From assembly GCA_020536535.1 (NCBI GenBank), contig JAHLWZ010000264.1, positions 1 to 58,745 on the forward strand: a DNA stretch of 58,745 bases. The letters run 5' to 3'. Shown in pieces: positions 1-58,745 of this stretch (the stretch's first letter is position 1; every line of letters starts with the position of its first letter). The DNA is from Pelomyxa schiedti. Taxonomy: Eukaryota; Protista; Evosea. The position numbers and the translations under genes were made by a program. Below the pieces are notes generated by a model, which worked only from the letters and a program-made list of their open reading frames with translations, did not search any database and had not been told where the DNA came from.

Positions 1-215
1 TCTTTGTATGATCACCCCCACTAAACCATGACAGGTAAATGCGAAGACTGTCCCTGCCCTTTTCTGCATTTCTGGCACTTTGTGACCTCCTTCTGGTTGG
101 TGGCTTCTTCTTCTTCTTCTTTTTTTTTTGACTTTTTCTCCAGGCTCAAGATATTATTTTGGTGTAGGCCGACCTGCCTCCTCAAGGTACATTCCCTTTT
201 TAACATCACCCCACT
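1..215 (-). repeat. Diverged relative of the interior of repeat module B (K/E-rich ORF remnant ending in a KCxKCRKG motif)
   Basis: Shares blocks with 9510-9805 in the same orientation (ccctttctgcatttc.ggcactttgtg; caaggtacatt; atcac.ccactca). Minus translation is LSGVMLKRECTLRR...VTKCQKCRKG, versus LSGVIIKG...ATKCRKCRKG in module B. Confidence 0.5.
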
Positions 216-671
216 CAATAACAGCCCTTGCTCTTGCTCTCGCTCTCACTCGCTCTCACGCTCGCTCTCTCACTCCTACACACCCCACCACCCCACTGGG
301 CTCCTGCACTCCACGCTTCCATTCCTGGCCTGAAGTTGGTTTTCCACTTCAGGCAAAAGAAAAAAAAATTATTTGCTTTCAGAAAGTACATGGGGCAGAG
401 GGGCTGGAACAGGGACCACCTGGGGACCACTGTGTGCCCACATTGGGAGCTCCCACATCGAGCCCGTTGTGATTTTACCTCCACTTCCTCCACTAATGGG
501 TAGTGTTTTTTCCCATTTTGAGACCACCCTTTGGGAACAGCTTGGAACCCACTCTGGGTGTGATTCGAAATCACAGTGCAACAGTGTTCTTCTGAGCCAA
601 CACCGTAAAAACCCAAACTTATTGAAAGGAAATGCAAGTTTCATCCCCCAAAACCCACAAATGAGCAGAGC

Positions 672-1669
672 CAGAGTATTCTTCAATGGTCTCTTTGGTA
701 CAGCTTTGGTATATGGTTGGAAAGTAAAGAAGTTCTACAACCCAACAACTAAGACAACATTCTTGCTTGTTTGTTGCAAAGATCTGGCAGGTTCTGGTGC
801 ACGGTTGACACTCAAGGGGTTCAATTCCTGAAAAAAAATTTTCGTTTTTTGATGGTGCCGGTGCGTGGGGAACATCCGGATAAGCGACACAAGGTTTCGT
901 TTCGTTTGTAGTTTTGTTTCGTTTCGTCGTTTCGTGTTGCCGTTTCGTTTCGTTCCGTTCTGTTTCGTTTCTTTCCTTTCCGCTTTCCTTTCTGTTTCTT
1001 TCCTTTCCTTTCCGTTTCGTTCCTTTCTGTTTCTTTCCTTTCCGTATCGTTCCTTTCTGTTTCTTCCTTTCCGTTCTGTTTCTTTTTCGTTTAATTTGCT
1101 TAGGTTTGTGCCATTCTAGCCTGGCAAGTGCTTCCTGAGGCGTCGCGGATGATGTACCACGAAGAGCGATGGCACGTTTCATCTTTTTGTTTTGGTTTTT
1201 GTCTTGTCTTGTTTTGTTTGGTACGATTTAGGTTTGTGTTGTGATGTTTTGTCTTTGTTTTCAACTTGTGCTCACATCAATGCAGATCTTGAGTACACTG
1301 ACAAGAAGAAGCGGATGCAGAAGTACATTGACTTTTTGCGTTTGCAGTCCTCACTCCAACATAGGGCCTGTCCATGTAGCAGCTCAATCAGACTTTAATG
1401 GACCAGGCCAGAACTACTGCATGTACCTTCTCTGTTTTTTACCTGGCAATCTACCAGACGGTTATCCAATCGCTCTCCACTTCATGCACTCATATCGCCT
1501 GAAGGTAACCTTATCCAGCCAACACAGGAGAGGCACACCCCCAGAAGCTTGTGTGTGTGGCTCTGCTCTCCATTCTGCAGGTTTTCCCCTTCTGACTTCA
1601 ACAACAATATTACCTCACCTCTGGTCTCTAGGCCCCTTTTTTCCCACATTCGACCTTGTATGCATATCT
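672..1669. repeat. Dispersed repeat module A, copy 1 (ends at the gap)
   Basis: Aligns by eye at high identity with 8356-9409, from cagagtattcttcaatgg to gcatatct. Contains a length-variable (GTTTC/CTTTC)n tract. Confidence 0.9.
894..1092. repeat. Degenerate pentanucleotide microsatellite (GTTTC/CTTTC/GTTCC)n inside module A; longer version at ~8560-8808
   Basis: Seen directly in the sequence. Confidence 0.9.
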
Positions 1670-1769
1670 NNNNNNNNNNNNNNNNNNNNNNNNNNNNNNN
1701 NNNNNNNNNNNNNNNNNNNNNNNNNNNNNNNNNNNNNNNNNNNNNNNNNNNNNNNNNNNNNNNNNNNNN
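1670..1769. other. Assembly gap (100 N)
   Basis: Run of N. Confidence 1.
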
Positions 1770-1962
1770 CGGGCATGTCCCAGTATACATCGCACCACAA
1801 GTACTTGTAGGTTGGCGCGTCCAGCCAACCTGGCGCCACAACCATTTCCCACACAACTCGTGACACCCCCAGGATACCTTCCACGTCAAGATATTTCTCC
1901 ACGCTTCGTTGTTGTTGTGGTGTTGTTGTCGGTGTGCAACAATTGCTCAGTGACGATGCCAT
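1770..1962 (-). CDS. 5' fragment of a lineage-specific family protein (VSRVVW motif, as in the ankyrin-like paralogs), cut by the gap
   Basis: MASSLSNCCTPTTTPQQQRSVEKYLDVEGILGVSRVVWEMVVAPGW resembles the VSHVVWxHVV motif of the genes at 12689-19646. Confidence 0.4.
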
Positions 1963-2122
1963 CGACAGAGAAGCGAAAGTGATGACTGTACAACTTCTGG
2001 GAATTCGCTGACACGGGATGCTGTGGGATGCTGTGGACTCGGAATTCATCAGCTCATCATCGATGCAAGTTCGACTCCAAGCAAACCCATTAATTTTTTT
2101 TTTTCTGAGCTACTCCATCTTT

Positions 2123-5100
2123 TCAACCAAATTGTGTGATCCTGACGGTGTTGTAGTCGTAAATGTTTACAGCTGGATACAACCCACTTGGGATGTTGTT
2201 CACTGTTACAGTTGCGTTGCTGTGCAGCGGCCACCTCGCAGTCAGTGTGAGTGCGCTTGGGTCATACATCAGTGTAACTTCCTCTGTCCCACCGGTGGCC
2301 GTGAATGCAGGCGTGTTCTGAGGCAGGTTGTATGAACCGGCACCTGTGGACCAGCCACAAATGTTAGGGAAGGAGCCATTTTGGTCAAACGGCTTGGCAA
2401 TGAGTCCATAGTAGCAGTGGAAATCCCTCAGGTTGGAGATACTGAGGTGCCACTGGTACACACGTGTGTCAGCAGAATCCTGGAGCTGTGTGGTTGTCGT
2501 CACTGTTGATTGTTTGTATCCTCGGCAGCTTGCTGCTGGCTTGTAAACTGTTGAGTTGGAAGCTGTGATTCCAAGGAGGTTCCCACAGCACCCTGGGTCC
2601 CACTCCCATGTACCTTTTGATTTATCGTTTGTGTTTTGGAGATAACAGAGACAGTAGAACACACCAAAAGTGATAGAAGATGTTGCTTGCTGAGTACCAA
2701 CTTTCATAATCAGTGTTCCTTGATGGGTGCTGCTGGCCGACAACGGAAGTGGTGGAACTGTGCATGTGACCTCTGTGTCTGGGTGAGTCACTGAAATGCA
2801 GCTACACTGCACACCTGCTGTATCTTAATTTGAAGAAGAAGGGGTGTGTTTCCCACACCATTGACAGTAACAGTGATTCCGATTTCTGACATGCCAAATC
2901 CACGTCCTGTGATTGTCACCTTCCCCCCAAATTGGAGAGCCTTTGACACACTCTCGATCACTAGGGCTTCAGGAAAGCAAAGGTGAGTTTGGAGGAGAGA
3001 AAAGAGGAACAAACCTTGGTTGGCACGTAACATGTGCCGAACCCTCCGGGAGGATGCAGCAGGTGAAGGAGGTGTACCAGCGCTTCCGCCTGTTCCTAAT
3101 CTTGAGGGTGACACTGGTAGTGTCTCTTGGTGCCCAAACTGTACCACTGTTCAATGTAAGAAAAGATACAGGAGAAAGCTTCAGAAAACCTGGGAAAGAG
3201 AACCTTGTGTCATTTGGCCTGTCAGCTGGTGTCCCAAACACACTGAGTGACACTGGTAGGTTTTGCCCCACACCCTGTGGTACTTCGAATGTGAGAACAG
3301 AGCCTGGAGTGGCAACGTTCACATTTGTGCACTGTAGTTCACCAACCCGGACTTGAATGTCGTTGTTGGTTGCTGTCTTGGGCCAGAACCCAAACATTCT
3401 CACACTTAATGGCCCTGATACTGCATTTTTTTGCTCCTTGATGGATGCAAGCACTGGCACTGCGTGTGTGTGATTGGTTTGAAGGTTCAAAGGATGAGGA
3501 ACGCACACCAGCAGAAATGACACCCAGGCCTGGAATACTCTTCTGAAAGGTCTCAATGTCATCTGTGGAACTCACAGTCGCACTTACGTGATGTGACAAT
3601 GTGAGGTGTTCTGGTTTACATTCGAGTTGCTGTGAGAATTGAAAAGAATGACTGTTAAAAATTGGTTAAAAAGAACAAGGAAAAGACCTTGAGGATTGTA
3701 GGAATTGATTCAAACAGGTCAATTATTTTGGATGTCTCCCCACTCTTCAGGATTGACAAACACTTTGATTTGTACTTATCAATGTGCTGGAGTCCAGTGG
3801 AGAGAATTTCAAGGTGCTTTGATAATGCACAAACTGCGGTATTATTCATCAAAGAAGAGAAACATGGAGAGTAACACACCTTTGGAGGACGCAATTGTTT
3901 CAGAAGTCAAAAGTAGTTCATTTTGCCTTCTTTGCAAACTAGAGATCAGGTCAGAGAATTCCTTGCCAACAGTTTCCGCAAACTGGCTCTGCTCCTTTTT
4001 TTTGTCATTCGTTTGTAGAGAATGGGAACAAACAGACCAGCTTTATGTTGACAGTCTCAGACTTGATTAGTGTAGACAATGTATTTAACTCCGACTCCAG
4101 TCTTGACAGTTGTCCCAAAAACGCCATTGGGCTTGGGAGATTTTTGTAAGAAACCTCCTCCACTGAAGTGATAGAGTGCCCCTTTAAGAACATTCAGTTT
4201 GGCAGAAAAGCGCTCATGTGTCATATTTAGAACCTTGTGGGAGGAAAATAAGATACATCTCGAGCAGATTAAAGTGTTGTCGGTTTGGCAGAATACATCA
4301 AGTGGAAGTTGGTGAGTTTCACACATCTTGGTGCCTATTGTTTCTTTTTGTTTTGAACAAAAACAAGGAGAATAAATACCTTTTTGTGGGGCCTCAATAG
4401 GACCCACAGTGTGAACAGAAAGATCAAGTTTGGCATGGGACTTCCAGGACGCACTCCAGTGAGCCTTTGTCCAACACGAGTCACAATACAACATGTGTTC
4501 ACCACCCCCCAAAGCCTTTGTGCACTCCTCGCACATGTACTTTGCAGTGACATCAGCAATCCCAGCTTCCTTGCACATCACACACAACTCAACAACCACA
4601 GGAGGAATGAGCAGAGCGGTACAAGTAGTATCAGCAGCAGTGACAGTAGTAGTAGTAGCAGCATCAGCAGCAACAACAACATCAGTAGCACCAGAAGCAG
4701 CAGCAGCAGTATCCTTCCTCCTCCTCTTTGGATCAGATGGTGTTGCTTCACTCCCCTCCGCCGATTCATCTTTCACCTCACAGCGCGTCGCTGTTTGTTT
4801 CTCCCCTGTACTACTCGTCGTGGTGTGCAGTTGCAGCTGCAAATTTGCCACTCGTTTGCACTTGCAGACTGAGCACCAGAATTCAACGTCAGAAGGGGAT
4901 GACGTCGACGTCGACGACGACGAGAACAAGAACGAGAACACGGAGGAACGTGGTGGCGGCGGGGGCGTCGGCTTGGCCGTCGGACACGCGGGGGTCGGTA
5001 TGTCCCGCGAGAAAGTGACGATGGTGTCGCTGCACAGGCGGCACAAAGGGTGGCCGCACGACGGCGCGAGGCAGATCGCAGGCGACGGCGACGGCGGCAT

Positions 5101-5238
5101 CGGGAGGGGGGAGCCGCCGCCGCTCTCGAAGAGGCCTCGGCAAACCGAACAACGCAGCGGGGCCGGGCCTGTGATCGGAATTATGGGACAGTTGGCTACG
5201 GGCGTAGGTAGCAATGTGTTGGCTGTTTCCCCTGCCAT
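2123..5238 (-). CDS. TRIM/RBCC-like E3 ligase: RING-HC, B-box1, B-box2, coiled coil, two IPT/TIG domains, SPRY/B30.2-like C-terminus (multi-exon)
   Basis: Spliced in frame with GT-AG introns. RING: CSVC...CGHPLCRLC...CSVC. B-box1: CVMC...CEEC...CDSCWTKAH...SH. B-box2: CETHQLPLDVFCQTDNTLICSRCILFSSHK|GH. Helical heptad exons follow. IPT: VIESVSKALQFGGKVTITGRGFG...VTVN|GVQC...EVTCTVP. C-terminus: WEWDPGCCG...VYQWHLSI...YYGLI...LYPAVNIY, TGA at 2123. ATG 5238 is inferred. Confidence 0.85.
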
Positions 5239-5393
5239 CTGGGAGAAAAAAATGGGATGGTTTTGATGAAAATAGGAAGGTGTTCCACTAAAGCCCATGG
5301 AGGAATCACCAGGTGATTGAGTCGGTGAGGGGTTTCGCCACAGATTTAGCACAATTGGTGCGCGCTAAAACATTCAAACTCGAACGTTCATTG

Positions 5394-7850
5394 TTACATG
5401 ACGAAGTACAAGAGGAAGGAGGAGGCCAACAGGAGGATGGCAACAGAAAAGTGGGAGCGCATAGATTTCGCGGAGGAGAGTGACTCCACATAGTTGGAGG
5501 ATGAATGGGTGCTGGTGACTACGAGGCTGGAGTCATCCGGTATTGAGTGTGATTGTGATGGTGGTTGTGATTGTGATTGTGACCACGACGGTGGTGGTGG
5601 TGATGCTGACATGGAACCTGGCAGTAATGACACTGACACTGGCATTGAAACTGGGAACGAGGTTGCCTCTGATGATGGTGGCAATGACTGCAGTGAGGAT
5701 GAGGATGATGATGAGGGTGTGATTTGCCTGGCGCACTCTGATGGACTTCTGGTGTTGTTGCATCCACACATCACGCAGCCATTGAACGTGAAACAGTTTT
5801 GCTCCAGTTGACTGTAAAATGAAAACCGGATGAGTTTTTGTAAAAAAAAAAGGGAGAATAAAACCAGTGCACGAATTTCCCTTCTGAAAGGACCAATGGG
5901 AGAGTGCCATTCAAGAAGTTATAGCTCAGGTCACTGTAACCCGTTAGTCATTCATTTGGAATTAGGGCATACAAAATCACAGTTGTGGAATTATAGTTTT
6001 CAATGGAACCGCCGAGTAGATTGTGACTCATATTTCTATGTCGGTAAGGCTTGTAAAAAAGAAAAAAAGCGCACATGGAATTAAGTCTGGGGAGAGAAAC
6101 CCAGAAAGCTTGTGGGATAGTGCCGGAAATCATATTTGAAGACAAGTCCCTGTGTGCGTTGAGACAGAATGAGGGAGAAAAGGCAATAACGATACAGTGT
6201 GAGAAGCTTAGATAGAGCTTTGGTAGAAATCGGCAGAGTTCCAGAGAAGCGATTATTTTGCAACAATCTTTATTCATTGACATTAGCTATTATTATAAAT
6301 AAATATGGCTCGTACTTACAAGTTCTTCACTCTTGTTGCAAACAGAGTTGCTGGTAGGTCTCCAGAGAGTTGATTGGAGGAAAGTTGTCTATATTTATGG
6401 GTTTGAACCTACCACTATTTGAAAGAAAAGGACATAGAACCGAAGCTTGTTGAAAGAGAGCAGGTTGGTAAAGTACCAGATAAAAAATTCTCATCCAACT
6501 GTCTGTTTATCCGGAGTGAGCCTCATAGTATAAAAAGAAAAGAAGAGGATACATCCAGGAAAGTCTGTTTAGTGAACACAATAATTCTGGTGGGATGCTT
6601 CCTGTGAACTGATTTCGTGACAACATCCTTTGTTGTTTTTTTTTTTTTTTGTCATTTTACAAAAAGTAAAATAACAGAATAGGAGGGAATATTTACAGGT
6701 AATTCAAACTAGACATTGAAAAGATTGAACTTGGAATAGATCCACTGAATTGGTTCCCAGTGAGGTCCCTGTGAGTGAGGTTAGATTCCTTTGTTCGCCA
6801 AAAGAGAGAATGATTGGACTACAAGTGCAGGAGACAGGTTAAATTCGACGAAATATCCAAAGTTCCAGAAGTAAAACTATTATCTGCTAGGTTTAGAACC
6901 TGAAAAATAAAAAGATTTTTAAGAAGAAAGAGTTGAAGCCTCAGAAGTGAGGAGATGATGAGCACCTGAAGGGGCTGAGGAAGAGGAGGTACCGTTCCAC
7001 TGAAATGATTCACGTTGAGATTTCTGATGTCACATTAAAATGAGGGAATATACATTAACTAACAAGTCCATACAACTGAAGCAGCGAACGGAACTCTGAA
7101 AACCAAAGCGGCAGTGTTCCTGTCAGCAAATTCGAACCGAGATCTCTTTTTGGGATGGTGAGTGTACTGCGTTAAAAGGGAACAAAGGAAGGAAACATGG
7201 ACATCAGAGATGTCAGATTCTGAAGACAGGAAATTTCTCCAGTTAAGTTGTTGCGCCAAAACGACCTGTTGAAAAAAGTCAAAGGAATGGAATGCTCTGG
7301 AAGTTGGGAGGGTTATACAGTTTTCTTAATAGAAGCAATCGCGATAGTGTGTCTGGTATTACTCCATTAATATCATCCTGGGATAAGTCCCTGACAAGTT
7401 GGTGTGAGCCAAAGCAAAACAATGTCTCACATTTACAGATTCCTCAGTTGGGAAAAGTTTCCAATTGTTTGTGGTATTGTTCCCTGCTTGGTGGTGCGGC
7501 CACCCAAGGATCTTTTTTCGAATACATTAAAATGCACAGGGAAAAAAAAGTGGTGGAGTATCCAAGTACATTGAACATATGTGACCATCGAAACAGATCA
7601 ATCTGAAAAACGCAGTTTCATTGCAGGGAGGCTCCTCAGTGTATTCCTCGCATGGGTCATTCCAAAACTCCGGCTTCAATTCGTTGTACAGATCGCACAC
7701 GGCCTGGGCCTCAGCCCTCAACAATTCCCTCTCCGCCTCACTCACACTACTACTTGACTGCGGCAATGTTGATGTTGATGTTGATGTTGATGTTGATGTT
7801 GATGTTGATGTTGATGTTGATGTTGATGGTGGTGATGGTGACGATCCCAC
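5394..7850 (-). CDS. Extracellular LRR protein (plant/PGIP-type, ~14 repeats) with Cys caps, S/P-rich stalk and C-terminal GPI-like signal; 5' end unresolved
   Basis: Exons such as DLSQDDINGVIPDTLSRLLLLRKL, DLTGNQFSGSIPSSIFSMSSLNYL and DLSSNMISGTIPQAFWVSLPRLNS. C-cap CQLEQNCF...CGC. Ends SAKSMRSHFSVAILLLASSFLLYFVM*. Confidence 0.88.
7766..7830. repeat. (TGATGT)n hexamer repeat, read as (ST)n at the LRR gene 5' end
   Basis: Seen directly, about 10 units. Confidence 0.9.
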
Positions 7851-7925
7851 AATCCATCCCGATTCAATTCACACCGGGGCGAATCCTCATGAGCATGCTA
7901 CTTTCTTTCGGGGTTTCAAACAAAC

Positions 7926-7987
7926 AGCTACCCCGAAAGTGCCCTTACTGTGTGAGAGCTACCCCGAAAGTGCCCTTACTGTGTGAG
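7926..7987. repeat. Perfect 31-bp tandem duplication agctaccccgaaagtgcccttactgtgtgag x2
   Basis: Seen directly, upstream of the LRR gene. Confidence 0.95.
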
Positions 7988-8355
7988 GAGTGATGGGCGA
8001 AGGATTAAGGGAATCTTGGTGTGATGATTGGGCGCCAAGTTGGCCAACTAATTATGGCCATTCACGGGAACCAGCGAGTTCAAGCTAACAGACCCCAGCC
8101 AACCGACCCACCTTATAAACCCCTCTGTATTGTGTAAATAGTTAAGACAAAGTTGTTAGAGAAACAAACACAACACATGAGAACAACAACACTGTTCAGC
8201 CCACAACGTCCCTCTCCCAGACCACCACTCTTACACATGGTCACACACGACGTTCAGAACGATGGGTTTCGGTGTCTTGCATCATAGCTGCTGTGATGTG
8301 CTCAATGCTAGCCGGGAAAAGGTGATCTACAACTGAGATTCCACAGATGGTGGCT

Positions 8356-9409
8356 CAGAGTATTCTTCAATGGTCTCTTTGGTACAGCTTTGGTAAATGG
8401 TTGGAAAGAAAAGAAGTTCTACAACCCAACAACTATGAAAACATTCTGCTTGTTTGTTGCAAAGATCTGGCAGGTTCTGGTGCACGGTTCAATTCCGGAA
8501 AAAAAATTCGTTTTTTGATGGTGTGGGTGCGTGGGCAACACCCGGATAAGCGACACAAGGTTTCGTTTCGTTTGTGGTTTCGTTTCGTTTCGTCGTTTCG
8601 TGTTGCCGTTTCGTTTCGTTTGGTTCCGTTCCGTTCTGTTTCGTTTCGTTTGGTTCCGTTCCTTTCCGTTTCGTTTGGTTCCGTTCCTTTCCGTTTCGTT
8701 TCGTTTCTTTCCTTTCCTTTCCGTTTCGTTCCTTTCCTTTCTGTTTCTTTCCTTTCCGTTTCGTTCCTTTCTGTTTCTTCCTTTCCGTTCTGTTTCTTTT
8801 TCGTTTAATTTGCTTATGTTTGTGCCATTCTAGCCATTCTAGCCTGGCAAGTACTTCCTGAGGCGCCGCGGATGATGTACCACGAAGAGCGATGGCACGT
8901 TTCATCTTTTTGTTTTGTTTTTTGTCTTGTCTTGTTTTGTTTGGTACGATTTAGGTTTGTGCTGTGATGTTTTGTCTTGTACGACCTACCTTTGTTTTCA
9001 ACTTGTGCTCACATCAATGCAGATCTTGAGTACACTGACAAGAAGAAGTGGATGCAGAAGTACATTGATGTTTTGCGTTTGCAGTCCTCACTCCAACATA
9101 GGGCCTGTCCATGTTGCAGCTCAGTCAGACTTTAATGGACCAGGCCAGAACTACTGCATGTACCTTCTCTGTTTTTTACCTGGCAATCTACCAGACGGTT
9201 ATCCAATCACTCTCTCCACTTCATGCACTCATATCGCCTGAAGGTAACCTTATCCAGCCAACACAGGAGAGGCACACCCCCAGAAGATTGTGTGTGTGGC
9301 TCTGCTCTCCATTCTGCAGGTTTTCCCCTTCTGACTTCAACAACAATATTACCTCACCTCTGGTCTCTAGGCCCCTTTTTTCCCACATTCGACCTTGTAT
9401 GCATATCTT
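8356..9409. repeat. Dispersed repeat module A, copy 2
   Basis: Homologous to 672-1669 and directly joined to module B. Confidence 0.9.
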
Positions 9410-10687
9410 TGGGGAGCACCAGTATATTTCTTATTTCTTCTTTTTCCCAGTTTCACCTTGTACACTAGGTGCTGAACTTGCTGGCTCTGCTGTGATGGCA
9501 CCTAAGGTAAACACCTTTGTAGTATCACCCCACTCAGGCATAATAGGTACCCCGATCCAGAGAGGGTGACTGATATTCACCTTCAACACAGGTACTTTTT
9601 CATTGGCTCAACTTTGTGTTGGCCAAGTCTTGCATACACCACACCCTTTCTGCATTTCCGGCACTTTGTGGCACTGGTATGCAGTGCTTCTTTTTTCTTT
9701 CTACAACCTCACATACTTTAATTAGGTGCAGAATTTCCTGCTTAGAGCTGATGCTCTCTCCAAGGTACATTCTCTCCCTTTATAATCACTCCACTCAGCA
9801 AATAATAGTGGTACCACTGCTGGAATGAACACAACACCAGGCCCTACTTCCACCCACCTGCTAACTCCCACGGCTCAGCTCCATACTCACCCTCTTACTC
9901 TTGCTCTCAGCACCACCAGCAACCAAGATCTACGCCGCGACGGAGAGTGCGGTGCCGACAAAGGTGACGCCGCGACGATGAACAACGAGACAACGAACAA
10001 CGACGGCGGGAGCAGCACCACGAGCGGCAACAGCGCGTTCAAAGTAGAAGAAAAACCCATGGCTTATCTTTTTCTTTTCTCTTTCCACTGGCTAACTCTT
10101 CTTTAGACTTTGATGTTTACTATACCATGCCATTTTAATTATATATATGTTTCTATATATTTGCCATGGCTTTGGCCACAAGCAACACAAAGTGTGATGA
10201 CACTCCCCACTTGCCTCACCTCCTAACCAAAAAAAAAAAAAAAAGACCAGGTTGTTTTGTGAGCCAGAACCAGAAAAGGGAAGGAAGAGGGAAGGCCTGT
10301 GGCGGGGGCTACCGAAACCGCCAGAGATCCACCAAAAAAACGAAAATTTTGGATATGGAAGGGGATGCTTTCGTGCGCGTACTACTAGTGGTTCACTGTT
10401 CCTTCCACTGGCCATTTCCCCTCTCTTCCTCTTCACTTTTTGGAAACTCCCAATCCTGGCATTTTGGGAGAAGACAACAAGGTGATTTATCACCAACTCA
10501 TGATTTTCTTTATGTTTGTCTCACACACTACATAGTTCTGTTTCAATTAGGAGAAACTTGCATTTCCAGTACGTTAAATCTTGCATTCAGTGCGTCAGGA
10601 ACTACGTTGGTAATCCCCTTTATGTGTACATCTTTTGTTGGTAAGCAACTTCGTAGAGTGAGACACCATCTCCATACTTTACTGTGA
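9410..10687. repeat. Dispersed repeat module B, copy 1 (~1.28 kb; right end overlaps the Gypsy RNase H remnant)
   Basis: Near-identical to 52083-53353, from tggggagcacc to tactttactgtga. Confidence 0.92.
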
Positions 10688-11300
10688 GGCGGACATGTAT
10701 CATTTAACCTTACCAATACTGCATGATCACAATAAAGTATCCAGGAGTGATTTTCGAGGTATTCTTAGAATCAAACAATTAACAACAGCTAATACTTCCA
10801 ATTTGGTAATAGGGTAATTCTGTTCGTACTTCTTCAACTTTGGTCTTTGGAACTCCCATGACAATACAGCAACATAACTAATGATATGTCCAAGGAAATT
10901 AATTGTATCAAGACAAAATTCACACTTAGAAGGTTTCAACTTCACTCCAGCTTCATATAACCATTCAGATACTTCTAGATGCTTCACATGAATATGTGAA
11001 AATATGATGATGTTAACAATATAAGCTAAAACATTTGCCATTGCTTTATGTCGTTGGTAAGTCATTTACCAAACCAAATGGCATTCTTACCATTGGGCAT
11101 AGCAAATCCATCCTTGACATGATTGTGTTGAGATGTCAATAGTCAACTCAAAAACGAATTGAACCGTATTTCTTGAGTGTGGGCTGTTGCTATATCTAAC
11201 CACACCCACATCAAGTAATTTTTGCACTTCTTCTTTCTCCTTTTCACACTTATCAGGATTCACTGTCTCTTCACATTGATGGGTGCATCAGATGTCAACT
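10543..11300 (-). mobile_element. Decayed Ty3/Gypsy-type LTR retrotransposon pol remnant (RT and RNase H; deletions and frameshifts)
   Basis: Across frames: DAPINVKR..EKEEVQKLLDVGVVRYSNSP; KDGFAMP; RMPFGLVN; AYIVNIIIFS (YxDD destroyed); HLEV...EAGVKLKPSKCEF...INFLGHIIS; EQNYPITKLEVLAVV; EYLENHSWILYCDH...KVWRWCLTL...HIKGITNVVPDAL. These are canonical Gypsy RT/RH motifs. Confidence 0.9.
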
Positions 11301-11400
11301 NNNNNNNNNNNNNNNNNNNNNNNNNNNNNNNNNNNNNNNNNNNNNNNNNNNNNNNNNNNNNNNNNNNNNNNNNNNNNNNNNNNNNNNNNNNNNNNNNNNN
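11301..11400. other. Assembly gap (100 N)
   Basis: Run of N. Confidence 1.
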
Positions 11401-12621
11401 GGAGCCGTCGTTGGATCGGAGCTGAATTTTGTGAAGTCGCTGTCAGATAGCGTTTCATGTTTGCCAGTATCATCCACCCGGACAACGGAAGAGCCTGGGC
11501 TCTTTGCTTTTGCCATAAGTCTCATCAATTGTTCTCTTGTAGACATTTAGTGTTCGGAACAATTAATTCACTGAATTACGTATTGTCTGGTCTCGATGCG
11601 GCAACTGACGCGGCCATTGTAAGCCATGACGCCGATGAAGAGAGTTCACTGAGGGTAAAATCCAACCTTCTGAAGTCGTCTTTATTATCATCAAACACTC
11701 GCGCTATGAAGCAGTCTCCGTACACCTGTTGTGTTGCTCAGTCCACACCACAAAACAGTAAAAGGAAAGTCACATCAGTTGGACGACCAGCAAGGGTACA
11801 AATTTCACTTGCGCGTTTATTGTAAGGCATTCCCTTGATCTTTCCCATATCCGACACGTACATATTTATTCCTATGTAACTGCAATAGCACATTTAAAAG
11901 AGTGTAGACCCAAGGATTTTTGACATACCCACTTGCTGGCGTATTCATAACAAGTGGAATCGTGTCTACTATATGACTAGTTTCTGAGATTGTCTCAAGT
12001 TGTTCATCGGATATCTGTGTTGAGTGGTGGGTGAGTACTACGGAAGCGGTCAATTGCGAAATTACAATCATGCATGAGGCAAAAACTAATCAGGTAAAGC
12101 GGAGTACCGTTGAACCAGAAGGCATCCTCGCCTGTATTTGATCCCTTAGTGCCCTCTTTCCCTCGTCCTTATCTGCCTTAGACACTTTGCCTGAATTTTT
12201 AGTTAGACAGTTGACACAAAATGAAAAAAACTGTGTTACATAAAACTGGTTTTTTTGTGAGAGTTATGTTTCTTCATTATTTTTTATGTTTTCAATGAGG
12301 GAACATATTTGCAAATAAAATTGTTGTTGATATAATAATATAAACATATTATCAATGTTGTAAGTATGTTCCATTTTATGTTTATGTTTTCAATGTTACG
12401 CCAGTAACAAAAATAAGTGGTGGTGGGGGGATTTCGGTACCGCTATTTGCCGCGTCGTATCTCTTAAAGTGTGCCTGCAGGGTTCTAACCAAACACCCCA
12501 CCAAGTCATCCCCCCACTCCTGCCTCAGTTCCGTAGGCACCTCCGCCAAATCGCACGGCACGCACACGTACCGAAACGATCCACCATCACCGCCGCCACT
12601 CGCTGTCGTAGTGCTACTCAT
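11401..12621 (-). CDS. Conserved hypothetical protein with a DUF3846-like core; 3' end lost in the gap
   Basis: Spliced: MSSTTT...FRYVCVPCDLAEVP...LQAHF | ... | VDTIPLVMNTPASG|YIGINMYVSDMGKIKGMPYNKRASEICTLAGRPTD|VYGDCFIARVFDDNKDDFRRLDFTLSELSSSASWL. The family call is from motif recall, not a search. Confidence 0.7.
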
Positions 12622-12688
12622 TAGATACGCGATCTAAATTTTGGATCGAAAAGCTAAAAGGAAGATACAAGTGGTCTTCTCGGAACTG

Positions 12689-14888
12689 ATGGACCACGGT
12701 AAACGTAACAGCAGGGGCGATGACGCCGATGGCGGGAGTGACGTGCACAACGCAGAGTGGCGGCGGGGTAGGCATCGGTGGGCCGTGTGGGTGTCCCACG
12801 TGGTGTGGAACCACGTGGTTGGGCGCTACCGCGAGAGCAGGCCGGCCGACGGCTACCTCGCGGTGTGGGTCGCCTCGGTGGGCGACGGCCTGTGGCCCCT
12901 CGCCCCGCTGGCGTGCCGCGCCCTCCCCTCGTGGGCCCCAGGCTCCGCCTACACGCGGCTGACGTGGGCCGCACTCGCCGGAGCCAAGTCGTGCATCAAG
13001 TGTCTGCTGCTGAGGGACAGTAAGAGCCGGATGAGGGACGACCACAAGGAGGTGATGGCTGTGCTGTGGGGGCTGTGCGAGGGCGCCCACACACAATGGG
13101 CCAGGGCCCTCGCTGGCGATGATGGTGATTGTGATGGTCATCCTTATAATGGTGATGGGCAGCAGGAGGTATCTGAGGCTAGTGCATCGGTATCTTCGAT
13201 GAGGAGGTGGTGGAGGGAAGAGTGTGGGTTGGTGTGGCCTGGAACCGCTGATGGTGACAGGGACTTGGTGGAGCTAATCAGGAGTCACATTGGTTATCAG
13301 TCCCTGCTGTACTGTGTGTGCGAGAATGGGCACTTGGAGACTGCTAAGTGGGTCGTTGAGAGGTTCAGGATCAGGGACACTTGGGAGGTGGCATGGCCAT
13401 TGATGGGGGCACTGAAAGCGAGGCACTTGGGCGTTGCCGAGTGGTTGTGCAACAAGTTCCGTGGGTGTGAGGACCTGCAGTGGTTCAAGGACTTCCCCCT
13501 GGAAGATTCATTTCACAGTGCCAGTGTTGAGGTGGCTGAGTGGGTGGTGAACAGGTTCCCAGACCATGACTTCAGTTGGGAGTTTTTGCATGACATCTCT
13601 CACTTCTCCTACTCTAGGAGTGATCTTCTACAACTTCTCAAGTGGATGAGGAAAAGGTTCCCAGAGCTTGACCCAGAGCTAATAGATTTACGCTGGGCAA
13701 AAATCCCATACCTTGAGGTGATACAGTGGGGAACTGAGGTAAATTCTGAATTCTACGTGTATCTAAAATCAATGGCCTCGTATTGTGAGGCCAGTGTCTT
13801 TGAGTGGGCCTTGGAGAACGAGGAAATCTGCCCCAAAATATCTTTTAGTCTTATCTTCAATACATGCCGGAATCCAAATGACCTTGCACCAGTTGTGCAG
13901 TTGCTGGTGAGTAAATTGGCCACCCCACTCACGCGTCCAGAACTTCAGCAGTTATTGTGTTGGTCGCTAGCATTCAACAACCTGAAAACTGCAAACTGGA
14001 TTGATGATACTTTCCATGTAATGGATGAGATCAACACCACTTCCGGCGCAATCCAAGGAGCCCTGAAGGAGATATGCTCTCATTTCATGTTTCGTGCCGA
14101 GTATGTTGACGGTTTGCAATGGTTCCTCGGGCGCAGAGCCACCTTGGATCTTGACGAATCTGCCATTGTGGATATTGCCCAGTCAGCCAATAGCCTTGCA
14201 GTTACTTTACTCCTGCTGAGGGTGTTTCCCGTCAATGGTGCTAAATACACAGGAATGCTGGACAGAACACTGAAGCGAGCAGTATCCTCTGGCTGCTGTG
14301 AGCAAGTGAAGCAACTTGTCACTCTGCTTGGAAGGGAAACATTCACCACGCAATCTGTGCAGAGTATTCTCACAGAACAAACCCACCCGAAAGTGTGGGA
14401 CATCGAGAACTTCTCCAGCAAAACAGTGAAGTGGTTGATTAAAGAGTACCACCTTGACAGTGATCAAGTAAAAGCAAACTCCAACTTCCTGCTCTACAAC
14501 AGGCTCATGTTTGGAAAGAACCACTGTGCTGAGTGGATCATCCACAGCTTCGATGTAACACTGCAAGAGGTAACAAATCCCACTTCTATAGTTAATGATT
14601 TCTCAGCAGTCACAGGTCACTGAAATGATGAAAATGTGGGGCAGGTTCCAGATGACTCCATGGACAGACCTCGACACTTGGAGGATGCTGCACAGGCACT
14701 TCCCCTCACTGACAGCAGAAGCAATTCACAACGCCTTCAGTTTGGTTCTGAGCTCTCCTGTCACCGCTCTGTTTGTCCTCGACAAGTTCCCATCAGTCAC
14801 AAGGATGGATCTTCTGAACTACGGCGAATATGGGAAATCAAGTTACGTCGCTACTGAGACTTCCCTCTGGTTTGAGGGCAACATGTGA
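12689..14888 (+). CDS. Lineage-specific ankyrin-repeat-like protein, paralog 1 (one 3' intron at ~14573-14609)
   Basis: Long ORF with VSHVVW, TRLTWAALAGAK, WWREECGLVWP and degenerate ankyrin-like units (CENGHLETAKWVV; ARHLGVAEWL). The last exon ends ...FEGNM*. Confidence 0.8.
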
Positions 14889-14913
14889 GTTTGATGTAAA
14901 TTTTGGTAATCGG

Positions 14914-17265
14914 ATGTTGCCATGCTTGAGAGGCCCCTCAAATTCTTCGGCTAAAACCGTTTTTAGTGCTGTATCTCCAACAACCACCACTAGCAATCGG
15001 GTGGAGTCCATGGGCCACGCGGTCCTCGTGTCGCACGTTGTGTGGGCCCACGTTGTCCCCTGGTGGTCAAACCACTGCGTGTCCCCCGCTTCCTGGCGCC
15101 GCTACGTCGACGTGTTGCAGCGTCAGCAGGAGTTCGCGGGGTGGCTGATGGGCGTCGGGGAGGGAGTGTGGCCGCTGGTGCCGCTGGCGTGCCGGGCCCT
15201 CGCGGCCCTGCCCGTGGTTACGCGGGGCGTCCCGCGGTTCACGAGGTACACCCGGCTGACGTGGGCCGCGCTCGCCGGCGCCAAGGCGTGCATCAGGTGG
15301 CTCCTGCGCAAGGACGGCGGCCGCAGCGAGGCCCCGCAGGAGGGACCAGCCGCGTCGCTTGTAGTGGCCAGAGAAAGCGGTGGAGGTGGAATAATGGGAG
15401 GACTGGTGGGTTGGGTGGAACGAAGATTTGTTGGGTTGGGAAAGTCTGGGGGTGGTTGTGGTGATTTGAAGTATACCACGGCCAACAGGAGTGGAGACAA
15501 GGAGATTATGGCTGTGCTGTTTGGTCTGTGTGGCGGGGGACACACCATGATGGCAATGGCTCTGGCCGCGGATCCAGCTGCAAGGGCAGCTGAATGTCGG
15601 TCAGAAGGTACAGCTATGACGAGGTGGTGGAGGGAAGGGTGTGGGCTGGTTTGGCCTGATGATTCTGGTGGTGACAGGGACTTGGTGGAACTCATCAGGA
15701 GCCGCACTGGGTATAACTCCCTGCTTCGCCAAGTGTGCGAGAATGGACACTTGGACACTGCAAAGTGGGTTGTGGAGAGGTTTGGGATCAGGGAGTCGTG
15801 GGAGGTGGCATTGCCATTGCTTTATGCACTTGAAGGGGGTCACTTGGATGTTGCCAAGTGGCTGTATGGCACTGTTCCCTCATGTGAGTCTCTTCAGAGC
15901 CTCGACTTGGGTGATGTGTTCCATAGTGGAAGGCTGGACATTGCGCAGTGGACGTTCCTTTCCGCATTTCCAAAATGTTCTGTGGATGCTGAAGAAGAGA
16001 GTGTGATAGGAAGCGTGTCAGAAAGCACGAGTTGTGATGATGATGAGCTCCTGAGATTGTGTGACTGGGCCAAGGGGAATTTTGACCTTAACGAACCTCC
16101 ATCTCTGTATTTAATTCACAATCTGGCAGTGATGAAGTGGGTGGTTTCCACCTATGGTGTGGGTGTCAGAAGGAAAGATGCCACTCGCATTGCTTTCAGG
16201 GAACCCAAAATCATTGAGTGGATTCTGATTGAAAAGGCAGTCCCTCCCACATTTGACCTGCTCACAAATCTGTGCAAAAACCCACACGAGCCGCTTTCAC
16301 TGGTGAAGTGGTTGTCAGAGAGGTTGCCATCTCCCACTCCAGAGCAAATCACAACACTGCTGTGTTGTTCCCTGTCCCACAACAACACCCACATTGCAGA
16401 TTGGTTGGAGGAAACCCACCACAATGATGTCAAGAGTTCGCTGTGCTCCAATGCTTGGGAATTGCTGCAGACAGTGGTGAAGGATACTGATGAGTTCAGG
16501 GACAGTGTTGCTGGCGTTGAGTGGTTGCTGCGACGGTGTCCAACACTCAACTCCTCTGATGAGACCTCAGTGGAGTACACAATATGGAGCTCCTTTAATG
16601 TGAGAGCCACTATTTTGCTGCTGGAAGCCTTCCACATTGATTATTTGAAACACAAGGCACTGCTGAAAATGAAGCTTGACCAAGTGGTCACACGGGGATC
16701 AATTGAGCAAGTCAAGAAGTTTGTCTCGCTGGCTGGGAGGGATTCCATCACCAGAAAAATGGTCACTGCCTGCATCACACAGGGACCACGATGTCCAAAT
16801 TCCAGCAAAGTTGTGAAGTGGTTGATCAAGGAATTCCACCTCGGTGAAGCAGAGGTGAAGGCAAACTCCAATTTTCTGGTTCGAAACTTGCTTTCACAGG
16901 GAAAGAATCACTGTGCCGAGTGGATCATTCACTCGTTTGGTGTGACTCTGAATGAAGTAAGCTCCCTTTTTTTCCTTCACTCCCCAACCAAAACTAAACA
17001 GTTTCTTGTGGCAATGGGATCATCAACAACAGCCTCATCCCTATGCAGCTGTGACCTCAACACTCTGAAGATGGTCATGAGGGTGTTCCCATCGATCACA
17101 GCCAAGGCATTCAAGCATAAAGGCCTGATGAACATTGCCGTCAGCTCACCAGTCACTGCCCAGTTCCTCATGCACAAGTTCCCCTCGTCCATCGCCCTCG
17201 ATTTCTTCCGCGGAGGATCCTCGTGCACATTACCAACAAGCATCTGGCTCGGCCAACATCTTTGA
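14914..17265 (+). CDS. Ankyrin-repeat-like protein, paralog 2 (probable short in-frame intron near 16957; alternative ATG 15010)
   Basis: Same motifs as paralogs 1 and 3 (CENGHLDTAKWVV, EGGHLDVAKWL). Confidence 0.8.
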   Translation: MLPCLRGPSNSSAKTVFSAVSPTTTTSNRVESMGHAVLVSHVVWAHVVPWWSNHCVSPASWRRYVDVLQRQQEFAGWLMGVGEGVWPLVPLACRALAALPVVTRGVPRFTRYTRLTWAALAGAKACIRWLLRKDGGRSEAPQEGPAASLVVARESGGGGIMGGLVGWVERRFVGLGKSGGGCGDLKYTTANRSGDKEIMAVLFGLCGGGHTMMAMALAADPAARAAECRSEGTAMTRWWREGCGLVWPDDSGGDRDLVELIRSRTGYNSLLRQVCENGHLDTAKWVVERFGIRESWEVALPLLYALEGGHLDVAKWLYGTVPSCESLQSLDLGDVFHSGRLDIAQWTFLSAFPKCSVDAEEESVIGSVSESTSCDDDELLRLCDWAKGNFDLNEPPSLYLIHNLAVMKWVVSTYGVGVRRKDATRIAFREPKIIEWILIEKAVPPTFDLLTNLCKNPHEPLSLVKWLSERLPSPTPEQITTLLCCSLSHNNTHIADWLEETHHNDVKSSLCSNAWELLQTVVKDTDEFRDSVAGVEWLLRRCPTLNSSDETSVEYTIWSSFNVRATILLLEAFHIDYLKHKALLKMKLDQVVTRGSIEQVKKFVSLAGRDSITRKMVTACITQGPRCPNSSKVVKWLIKEFHLGEAEVKANSNFLVRNLLSQGKNHCAEWIIHSFGVTLNEVSSLFFLHSPTKTKQFLVAMGSSTTASSLCSCDLNTLKMVMRVFPSITAKAFKHKGLMNIAVSSPVTAQFLMHKFPSSIALDFFRGGSSCTLPTSIWLGQHL

Positions 17266-17304
17266 GTTTCGCTGAAACATCAGTTTTGGAAAAAAAAAAC
17301 CACA

Positions 17305-19646
17305 ATGGCGAGCATCACAACAAGTAGTACAAAAACAACAACCACAGACAATCGGGTGGAGTCCATGAGCCACGCAGTCCTCGTGTCGCACGTCGTGTGG
17401 ACCCACGTTGTCCCCTGGTGGTCAAACCACTGCGTGTCCCCCGCTGCCTGGCGCCGCCACGACGGCGTGTTGCAGCGTCAGCAGGAGCTCGCGGGGTGGC
17501 TGATGGGCGTCGGGGAGGGAGTGTGGCCGCTGGTGCCGCTGGCGTGCCGGGCCCTCGCGGCCCTGCCCGTGCTCACGCGGGGCGTCCCGCGGTTCACGAG
17601 GTACACGCGGCTGACGTGGGCCGCGCTCGCCGGCGCCAAGGCGTGCATCCGGTGGCTCCTGCGCAACGACGGCGGGGGCCACACGCCCGCCGCTCAGGGG
17701 CAGGGCGAAACAGCGGCCATTGATAGCAGCAGTACCTCTACGGCAACGACGCCTGTAGTAGCGAGTAAAGACAGCAGGGGCGGTGGAGGACGCGGAATAG
17801 TGGGAGGGCTGGTGGGCTGGGTGGAAAGCAGAGTTTCTGGGCGCGGTGTAACGGACAAGAGCAGCAGCAAAAACATCAGGAGGAGGAGCAGAGACAAGGA
17901 GATTATGGCTGTGCTGTTGGGGCTGTGTGGTGGTGGGCACACTGCTATGGCAATGGCCCTGGCGCAGGTGCGTCCCTCTGGCAGTGACATTACGAGGTGG
18001 TGGAGGGAAGAGTGTGGGCTGGTTTGGCCTGGTGATGGCCGTGGTGACAGGGACTTGGTGGAACTCATCAGGAGCCGCACTGGGTATAACTCCCTGCTGT
18101 GCCAAGTGTGCAAGAATGGACACTTGGAGACTGCAAAGTGGGTTGTGGAGAGGTTTGGGATCAGGGAGGTGTGGGAGGTGGTGTTGCCCTTGCAAGATGC
18201 ACTTGAGAGTGGCCAGTTGGGTATTGCAAAGTGGCTGTATGGTGCAGTTTCCCCAAGTCCGAAGAGCCTCTTTGCCAAAAGGGGTGATGTGTTCCATAGT
18301 GGAAGGCTGGATGTTGTGCAGTGGGCATTCCTCGAGAGGTTCCAAAACTGTTCTGCATGTGTGGAAGGTGAGTCCCGTGTGATAGGAAGTGTGTCGGCAA
18401 GCACTAGTTGCGATGACACTGAGATAATAAGATTGTGTGATTGGACCAAGGAGAATTTTGCACTCAAAGAGCCTCCATCTCTGGATATGATTAGCAATCT
18501 GGCAGTGATGAAGTGGGTGGTTTCCACCTATGGCGTGGGTGTCACAGGGAATTATACGCGTCGGATTGCTTTTTGGGAACCCAAAATCATTGAGTGGGTT
18601 CTGGTTGAAAAGGCAGTCCCTCCCACATTTGACCTGCTCACAAATCTGTGCAAAAACCCACACGAGCCTCTTTCACTTGTGAAGTGGTTGTCAGAGAGGT
18701 TGCCATCTCCCACTCCAGAGCAAATCACAACACTGCTGTGTTGTTCCCTGTCCCACAACAACACCCACATTGCAGATTGGTTGGAGGAAACCCACCACAA
18801 CGATGTCAAGAGTTCGCTGTGCTCCAATGCTTGGGAATTGATGCAGGCGGTGGTGAAGGATACCGATGAGTTCAGGGACAGTGTTGCTGGTGTTGAGTGG
18901 TTGCTGCGACGGTGTCCAACACTCAACTCCTCTGATGAGACCTCAGTGGAATTCACAATGTGGAGAACTGAGAATGTGAGAGTCTCTCTTTTACTGCTGG
19001 AAGCCTTCCACATTGATTATCTGAAACACACAGCGCTTTTGAAAATGAAGCTTGAGCAGATGGTTGTAATGGGGTCAATTGAACAAGTCAAGAAGTTTGT
19101 CTCGCTGGTTGGGAGGGATTCCATCACCAAAGAAATCGTAACTTTCTGTCTCACTCATGATTCCCTGATTCGGCACTCCAGCAAAGTTGTGAAGTGGTTG
19201 ATCAAGGAATTCCACCTCGGTGAATCAGAGGTGAAGGCAAACTCCAATGTTCTGGTCTGCAGCTTGATTTCACAGGGAAAGAACCACTGTGCTGAGTGGC
19301 TCATTCACTCATTCGATATCACAATGAATGAAGTACGCTTCCTTTTCATTCAGCACTTTTCCAGGCCAACCAAAAAAAAAACCAGTTTCTTGTTTCAATG
19401 AGGTCACCAAAGGCTGCCCTCTGCCACTGTGACCTCCACACACTGAGGATGATCATGCGGGTGTTCCCATCAATCACAGCCAAGGCATTCAAGGAGAAGG
19501 GTGTGAGGAACATCGCGGCCAGCTCACCAGTCACTGCCCAGTTCCTCATGCACAAGTTCCCCTCGTCCATCACCCTCTCTGATTTCCGGGAAGGACCCTC
19601 GTGCTCCTTTCTTACAACCACTTGGCTTGACAGTTTACACACATAG
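17305..19646 (+). CDS. Ankyrin-repeat-like protein, paralog 3 (intron ~19333-19384)
   Basis: Same motifs. The intron gtacgc...aaccag joins to FLVSMRSPK...LDSLHT*. Confidence 0.8.
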
Positions 19647-19736
19647 TACCTAGATCACAACAATAAACTAAAGTTCGGGTAGCTAGCATTCTCAAAAGAG
19701 TTGGAAATTGGTTGTAGTGGCAATTGTGTTAGTGCT

Positions 19737-21022
19737 TTAGCATAGAAGGCACTTTGTCTCTGGTGTGAGGGAAGACTCATCAAGCTTGGAGGTGATCCTT
19801 CTCTGGCGGCCTTTCTCACAGGCCTTTCGGAATAGGGAGGATACTTGTATCCTGGAACTGCTGGACGCACTCTCGATTGTGGCTGTGAGGTTCTCAAGGG
19901 GTATTTGTTGTTCCTTGCACCAAGCTGAAATCAAAGAAGATGTTACTATCTGTAACTGATGAGAAGAAATAAAAAAAAAAAAAGAGCGGCAAAGCGGGGA
20001 AGAGTATTGAAGAAGTGCAAACCGATGTCTTGGGAGCTTTGTCGATGAGGTCTGATTTGGTACCGGCTACAAAAAATACAGGTGGTGGCTGTTCAGCTAA
20101 TTCCGCCACTATGAGCCTGTGGTGGAGAATTTGAATTTCCGCATTTTGTAGTGTAACACACTTTTTAATTGAAGCTAATTGCTGCAAGGTTTGCCTGTTT
20201 GTGGAGTCGAAAACGAGTATGAACGCGTCAGTATGATACAAAGGAGCCCCAAGGCTACTCGCAACCGGTTCATTCCCCGGTATATCCTACACAAATATGA
20301 ATACAAGCCTCACGCAAGTATAGTATACATCCACATACAAAGACCAAGTACTGAACCCTCTCAGGTGGCTTCTCCAGCTCAACCTCACAGCATACAACAT
20401 CAGGACCATCCGAAGGTATGTACTCCTTCTCAAACCGGTCGTCGATCCACCTCCGTATCTGTTACAATTAGCGTGTGTGTCACCAGTTAGACACATAATT
20501 CCAAAACGCACACGTATCAGCGTATATATATAATAAGCATCGCATCCCATAATCAATCGCATCGCAAGCACACGACGCGCCCCAGGCACAACAACACGAG
20601 CACACGCACGCACGCACCAGGGCGGTCTTCCCGCAGCCCAGGGGCCCAACCACCGCCACGGTCACTCGTCGCTTGCCCGCGGGCCCCGCCTCCCCCTTGT
20701 CTTTGTCCTTGTCCATGGTCCCGCTGGCCCCCTCGCGCCTCCCCGTCCCCGTGCCCGTGCCCGTGCCTGATGAGGCGAGGCCCCCGCCCCCGCCCCCGCC
20801 ACGCGAGGGCGTCCCCGGAGATGATGGTGATGAGGCTGGGGTGGTTGCGTTGGTGGCCGAGGTGCTGCTTGTTGTTGCGGGGGGCTGGGCGAGGGGCGAC
20901 GGAGTTGCTGCTGCAGGCTGCGACTGTGGCTGAGGTTGGTTGTCGGTTGTCATCGGGGACGACGAGGACGAGGTCCTGGGCGAACCTGCAGCGCCTCGAT
21001 CGTCTTTGTTGCTTAAACTCAT
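19737..21022 (-). CDS. Divergent Ras-superfamily small GTPase with a low-complexity N-terminal extension and CaaX end
   Basis: Spliced: G1 VAVVGPLGCGKTAL|IRRWIDDRFEKEYIPS (G2)...VQYLVF|DIPGN (G3)...TDAFILVFD...FVAGTKSD (G4)...TKCLLC*. Confidence 0.88.
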
Positions 21023-21144
21023 TAAAAATTTGGTGTGGGATGAGGGGTGGATTTTGGTCGGGTTTTCATGAACCTCAGCCAATAAGCAGAAGTTTGTGAG
21101 CTAATGAGCGCTCATGAACAGTTGATTTTGCTCATAAATCCACT

Positions 21145-21766
21145 TTAGGGGTGGGATGGTGGTGGGGCTTCGGTGTCGGATTTGTCAAAGAAAATATTGA
21201 ACAGTGCTATACCGCCTACTACCAGCTGTAGGTGTGTTGAATAAAAGTGAGTGGTTCGGAAGCTTATGAGCAGGAACATACAGAACCAACACCAAGTATG
21301 AACTCCCCCGCGATTGCGGCTTTGTATGCATCTGAATATGTACCGGCGGGAGATGCGGCACAGGTGTGCATCTCGCCTATTGCGTCAAAGAATGGCCATG
21401 TGAAACATGTCAAACCGAACATCGCAGCCTGTGTTCGTTGATTCTGTTAGAGCGCAGTTCAACAGCGAAATACGGACACACCCCCATGAACATTGCTTTT
21501 GTGTTTGTCAACGCCCCGCAAATCAGGAACATGGTTGACACAAACACCAAGGCATCAAGGTATATTGATGTCGCCGTTGTGGCACCAGCAGCCATAGCAC
21601 ACCGTGCTATCACCAAACCCGCCTGTGTGTGGGTGATGTTCTGGTTAGTTGTGCGCACGACGACATCCGCGTGTTGTTCCGCTACATAAACGAATGGGAA
21701 TGGGGATGGTCAACACACCCATGAGCCCGTGCACGCGATTATGTTTATAATCAATGGTAGTGCCAT
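21145..21766 (-). CDS. Small 4-TM membrane protein, tandem paralog B (3 introns)
   Basis: MALPLIINIIACTGSW|AGLVIARCAMAAG...LDALVFVSTMFLICG...|AAMFGLTCFTWPFFD...|LVVGGIALFNIFFDKSD...*. Intron positions match paralog A. Confidence 0.8.
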
Positions 21767-21783
21767 TGTGCTCCGTGTTTTGG

Positions 21784-21800
21784 CGTCCCGCGAATCGTTA
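21784..21800 (-). promoter_or_regulatory. Candidate core-promoter motif TAACGATTCGCGGGACG; identical copy at 22590-22606
   Basis: A 17-bp exact match ~18 bp upstream of the ATG in both 4-TM paralogs, with diverged flanks. Confidence 0.4.
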
Positions 21801-21987
21801 GATTTTGTTTTTGTTTGTTCCTTTTTGATGGAACCGTTTATTTTTTTATTTGATGGACAACGGCTGCCGTTACATCTATCATCTGATATCGATTACCGAT
21901 CTTCGGAAGCGGGGAAGTGTTTGTTTTAACTTTTCAGTCGGATTGATTGGCGTTTACGCAGCTTGGATAAAATTGGTGTGAGCACAA

Positions 21988-22571
21988 TCAGGTGTGGGTC
22001 GGTTCCACAGGGTCGGATTTGCCAAAGAAAATGTTGACGAGGGCTGCGGCACCCACAACCAGCTGTTTGTGTTTGTGTTGCACGTCAGGATCAAAAGGGT
22101 TGTGAGGATTGAACACATACACATCCAATGGACAAAATGAACTCCCCAGCAATGGTGGCATTCACCGCGTCTGCGCAACCAGGGTCTGCCATCTTTGAAC
22201 AGATCCTCATGGCGTTGATTGAGTCAAAGAATGGCCACGTGAATCCCGTGAGGCCAAACATTGCAGCCTGTGTGTTGTTGTTGTTGTAAGCGATATCAAT
22301 TAGAGGGTACAACTAGTAGACGTACACCCATAAACATTGGTTTAGTGTTCGCAACTGAGCCGACTATCAAAAACATGGTGGACACGAAAACCAAAGCATC
22401 TAATTCGAGGTATGTTCCGTAGTACCCACCAGCGGCCAGGGCGCATCGTGCCAGTAGCAGACCCGCCTGTGTGTGTTGAAATATGCACTCGGTTGGCTTC
22501 GTTGATTATTATTGAAAGCGCACCCATGCACCCGTGCACGCGATAACGTTAACAAGCAATGGTAGTGCCAT
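21988..22571 (-). CDS. Small 4-TM membrane protein, tandem paralog A (3 introns)
   Basis: MALPLLVNVIACTGAW|AGLLLARCALAAG...LDALVFVSTMFLIVG...|AAMFGLTGFTWPFFD...|LVVGAAALVNIFFGKSDPVEPTHT*. Confidence 0.8.
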
Positions 22572-22956
22572 CGTCTTTCGCTCGTTTTTCGTCCCGCGAA
22601 TCGTTAATTTTTATTTTTTTTCGCTCTTCAAGAGGAACTTCAAGGAGTTTCCTTTTGGAGTCCAAACTGCCGCCGTTTATCTACAAGTGTTCTACTTTGA
22701 AAGAATCAAAGGCATTGTGCATCAAGGTTTGCGAAATATCTATGCAACCCCACGTCGTCCCGCCGCCCCCTCGCCTACTGTCGCCGGCAGCTCGTACGTG
22801 TACCGCGCCGTCGCCCCATCCCCATGTCGCGCGGCAAGCATTTTCATTGGACACTACCCCACAAAGCCTTTGGCGGAAATTACGATTTTTTTGATGATGC
22901 ACGGAAAATACAAAGTGGAGAATTCCCACAAGTAACAACCAAGGAGGCGTGGGGGA

Positions 22957-24161
22957 ATGGTGAAAGTGAGTTGTGGGTTCGTGTCCAACTCGTCGTCAGT
23001 CACGTACTTTATGATGTGGGTCGGTGTTGATGAGCCACCGAAAGACCCGTGCACTCGATGGGTCGGAGTATCGACTCTGGCCGAGGAGCTCAGAGGTTTC
23101 CCGGGCGCGGATGCACTCCACGTGTGCCTTGTGTTTATGCTTGCAGTCGACTGCGTAACTTTTTTTATCTCGGGAAACAGTTTCCTGGGGAAAGTGAATG
23201 CAAGAGGCATTACGATACAACGTGGTTCCCCTGCTCAGACGATGGGGAACATTTTTTGTGCCACACATGTATGAGCAACTGGGATGAGTGGATTGCAAAA
23301 ATCAAGCCATGGGTACAATCCAAAAGGATGAAAGAACCCAGTGCCAGCTTTGGTGACCGCAGTTCCACCATGGAAACTGGAGCAACTACAACTACGGCAT
23401 TAGCCTATGATTTGCCGGTGGGTGTAATGTCGAAATTTCCTATTCCGTTTTTTAATTGAAATTGCAGCCCCGAGAACCTGGCGAACGTACACATGAACTA
23501 AGCCGAGACATACTTGTCAGAATATTCAGGTTCAATATCACCCGAGAGTGGTCAGCCACTTTTCGATTAGATCGCGAGGTTCTGAAAGCCACCAAGGACT
23601 TGATTTCAGCCTCTGCCGTGTGCAAATTGTGTGTCTATTCACCATAAATGAATGTTATTTTGCCCTCTAACCCACCGCCAATAGATGGCGAGAAGTGGCT
23701 CTTGATGAAGAACTGTGGTTTGAGGTTGTAAAAATAAGTGCCGTTCAAAAGTTCCTGCCTGGATGGTACGTACCGCCCGTCCACAGATGCAAATACCAAA
23801 CGCAATATATAATAACATATATTCTGACACACTCAACATAAACAGGTGGGAAGACACAGAACAACAGGCGCGATTCTCACACCTTGAACACATCACAAGT
23901 TGCAGAGAACTTGCCCTCAGAATATCTAAAATGCATGTGGCCTTCAGCCTCCGTGTTGAAGCTGGGGATCTCACACCAGGTTTTGATGATGTTATCAGGA
24001 AGTGGGACTTTGACGACACCACACATGAGAACCTTGCTGAGGTTTTGAGAGGACACACCACTGGTGCAATCGTTGTTGGGCAGGGTTATGACAGTGATGT
24101 AGAACACTGGAAGGCAATGTACAGTGATGCAATACTGATAGGTAAACACAAGAGAAGGTGA
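22957..24161 (+). CDS. F-box-like protein with an N-terminal GFVSNSSS/Cys-His domain, copy A (4 introns)
   Basis: MVKVSCGFVSNSSSVTYF...|FPGESECKRH...LCHTCMSNWDEW...|LSRDILVRIFRFN...DLISASAVCKL|WREVALDEELW. The last part fits the F-box consensus LxxEILxxIFxxL...DL...VCKxWR.VA.D..LW. Confidence 0.8.
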
Positions 24162-24547
24162 TTTTGTATTTTGTGTTTTGGACTCATAAAACAAGTAATT
24201 GAGGAATGGATTTCCAAGGGGCAGGAGGTTGTGCGGTTGTGGCTCTATCTGCATGAGGCCAAACCCCCATGATTTAGGGTTTACTGGTCACGCGCATCAC
24301 ACCAAGCCACACAGCATCACAACCCACAAAGCCCACAAAAGTCTATAATGACTGTAGGCACTGGCACTTTACCGGGGCCGATCCAGCACCGCAGTCACTG
24401 TGTGAGTGTTAGGAAGGAGTAAGGAGGCAAAGGGAGCTATAAGTGACTACCCAGAAACAGGGTTCAAATAAAATAATAAATATATTAATCTCCATTTCAG
24501 GGTAAATAATAGAACGCCACCCATAATATACAATTTGCATACCAATA

Positions 24548-27500
24548 TGAGCCTCATCCGGGACCATCAATGGGGCCCAAGTCATGCCCAGAGTGGCACT
24601 TTGCCGCGCACGACAGGCACACGCACGTGGAGTCGTCGCCAGGCCAACAGGTATTGCATGTCACGTAGTTCTGTTCTCGAATTCAGTAACTTGTCATATT
24701 CCCATAATAATCGGGAACAGAACAGACGCCACTACCACCACGACACCAACATGGGTACCTGTCTTATGGGGAGGCGTTGCTTCACGACGAAGGTGCAGAT
24801 GCCCCGGTCCAGTGCGTCGACGACGCGTGGGTCCATGAACTCCCGAAGCTCGGATGGGGGTGCACGCCCGCACTCGCTGCTCGGCGCTATTATGGGTTGC
24901 GTGGTAGTACTCGCTTCTGGCGAGGGGACGCTGTGTGGTTGGCCCACCGGTGGGCCAGTGTCGTCGCCCATCACCGATTGATCTGATTGCAGATTCAAAT
25001 ACTCACCGAACTGTCGGCGACCTGGGTGCCCAACCGTTACAACCAGCGCTGTTCTCTCGTTAAAGAGAGGATCAAGCTTTCCTGCTCTGAGCCAGAGTCT
25101 CATCACCAAGGCTTGACTTCCGAGAATCGGCTTCCGCAGTTGTGGTTTTTTTTTCAAAAGCAAGCCGAAAGGGCGTCTCATTCGTTTGGTCCCAATACAT
25201 ACATGCAGCCGTCGTCAACAGCATTGGGGTCAGGGTCAATGTCGACAGTTGTTGCTTCGTTGACGAGGCAGAGGGACTCGTTGGAGCAGGAGGTGGCCGC
25301 CCTCAAACGCGACCTCAAGGCGAGTCCCCACTTTTCATGACAAGTTTCCCCCTCCTTTCTTTTTTTGGGTAGATTGACATATTCATAAATAAATTATTTA
25401 TTCTAATAATAATTAGGACGAAAGCAGGGAAAGAGACCTTCTGGACCAAAAGACAAGTGACCAGGAGAGGAAGATCAGGCAGCTTGAACGAAAGTAAGTA
25501 GTGTTCTTCATTAATCATAAATTTTTTTCTTGGGGTTACCAACCTTGTTTCCTACTAGGATCGCTGATATTCAAGACCAGCTACAGCATGAATCTAGTGA
25601 AAGAGATGCTCTGGAACGACTGGCTGGAGATGCTGATAGGGCCAAAAGACAGGTATAACAATTTGTTGGAATTGCACGATTTGTTGGCTCACATTAGGTT
25701 GTTTAGCTTGAAATGCAAGTTGCTCAAATGTCCAGAAACGTGACTTCCTTGCAGATAGAGTCAAATAAGTTCCGAGATGATCGCCTGGCACTAAAAAAAC
25801 GGATGGATGGTGATAGTTTTTCTATTGATTCTTCCATGTACTTACCTCCTCAAAGAACAAAGAATAGCCAACGAGAAAGAGTTGGATGATTTGAGAGACC
25901 AACTTAGGTGCGTTATTCTTTTTTACACAATCGCTTAATGGGCATAGAAAGGAGAAACGGACTGTGAAAGAATACCAATTCAAATTAGATGAAGAGAAAG
26001 ATGACGCACGAACACAACTGAGTCGTGTCCAAAACCAATTGAAGAGGTTTCTTGCCAACGCTTGTTTTAAGGAATACTTATTCTGAATAGAGAAAACAAT
26101 AGACTAGCACAGAAACTGGACATGGTTGAAACTGAGGCCAAGTCATTGCGAGCACAAGTCCGGGCATCAACTCTGACAACGGCCGCTTCTGGTCCTCTCT
26201 GTACCTTCTTCTTTCCCTGTGAACCAATATTCCTCAGATCCCCGCAAAGCCCTGGAGCAAGCTTTGAAGGAAAAAATAGATCTAGAGACTCAAAAAAGCG
26301 CTTTGAGTGTTGAAAATACCCAGCTTAAGGTATTTTTAAAAATACAAACCACTCTTATTTTTATAGGAACAATTATTGGAAGTGCAAGCTGTTAATGCTA
26401 CAATTTCAGAGGAGAAAAAAAATGCTGACTTGCAAATAAAGGTATATATTGGTCTTCACTCACATTCTTCTGATATAAACTAATCAAGGCGCTGGCTGAA
26501 CAAATTGAAGAAGAAAAAATGAAACTTGTCAAGTTTGAGCAGTCTTTCAAGTACCACTTTTTGCACATCTGCCATCCTTACATCTAAAAGGCAAATGGAA
26601 ACTGATCTCGCTGAAGCAAATACCATTCGTACAACACTCCTGCAGGACAATGCTGCAAAAGAGTCGAAGATTATACAAGAACTTAAGCAAAATGTACGTT
26701 TTCTTCTGGTTGGCCTTTGATAATGAATACGCAGATAGTGGATCTTGAAAAAGAGAAAAAAGATATCTCTGACACTGCTCAACATCTTGATGACCAACTA
26801 ACTGAATGTCATGAGCAACTTGAGCATGATCAACAACAAATTCAGGGAATGACAGATCAGGTATCGCCAATAAAAAAGAGCACTGGGATAGTGTATGACT
26901 CAATTCCAGATTGCAGAATGGCAACAAAAAGTTATAGAGGCAAACGTGTCACTAACCGAATTAAATGACGAAAAACGGTTCTTTCTTCGTTTCTTGCCTG
27001 CTACCCTCACCTTCCACAGACACATGGAATTATTGCTGCAAGAGACTGAGCAACAACTCACACAGAAAGTAGCTGAACTCGAAACAATTAAAAATTCCAA
27101 GCACACAGATTCAACTGCAGAAAGCATTCCCTCCAGCGCTCTTGAAGAAATTCAAAATCTGCAAAATGCCCTGAGAACATCTGGAACTCTTGCACAACAG
27201 CGTAATGATCTCATTCAAGAGGAACTGGCAAAAGAAAAGCTTGCCACTGAACTTCTGCTGCAGAAAAACGATGCTCTGCACCAACAAATAGTTGAATTGG
27301 AATCATCTCAAAGTGAGTCCCAGAAATTCCGGGAGAGATGTGAATCATTGGGAGCTGAACTGGATCGTACCAATACCCTTGTTTGCACTCTGCAAGACCG
27401 TTGTAACTCACTTGAGCTGCAATCTCAAGAGCTTATCAGCACCAGTGAGAACCAGAAGCAGACTATACAGCAACTCCAAGTCCTCAATAAGCAATACGAA

Positions 27501-30500
27501 GAAGACACCAAATCTTTCACCCAAAAACTTTTAGACACTGAGCAGCAACAATTATCATTGCAAACATGCATAGATAACCTGACTATTACAAAAGCTGAGC
27601 TGGAACGAACAAACAAAACCAAGTCCCAATTACTCATTGAAGCGGAAAAATCTGCAGAAATTGCGAAAACCACTATAGCCAGTTTAGAAAGGGATCTAGA
27701 TACTGCACTTGCCAAGGTGATGACATCCTGGAATGGTTTGCCTTACTGATAAATATAGGTTCTGGAAACACAACAAGCACACCGAAAAGTATCCGAAGAC
27801 TTGAGAAATACCAATCTAAAAGTAGTAGCTCAACATACAAAGATTATTTCTCTTGAAAAAGATGTTACTGCAAAAGTATTCCCCTTGTTTATGCATGATG
27901 AATATCACATGAAGTACTAGGTCCAAGAAATGGAAGTCGAAAGATTGGCTCACCAGAAAACGAGAAATGAGTTGAAAGAAATCACAACAGCTTTTGCCTC
28001 TCTGAAGAAGCAAAACAGTTCCGCTGAGGAGGTACCCTCCTTTTTCTTTTTCACACAATGACATTGCAGGAAGAAAATAGTCGAACTTGAAGAAGCTGCG
28101 GCAGCACAAACACTGCAACTAGAGACACTAACAAATCAAGTTAAAGATGCAGCACAAATGCACAAGGACTCCAATGCAGCCAATTTAACGATAAAGAGGT
28201 ATCCTCATATAACCTAATTTAAGTTTAATTATTGCAAGACTGGAAGGTGAAGTGACCCAGATGAAACAAGAGTTACAAGATGCCACCTCGAAACATGAAC
28301 AAGAGACTGTGAGATTCAAATCAACCCTCGGGCAACTTGAAGTAAACTGCTTGATATTAGTTGGCGATTTCACCCTCTCTCAGGAAAATTTGCGCCAGTC
28401 ACAAGCAAAGGTTGAGGATATCAACTCAGAGTCATTGAAACGGATGGCGGAAATCCAATCTCTTACCTCAACAAATTCGTCTCTTCAAGAAACAATTTCT
28501 GGTCTGAGATCTCAACTCAGGTCTCTAAACTCTCAACTGGCGGCAAAGGCCTCAGAAGTCATGCTCCTTCAGGAAAACCTGTGTATGCCCCTTTTTTCTT
28601 TATTGATTTGACACTTTCATTTAGCCGAGCATAAGTTACAAAGGGAATCTTCTTCTGCAGTTAGCACTTTCTTCCATTTGCTCCAACCTTAACCAATTTA
28701 GAATGATATGGCTTTGCAAAATAACTTCAATAAATTACAAGACCAAAACATTGAACTAAACAAACAATTATCTGAGCTTACACAGTCACTGCACGAAGTG
28801 GAATCTGTAGGGATTATCTGGCTCTCCCTTTTCCTTAACAGTCACCCAGGAATCGAGGAATGCCAAGCAACAAAACGAAAGCCTCATTTCCCAACTAAAG
28901 CAAGAACTACAAATTTCAGTGGGTCAGAATACTCAACTATCCACCAGCAACAACACTCTTAAGAAAGAGCTGGCCCAGACTCACCAAAAAGTCCAAGGTT
29001 GCATAAATTCTCATCACCATTCTTTTTCTTCCCATGGTAATATAGACCTTGAGGAGGAGTTAGAGCTCCATAAAGATGCTCTTTCTCACTTGAAGAATAC
29101 GATTGCTCAAAATGCACAAAAAATTGCGCTTCTTACCTCCGAAAAAGAAAGTGATTCAAATCAATATGATGCACTGGAATCCAAGGTAAGCCCAATATAT
29201 TCCCAGTAAACTCACACAATGCAAGTGGCTTTCATACAAAAGCTCTATGGAACAAAAGCTCTCCAATGAAACACAGGCCAAGATTAGTGCAGAGGCAAAT
29301 TCAAAAAAACTGCTACTCCAAATTGATGACCTATCAAACCAAATTAAAACTTGCAAAGTAGAAACCCCAGGTTTTTACATGGCTCATTGCACATAGGAAA
29401 CTGCCCATTCCGAAATGGAAGATTTAAAAGACAAATCGGACCTTGAGATTAAAAAATTACGACTGCAGATTGATACTCTGCAACTACAACTCAGCAGCGC
29501 CAAGGTTAAAGAATCGTAATAACAAATTTGGTCAAACAGTTATTAGGAAGCTGTTTCCTCAAACACTGAATCTATGGACTCTCAGTTAAAAGATAGCCTC
29601 TCCAGAGAAGCCCAGCAAAGAGCAGAAATTAATACACTTCGAGCTAATATGGAGACAGCTTACTCCGAACAAAAACTTCAGATATCAAAATTGCAGCAAC
29701 AGCTTGATAGTCAAATTTCGGAACATGAAAAGCAGTTAGCACAGATGCAGCAGGAACAAGAGAAAAAGCTTCACCTACTTCAACAGCAATATGAAAGCCA
29801 AACTATGCAACTCAAACAACAAAAGGACCAACAGTTGCTTCAAATGAAGCAACAAAATGAGCAGGAAATATCCATATTTCGGCAAGCAGCAACCATCCTT
29901 GAGAATCAAAATGTGAAACTCAAAGAGCAATATGAGGCACAAGTCTCTCAGCTTCAGCAACGACTTGCCATCTCCTCTAGTCAAATTAAACAGTGTGAAG
30001 GGGAAGTTTCACAGTTGAAGCAAAAGCTTGCAGATACTGCGCAAAGACCTACTAATGAGGACAACCAAATACAAAAACGAGAAATGGAGCTTCTGAAACA
30101 ACAACTTGCCACCTCAAAAGCTGCATCCGAGTTAGAGGCCGCGGACCTAAAGAACCAGATTCAAGACATGAAGTAGTTGCTTGGTCCATTGTTTTTATCT
30201 CAGAATACTTCAGGAAAGAGTTGTCCACTGTCAAGTCGAATATATCCCCAGCCACTTCTGTGGAGACTGAAAGACTGAAGAAGGTCACCAACGTTTTCCT
30301 GAAATTCTTTCACTCAAATCTCTTCTTAGGAGGTTGACCTCCTGAGAAGTGAAAAACAAGAACTGTTGCACCGAATTGTTGTATCCGAGTCTGCAGCCGC
30401 CATTCCTCAGGTTGCACAAACCAAAAATCCAGAAACTGCTGAGGAACCCAGTGGAGAAATGAGTGTTCTGGATGCAGCGTTGTCTTCTGCAAAAGTTCAC

Positions 30501-33500
30501 CCCCTTAGCACTATCAGGAGACCAGGTAGATTCAGACTCTAACTGACTTTACATTTTAATTCCTTGTTCAAGGAAAGAAACCTCATCCAGTAGCACCGAA
30601 TGCCTCTGCCCCTGTAAGTTCACCCATACCAGCCGTGGTCCCCGGTCCTGTTGCCACAGTCGCTCCACAATCACGACTTCTGGAAATGGATGCTGTGTCT
30701 GTACTGCCAAAAGGGGTGACAGCACAAAGTCTTGTAAAGAAATTAGCATCAACATCTACTGCACCAAAAGAGGAGAAACGCGGGAAGCTCATCCAACTTA
30801 AGGTTTGACACATTCTTGAAATTCCTATTGACTTCATTACAGGGAAGAAGAAGAATACGCTCACTTGTTGTTGACACCGCCGCTAAATCTCTCAATTCTG
30901 GCGATGTATTTCTCTTTGATGTTGGGGACAGGTATTTATCCACACTATTTCTGCCAAATCAATGGCTGCAGGATTTTCCAGTGGAACGGGTCCAAATGCA
31001 ATAGGCTGGAGAGATCAAAGGGAGTTGATCTCACAAATAAAATTAACAGGTGAAAAAAGTTCCAGTTTTCTGCTCTGATACAAAGTAGGACCCGAGGCGG
31101 TAGAGCAAAAGTTATCACACTTGATGAAGGAGATAATGACAACCCTGAGACCTTCAATTTTTGGAAAGAGCTGGGTGGTATGTTATCTAAGCCTGTCTAA
31201 ATAGCCCTTACACCTCCAGGACGAAAGGAAGACGTACAATCGGCAGAAGCAGGTGGTGATGATGCCGACTACGAAGCAAAGGCGGATGAAATGAACAAAC
31301 TATTCCTGTAAAATACTTCATTCATGTAGTAATCTCATGGGAAAAGGGTTGGTGAGGATGGACAGCTAGAGCAAGTCGAAGGGAAGCTTGTGGTGGAAAA
31401 GCTGAGCCCATCAGAGTGCTACATTCTGGACTGCTTGTATGTGAACCCGAAAATGGAATTATACCTAAAATACGTACACAGTGGAGAGATCTATGTCTTC
31501 ATTGGGAAAACCTCCCCTAGTGGGAGAAGAAATGATGCACTTTCAGCGGCTAACAACATACTAAACTCCGAACGTGCTTCAAGGTAATACTGGCCAAAAA
31601 AAAATCCTTCTTACTGTTTTTCAGGCCTCCTTGCTGTGAAGTTGTACGATGCAACCAGGTTTGAGACCTCATTACACCCTTCCAGTAACAGTAAGGCGTG
31701 ACTTCCTTTAGGGAGGAGAAAGTGTTCTGTTTTGTGAAAAATTCGCTAACTGGCCAGAAAATTTGAATACACAAGTTCAGGCTTCAGTTTCCCGCATTCC
31801 CGCTTCAAAACCACAGGTACGCAAAACAAGTTCCCTGCCGTCTCTTACTCTAATAGGGAAAAATCAACATCGAAAATTTACTCCTTCTTGAACCCCCAGA
31901 AAAGCAAAGAGATGTCGATCGCGGTGATGGCACAATTGAGGTCTGGGTTGTGTCTGGCTCTGGGAAGGTAATAAGCAAAGTGACTTGTTTTCCATGTGAT
32001 AGTGTAAAGGATCCAGTGGACAGCTCGCAATATGGGCAGTTCTTCTCTCAACATAGTTACGTGATTCTCTATACATATGGGGATATATCCGACCGCTCGT
32101 ATATTCTTTACTTCTGGCAGGTAGGATTTGGCAAGGCATTTCCATCTATTTACGTATATAGGGTGCTGATTCCACACCAACTGATTCTGGAACAAGTGCT
32201 GCCTTAGCACTTAATATGAGTAAAAGGTACAAAGGAGCTTCTCAGATAAGAGTGCCCCAACATGGAGAGCAGTCTCACTTTTGTAAGATATTCAAGGTTG
32301 GTTATTTGAAAAATGTATCCCTTCCCAACATTGCCATGCAGGGCTGCATTATAGTCCACCGGGGACCTCAACGTCGGGCATTTTCTGGAATGCATATGTA
32401 TCACGTTAGGGGTCAGGATATGACAAACACCACCATCATTGAGATAGAGCCAGTATTAATTTACTCTTCTGATTGCCTTTCTAACAAACCAAGAACGGTC
32501 ATGCGTTGAATTCTCGAGATGTATTTATAGTAATTAACAGTACACCCACAACCTCATCTGCCTGGATCTGGAAGGGACAGCTAGCATCCTCGTTTTGTTC
32601 AGAAGTGGCAAACGTTGCTGTTGCAAAACTTTTGGTAACTCTCGAACTAAGTGCATAAGAACTCACTTTAACTGTTAAAGCCTGGTGTTACAAGTAACAC
32701 AGTTTCTGAGGAGAGTGAAACCGAAGAATTTTGGGCTGCTATTGGTGGAAAGCCTGACCAGTATGGCAAATCACTTGAAGTAGCGAGACAGAGGTTGTTC
32801 TTGTTTTCCACTAGAACAGGAAATTTATCTGTGAGCGCTATTTCCCAGACAGCCATTATTACTTACTTGTTGAACAGGTTGAGCCACAGTGGATATTTAG
32901 TCAGTATGACCTCCGCAGTGACATAATGGGGTTGCTTGATGCCTGGAACGTTGTATTCCTTTGGTGTGGAGCCAAGTCCAAACCCACTGACAGGAAGTTT
33001 GGCCTTGAAACGGCAATGGTTGGTACCAAACCCAAGTTTCTGCTCTTCTTACAATCCACCAAGGACTACGCACAATATGTTCAAGGAATGGAACCAGATA
33101 GAGGTAAAGTGGAGGTTCTTTCAGTCAATGAAGGGGAGGAACCCATTACATTCACAAGTTGCTTCCACGCATGGAGGTATTCAGCTCCGGCATTGGCCAC
33201 AAAGCCCGGACCCTATCAGACTGCAATAAAGGCTTCCACCAGCACCACTTCCAGTCCCACACTTCGGACTAGAACCAGTGTTTCGGCATCAGAAGCACTG
33301 CAGGAATTCCATAAGACCTATACCTATGCGCAATTGCAAGATAGAAACAAGCTACCACCCACTGTGGATAAGAGCAAGTTAGAGGTAAAAATGTCCCCTT
33401 CACTGAAAGTACCCCTCAATGATCCCACAGACCTACCTCTCTGATGAAGAATTCCAAATAGTGTTTAAGATGACAAAGGCGGAATGGGACAAAGTGGAAG

Positions 33501-33544
33501 CGTGGAAGAAACCACAGAAGAAAAAGGATGCAAACTTGTTTTAA
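24548..33544 (+). CDS. Very large coiled-coil + villin/gelsolin protein (five gelsolin repeats, G2-G6-like, and a villin headpiece); dozens of introns; 5' end uncertain (24548-25240)
   Basis: Heptad-rich E/Q/K/L exons at ~25200-30400 splice in frame via a Pro-rich linker to KLIQLK|GRRRIRSLVV...SLNSGDVFLFD...IFQWNG; LSPSECYILD; YGQFFSQHSYVILYTY; LNSRDVFIV; QYDLRSDIMGLLDAWNVVFLWCG. Headpiece: YLSDEEFQIVFKMTKAEWDKVEAWKKPQKKKDANLF*. Confidence 0.88.
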
Positions 33545-33588
33545 TATTACTACACAGTAAATGATAATATTCTAAAAAAATCTCACAC

Positions 33589-34895
33589 TCATTCCCGGCT
33601 GTTTGAATTATGTTTACCTATCACGATTGAAGGTGTATCCCAATACATTGCCATCCACGGCTGCTCTGGTTCTGGTTCCCTCTCATAGCCATGCCCAACA
33701 ATGATCGTTCCACTGGTTTGTTCTCTCAAAACCGCAGCAAGGTTCTCATGTGTGGGTTTGTCAAAGTGCCCCTGAATGACTTCACGGAAGCGCGGTATGA
33801 GCTCTCCAGCTTCAACGCGGAGTTTCCAGGCCATTTCCATTTTAGATATTCTGAGGGCAAGTTCTCTGCAACTTGTGATGTGTTCAAGGTGTGAGAATCG
33901 TGCTTGTTGTTCTGTGTCTTCCCACCTGCGTATCACATGTTTATGAGTGTGTCAGAATTGAGATATAGGTTTGTGTGCATACCATCCAGGCAGGAACCTC
34001 TGAACCACGCTTTCTTTTACAACATCAGACCACAGTTCTTCATCCAGAGCCACTTCTCGCCATCTGGGTGCACTGAGTTCGAGAGTAGGCAAACAGAATG
34101 AGGAACAGACACACAATTTGCACACGGCAGAGGCTGAAATCAAGTTCTTGGTGGTTTTCAGAACCTCGCAATCTAATTGGGGAGTTTCCGACCACTCTCC
34201 GGTGATATTGAACTTGAATATTCTTACCAGTATGTCTCGGCTTAGTTCAGGTGTTGTTTCACAAGCTCCTCCGCTCTGGGTTGCCACTTTAGCGGGAGCG
34301 CGGGGGGAAAGGAACATACCACAACATGAGGCAAACCAGAGGCTGATCCCACCAGTGCACTGGCATAGGGTCCTTTCGTCCTTTTGGATTGCACCCAACG
34401 CTTGATTACAGCAATCCACTCGTCCCAGTTGCTCATACACGCGCTGCACAAGTAATTCTCACCATCGACTGTTGGGTGGTACTTGTTATTGAAATGCCTT
34501 AAGCATTTGGATTCTCCCGGATACTGAAAAACAGTCAATAAAGAAACTTACGGCTTATATGGCTAATAATAGAGTTATAAGTAAAAACTGACTAGAGTGC
34601 GGGTTAAGAAAAAAAAAAGAAAGGCAAACTACGGCACCGCACGGACCGCAAACAGACTTTGAGGGTAGCCTCACTTCAATTCTAGACATTAATGACATGA
34701 CACCAGAGATGTAACACACATACATACATCAAGCGCATCCACGCCCGGGAAACCTCTGAGCTCCTCGGCCAGAGTCGATACTCCGACCCATTGTGTCCGT
34801 GCATCAACTGGCGGCGGGTCATCAACACCGACCCACATCATAAAGTACGTGACTGACGACGAGTTGGACACGAACCCACAACTCACTTTCACCAT
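33589..34895 (-). CDS. F-box-like protein with an N-terminal GFVSNSSS/Cys-His domain, copy B (inverted paralog)
   Basis: MVKVSCGFVSNSSSVTYF...|YPGESKCLRH...LCSACMSNWDEW...|LSRDILVRIFKFN...ISASAVCKL|WREVALDEELW...|WEDTEQQARFSHLEH. Intron positions match copy A. Confidence 0.8.
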
Positions 34896-34995
34896 TCCCC
34901 CGCGCCTTGGTTTGCTTGTGGGAACGTCGTTTCAAACACAACAAAAAGCCTTACTCGAAATCAAATCAAAAATTTCGAAGAACTAGTCAAGTTAG

Positions 34996-37900
34996 TTAGA
35001 TGCAATCAGCGTAGAGGAAGATACGAGCATCCGAGCCACAAGTGAACAACCAGGGCTGGTGAGGGTGGAACACCATGTCGGTCACACCAACACCCACGCC
35101 ACCAGCCTCAGCCAGTGTATCCTCTGTCTGTTCCTCCTCCTCATCACCATCCCCACCACTCTTCTTTTTCTCTGCAGCCGTTGCAGTTGCCGAGGATGAT
35201 GATGTTGCAGTTGCTTCCTTCGATGGCTTTGATGACGATGAGGGTGATGACGACGAGGAGGAAGCAGGGGCGGGGACGGAAGCAGGGAGGGAAGGGTGGT
35301 ACGTGGTGAAGTCGGGGGGCACGGCGCCCTCCACGACGCGGCCGCCGTCAAAGTTGAACATGTTGGGCTGGTCGCGGGGGACCAGGCGCGTGCTGCCGTG
35401 CCCCTTGAGCACAACAAGCGGCACTATCAGCGGGTTCTTGAGGTAGTCGTTGAACACAGTGCTGTGGAAAACCTATTTTTTTGGGGGGGGGGAGATAGGC
35501 TCAGTTAGTTATATTGATATGTTGATTGGTCAGTTGTGGTATGCGTTTTTGGTGCGGTGGTGGGCCGGGTTCCGGCTTGATGATTATTTCGTTTTGCGGG
35601 GAATTCTAGCGCGAGTAAAAGTGAAAAGTGGGTTGTTTGTTGGTTAGCGGAAATGTGGGCGGGGTCTGGTCCGCACACCTGAACACTTTTATCATCTGAA
35701 CATGAGGCGAATAGGGGGTAGGCACCAGGGTGGAAGCACACTTGGCGCACTGTGCGCGAGTGCGGCTTCACAACCTTGTAAGGCTTCTCTGTGCTCAGGT
35801 CCAGGTCGAACCTTGATGCCAAGTGAGTGAATTTCGAAATTCGACGAGTTAGGGTAAGCGGAACTTACCAGGAAATTCGGCCTGTGTGTGACCCCATTAT
35901 AACGTGATCCCCTGATTTGTGCAGCGCCACGCTGGTTATCATTGGCTGAGAGGGTGGAGCTTTGATTTTCATCACAAGTTTCTGTGAAGAGTGAGAAAAC
36001 AAGAAAAGTGGGGGATTTCCTGCATACTTTTTTGACTACGTCGTAAATTCTTACGTACTTCACTGTCACAACTACCAGGTAAGGTTTAGTAGGGTGAAAT
36101 TTGGCTTCGCGGATTCGAGTGTGACTTTCTCCTTTTCCTTTGGTTCCAGGTTTCTTGAAGGGGTTCTGGCTTCGCCTAGTGCTAACCTGTTGGTATATCA
36201 ATTGCTAGTTTCAAAAACAATACAACACACTTGGTGAACCACAATGGCACTTTTTCCTTGACTAGGGCTGACTGCAACCAGGTAGTCACCTTTGGAGTGC
36301 CAGGAAACTTTGGACACGTCCATATTGTGCCTCACTCGGACTGTCACTACATTACGCACACCTCTGCCACATAGTTCAGGTCCTTCTTCCCACTGTGCCA
36401 TACCAACGCGGAGTTGGCGTGGATTGTCATATGTCGGCAGAAGTGTTGGCACTGGTTCACCCGCTTCACTCTCAGTCTTATCGGGATTCAGTTCGCCCTC
36501 CATATCTTTCTCAGATAAGTTTTCCCATGCCCATAGTGTTGAAGGAGTTCCAGATCCACTTGCCGGGGGTGGGGGTGGAGGTATGGGTGTGTCATCACGT
36601 TTCGTAGACGTGTTTTGAATAAAGGACGGTGGTGTGGGGAGATTGCCGACTGAGATGAAGAGTACAGATTGATCCAAGGCCACGGCAAGTAAGTAAATCT
36701 AAATAAGTGTTACTACTCCGTTTGGGGTTGTGCTGGTTTACATTAGGATTCGGGTTCCACTGAACGCATCTAACATCGCCTTTAAAGGAAATAAGTCTCA
36801 CACATCTCCCAGTGCTGACCTATGGAACAGTTAAAAATTGGAAGTGGAGGAAGGATGGTTACCTCCCAAATTCGTAAAGTATGGTCTAATGAAGCAGAAG
36901 CCAACCACTCACCTGATGGATGAACTGATATAGAAGTAACACTGGCAGTGTGACCTTGGAAGGTAATAACGCAATGACTTGGGAAAGGCCGGAGCTCAGT
37001 TGGGTGTGGAAGTTTGGGTAACAAGTCAGTTATGCTATTTATTCGCTTTGAGCGCTGCACACAGTAAGAAAAGATATAAAAAGGGGAAACTTACCTTCTT
37101 GGGTTTTTCTGGTTGACGTGGGCAGCACATCAGATCAAGGCATCTTTCAAAAGCATCTCGGACCGTGTTCGCATAAACAGGAATGTGCAACATACGATCG
37201 CATCTCTTTGGGATGAAGGGGGTTTCAGTTGTGCGATCTGTCTCAAGCCTTGCAGTGGATTTGATATCAGGGGTGCGTGCTGTAGTGTTTTCGTAACGCC
37301 ATTTCTTCCAGGCTTTGTCAATTTCACTGGCTGAGGGAATGTATTCCTCTGGAGGGTTGTAGGACTCTGCATTCCCGGGAACTCGGCGAGGGGGAGGAGG
37401 AAGATACGATGTAGCTCTCCCACCAGCTGGCGGAGCGGTTTCGGCTGCTTGCCACACCTGAGGTTTCATTGAGTTTCAACCCAAACAGTAAACAAAGTAC
37501 ATCATAAAAACGGGCAGGTTTTGGCTTTGGATCTATGGCAATCCACCCTCGCCTCATGGCATTTGCTAGACGGGCAATTTTTTTTGCTTGAATCTATTTT
37601 ACGTTGAATTGAGGAAAATATTGCGTACTTGCCAACCTTGCTCGGAATGAAACCTTTCTTTGAGGGTATCGCCGTACCTACGGGGTGAATCGAAGGAACT
37701 AATCTCGTCCCCAGGTGGCTTCCTACACTGTCTCCGCCAAACTCCTCCAAAGATGCAGGTGTGGCATTATGCATCACGGACTTGATCAGTGCCACATCTT
37801 CATCGCTCAGTTTGATGTCGCGACCGCGAGCTTCATCCCTAATCGTGCGCCAGTAATCTGGGTCGTCCTTTTTGGCAAGGAACTGAGAAATTGTGTCGAG

Positions 37901-38851
37901 CTGCGTCAGTGCACCCTCTTGCTTGGGGATTGGCTCTCCCTCCAGGTCATAACCGATATGGTCCATATCCGCATACCTACATCAGTGTTGTTTGCCCAGT
38001 GCAAGACAGTATACTTTCCATACCATTCCAAAGGAACATTTCCAATTGTATTCGGAACTTCCTCGTCAGATGAATCCTCGTCATTGATTTCACGCCTGCA
38101 GGTATTAGAGCGCGAGAAAGCGCCGTAATTGCACCCAACAAATTGATCAAAACAAAAGCAAAAGCAAAAACAAAAGCAAAAACAAAAACAAAAAACAAAA
38201 ACAAAAACAAAAACAAAACAAAAACAAAAACAAAAACAAAAGAAAAAACAAAAACAAAAACAAAAACCCCAGAAAGAAACGCAGGGCAGGGGGCAGGGAG
38301 GGAGGGGGAAGGGGCTGGGCGCCACGCTACCTTTTGAGGTGCCTCTCGGCCTCCTCAGGGGTCCTGGCTGGCTTCTGCCAGAAGAACACGTCGTCATCAT
38401 CCCTCACCGAGGAGTTCTTTAGCCACTCGGTCGAATACGGCGACACCACATCCGGCCCCCCGGGCCCCTCCGTCGCCGACACTCCCGACGACCCTCCTCC
38501 TCCTCCCCCTTCCGCGTCCTCCCCCTCCCCCTCTACCTCCTGTTCCTCTTCGCTTCCTCCTTCTTCTGCCTCCTCAGCCTCCTCCCCCTCTTCGTCGCTT
38601 TCCCCTTTGGGCGTTCCACCGTCGTCGTCATCGTCGTCAAAGTCGTCGTCCTCGCCCAGGTCAAAGTCGCCCGTGTCGTCGTCGAATATGCTGCCCGGCG
38701 CAGAGGAGGTGGACGTCTCCTGCTCCTCGTCCTCGTCGTCGGTGTCCCCTCCTCCCTCGGGGCCGTCCTCGCGCTCCTCGTCGTCCACCTCGGGGGTCCT
38801 GGCTGGGTGCTCTCGCTTTCGGCTCCCCGACGACGGCCTCGTTCCGCTCAT
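34996..38851 (-). CDS. BOP1: Ribosome biogenesis protein BOP1/Erb1 (PeBoW complex, WD40)
   Basis: Acidic N-terminus, then [26 protein letters not shown]...[43 protein letters not shown] and WD repeats ending [20 protein letters not shown]. Confidence 0.95.
38150..38268. repeat. (AAAAAC)n-type microsatellite in BOP1 intron 1
   Basis: Seen directly. Confidence 0.9.
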
Positions 38852-38931
38852 TGGGTATTTAATTAAGCTTTGCAACTGCAAAACGAACGAAACGGGGAAA
38901 ATTTTTCTTTTTTGATTAATGGGCACAGAGG

Positions 38932-41900
38932 TTAGACCCGGTTGTTGGGCCCTGGCACAGTAGTTGTTTGTTCTAGTTGCGTCGCTGTTGATGTGGGAGG
39001 GACGAGTGGTTGTGTTACTGTGGCTGTGGTAGTGTTTCGACCTGTTTCGCTGCTTGTGAAGGAGGCCGGCTGAGCAGAGGTAGTGACCTGTTAGGAGTAA
39101 GGTCGCGGTAGTGAGGAGAAGACTTACCGGTGCTTCCGCGGAGGCATCTGCATCGTTACCCGTGCTGTATGAGTGCTCTCCGCCGGTCTCTTGGTCGATG
39201 CCAGCGAGGAGGGCGTCGGTGTCAAGTCCGTCAATAAACTCGCCTTCTCCGTCGGGAAAGTCCGCTGAATCAAACCCGGTCCCGGTAGTGCTGGCCGGGT
39301 CATCGCGCAGCTCGTTGCCAGTTGCTTCGGCAATGTCTTCTTGGGTTGATTGATGAAGTTCTGGTGTAGGTGACAGGCAGCTGTTCATTATGGTGCTTCC
39401 TTTTGTCCGCTGATGAGCAAAGGTTGTGTTAGCCTTAATTTTGAGCATAGGAGAATGAAGCATACAAGTGTTGTGGCAGGAGATGTTGTGGTACAACGTC
39501 CCTTACTTTTGGAGATCTCCTCCAGATCTTTGTCCAACTTGAGCTGGATCACGCGCGAACGCTTACTTTCCGGGCCCCATACTTTTGGGATGATTGATGG
39601 CTGTGTTGAACTGTTGGTTGAGGGAGCTGGTCTCTTTTGTGGTTGCTGTTGTTGTTGAGGTTGTTGCTGTTGTTGGGGAATGGGCTGTTGGGGTTGGGGA
39701 TGAGGAGGTACGGAGGTTGTTTGTGGTTGCTGCTGTTGTGGTTGTTGTGGCGTTCTTTGTGGTTGTGGGGCCTGTGTTGATTTTAGTGACTGGTATTTCC
39801 GGAGTGATTCTGTTAAAGTACTGTGCATCAGAGCGATTCTTTTCAGCATTTCCTCTCCTTGCTGTTGCTCGATTTTTTTTGTTTCAATAAGCTCGAAGAC
39901 TTGATTGCGCTTTGCAATCAAACCAGTGAGTTTTTCTGAGATTGCGGCCGCTGATGAGGCGGGGCTTGGTTGGGGTTGCGGACTCGCGTTTGATGGAGGG
40001 TGTGATTTAATTGGTTGAATTGGGGGTTGTTGGTGAGGCTGAGATGGTGGATGTGCCTTGACATAGTTAGTTTGCATGTAAAAGAATTTGGTAGTGTAGT
40101 ACCTGGTGGTTTTCTTGTTTATTGTTGTAGGAGTTTGCCCAAAACACCTGTTTCCCAACATTAGGAAGATCGATCTTAAAAAGAATGCAGTACCTTAATG
40201 AATCTATTCCCCATTACCGCCTCGGGGGAACTTTTGGCGAATTTTGCTTCTTGGTATTTTGACATGGAAACAAATGCTCTTCCTGTGTCAGTATCAACCT
40301 GCAGAAAATTAGTTAAGTGGAATTTTGCCTGAGTTGGAATTACCTGAATGTTTGTCACTGTTCCGAATTTCTTGAAATGATCATTCAACAGCTCAATTTT
40401 GTTATTTTGAAGGGGAATATCTGTGATCAGCAAAGTTGGAACTCGCTGAAACGGATTGTGGTGTTGGTGTGAATTTGGCAATTGTATTTTTGCGTGATGT
40501 TGCGATGCGGGTCCCTGTTCCGCTGGCTGTGAGGAAGAAATTGGTGGCGGAGGAACATAAAAATGTGGTTCAGCATCGCCAACCTGCACCGACATAGGCC
40601 ATTAAATTAAATTTACCGGATATGGGGGTACCTTATTTTCAGTGTGTCTGGGAAATGGGTGTTGCTGATGATATTGCTTTCTCCGGGTATCTGGTGCATT
40701 TGTTTTCCAACCTGATAACAAGCAGATCAGAACGAATATACCTGCATGAAAAAATACCTCTCCTAGCATGTGTATTTGGTAGTGGTTGTCCGGTATAAGG
40801 GACTGGAGGCGGTACAGTGGATTGCACTGTTTGCCCTTGTTGAGGCGGCTGGGAGATGACTGGGGGAGCTTGGAAAGTGTTTTGACCTGTCACAGGGGGA
40901 TAAATATAAGGAGCTTCGGGGTTATATTCCGAATCTGGTGCCTCTGCTACCCAAACAAAAAATATAGTTAGTTAATTGGTTTCATTATTATTAAGCGTCA
41001 TACCGTGGTCAGAAGCGACATGTTGAACAGACGAGTCTAGCAGTCCTCTTTCTGGAGCGAGTCATGAAGGAGAACAACAAAAGAACGAAACATACGGTCC
41101 ACAATTGGGTTCCTCCGCACATTCCATGCATTGTTCGTTTGAAGTGCAACAGTATTCGTGTGGACAACAACAGCACCAGCACTAGCGGTTACAGGCTGAC
41201 GAAGAGGAGGCGCACTCCATGGATCTCCACTTTCGTTTGAAGAGGAACTTTGGGCAACTCGCTGGGCATACCAGCTCCCTCCGTTCCACTCTGAATTATT
41301 GTTGTGCTGCTGGTTGTGGTGTTCCCCCCTGGCAAATCTGTCATACCCACTCCTTTCACTGCCATATCTCCTTCGATCAAAGTGATCAGAGGAACCTCTT
41401 CTATCACTCCATCTCGTTCCGTGATGGAATTCCCTTCTTCCGCCATGATCCCGCCACCCACTAGGCTCCCTTTCGCGCTCTCCATACCTTTCTCTCTCCC
41501 TATCTCTTTCTCTGTCCCTCGCTCTATCTCTGTCACGTTCTTCATATCTGTTGTCTCTGTCCCTCTCTCTATCTTTATCTCTTTCAGGATATCTTGAGCG
41601 CGTTCGGGAGGGAGATGAGGATTTCGAGTGTTGTGGTGAGTGGGAAGGAGATCTGGACTTCGAGTGGGAGCGTGAATGAGAGCGTGATCTGGAAGAAGAG
41701 GTGTGAGGGTTTGACGCTCTACTTTCAACTGTAACTTTACTCGCAACAGAAGGTGAGTGAGGAGATTTCTCTTCTTCCTCCAGGGACGAGATGTGCAGCT
41801 CCGAATTTAGGGTTGGAATGTGTTCATCTCCAAATTGGTTTTCTCCTTCAGTAGTAGGTTGGGTGGACAGATTTTGTTGTTCATTTGGGACACTGTCAGA

Positions 41901-42379
41901 ACGTGAAGGAGAATTAATGGATACATGAGGCAGTGGAATTGTAATGTGCAGTTCGTCAATTTTCTCAAAGAGTTGCTCCACAAACTGTTTTGTCTCTACA
42001 AATACGGTAAGTACAATGTAACCTTGGACCAGAGCCCTAACTGTACCTTCCTTCAAAAACTCCTCCAGTGACTTCTCGAAAAAAGCGACGTAATCCGACC
42101 TCCCTGCTGGTTTGTCCCCCGCGCCGTTTGGCTTCTCCACCTGATCGCGTTCCAAGAGCGCCACGATGTAGGACGCTAGCGCACCAGGCTCAGCTTGCGT
42201 TCTGTTGGGTTTTTGTTGGGGGTGGAAAAAAACAAAAAAAAAAGAGAGAGAGAGGGGTCGGTGGCGGTTTGAAAACGCTTTATTAGTATGTGTGAGCGCA
42301 TCACTACGTACACCGGGCGAAGCGCAGTAGTCAACCAACTCTGAAAGTGTTTCACGGCGTCGACGACGTTGTCCATCAT
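38932..42379 (-). CDS. RBM26: RBM26/RBM27-like RNA-binding protein (PWI, RS/RE-rich region, RRM, coiled coil); 3' exons less certain
   Basis: PWI: FQSWLTTALRP|..AEPGALASYIVALL...LEEFLKE|ETKQFVEQLF. Also YNPEAP. RRM: LLITDIPLQNNKIELLNDHFKKFGTVTNIQV|...EAVMGNRFIKV. Confidence 0.85.
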
Positions 42380-42492
42380 TGTTACAACTACACAACCGCC
42401 CTTGAACTGATTGGGTCTCGTGTTCCACCCTAGTAACTAGTACCCCCGCTCCCCGCTACGCTGTACAGCACCCTTCTGACTTTGAATTGTTT

Positions 42493-43005
42493 TTATGATG
42501 GTTCTGGTTTTCTGTTGCTCAGATCTGTCGACAGGGAACTACTGCCAACCAACTTCCCTGCAGGGCTTTCTGAAAAACCAGGAATTGCTGGCAGGCGGGG
42601 ATTGGGACAGGGCACTGGATTGTTAGTAGAACCAATCACTACAACACACGGAATAAAAAAAAAATTTTTTGCGTGAGTTGTATTTTCGAGAGCTCTTTGG
42701 CTTTGTTGGTTGTTGTGATGAGGAATGAGTGTGGTGTGGCTGTTTTTAACTAGGTGCACATGGTTGAGAACTGAATCACTTGTGATAGAATGTGATCTGG
42801 GGGTGGATTCAGACGGTTTCTCGGCAACGTCGCTCTTGCAGCTGGCCACCCCGCCCGTGACCGACACGCCGAGGACCGCGCTGAAGCCGCCGCCGTGGCG
42901 CCAGCCGTAGTCGAGCTGCACGACGAGGGTCGCGGCGGGGTGCAGGACCCAGCCGCGGCCGAGGGTGTTGGCCAGCGAGGCGGGAGACATGTGGCGGGCG
43001 GCCAT
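42493..43005 (-). CDS. Short hypothetical gene or gene fragment with a GC-rich first exon
   Basis: ORF MAARHMSPASLANTLGRGWVLHP...VLGVSVTGGV with GC-rich codons. No recognised domain. Confidence 0.3.
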   Translation of the reverse strand: MAARHMSPASLANTLGRGWVLHPAATLVVQLDYGWRHGGGFSAVLGVSVTGGVASCKSDVAEKPSESTPRSHSITSDSVLNHVHLVKNSHTTLIPHHNNQQSQRALENTTHAKNFFFIPCVVVIGSTNNPVPCPNPRLPAIPGFSESPAGKLVGSSSLSTDLSNRKPEPS

Positions 43006-43599
43006 TTCAGCATTACTCCTCAGAGACTACCCGCAAATTGTCGGTGATTGAGTGTGTGCAACATTGACCTCTGCCCACAACGATACATGGCTTCTTGAGG
43101 AAAAGAGAAATTCGTGTGTGGACTTCCCCGTACTTGGTTTTTCTGATTTACTGTTGGGAGTGGGGCAACAAGCCACCAAGCCATCGAACAACAACTCCCT
43201 TGCAGACCACAACAACAGTAAAGGCCAACGGAACCCAGAGTACTGTGGAGGTGGGGTGGTGTGCTTGGGGAAGAAGAGGACAGACACAGCTGTCCTCCAA
43301 TGTTATAATGACTGTAACGGTGGTTGTGCTTGGCAGGGATCTATTGTGGGGAGGAATGGATGGTCTGTTTGTTTGTAACAGTAAAGGCCAACGGAACCCA
43401 GAGTACTGTGGAGGCGGCATCACCCCAGGTCCAAGACATTCAGAGCATTCAGTTGGTTCCCACTGCTGGTACATTATCCACCTTCTCATATTGGTTATTT
43501 CACAGCAACCCGAAGCTTGTGAACAACAACGAGGACAAAAAAAATAAACAGACATTGGTTCTGTTGGTTGGGGTTTCATCATTCCCCCTGGTAATGCAG

Positions 43600-45598
43600 T
43601 TCGAAGAGAATCGTCTTCAGGCAGGCAACCCCAACAACTTTTCGGGAAGTGATCGGCGATGTGAGTAATTTTTTTGGTTCTAAACAAAAAAAAAAAAAAA
43701 GACGAAGCAATCAAATTACCGCCACCAAAAACAAGCAACAAGCAACACCCGACGACGACCAGCACAACCAGCACCACAAGTACAACAACAAGCAGCAGCC
43801 GCAAGAGGGGTCCGCCGGGACCCCCCGGCGGCGGCGAGGAGGAGGAGCGCGAGGGGTCGAGGCACGACGGGGACCAGGACCGCGACGGGGCCGGCGGCAA
43901 GGGCGAGCACAATGGCAAAGGGGACGCCGACGCCTCAATGGCCGACGGGGCGGCTGTAGGGTCAAATAATTTCTTCAGCACTCACCGGTTCGCGTTTGCG
44001 GGAATTCTCGGTGCGGCACATGACTCGTGGGATGAGGACATCAAGAAATTCGGGGGGACGTGTGTAGACCCGGAGAACCTGGACGACAAGGTTTCCTCCC
44101 TCAACACAACAACACGTCCCTCACTGGGGCACCACCGACTAAACAACCCAAAACACTCAATTTTATTAAGCCAACTATCTTGATTGCGAATGCTACCAAA
44201 TTTAAAAGTAAAACGAGGACAGCGCGTATGAAACAGGCAATTGTACGACGCCCTTTGCGTTTGGCTTGGTGGGTTTTTCCATTTCCTCTCACTGGGCTCT
44301 TCCTCCCCTTTCGTTTGCACAGAAGCATCCAGAAATCATTGTAGTGGGACCTGGATGGTTGAAGCTTTGCCTCAAGGAAGGTATGTCACCCTCCCTTTCC
44401 GCAGTAATTCTCACCTTAATGTGTTCTATTCTATTGTTTGTTCCTTTAGAGAGACTGGTGCCAATGATGAATTATATAATTCGATTGGAACCACAACAAG
44501 CAACCTCAAAGCAAAACTCCAAGGCAGCGCCCAGATCTGTGACATCTGCAAAGAAAAGACAAGCATCTTCTGCATCCCTGCGCCCTCGAAAATCTCCCTC
44601 CTCAGGCTCAGGTTCCTTTCCTCCCCCTCACCCCACATCGCACGTTAACGTTAATTCTGGGTTAATTTTTTGACAGAGGTGCTTGTCCCAATGGAAGGCT
44701 GCATAATCTCAAAGCCGCCAAAACCAGCAGCGAAGACGAAGGAATCAGCATCATCAGGGAATCAAAAAGGGGTTGAACCATATGCAGAACCAGAGCCTTC
44801 GGAGTCAGAGCCCGAGCCAAGGGCAGACTCTTCTTCAGTGGACTCGGCTGTAATGCCAATGCCAGAATTTGAACTTTGGTTGAGCCAGGTATATGGATTC
44901 TCTTCTGTTAGTTTCTTTCCCTATTGTGTTGTTTGTGTTTTACTATTGTTTTATTAATATATAAATAATAAATTTATTAATTCTTTTATTTTTAGTCTGT
45001 TTTATTGTTCATTCGCTCTTCTAACCAAACATAATGGAAGAACAAGAGGCAAACAACCCCGGAAGAGTTCGTGCCAGAGATGAAGCGTAGAAATTTCGAG
45101 CTCGCGACTGACGGCGAATCGTATCTTCAATTCGCTCTCAGGGACAAGCACACGGGAGATTATTACATATTGCAGATACTGGTCCGTTCTGATATGCACA
45201 AAGATGAGGCTTTTCGTTATTTTCCATATCATAGGAACACAAGAGGTTTGTGGGGGTTGAGTGCCCTCTCTTTTTTTCTTGGCACTAACACTCACTGTTC
45301 AGACCTGAAATTTGCCGGAATCGCAGTACTCCGAGATGGGACTAACTGGAGAGGTGCACTTGACTACATAAATAAGAAGTATGTTTCTGTTCTGCTGCAC
45401 ACTTTAACACTCCACTCTGCTGGCCACTATCACCCACAAAAAAACGAATGAGAAAAGGCACCCAAAACTAAAAAAACCCCACTCAGGTTCCAAGAGAAGA
45501 CGAAACAGGCATGGGAAAATAGGAAAGGCTTCATTAGTGACAAGTACGTCCTTTTGGAACATACGCACCCAACCTGGATACCTCACCCAAAAACGTGA
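43600..45598 (+). CDS. BRCT + divergent WGR-domain protein (PARP-like N-terminal half, no catalytic domain seen); 5' end unresolved
   Basis: BRCT: FFSTHRFAFAGILG...IKKFGGTCV...|TILIAN...ARMKQAI|KHPEIIVVGPGWLKLCLKE. WGR-like: YLQFALRDKHTGDYYILQIL...ALDYINK|KFQEKTKQAWENRKGFISDKYVLLE, TGA at 45596. The middle splice junctions are not fully resolved. Confidence 0.72.
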
Positions 45599-45699
45599 TG
45601 GTAATGTGAGTGGATTGTGGTTGAGTTTTGCCATTAATCCAAGCCCTTGATTTTTTTTTTTTTTTTATAAAGATAAGACAAATCGTTGGTACTTACTTG

Positions 45700-46687
45700 T
45701 GGGATTTGGTGGTTAGATCGAAGGGGAGACAAACTCTTTTTCAAAAGAGTTGTCTCTGTTCAAGAAGCAATCAACTGGACCACAAAAAAAACAAAAAAGG
45801 TCCGTCCTTCTAAGGCGGGGTACCGGAGATCTACCGCAGCAGCAGAAACAGAGACACCGGCGCGGGGTGTGGCGTGTGTGCGTGAGCTTGTCTGGCGAGA
45901 TCTGTGAGGTATGTGTCTCCCAATTTCGTGCTCCTGTCTGCTTGTTCACTTGTATTTTTATCACTGTGGATTCTCCTGATAGACGCAATTTCGCTGGCGC
46001 CTGTCCCAAAACTCCTTGCTTGATCTCTCTCCCTTTAATGCATTGTAGTTGTGAGCGTGATTGTTGTGCTGGTGATACATTTTTGATGGTGATAAGTTGA
46101 CTCAAGGTATATTTGTCATTCCTGTTTCATGGGTGCTTACATGGTACACCAGCGTCCACATGGATTGTGTTGCTAGTCCCCCCTTTGGTCACATGCTAGC
46201 GTTGTTCCCGAGTGGGATTAAGGTTCTTATTATTATTGATTATTCCGTGCCTTAATAGGTGTCAAAGTTGTTCTTGACCAAAAAACTTGATTCAGTCAGT
46301 TCCTTTCCCTTGTACTCCAAGGAGGCGTTGGTGCTTTGGCTGGCATGCAGCAGATATGTCCCAGGTATCTCAGCTTCTTTTTTTCGGCTGAATCTTGACC
46401 CTCCCCGCAGAGAGTCGATTTGCTACTCAATGACTCAGCCGAGTCAATTTCTGAAATCGCCTTCAGTTTTCCCGGCTTCATCTCCCTGTCGTGGCAGCAC
46501 CCTGCCGAGTTCAACCTCGCTTTTGCGGGTTGTTCTGAATCGTTCCAGGTATGTTTTTCATAATTGCTGGTCTCTAGCTGACCCATTCAATTGCAGAAAA
46601 CTTGGAACTTTGACTGGGAACTGGGAAGTGTACTTTGCTCTCTTTTTTTTTATGAAAGGTACTCTTCATTGGTTCTTTTCCATTTAA
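45700..46687 (+). pseudogene. Unresolved multi-exon gene or pseudogene fragment
   Basis: Intron-like gtatct...ccgcag and gtatgt...ttgcag flank exon-like RVDLLLNDSAESISEIAFSFPGFISLSWQHPAEF. I found no clean full model. Confidence 0.25.
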
Positions 46688-46995
46688 TTTAACCACTTAA
46701 TAGTCACGGGGAAATTGTCTCCTATACCAACTCTCCCGATTGGCTTTTTCATTGTTGCACACCTTAATTGGGATGTGTTGTGTACCCTACCCCTGCCACT
46801 CTGCACACTCTGATTATACCCACTTTGTCATAAAGGAAGGGTAGTCTGTCTCTTCTCTTGGCTACGTCGAGGATTCTTTTCCCCGTTCCCGCCGCTGGAA
46901 CAAGTTCAAGCATTAACATATACAACCTGGTTGGTTGTTGAGGAAAAAAAAAAAACAGACATATCTCTTTTGTTTTATTGTTTGGTTTCTTTACG

Positions 46996-48810
46996 TTAAG
47001 TAACTACAAAGTTGTTCAAACTTCGTGGGAAAAAAAACCCTGTAGAAAATGAGGAAGGAGCAGGGAGAAAAAAACGAAGTTTGAGGAGGTGGTGGTTGTG
47101 GTTGTTGTGGTTGTTGTGGTTGTGGCTTGGGTGGATGGTGGTGTGGGTTGTGGGTTGTGGGTTGTTGAACTTGTGGTGGTGTGTTTGTGAGAGTCCCCCA
47201 CTTACGCATCCTTGGGCGCCTTCCCCTTCCTCAGTGCTTTCTTGTGCGCCGCATCGAGCATGGCGGCGGCCATATTGAAGTCTATGTAGGCCTGGATTTT
47301 CTGCAGTAAAAAAAAAGAATGGAAGGAGGGAGGAGGGAGGATATCAAAAAAATCGAAAAAGAAAAGAAACATTTAAACAAACAACAGAGAGAGAATACTA
47401 CTAGATGGGAGATGCTCACATTTCTTGCCCACATTTCCATCAGTATAAATGTAAACCCCATCCTATTTTTGTCCGGACACGTTTGTTTATAGCCGTCAAC
47501 GAACTCCGCCATGTTATTGTGAACCTGTTACAGTACGGGTGTCAGTGCAGAGTAAGTGGGAGGATTGTTCAGCAGGATACCCATTCTTTAAGTGCAGCGA
47601 TCCTCTTCCGGCTCGGAGAAACACAGTCGTAGGGCACGGTGGTGAACTGGTCATTCCCCATTTCGGTTATAGCGGCGCACGTCTTGTAGCATACTTTGAA
47701 GGCACGCCAAAACTTCTCCTCGTTCCTGTCAGAATGACTGAGTTAGGGAAACAAGACAGATGATGGAGGTGTAATATGCACTTTGAGAGACGGCGCATGG
47801 CCAGGGATTCGTACGGCTTCAGGTCTTGATCCAGGAAAGGAACCCAGTGGCCCTTGCCTTTTCCAATGTCGTGCAGTTGCAAGAAGTCCCACGGATTCGG
47901 GGATGCAAGTTCGTGCCGAATCCTGTGTGTGCATTTTGTGGGTTGATTTGATTAACAAATTAATTGAACGCAATGTGTGCTGATTAACAAGAATTGTTAT
48001 TACTCCGCCTTTGAATGCGTAAAGAAAGAAAGATATGAACAAACACAAGTAGATAAATGAAAAGACAGAAAAAGAAAAGAAACAAAAGGAAGTTGTGCCA
48101 TACCCAATGAGTGTCAAGATCACTCTTTGCTGATGCGGTAACCTACCCCCTTTGGACGACCTGAGATGCCTACTTCGGAAGTACACATCAAGTGCAGCGC
48201 CGTCATAGGAGAAGATATTTTCACGAAATGTCTCCCACTGCTCCACATTAAGTCCCAGTGCGCGCAAGTGTGCAGCAGTGACACTGCAGCACATTGTAAC
48301 TACTTCCCCTTTTTCTACAGCCTCGCGTGCCTCCTTCATATTTTCAGGCTTCGACAGGGCCGTGCGGGCCAGTTCCATTTCCGCTTTACTATGGAATCCA
48401 ATAAGTACCATGCGCCTATTGTAGTTTCGTGTTTAGTTTTGTTTGGAGGAGAAGGGGAAGCAGGCGGAGGGGAGGCGGCAGACAACAACATACCCGCAAA
48501 GGGGTGACTTGTCCAAGACTAGGAATTTTTCTATTGTTAGCGGAGTATTCCCGGCTACGCACTTATTCATCAACACTGTGAAAATTCCAGGAAGGCCGAC
48601 TTCCCACAATGCGTCGGGGAGCGCCACTGCCAGGGTGACGCTCGGGTCCCAGAACTGCTGCGGTGATCTGTGCGCGGCCACCAACGCGTTTACGTCCCTC
48701 TCCTTCTCCACCCACCTCCAGTCGATGCACAACTTCGCCATGTCTGCTTGCTTGCTCCGCCGCAATGCCTCGGGGTCGAGCTTCGGCTGCGACTTCTTTG
48801 CTGCCGACAT
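46996..48810 (-). CDS. Hypothetical multi-exon protein (3' end approximate)
   Basis: MSAAKKSQPKLDPEALRR...LVLDK | MVLIGFHSKAEMELAR...LIGY | ... | DRNEEKFWRAFKVCYK... | KIQAYIDFNMAAAMLDAAHKK, with GT-AG introns. No domain recognised. Confidence 0.6.
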
Positions 48811-48921
48811 CGACGATGGAACTACTTGTTTGATCAAGTAATAACAATAACAGATTGCAGATAGATTGCCTGCTGGTATTGGATCGAGATCGAAAAAGGA
48901 GAAAGAAAAAAAACAAAGAAG

Positions 48922-49950
48922 ATGTCGGAGGTGGTGCAGGAGCAACAAGAGATGGTATTGATGACGGTCCGGGACAGAGACGAGCTGGTGGCGTTGCGCT
49001 CTTTTCAGTGCACGAGGATGTTGAGGGAGTTTAAGCCAACGAACGGTCAGCACGTGCCGGGGCACAGGGAGAAGTACTTGCCCGGCTCGGTGCCCCTCGA
49101 CGCAGTAAACGTATGCCTGGACAACAACTTCCACACGTGCTCGTGGGTGTGCGAGCACTGGAAATGCTGCGCTCTAGGGTTCGACCTGAGCGGCGGGCCA
49201 CCCACCGCGCCCCCGAGCCTGCCTCTGCTCGCTCTACCCAGCCTGCCTCTGCTCGCTCTACCCCCTCCTGGCGGAGGTGGAGACCAAGAGGCCCCACGAC
49301 AACCCCCGGCGCGCAGGCGCAGGATCGACGAGCGCCGGTACCTTGGTGCAAGCCGCGGCGGCGGCGGAGGTGGTGTTGGTGGGGAGTGGAAAGTACCAAA
49401 GATTGGCAGCACCTCGGCCGCCGCGACGCCGGCGACGACCAGTGCCACCACGACCACGACAACGGCGAGCATGCCCAGCGCAGCAACGCCAGCAGCAGAG
49501 CCTACTATGTCCGAGAACGATGAAGTTGTGGTGAGGGCACTCTACAGAAGGAATGAGGTATGTGTCTGACATTCCCGCACCCCCCTTCTCCTACAGCTGC
49601 CGCAGTCAGGGTCTCTTGGAAGGGATAATCTATCTGGTGAGGTAAGAAAACTGATTTCCGCCATGAATTTCTCCGTAAGGGACAACGGTGCGCACTTTTC
49701 GAAATCAATAATCCCGTGAACTTATTGCGTTATTGTAGGGAGCGACCAACCATACACTAAACTTGCTTGGGAGACGGGTGGCCGTATCTACGTAGAGATA
49801 GTGGCAAGAGTTCGTGAAGGGACTGTGCGCACGACACACGGCAGCGTAAGGCTTTCCGTCGTAATAGGGGACCAAGGAGAAGAACATCTCGTGGCTCTGA
49901 TCTCAGCAGCGCGCAAATCTCAATTTTCCCCAGTTCATTCTGTCAAGGTG
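48922..49950 (+). CDS. Hypothetical protein with a Cys/His-rich N-terminus and low-complexity middle; 3' exons uncertain
   Basis: ORF 48922-49557 is GC-rich and ends at a gtatgt donor. Contains a 21-bp tandem repeat (PSLPLLAL x2). Divergent from the ATG at 48810. Confidence 0.5.
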
Positions 49951-51259
49951 TGAGATAGCCCAAATAAAAGAGACTAAGCAATAAATAATATGACTTTTGT
50001 CTAACATCACGTTCTATTCCACAGATACTTTCTTCCGTGCATGAGCCAATTAGGTTGGACTTAGATAAGTATGATGTGGGAGATAATGTTACTACTACTC
50101 TTCAAGTGCGAAAAGATGCGAAGTTATTTTGGCTGGAGGCTGTGATGACACCATGAAAAGCCCCAAGCCAACCCCCACCCCCACCAAATCCTTCCCAAAT
50201 CCACAAAAAACAAACAAAAACCATCAATAAAGAAGCCCATCATTCCCAACAAAAATCATTGTCAAAACTTTAAAAAAATCCTTAACTTTAAAAAAAAAGG
50301 TCTTTTTCTCAGTTTCTTTGTTTTAAGTTGCTTTGTTTCTGGCGACGAGGAGAATGAATAAAAACAAACACTGAATTGAACGGAATTCCTTGTGGTGAGT
50401 CTGAGTCGGTCGTGCATGTGACAGTATTATAATGACTTTCCCGCGAAGACCCTTTTTTGTATGAATACTTGTTTCATTGAGTTGATGTGGAAGTGCCCAT
50501 TGTATCAACACAAGGGTGAGAGTATTTTCCCTGGCAAATTCGGGGCCAAGTGCCGTACCTTCTTCTTCCATAACGAATCCTAATACCCAGAATATTCACA
50601 AAAATCGTCGGTGCCGATTAGATGGCAGCTTGACACCTGATCATCAAATATGTTGTTGGTGAGGCAGTGATGATAAGAGAACAAAAAAAAAAAAAAAGCA
50701 CACCGAATTCCTTGATTGATTGATGTGTACATGCATTTTTCACTCGAGCATGCACTCAATGCACCACCGGTTTTTGCCGCAAAACATACAACACCGATTG
50801 TACTGTTAAACACCCATTGTTGCTGAACAATGGTCCAACTTATGGGTGTTTCCCTTGCCAGCGGCCATGACGAGACCCGGCTCGTTGGTGTTGGTACACG
50901 ATCCTTGACACGAACTTCGCTTCCACTTTCGCGCAAAAATAGTGGTGCTGCTGTCGTCGGTCGTCTTCGCGTGTGATCGTTGCTCCGGAATTGAAACGGT
51001 TCGAATCTGGACCGAATGTTCCTCCCAGGAGAGGCTGTTCCCAACCCCACAATTACTAGTGGGGAAGTTCTTCTGAGGTCTCGCCCGTTTCCAGGGAGGA
51101 TTTTCCTTCCTTGTCGAACGAACGAACCAATCAAAAAAAAAAAAAGAAAAAACCAATAAGACACGAGACACGAGAGCTACCGGCTCCGAAAAGCCGACGG
51201 ATGGTACAGCAACTCCGCGAGTAGCGAGCGACAAGGGATCCGGAGGACGCGCGAGGCGG

Positions 51260-52082
51260 CGGCGGGGGTGACAAGGACCGGGGGATCGCCCACCGAGAGA
51301 GGCACCGGGACAGGGACAAGCACCCCCATGCCCACGAAAAGACCGACCAAGGCGAAGGTGAAGGTGAGGGAGAGGGGGCGGGACAAAGACCAAGCAATCG
51401 AGGGGGAGAAGAAAGATGCCACATGCTCCTCGAAAGAACTGCAAAGAATTCAGGTACAACCAATTAATTCTTCAGTGAGAGTTATTTCTCACCTCACCTC
51501 ATCTCAGGTTTCACACGATCTCAGATCCCAGCTTCAAGAAGGACAGCAGGTCATCCTCACCCTTGCTGATGCCCCTATTTTGGGATGATGTTGGCAATCA
51601 AGATCGACCCAAAGGGGATCTGTTGGAAAATGTGTCACTCGCGGAGGAAGAAAGAAGAGTGCGTGCAATTGAGGAGTCCAAGCCACACAAGCCAGCATAC
51701 GAGGAGCTCACGGGTGCCACAAGTATGATGAACGGCCAGCAGCTCCTGTCTACACAATTGGACAGCTGACCCAAAAGCAGACTGCATTAGGAGCATCGTC
51801 GGGCGGATCATGCATCACTGCCTATTGTGTCTCTTGACTCCAGCTCCAAAATAGCTTCTGATTACTACACCAGTGAAGAAATTGCCAGGTTCCGAAAACC
51901 GAAGAAAACTTCCAGCAATGGCTGCAAGAAGAAAGAAAATCAAAGTCAAAGAAGAGCCGCCTTCTCCCACAACAGAAAAGACTCCTCCACCACCACCATC
52001 CAAATCGTCATTAACTAAAGCTGAAAGAGATGCGGAGATTGCTGCCGCTGTTGCCGGTGTTCACAGCAGCAGTATATTTCTG
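51260..52082 (+). pseudogene. SART1: Truncated, frameshifted SART1/Snu66 (U4/U6.U5 tri-snRNP protein) copy, cut by module B
   Basis: SSKELQRIQ|VSHDLRSQLQEGQQVILTLADAPIL(+1)DDV...LLENVSLAEEERR...YEE and SLDSSSKIASDYYTSEEIARFRKPKK match SART1 blocks. There is a frameshift at ~51583, in-frame stops, no HIND motif and no C-terminal domain. Confidence 0.8.
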
Positions 52083-53353
52083 TGGGGAGCACCAGTATAT
52101 TTCTTATTTCTTCTTTTTCCCAGTTTCACCTTGTACACTAGGTGCTGAACTTGCTGGCTCTGCTGTGATGGCACCTAAGGTAAACACGTTTGTAGTATCA
52201 CCCCACTCAGGCATAATAGGTACCCCGATCCAGAGAGGGTGACTGATATTCACCTTCAACACAGGTACTTTTTCATTGGCTCAACTTTGTGTTGGCCAAG
52301 TCTTGCATACACCACACCCTTTCTGCATTTCCGGCACTTTGTGGCACTGGTATGCAGTGCTTCTTTTTTCTTTCTACAACCTCACATACTTTAATTAGGT
52401 GCAGAATTTCCTGCTTAGAGCTGATGCTCTCTCCAAGGTACATTCTCTCCCTTTATAATCACTCCACTCAGCAAATAATAGTGGTACCACTGCTGGAATG
52501 AACACAACACCAGGCCCTACTTCCACCCACCTGCTAACTCCCACGGCTCAGCTCCATACTCACCCTCTTACTCTTGCTCTCAGCACCGCCAGCAACCAAG
52601 ATCTACGCCGCGATGGAGAGTGCGGTGCTGACGAAGGTGATGCCGCGACGATGAACAACGAGACGACGAACAACGACGGCAGGAGCAGCACCATGAGCGG
52701 CAACAGCGCGTTCAAAGTAGAAGAAAAACCCATGGCTTATCTTTTTCTTTTCTCTTTCCACTGGCTAACTCTTCTTTAGACTTTGATGTTTACACCATGC
52801 CATTTTAATTATATATGTGTTTCTATATATTTGCCATGGCTTTGGCCACAAGCAACACAAAGTGTGATGACACTCCCCACTTGCCTCACTTCCTAACCAA
52901 AAAAAAAAAAGACCAGGTTGTTTTGTGAGCCAGAACCAGAACAGGGAAGGAAGAGGGAAGGCCTGTGGTGGGGGCTACCGAAACCGCCAGAGATCCGCCA
53001 AAAAAACGAAAATTTTGGATATGGAAGGGGACGCTTTCGTGTGCGTACTACTAGTGGTTCACTGTTCCTTCCACTGGCCATTTCCCCTCTCTTCCTCTTC
53101 ACTTTTTGGAAACTCCCAATCCTGGCATTTTGGGAGAAGACAACAAGGTGATTTATCACCAACTCATGATTTTCTTTATGTTTGTCTCACACACTACATA
53201 GTTCTGTTTCAATTAGGAGAAACTTGCATTTCCAGTACGTTAAAACTTGCATTCAGTGCGTCAGGAACTACGTTGGTAATCCCCTTTATGTATACATCTT
53301 TTGTTGGTAAGCAACTTTGTAGAGTGAGACACCATCTCCATACTTTACTGTGA
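52083..53353. repeat. Dispersed repeat module B, copy 2
   Basis: Near-identical to 9410-10687, same orientation. Confidence 0.92.
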
Positions 53354-56300
53354 TCTCTTTCACAAGCATGGACCATAACCTGAATGGTTGATGAAAGTGG
53401 TATGCGGGAATATTTGTCTTGAACATAGGCGTTCTCCCAGATGGTGCAACCGCAGATTCTGTATTGTTCAAAGGCCGCGAAGCTGTATCTTCCTGGTTCT
53501 GTTCATTAGGTCCCTTATCTTCCACTACTGGGATATCCTCATGTCCTCCCAGAGTTTCGCTATGTGCGTCAATGATCGCACCTTGATGTTGGAGTCTTTT
53601 GTCAAAAGAGGACACCTGGTGTCTTGTCATGAGAAAAGCAACGCATCAGATGGCAATATGGTATTTTTTTTTTTTTTTAAACTCCCCCATCCCACAGTCT
53701 CTAAGATTTCATTGTTGTTGTGGAGTGGATGCTCCCAAGCTTGATATTTCAGACGAGTTCAAAAGGGTTATAGAATGCTTAAAAGGTATTCCATGTGTGT
53801 CACTGATTTGTAACAAAATTGTTGATTGGTGTAATAAGCATTTAGGAATGTAGCACCTATGTGGTCACTTGGGAAAGTTCTTAAAACACTGGAAGTTATG
53901 TGAGTCTGCATTTTGTTGTTTTGGGATAGGCCTTATGTAGACACTGAAAATGAAAATCTTTTCAATGCAGAAAGAGAAGATTTAATAAGGGTACTCAATC
54001 CTCACCTACCAATGCTGCTTTGAGATCTACCCACCCAATAGTGTTTGGAACCCATAGATGCACATTCTCCACATAGCAAACATTCTGGCATGGCTGCAAT
54101 TCTCTGGAATCTGTCAAGCATATCCTAAATATGGTGTGGCATGCCACCACAATGCCACAATCCATGGAACTCTGGCTAAATTCCCTGAAGTTACAAACAC
54201 CCCTAAACTAAACTCTGCTAAAACGGCTGCCAGGAATTTCCTTGCTTGGTGAACATATGCAAATACTGGCTTCCTTGCCTTGGTTCCTTGCTGGCGTTTT
54301 CGCATTTCCCATGCTTCCAGGTGTCTCCTGTGTGTGCAATGCCATTCTTGCTTTTGTGCCTATGCTGTGTGCAGACTTGGCCTCAGAATTGCCAGAAATT
54401 CCTCAGGTTGTCCATGTTGCACTGCCTCCAATTTGGGGAAGGTAACACCTTTTCTTCAGAGATGCCAAACTAACTTTGTGCAGAGAGATTCTGGTCTAAC
54501 AGATAAGTCCTAGCCATAATAGCTGTTACATTACAATATGTCCGGGAGCTTCCATGAAGGCACACCTCACTACCATGTTACTGAGGGCACCCTTCCCTAA
54601 GGTAAACATGGTGACTTGTAATTTCAAATTGACTAACAAATCATTTAGGGTTTGTAAACCAATTTTATGACAATTCTGGGAGTGGAAATGGATGGCTACC
54701 TAGCTTTGTAGCTGATCAGTGCACACAGATAGAGTGCCACCAAAACATTATGTATGTATTCCTCACTTCAAAATAATGTTTACCATGACTATTTCGAAAA
54801 TCTCTCTATCATAGAGTGAAATTCAATAATTCCAATAGAATTAATGCTTAATAAATGCCAAGACAAGTTAATAAAACAATAAATACAACCAAAATGAATA
54901 AATAGAGTTGTACTAATGGTACATAGCTTTGGATGATGTCTGAGCTTTGAATTTGCATATCTAGCATTCCCGCGTTTGTAAGAACACTTGCCATATGTTG
55001 TATGCATTATTCCCATCATTTCCGCGCTAATCCTGTTGCAGTGTGCGCGCTGCCAGTGCCGGAAATGTCTGCTTCAGTGATTATTTAGGCTTCTGGCTAT
55101 TCTAATATCACCTGCTGTGTATTGTATGATGAATATATAAATCTCCGCACCTTATCATTGGGGAAAGATAAAATCGGAAGCTGTGTATGAGTGAGATTCA
55201 CCATTTGTAAGTTTACAAAGCGTTTATTCATTTTGTAAAGCACGTGGATCATTGGCAACTCCATGTATGGAACCTAATGGAGGCATCAGAAGCGGAACTG
55301 CAGTGCAGTACTCCAATTGGAGTGAGCCAAAATCTGGGAATGAGCATCTTATTTCATAAAAATCTGGGCAACACCAAAAACAAGGAACGAACGACGAAGG
55401 GCGCGTCGAGCGACAACAACGTTGACATCACAAGCACCAAACCAACAAATATGCCGTCAGTGTATTTTACGATCCGTAAGCTCTGGAGCGGCGGAGCTGG
55501 CCCGGGATCTCCCTCGGCGTGTTGTTTTTGTTTAACACCGGTGTGCTTCTTCTCTGAAAAACCGAGCCACAAAAAGTCCCACCGCCGCCCGACTACGGCC
55601 TCCCTTGTCCTAGAAGTGGACCTCGCGGGGATATTGACACAATCACAATACACGTGTACCACCTGTGGCTCCTGTTTATGTGATGCATGATCTCGTCAAC
55701 GCACCTGCTCTCGAAGCACCGTCAGCGGTTCATGAACAGGCCGACAGTGTGGTTGAGGTTGAGGAGAAGGATGTACTGTCATGGAGGATGTGGTACCATC
55801 ACCACCACTCACCCCGCTCTGTTCAGAGAGCAGTTGAGAACAGTTTGTTTCACCAGTCAACCTTATCTTTCAGATCCAGTTTCCTCCTGTATTATGTGTT
55901 GCCAGTGACGCTACGATGTATATGTTTCTAACGTGCGTAGTTCTCTTTACTTATCCAGCTGCAGACACTCAAAAATCTTTTCACCCTGGACTTGCCTCTA
56001 TACACGGGCTTTTCTCATGAGCAACAGGAAAAAAATTGATGTCGAGCCTTCTGATACAAGGCTTCGAGTCAATGAAGGGATTATGTGAGATGTATGTCAA
56101 TATTTAAAACATAATTCAAGTATTTGCCAATATTCTGGGGCTTGGTAAGACCATACTCAAAGGAGTCCCGGGGTGGCACTCAATAACATCTTTAGGGAAT
56201 TTGGGAACCCCAACGGAGTTAGTTAGAGTGGCTGTTCCGTCTCCATCTTCAAGTACTTCCCAATAAACTCTTCGTGCTCTTTGAATAGTATTCTGTCCAA

Positions 56301-58106
56301 GAACACAATTCAATTGCCGAGATGTCTACAATGATGACTAAACTGAAGGTACCAACAAAGCACACTGGGAGTGGGGATCTCATATTCCACAGACGGGCCG
56401 ACTTAAATGCTTGCATGAAACCCCAACAAGTGATCACAGTTCATTCATTACAATATTTGGGGGAACATCTCATGCTTGTCAATACCAAGGGAGGTGAAGG
56501 ACTAACTTATGTTGCCAAGTGGGAAATCCTTGCGTGCAAAGCTGCTAATAGCTGCAGCGACTGCCACATTGGACCAAAGAAATCCATATGGTACCAGTTG
56601 TCCTTGTTGAAATACAATTGCACGTAATACTGTATATTTATTGTTCAAATTCAATTGTGCCTCAGTGACATTTGGCACCCACAGGAGGCCAGGGTGGGCA
56701 GCTATCAGTGTTTCCGCGTTGCCGTCGTTGTTTCCGTCTGTGTCAAATAAATCTGCAAGGTCTGCTACCCTGACTCACTTGTGCACTTCACTCGGAGCTG
56801 GAAACTACTGGCCACACAAGGGCGTGGAAGATCTGCAAAATATTCCATCCCATAAGTGTGTCCGGCAAAAAAAACCAGAGTTCTTTACGGAACTGTGTCT
56901 CTCCAGTCTTTGGGAACTCCCCCCAATAAAGGCTTCAATGTACATTGCATTGAAATGATATAAGACCACTGCTTTGGCATTCTCTCAGTGTCTCAATGAC
57001 TCTTGGCCTTTCTTGGGCTTCAAACTGCCATAAAATGCCACACACCTTTTTGCAAAAAGGAAAATCATATGTAACCTCTACACACACAAAGAGCATAAAA
57101 TAAACACACACAGGCATGGTTCTGAGCACATCTTTGAACAAACCAGGCAATGGTGTCACACGAGAATTTCGCAGGAGGAACGGACGGCGGCGGTACACGT
57201 GGGGGTGCATGCCGGAGCTGTGGCGGGACGGCCAGGAATTTTAAGGCGCCAGGGTGTGGCTCTCAACAACAACAACAACTAGTGCAGGAGGCACTCTATG
57301 TGACGAACTAGCACTCCCAACTTGGCGTCAGATGTTATTGGGAGAGCATGTGTTTGCCCACTTACAAGTAATGGTTAGAGGAATTACCGACTTGGAAATT
57401 CATCATCAACTTCCAGGGAATGTCTCTCTTCTACATTTACACAAGGGGGAAAACAATCAAAAGAAATAGACACACCGGTGTGATGTGGGCAACCACCACC
57501 GTGCCTTGTCAACAACAACGACAACAACAACAACGCACAGTGGAGTGACAGCGACCCATACCCCGAACACACCTGTCACTTGGCAGGTTACTTGGCAGCG
57601 ACCAGGCACCTTGAGTTTTCGAAAAAAACAGGACTGGGTGGTGTCGACGCGTCCTCCCTCTAGCAGGCAGAACGAGCTCCTCCCGGAAATTCACCACTGG
57701 GTGCTGCCAGCGATGTCACTGAACTTCGACAGCAGAAATGACTGTCTGGCACCAAATCGACGCCGTCCTTTGAGAAACACCCATTGTGGCACTGTTGCCA
57801 ACGTTGGTGTCTTGCCACTCAGCCTGGTGGTATGACATTGGCCGTTCTTATTGTGGCACAGCATAATAAACAACACAGCGGGTCTTTTTTTTTTTTCCCT
57901 TCAGCTAGGGTAGTGCTGCATTTAAGCTCCTGCCAACCCAGTCAGGCTTTTTCCCAAGAATCAGGCTTTTCAATTTTTAAAATGATTACCCTTTTTTCCC
58001 TCTCTTGGTGGGAGTTTGTGTTTTTTTGGACTTTGAGGTGTGATCAGTTGAGGTGCGTCGCCGCTTTTCCAAGGGTGGTTGTGTGTGGGCTGCTGGCTTT
58101 TCTTGT
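53354..58106. other. Decayed, largely CpG-poor region with short ORFs and intron-like signals; probably pseudogene or TE debris
   Basis: No ORF above ~155 aa and no recognisable domain. Visibly few CG and many TG/CA dinucleotides in 53700-55000 and 56000-57100. Confidence 0.4.
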
Positions 58107-58206
58107 NNNNNNNNNNNNNNNNNNNNNNNNNNNNNNNNNNNNNNNNNNNNNNNNNNNNNNNNNNNNNNNNNNNNNNNNNNNNNNNNNNNNNNNNNNNNNN
58201 NNNNNN
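58107..58206. other. Assembly gap (100 N)
   Basis: Run of N. Confidence 1.
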
Positions 58207-58745
58207 CACGTGGAGTCGTCGCCAGGCCAACAGGTATTGCATGTCACGTAGTTCTGTTCTCGAATTCAGTAACTTGTCATATTCCCATAATAATCGGGAA
58301 CAGAACAGACGCCACTACCACCACGACCACCACCACGACACCAACATGGGTACCTGTCTTATGGGGAGACGTTGCTTCACGACGAAGGTGCAGATGCCCC
58401 GGTCCAGTGCGTCGACGACGCGTGGGTCCATGAACTCCCGAAGCTCGGATGGGGGTGCACGCCCGCACTCGCTGCTCGGCGTTATTATGGGTTGCGTGGT
58501 AGTACTCGCTTCTGGCGAGGGGACGCTGTGTGGTTGGCCCACCGGTGGGCCAGTGTCGTCGCCCATCACTGATTGATCTGATTGCAGATTCAAATACTCA
58601 CCGAGCTGTCGGCGACCTGGGTGCCCCAACCGTTACAACCAGCGCTGTTCTCTCGTTAAAGAGAGGATCAAGCTTTCCTGCTCTGAGCCAGAGTCTCATC
58701 ACCAAGGCTTGACTTCCGAGAATCGGCTTCCGCAGTTGTGGTTTT
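58207..58745 (+). repeat. Near-identical copy of 24624-25149 (5' region of the coiled-coil/villin gene)
   Basis: Differs by a 12-bp expansion, four substitutions and a +1 C (gtgccccaac vs gtgcccaac). Starts exactly at the gap. Confidence 0.92.

Follow-up and report, generated by a model that had tools for sequence, protein, structure and literature searches.

Do the open reading frames scattered along the minus strand of one Pelomyxa schiedti contig belong to a single gene, and is the product of that gene a TRIM-like protein? The initial annotation of the window (the whole stretch of 58,745 nt that was analysed, contig JAHLWZ010000264.1 of assembly GCA_020536535.1) had joined several pieces of the ORF list, which on the minus strand are 4057-5352, 2969-3562, 2788-3147 and 2123-2812, and had seen in their product a cytosolic sensor ligase. 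The reading that we consider likely is that of a real, transcribed gene for a TRIM-like protein with the order RING-like motif, B-box1 (B1), B-box2 (B2), coiled coil (CC), TIG, TIG and SPRY, which belongs to a family of about twenty members and, by analogy, would be an E3 ligase.

Gene structure and transcript evidence

The locus encodes one gene, which is partly confirmed by RNA. It runs on the minus strand from 5238 to 2123, exactly where the initial annotation had placed it, and its 11 exons are joined across 10 GT-AG introns of 43-58 nt into a single frame of 2637 nt. The resulting protein of 878 aa ends in ...GLYPAVNIY..., and no stop codon interrupts its 878 codons. The elements of the model are as follows.

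2123 to 5238, minus strand: whole coding region, ATG at 5238-5236 and TGA at 2125-2123
4380 to 5238, minus strand: exon 1 (aa 1-286), with the MAGET start, the RING-like motif, a low-complexity linker and B-box1
4335 to 4379, minus strand: intron 1, 45 nt, GT-AG, G+C 0.24, predicted
4233 to 4182, minus strand: intron 2, 52 nt, within B-box2
4037 to 3995 (43 nt) and 3879 to 3834 (46 nt), minus strand: introns inside the coiled-coil region
3630 to 3687, minus strand: intron 5, 58 nt, GT-AG, predicted, between exons 5 and 6; paralogue alignment gap-free here
3509 to 3629, minus strand: exon 6 (aa 456-495), linker from the coiled coil to TIG1, including the coding stretch 3587-3543
3460 to 3508, minus strand: intron 6, 49 nt, GT-AG, removal needed for the frame, no gap against paralogues
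3147 to 3189, minus strand: intron 7, 43 nt, GT-AG, predicted
3015 to 3146, minus strand: exon 8, Pro/Ser-rich linker of 44 aa; an RNA contig joins 3015-3052 to 2966
2967 to 3014, minus strand: intron 8, 48 nt, RNA-confirmed (joint 2966/3015)
2858 to 2815, minus strand: intron 9, 44 nt, RNA-confirmed, splitting TIG2
2614 to 2664, minus strand: intron 10, 51 nt, RNA-confirmed (joint 2611/2663, the cut being shifted by 2)

Single-cell RNA contigs (run X1) contain the junctions 3015|2966, 2859|2814 and 2665|2613, whose introns all read GT..AG on the minus strand, and show that the 3' third of the gene is spliced and expressed. The same contigs cover nothing between 3053 and 5525, including exons 1-7, so that three of the ten junctions, those of the last three introns, have been verified by RNA and the other seven introns rest on evidence of a different kind. 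This evidence consists of the continuity of the frame, the low G+C of the introns (0.24-0.49 versus 0.51 in the CDS) and colinearity with paralogues, since the model aligns without gaps across every junction with the annotated full-length proteins P0018, P0017, P0001 (second copy) and P0020. Intron 7 is needed for the frame because the junction 3015|2966 is proven by RNA, and intron 2 is supported by the final two ligands of B-box2, which are encoded by the next exon. Intron 1 is in frame and stop-free, and its retention would therefore keep the frame too. The start MAG[VE]T recurs in P0010, inside P0016 and P0017 and in the paralogous locus L002, while the linker of exon 8 is restricted, in the alignment, to the present gene and its segmental duplicate. 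The 45-nt stretch 3587-3543 carries GT..AG at its ends, and its removal would not disturb the frame; it was rejected as an intron because its translation aligns with a segment (...TDDIE.FK.KIP...) kept in all paralogues, and the 11-intron model of 863 aa was dropped once the alignment had shown this stretch to be coding. An intron start at 3506 was likewise rejected, as it causes a frameshift; the actual start is 3508.

The frame stays open whether intron 1 or 3587-3543 is retained or spliced out, an indication that frames are easily made to fit at this locus. It could thus be argued that the single frame is an artefact of splice choice, behind which stand separate RBCC and TIG-SPRY genes, or that the present copy is a pseudogene. 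The stretch 3053-5525 without RNA contigs is compatible with this, as is the state of the segmental duplicate L002, which is 73% identical to the present gene and has lost most of TIG2, indicating that decay occurs within the family. On the other hand, at least four independently annotated paralogues carry the RING-to-SPRY order within one protein, gap-free at the junctions, in an annotation that used Augustus/PASA/EVM and transcript data (PMC8887013). In addition, 878 codons are free of stops, spliced transcripts exist for the 3' third, and the dN/dS against the duplicate is 0.45 (dS 0.29), a substitution pattern that shows moderate purifying selection on the gene. Two genes or a pseudogene are consequently very improbable, and the proposal that the ORF pieces splice into one gene is confirmed by the 878-aa frame, the colinearity with paralogues and the three RNA junctions.

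The RING-like motif, the B-boxes and the coiled coil

The order of domains that had been proposed for the spliced protein (RING-like, B1, B2, coiled coil, TIG, TIG, SPRY) is borne out. Regarding the identities of the individual domains, those of B-box1, B-box2, the coiled coil, TIG2 and SPRY hold, that of TIG1 is probable and that of the RING extends to the level of the motif. Their positions are listed below.

4864 to 5151, minus strand: RING-like C3HC4 motif, C30-x2-C-x27-C-G-H-x2-C-x2-C-x52-C-x2-C125 (by regular expression), with long Pro/Ser-rich loops
4714 to 4731, minus strand: PKRRRK basic motif (aa 170-175), candidate nuclear localisation signal, from the alignment
4435 to 4584, minus strand: B-box1 (aa 219-268), C-x2-C-x13-C-x2-C-x12-C-x2-C-x4-H-x7-H
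4176 to 4323, minus strand: B-box2 (aa 291-322), C-x2-H-x7-C-x7-C-x2-C-x5-H-x2-H, with intron 2 within
3688 to 4169, minus strand: coiled-coil region (aa ~325-455), exons 3-5, from weak TRIM_CC Pfam matches and the family profile
3190 to 3459, minus strand: TIG1 (aa 496-585), coinciding with exon 7, divergent IPT/TIG-like
2665 to 2966, minus strand: TIG2 (aa 630-715), encoded by exons 9 and 10 on either side of RNA-confirmed intron 9
2126 to 2613, minus strand: SPRY-fold domain (aa 716-878), coinciding with exon 11, from AF2 and Foldseek

Judged by motif and profile matches, two B-boxes follow the RING-like motif and precede a TRIM-homologous coiled coil. B-box1 is matched by the Pfam family ANCHR-like_BBOX (18.7 bits, E=0.002) and B-box2 by zf-B_box (35.0 bits, E=1.6e-8, with a cut-off of 24.1). 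When the family profile is compared with the PDB, the best 26 matches are all TRIMs, among them TRIM28 (1e-13 over B1-B2-CC) and the B-box-CC of TRIM5 (2.8e-11), and the tandem B-boxes of MID1 are also aligned. The profile reaches about 130-170 positions past B-box2 on the coiled coils of TRIM28, TRIM5, TRIM72 and TRIM3, with E values from 1e-13 to 1e-10. These alignments show the B-box/coiled-coil unit to be homologous to that of animal TRIMs.

The region at the N-terminus had been described as a complete RING-HC, of which the invariant Cys/His pattern stands. The C3HC4 spacing agrees with the consensus apart from the last loop, whose 52 aa between ligands 6 and 7 are slightly above the usual range. 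Six paralogues and L002 have all eight ligands unchanged, and the pattern is kept wherever a paralogue retains the region. The CGHxxCxxC core and the TF.RDIP segment that follows it are invariant or nearly so and the loops show only 23% identity; that the ligands are fixed while the loops vary argues for a maintained zinc-binding fold. Weak RING-type matches to Pfam are found in four of six family members (the best one zf-RING_UBOX, 1.8e-5, in a paralogue), and RING-type families predominate among the weak Pfam matches of the RING segments. The description as complete finds no such backing in the match of the present copy to the Pfam RING (E=1.3, not significant) or in structure prediction: AF2 modelled the RING region (111 aa, six sequences) at low confidence (pLDDT 53), and Foldseek found no fold matching that model. 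The RING profile of the family had no significant RING match in the PDB, and hhalign, with the RING from one bona fide TRIM-NHL protein as counterpart, assigned a probability of 1.6%.

It may be asked, then, whether the TRIM scaffold has been kept with a degenerate or non-catalytic zinc module at its N-terminus, in which case the protein would be an adaptor or assembly scaffold, like RING-less TRIM relatives. HMM, profile and fold evidence for a RING in the present copy are all non-significant, and the loops inside the motif are very long and of low complexity. The position after the last RING Cys is the 'linchpin' of RING E3s, and this residue is not conserved here, being K in the present copy and G or A in several paralogues. 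Moreover, several annotated paralogues lack the RING and begin at B-box1 or B-box2, although truncation of the gene model may account for some of these. Against such a loss of catalytic function speak the near invariance of the eight ligands, the CGHxxCxxC core and TF.RDIP amid loops of 23% identity, the RING-type Pfam matches in four of the six paralogue segments (best 1.8e-5), and the location of the motif in the usual place of a TRIM RING. We regard the scaffold without a catalytic RING as rather unlikely and retain a putative RING, supported at the level of the motif.

Between the RING and B1, the basic motif PKRRRK is conserved within the clade of the present gene in an otherwise variable linker. 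It resembles a nuclear import signal, which suggests that part of the family would work in the nucleus. The cytosolic sensor ligase of the initial annotation is speculation, and a conserved motif of this kind does not favour it.

The TIG and SPRY domains compared with known systems

TIG1 is probably an IPT/TIG domain. Its Pfam TIG (PF01833) score of 20.4 bits lies 0.5 bit below the cut-off of 20.9, TIG is the sole recurrent weak Pfam match among the TIG1 segments of the family (9 of 12), and the single PDB match is the IPT region of MET (E=0.16). It is the best-conserved domain of the family, with a mean pairwise identity of 0.63. TIG2 is, by its profile matches, a clear IPT/TIG domain: the parts encoded by its two exons reach 20.0 and 16.4 bits over profile positions 2-38 and 41-82, its paralogous counterparts score 31-58 bits, and its profile matches the IPT domain of Sec5 (3.7e-5) as well as that of plexin. 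TIG matches are present in 9 of 13 family members.

The C-terminal domain is predicted to have the SPRY beta-sandwich fold. AF2 modelled its 162 aa as a SPRY sandwich (pLDDT 90.4, pTM 0.86), Foldseek returned 322 PDB matches at E<=1e-3, of which the best 50 are all SPRY/B30.2, and structure matches in AFDB and the Atlas are likewise SPRY, as the language-model features of this exon also indicate. The structural comparison with B30.2 thus agrees with what had been expected for this domain. At the level of HMMs, the expectation held for zf-B_box and TIG2, TIG1 fell 0.5 bit short, and RING and SPRY had no significant match in the present copy. No Pfam family, SPRY (PF00622) and PRY (PF13765) included, matches the C-terminal exon at E<=10, a phmmer search of it against PDB sequences was blank, and none of the scanned paralogues has a SPRY or PRY match in Pfam.

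Among animal TRIMs, those of class C-I (MID1/MID2 and TRIM9/67, RBCC-COS-FN3-PRY/SPRY) share the domain order of the Pelomyxa protein, from the RING-like motif through both B-boxes and the coiled coil to an Ig-like beta-sandwich and, at the C-terminus, SPRY. In Foldseek, the B30.2 domains of MID1, MID2, TRIM7, TRIM15 and TRIM16 are matched by the SPRY model, and the B-box/coiled-coil profile matches MID1/2 beside TRIM28, TRIM3, TRIM72 and TRIM5. Unlike class C-I, the Pelomyxa protein has two IPT/TIG domains (PF01833) in place of FN3, no PRY match and a RING with very long loops, and its host is an archamoeba rather than an animal. Furthermore, its SPRY is missed by the Pfam model and is structurally nearest to the RanBP9/10 type. 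Neither COS nor fn3 had a Pfam match in the exons of the window or in any scanned paralogue. TRIM45 and TRIM2/3/71 (RBCC-filamin with or without NHL) also place an E-set Ig-like domain directly after the coiled coil, TRIM3 is among the best profile matches, and B-box clusters with a filamin domain rank among the closest language-model neighbours. The sole distant database match outside Pelomyxa is a TRIM-NHL protein (E=2.3e-4). These proteins differ in having a filamin repeat instead of TIG, and in ending with NHL or nothing instead of SPRY.

In the reference survey of TRIM evolution, the TRIM37-like Subfamily A was the sole TRIM subfamily found outside animals, Amoebozoa included (Marin 2012, PMC3503706; PMC5758549), and for Amoebozoa discussion is confined to one TRIM, the TRIM37-like DdTRIM of Dictyostelium (PMC5758549). 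The hallmark of this subfamily is a MATH domain at the C-terminus, whereas the Pelomyxa family has TIG-TIG-SPRY instead, and MATH had no Pfam match in any family member scanned. The closest structures to the C-terminal domain are the SPRY domains of RanBP9/RanBP10/Gid1 (CTLH E3 complex), ASH2L, SPSB and SSH4, the best PDB matches being RanBP9/10 (TM up to 0.76, E down to 1.9e-8, that is, about 2e-8); with identities of 15-20% and other domain contexts (LisH/CTLH, SOCS box), this is a likeness at the level of the fold. As regards the proposal that no known TRIM carries IPT/TIG, it agrees with the literature searched (including that on TRIM in Amoebozoa and Holozoa) and with the large ESM Atlas clusters, in which none was found.

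Family expansion, distribution and possible function

The gene is not a singleton. About twenty paralogues are found in P. schiedti, in tandem arrays and with one segmental duplicate; the family has expanded in this lineage. Some of them already sit in GenBank under automatic TRIM names ("TRIM38/41/50"), while no description of the family members was found in the literature searched and no GenBank protein was found for the exact locus 2123..5238. For a full-length paralogue, every one of the closest language-model neighbours is an animal TRIM-type cluster; the scores are <0.9 and make this no more than a lead. Between the gene and its duplicate, the dN/dS of the SPRY domain is 0.38, with no excess. 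The B-box2 and CC exons, both short, give values of dN/dS >1 that rest on a very low dS and few sites and were not taken for positive selection.

To date, database matches place the family in P. schiedti alone. An exhaustive phmmer search with the SPRY exon through 1.84 billion representatives returned 15 matches, of which all those looked up are from P. schiedti, and one further weak match to a repeat protein. Word-index searches found P. schiedti only, plus the TRIM-NHL protein at 2.3e-4, and scans of metagenomes and viruses yielded no relative of the family. These blanks are weak evidence, as the divergence of the SPRY puts it beyond the reach of sequence search and no more than 8000 candidates were scored in the index searches. 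On the other hand, ESM Atlas clusters of 422-447 aa combine SPRY (in 56-75% of members) with zf-B_box (in 19-27%); they bear sparse labels of Heterolobosea and Chytridiomycota, and structurally they resemble the SPRY model (TM 0.79-0.80). Because a minority of members have a B-box alongside SPRY, an RBCC-SPRY-like layout outside animals may not be unique to P. schiedti, a hint that B-box plus SPRY may occur in other protists. The likeness concerns the domain pair and the SPRY fold; the clusters are much shorter than the Pelomyxa protein and TIG is not listed for them.

If the protein works as TRIMs do, its coiled coil would form an antiparallel dimer, the RING would recruit a ubiquitin-charged E2, and the TIG-TIG-SPRY head, projecting from the coiled coil, would bind the target, so that the whole would be an E3 ubiquitin ligase with substrate specificity. 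The host is indeed a phagotrophic, endosymbiont-bearing amoeba, as had been supposed, and P. schiedti is anaerobic. A role in defence or endosymbiont control is conjecture. In its most far-reaching form, which we hold to be decidedly unlikely, an archamoeba with permanent prokaryotic endosymbionts would have independently built and expanded a TRIM-type family for the cell-autonomous recognition of structures of foreign or symbiont origin, or of viruses and other invaders of the nucleus. If true, this would represent a TRIM-like diversification of innate immunity outside Metazoa, with a TIG-TIG-SPRY recognition head not known in animals.

More generally, the family provides an amoebozoan with about 20 genes in which a TRIM-homologous B-box/coiled coil is combined with SPRY, with TIG where animal TRIMs place FN3 or filamin. 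It bears on whether the RBCC-plus-SPRY layout predates animals or arose more than once, and on the modularity of a head made of an Ig-like spacer plus SPRY. Its members may also serve as tractable natural variants for the study of TRIM-like proteins in a phagotroph with obligate endosymbionts.

Gene structure and transcript support

The TRIM-like gene is solidly a real gene. Four long minus-strand ORF pieces in differing frames lie within 2123-5352, and, after reading the minus strand, they were linked via short GT-AG introns into a final model of 878 aa, with 11 exons and 10 introns of 43-58 nt each:

5238 (ATG) to 2125-2123 (TGA), minus strand, TRIM-like coding sequence, zero internal stops

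The G+C content of the introns is 0.24-0.49, versus 0.51 in the coding sequence. A first model, with 11 introns and 863 aa, was dropped: the 45 nt at 3587-3543 have GT..AG ends and can be removed in frame, yet alignment revealed that their translation is a segment conserved in all paralogues, and they are therefore coding. Over its full length, the final model can be aligned with P0018 and P0017 (P. schiedti GenBank proteins of the family, 814 aa each), with the second half of P0001 and with P0020, so that the one-gene reading does not rest on splice choices alone. Together with the 878-aa frame, this bears out the initial annotation, in which the ORF pieces spliced in frame into one gene.

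A search found four sequencing runs of one study, two of them single-cell RNA libraries labelled protist metagenome; the remaining two contain nearly the whole window. When contigs were compared with positions 1900-5600, those of RNA run X1 were found to omit exactly 3014-2967, 2858-2815 and 2664-2614, all GT..AG on the minus strand. RNA contig coverage spans 2110-3052, with none over 3053-5525. Splicing is thus seen for three of the ten introns; the other seven, outside this coverage, are predictions, supported by the maintained frame and the lack of any alignment gap against the paralogues at each junction.

Twenty codons before the chosen start, at 5298-5296, there is another in-frame ATG, in an ORF reaching 5352. 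This ATG is not conserved, being followed by an intervening stop in L002 (a contig carrying a paralogous locus), while a MAG[VE]T start is common to the paralogues. Just 5′ of the ATG at 5238 the sequence resembles a 3′ splice site, making a 5′-UTR intron possible. Between the RING-like motif and B-box1, a GCT/ACT-rich low-complexity stretch (4632-4726) encodes an Ala/Thr run within the linker; it was masked as a repeat in read mapping and is absent from one contig of DNA run X3, which may reflect repeat-length variation or assembly collapse. Three 100-N scaffold gaps interrupt the 58.7-kb window, the first of them ~350 nt past the stop codon of the TRIM-like gene:

1670-1769, 100-N scaffold gap
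11301-11400, 100-N scaffold gap
58107-58206, 100-N scaffold gap

The window size, these gaps and the short introns fit the published P. schiedti genome, a 52.4-Mb RNA-scaffolded single-cell assembly with 7.4 introns per gene, 98% of them GT-AG, and with genes predicted using Augustus, PASA and EVM (PMC8887013).

Domain composition

The B-box/coiled-coil unit is homologous to that of animal TRIMs. B-box2 scores 35 bits in Pfam, above threshold, its final two ligands being encoded by the next exon, and B-box1 shows Cys/His spacing as expected, plus a weak match to the ANCHR-like B-box. The strongest evidence is a family profile of 13 sequences run against PDB sequences, whose top 26 matches are TRIM entries, ahead of all else: TRIM28 at 1e-13 over B1-B2-coiled coil, the B-box-coiled-coil regions of TRIM3, TRIM72 and TRIM5 at 5e-12 to 3e-11, and the MID1 tandem B-boxes at 2.7e-5. 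Both B-boxes and the coiled coil, as initially annotated, are thereby upheld.

The complete RING-HC proposed at the N-terminus stands less firmly. Residues 30-125 read C-x2-C-x27-C-x-H-x2-C-x2-C-x52-C-x2-C, and the eight ligands, the CGH..C..C core and a trailing TF.RDIP segment are invariant in six paralogues, in which the inter-ligand loops share only ~23% identity. All ligands are also intact in the L002 duplicate, at ~73% nucleotide identity over the region. Weak Pfam matches of the RING segments are mostly to RING-type families (zf-RING_UBOX in 4/6, best E 1.8e-5), yet the best for the window gene has E=1.3; the family RING profile found nothing significant in PDB, hhalign gave no alignment support against one true TRIM RING, and the low-confidence AF2 model of the region had zero fold matches. 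A RING is therefore considered likely but unproven.

As to the two IPT/TIG folds, TIG2 is well founded: its halves, divided by an RNA-proven intron, score 20.0 and 16.4 bits against complementary parts of the TIG model, paralogues reach up to 58 bits, and its profile matches the IPT domains of Sec5 and plexin. TIG1, scoring 20.4 bits where the cut-off is 20.9, is a probable IPT/TIG domain; TIG is the sole recurrent match (9/12 family segments). For the C-terminal exon, Pfam and phmmer against PDB returned no SPRY match at the sequence level. Its structural model, built from a 15-sequence family alignment, reached a pLDDT of 90.4, and Foldseek against PDB gave 322 matches at E<=1e-3, the best 50 all SPRY or B30.2, headed by RanBP9/10 and followed by the B30.2 domains of TRIM7, TRIM15, TRIM16 and MID1/2. 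AlphaFold DB and ESM Atlas searches and language-model features also indicated SPRY, in agreement with the domain originally assigned.

TRIM proteins form antiparallel dimers through the coiled coil, recruit an E2 enzyme through the RING and bind targets through a C-terminal head. By analogy, the coiled coil would form an antiparallel dimer, the RING would recruit an E2 and the TIG-TIG-SPRY head would bind the target. The suggested role as a cytosolic sensor fits poorly with a PKRRRK motif, conserved within the window gene's clade amid an otherwise variable linker, which resembles a classical nuclear import signal.

The duplicated locus

L002 matches window 7754-2121 colinearly, with 71-85% nucleotide identity, and is a joint duplicate of the TRIM-like gene and the LRR gene directly upstream on the same strand, whose own stop (5396-5394) lies ~155 nt ahead of the TRIM-like ATG:

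5394-7754, minus strand, plant-type LRR gene with Ser/Pro-rich stalk and hydrophobic C-terminal segment
L002:1638-7183, KAH3731649.1 (P0002), GenBank 'LRR-GTPase of the ROCO family', LRR gene fused with a TRIM-like paralogue

The P0002 model uses an incorrect frame for the RING region. In the correct frame, a stop ends the LRR gene and a separate, intact MAGET... start follows, with all RING ligands present. On the two contigs with tandem members, no LRR neighbours were found.

Between the window gene and the L002 copy, dN/dS is 0.45 at dS 0.29 (SPRY, 0.38), which points to moderate constraint with no arms-race sign. In the middle of the gene, over the exons encoding B-box2 through TIG1 (3190-4334), dS is 0.05-0.24, versus 0.42 in the first (4381-5238) and last (2126-2613) exons; gene conversion between the copies may account for this. 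Where window 2686-2979 has ~293 nt, L002:6529-6608 has ~79 nt, and tblastn found neither TIG2 exon in the L002 copy. Most of TIG2 is missing or degraded there, and the copy may be a decaying gene or a one-TIG variant.

A Pelomyxa family among TRIM proteins

An exhaustive phmmer search of 1.84 billion representatives, with the C-terminal exon as query, yielded just 15 matches. All ten of those looked up are P. schiedti GenBank proteins, some of which carry the automatic name 'tripartite motif-containing protein 38' or '41'. Index searches that used two full-length members and the family profile as queries added further P. schiedti proteins; beyond this species they returned only one distant TRIM-NHL protein (E=2.3e-4), and no relatives came from two metagenome scans or one viral scan. 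Three members are consecutive on one 11.6-kb contig and two lie on a second, and P0001 is a single GenBank model that merges two tandem genes. Two main clades emerge from a tree built on the region from B-box2 to TIG1, and the one containing the window gene also has P0018, P0019, P0020, P0021 and the second half of P0001. Identity among family members differs rather little between domains (0.45-0.63) and is highest in TIG1.

The texts of the genome paper (PMC8887013) and of a 2023 symbiont paper do not mention TRIM proteins. The only TRIMs that Marin (2012) found outside animals were TRIM37-like MATH proteins (PMC3503706), and Dictyostelium has one such gene (PMC5758549). The Pelomyxa members scanned gave zero Pfam matches to MATH, and likewise none to COS, FN3 or filamin. 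The nearest layout is that of class C-I TRIMs, with an Ig-like domain followed by SPRY, but TIG replaces their FN3. Consistent with the initial annotation, which knew of no TRIM with IPT/TIG domains, no description of this architecture was found in the literature searched, and TIG does not occur together with B-box or SPRY in any large ESM Atlas cluster. SPRY does occur, with zf-B_box in a minority of members, in Atlas clusters that bear Heterolobosea and Chytridiomycota labels, and therefore the combination of B-box and SPRY outside animals may extend beyond P. schiedti.
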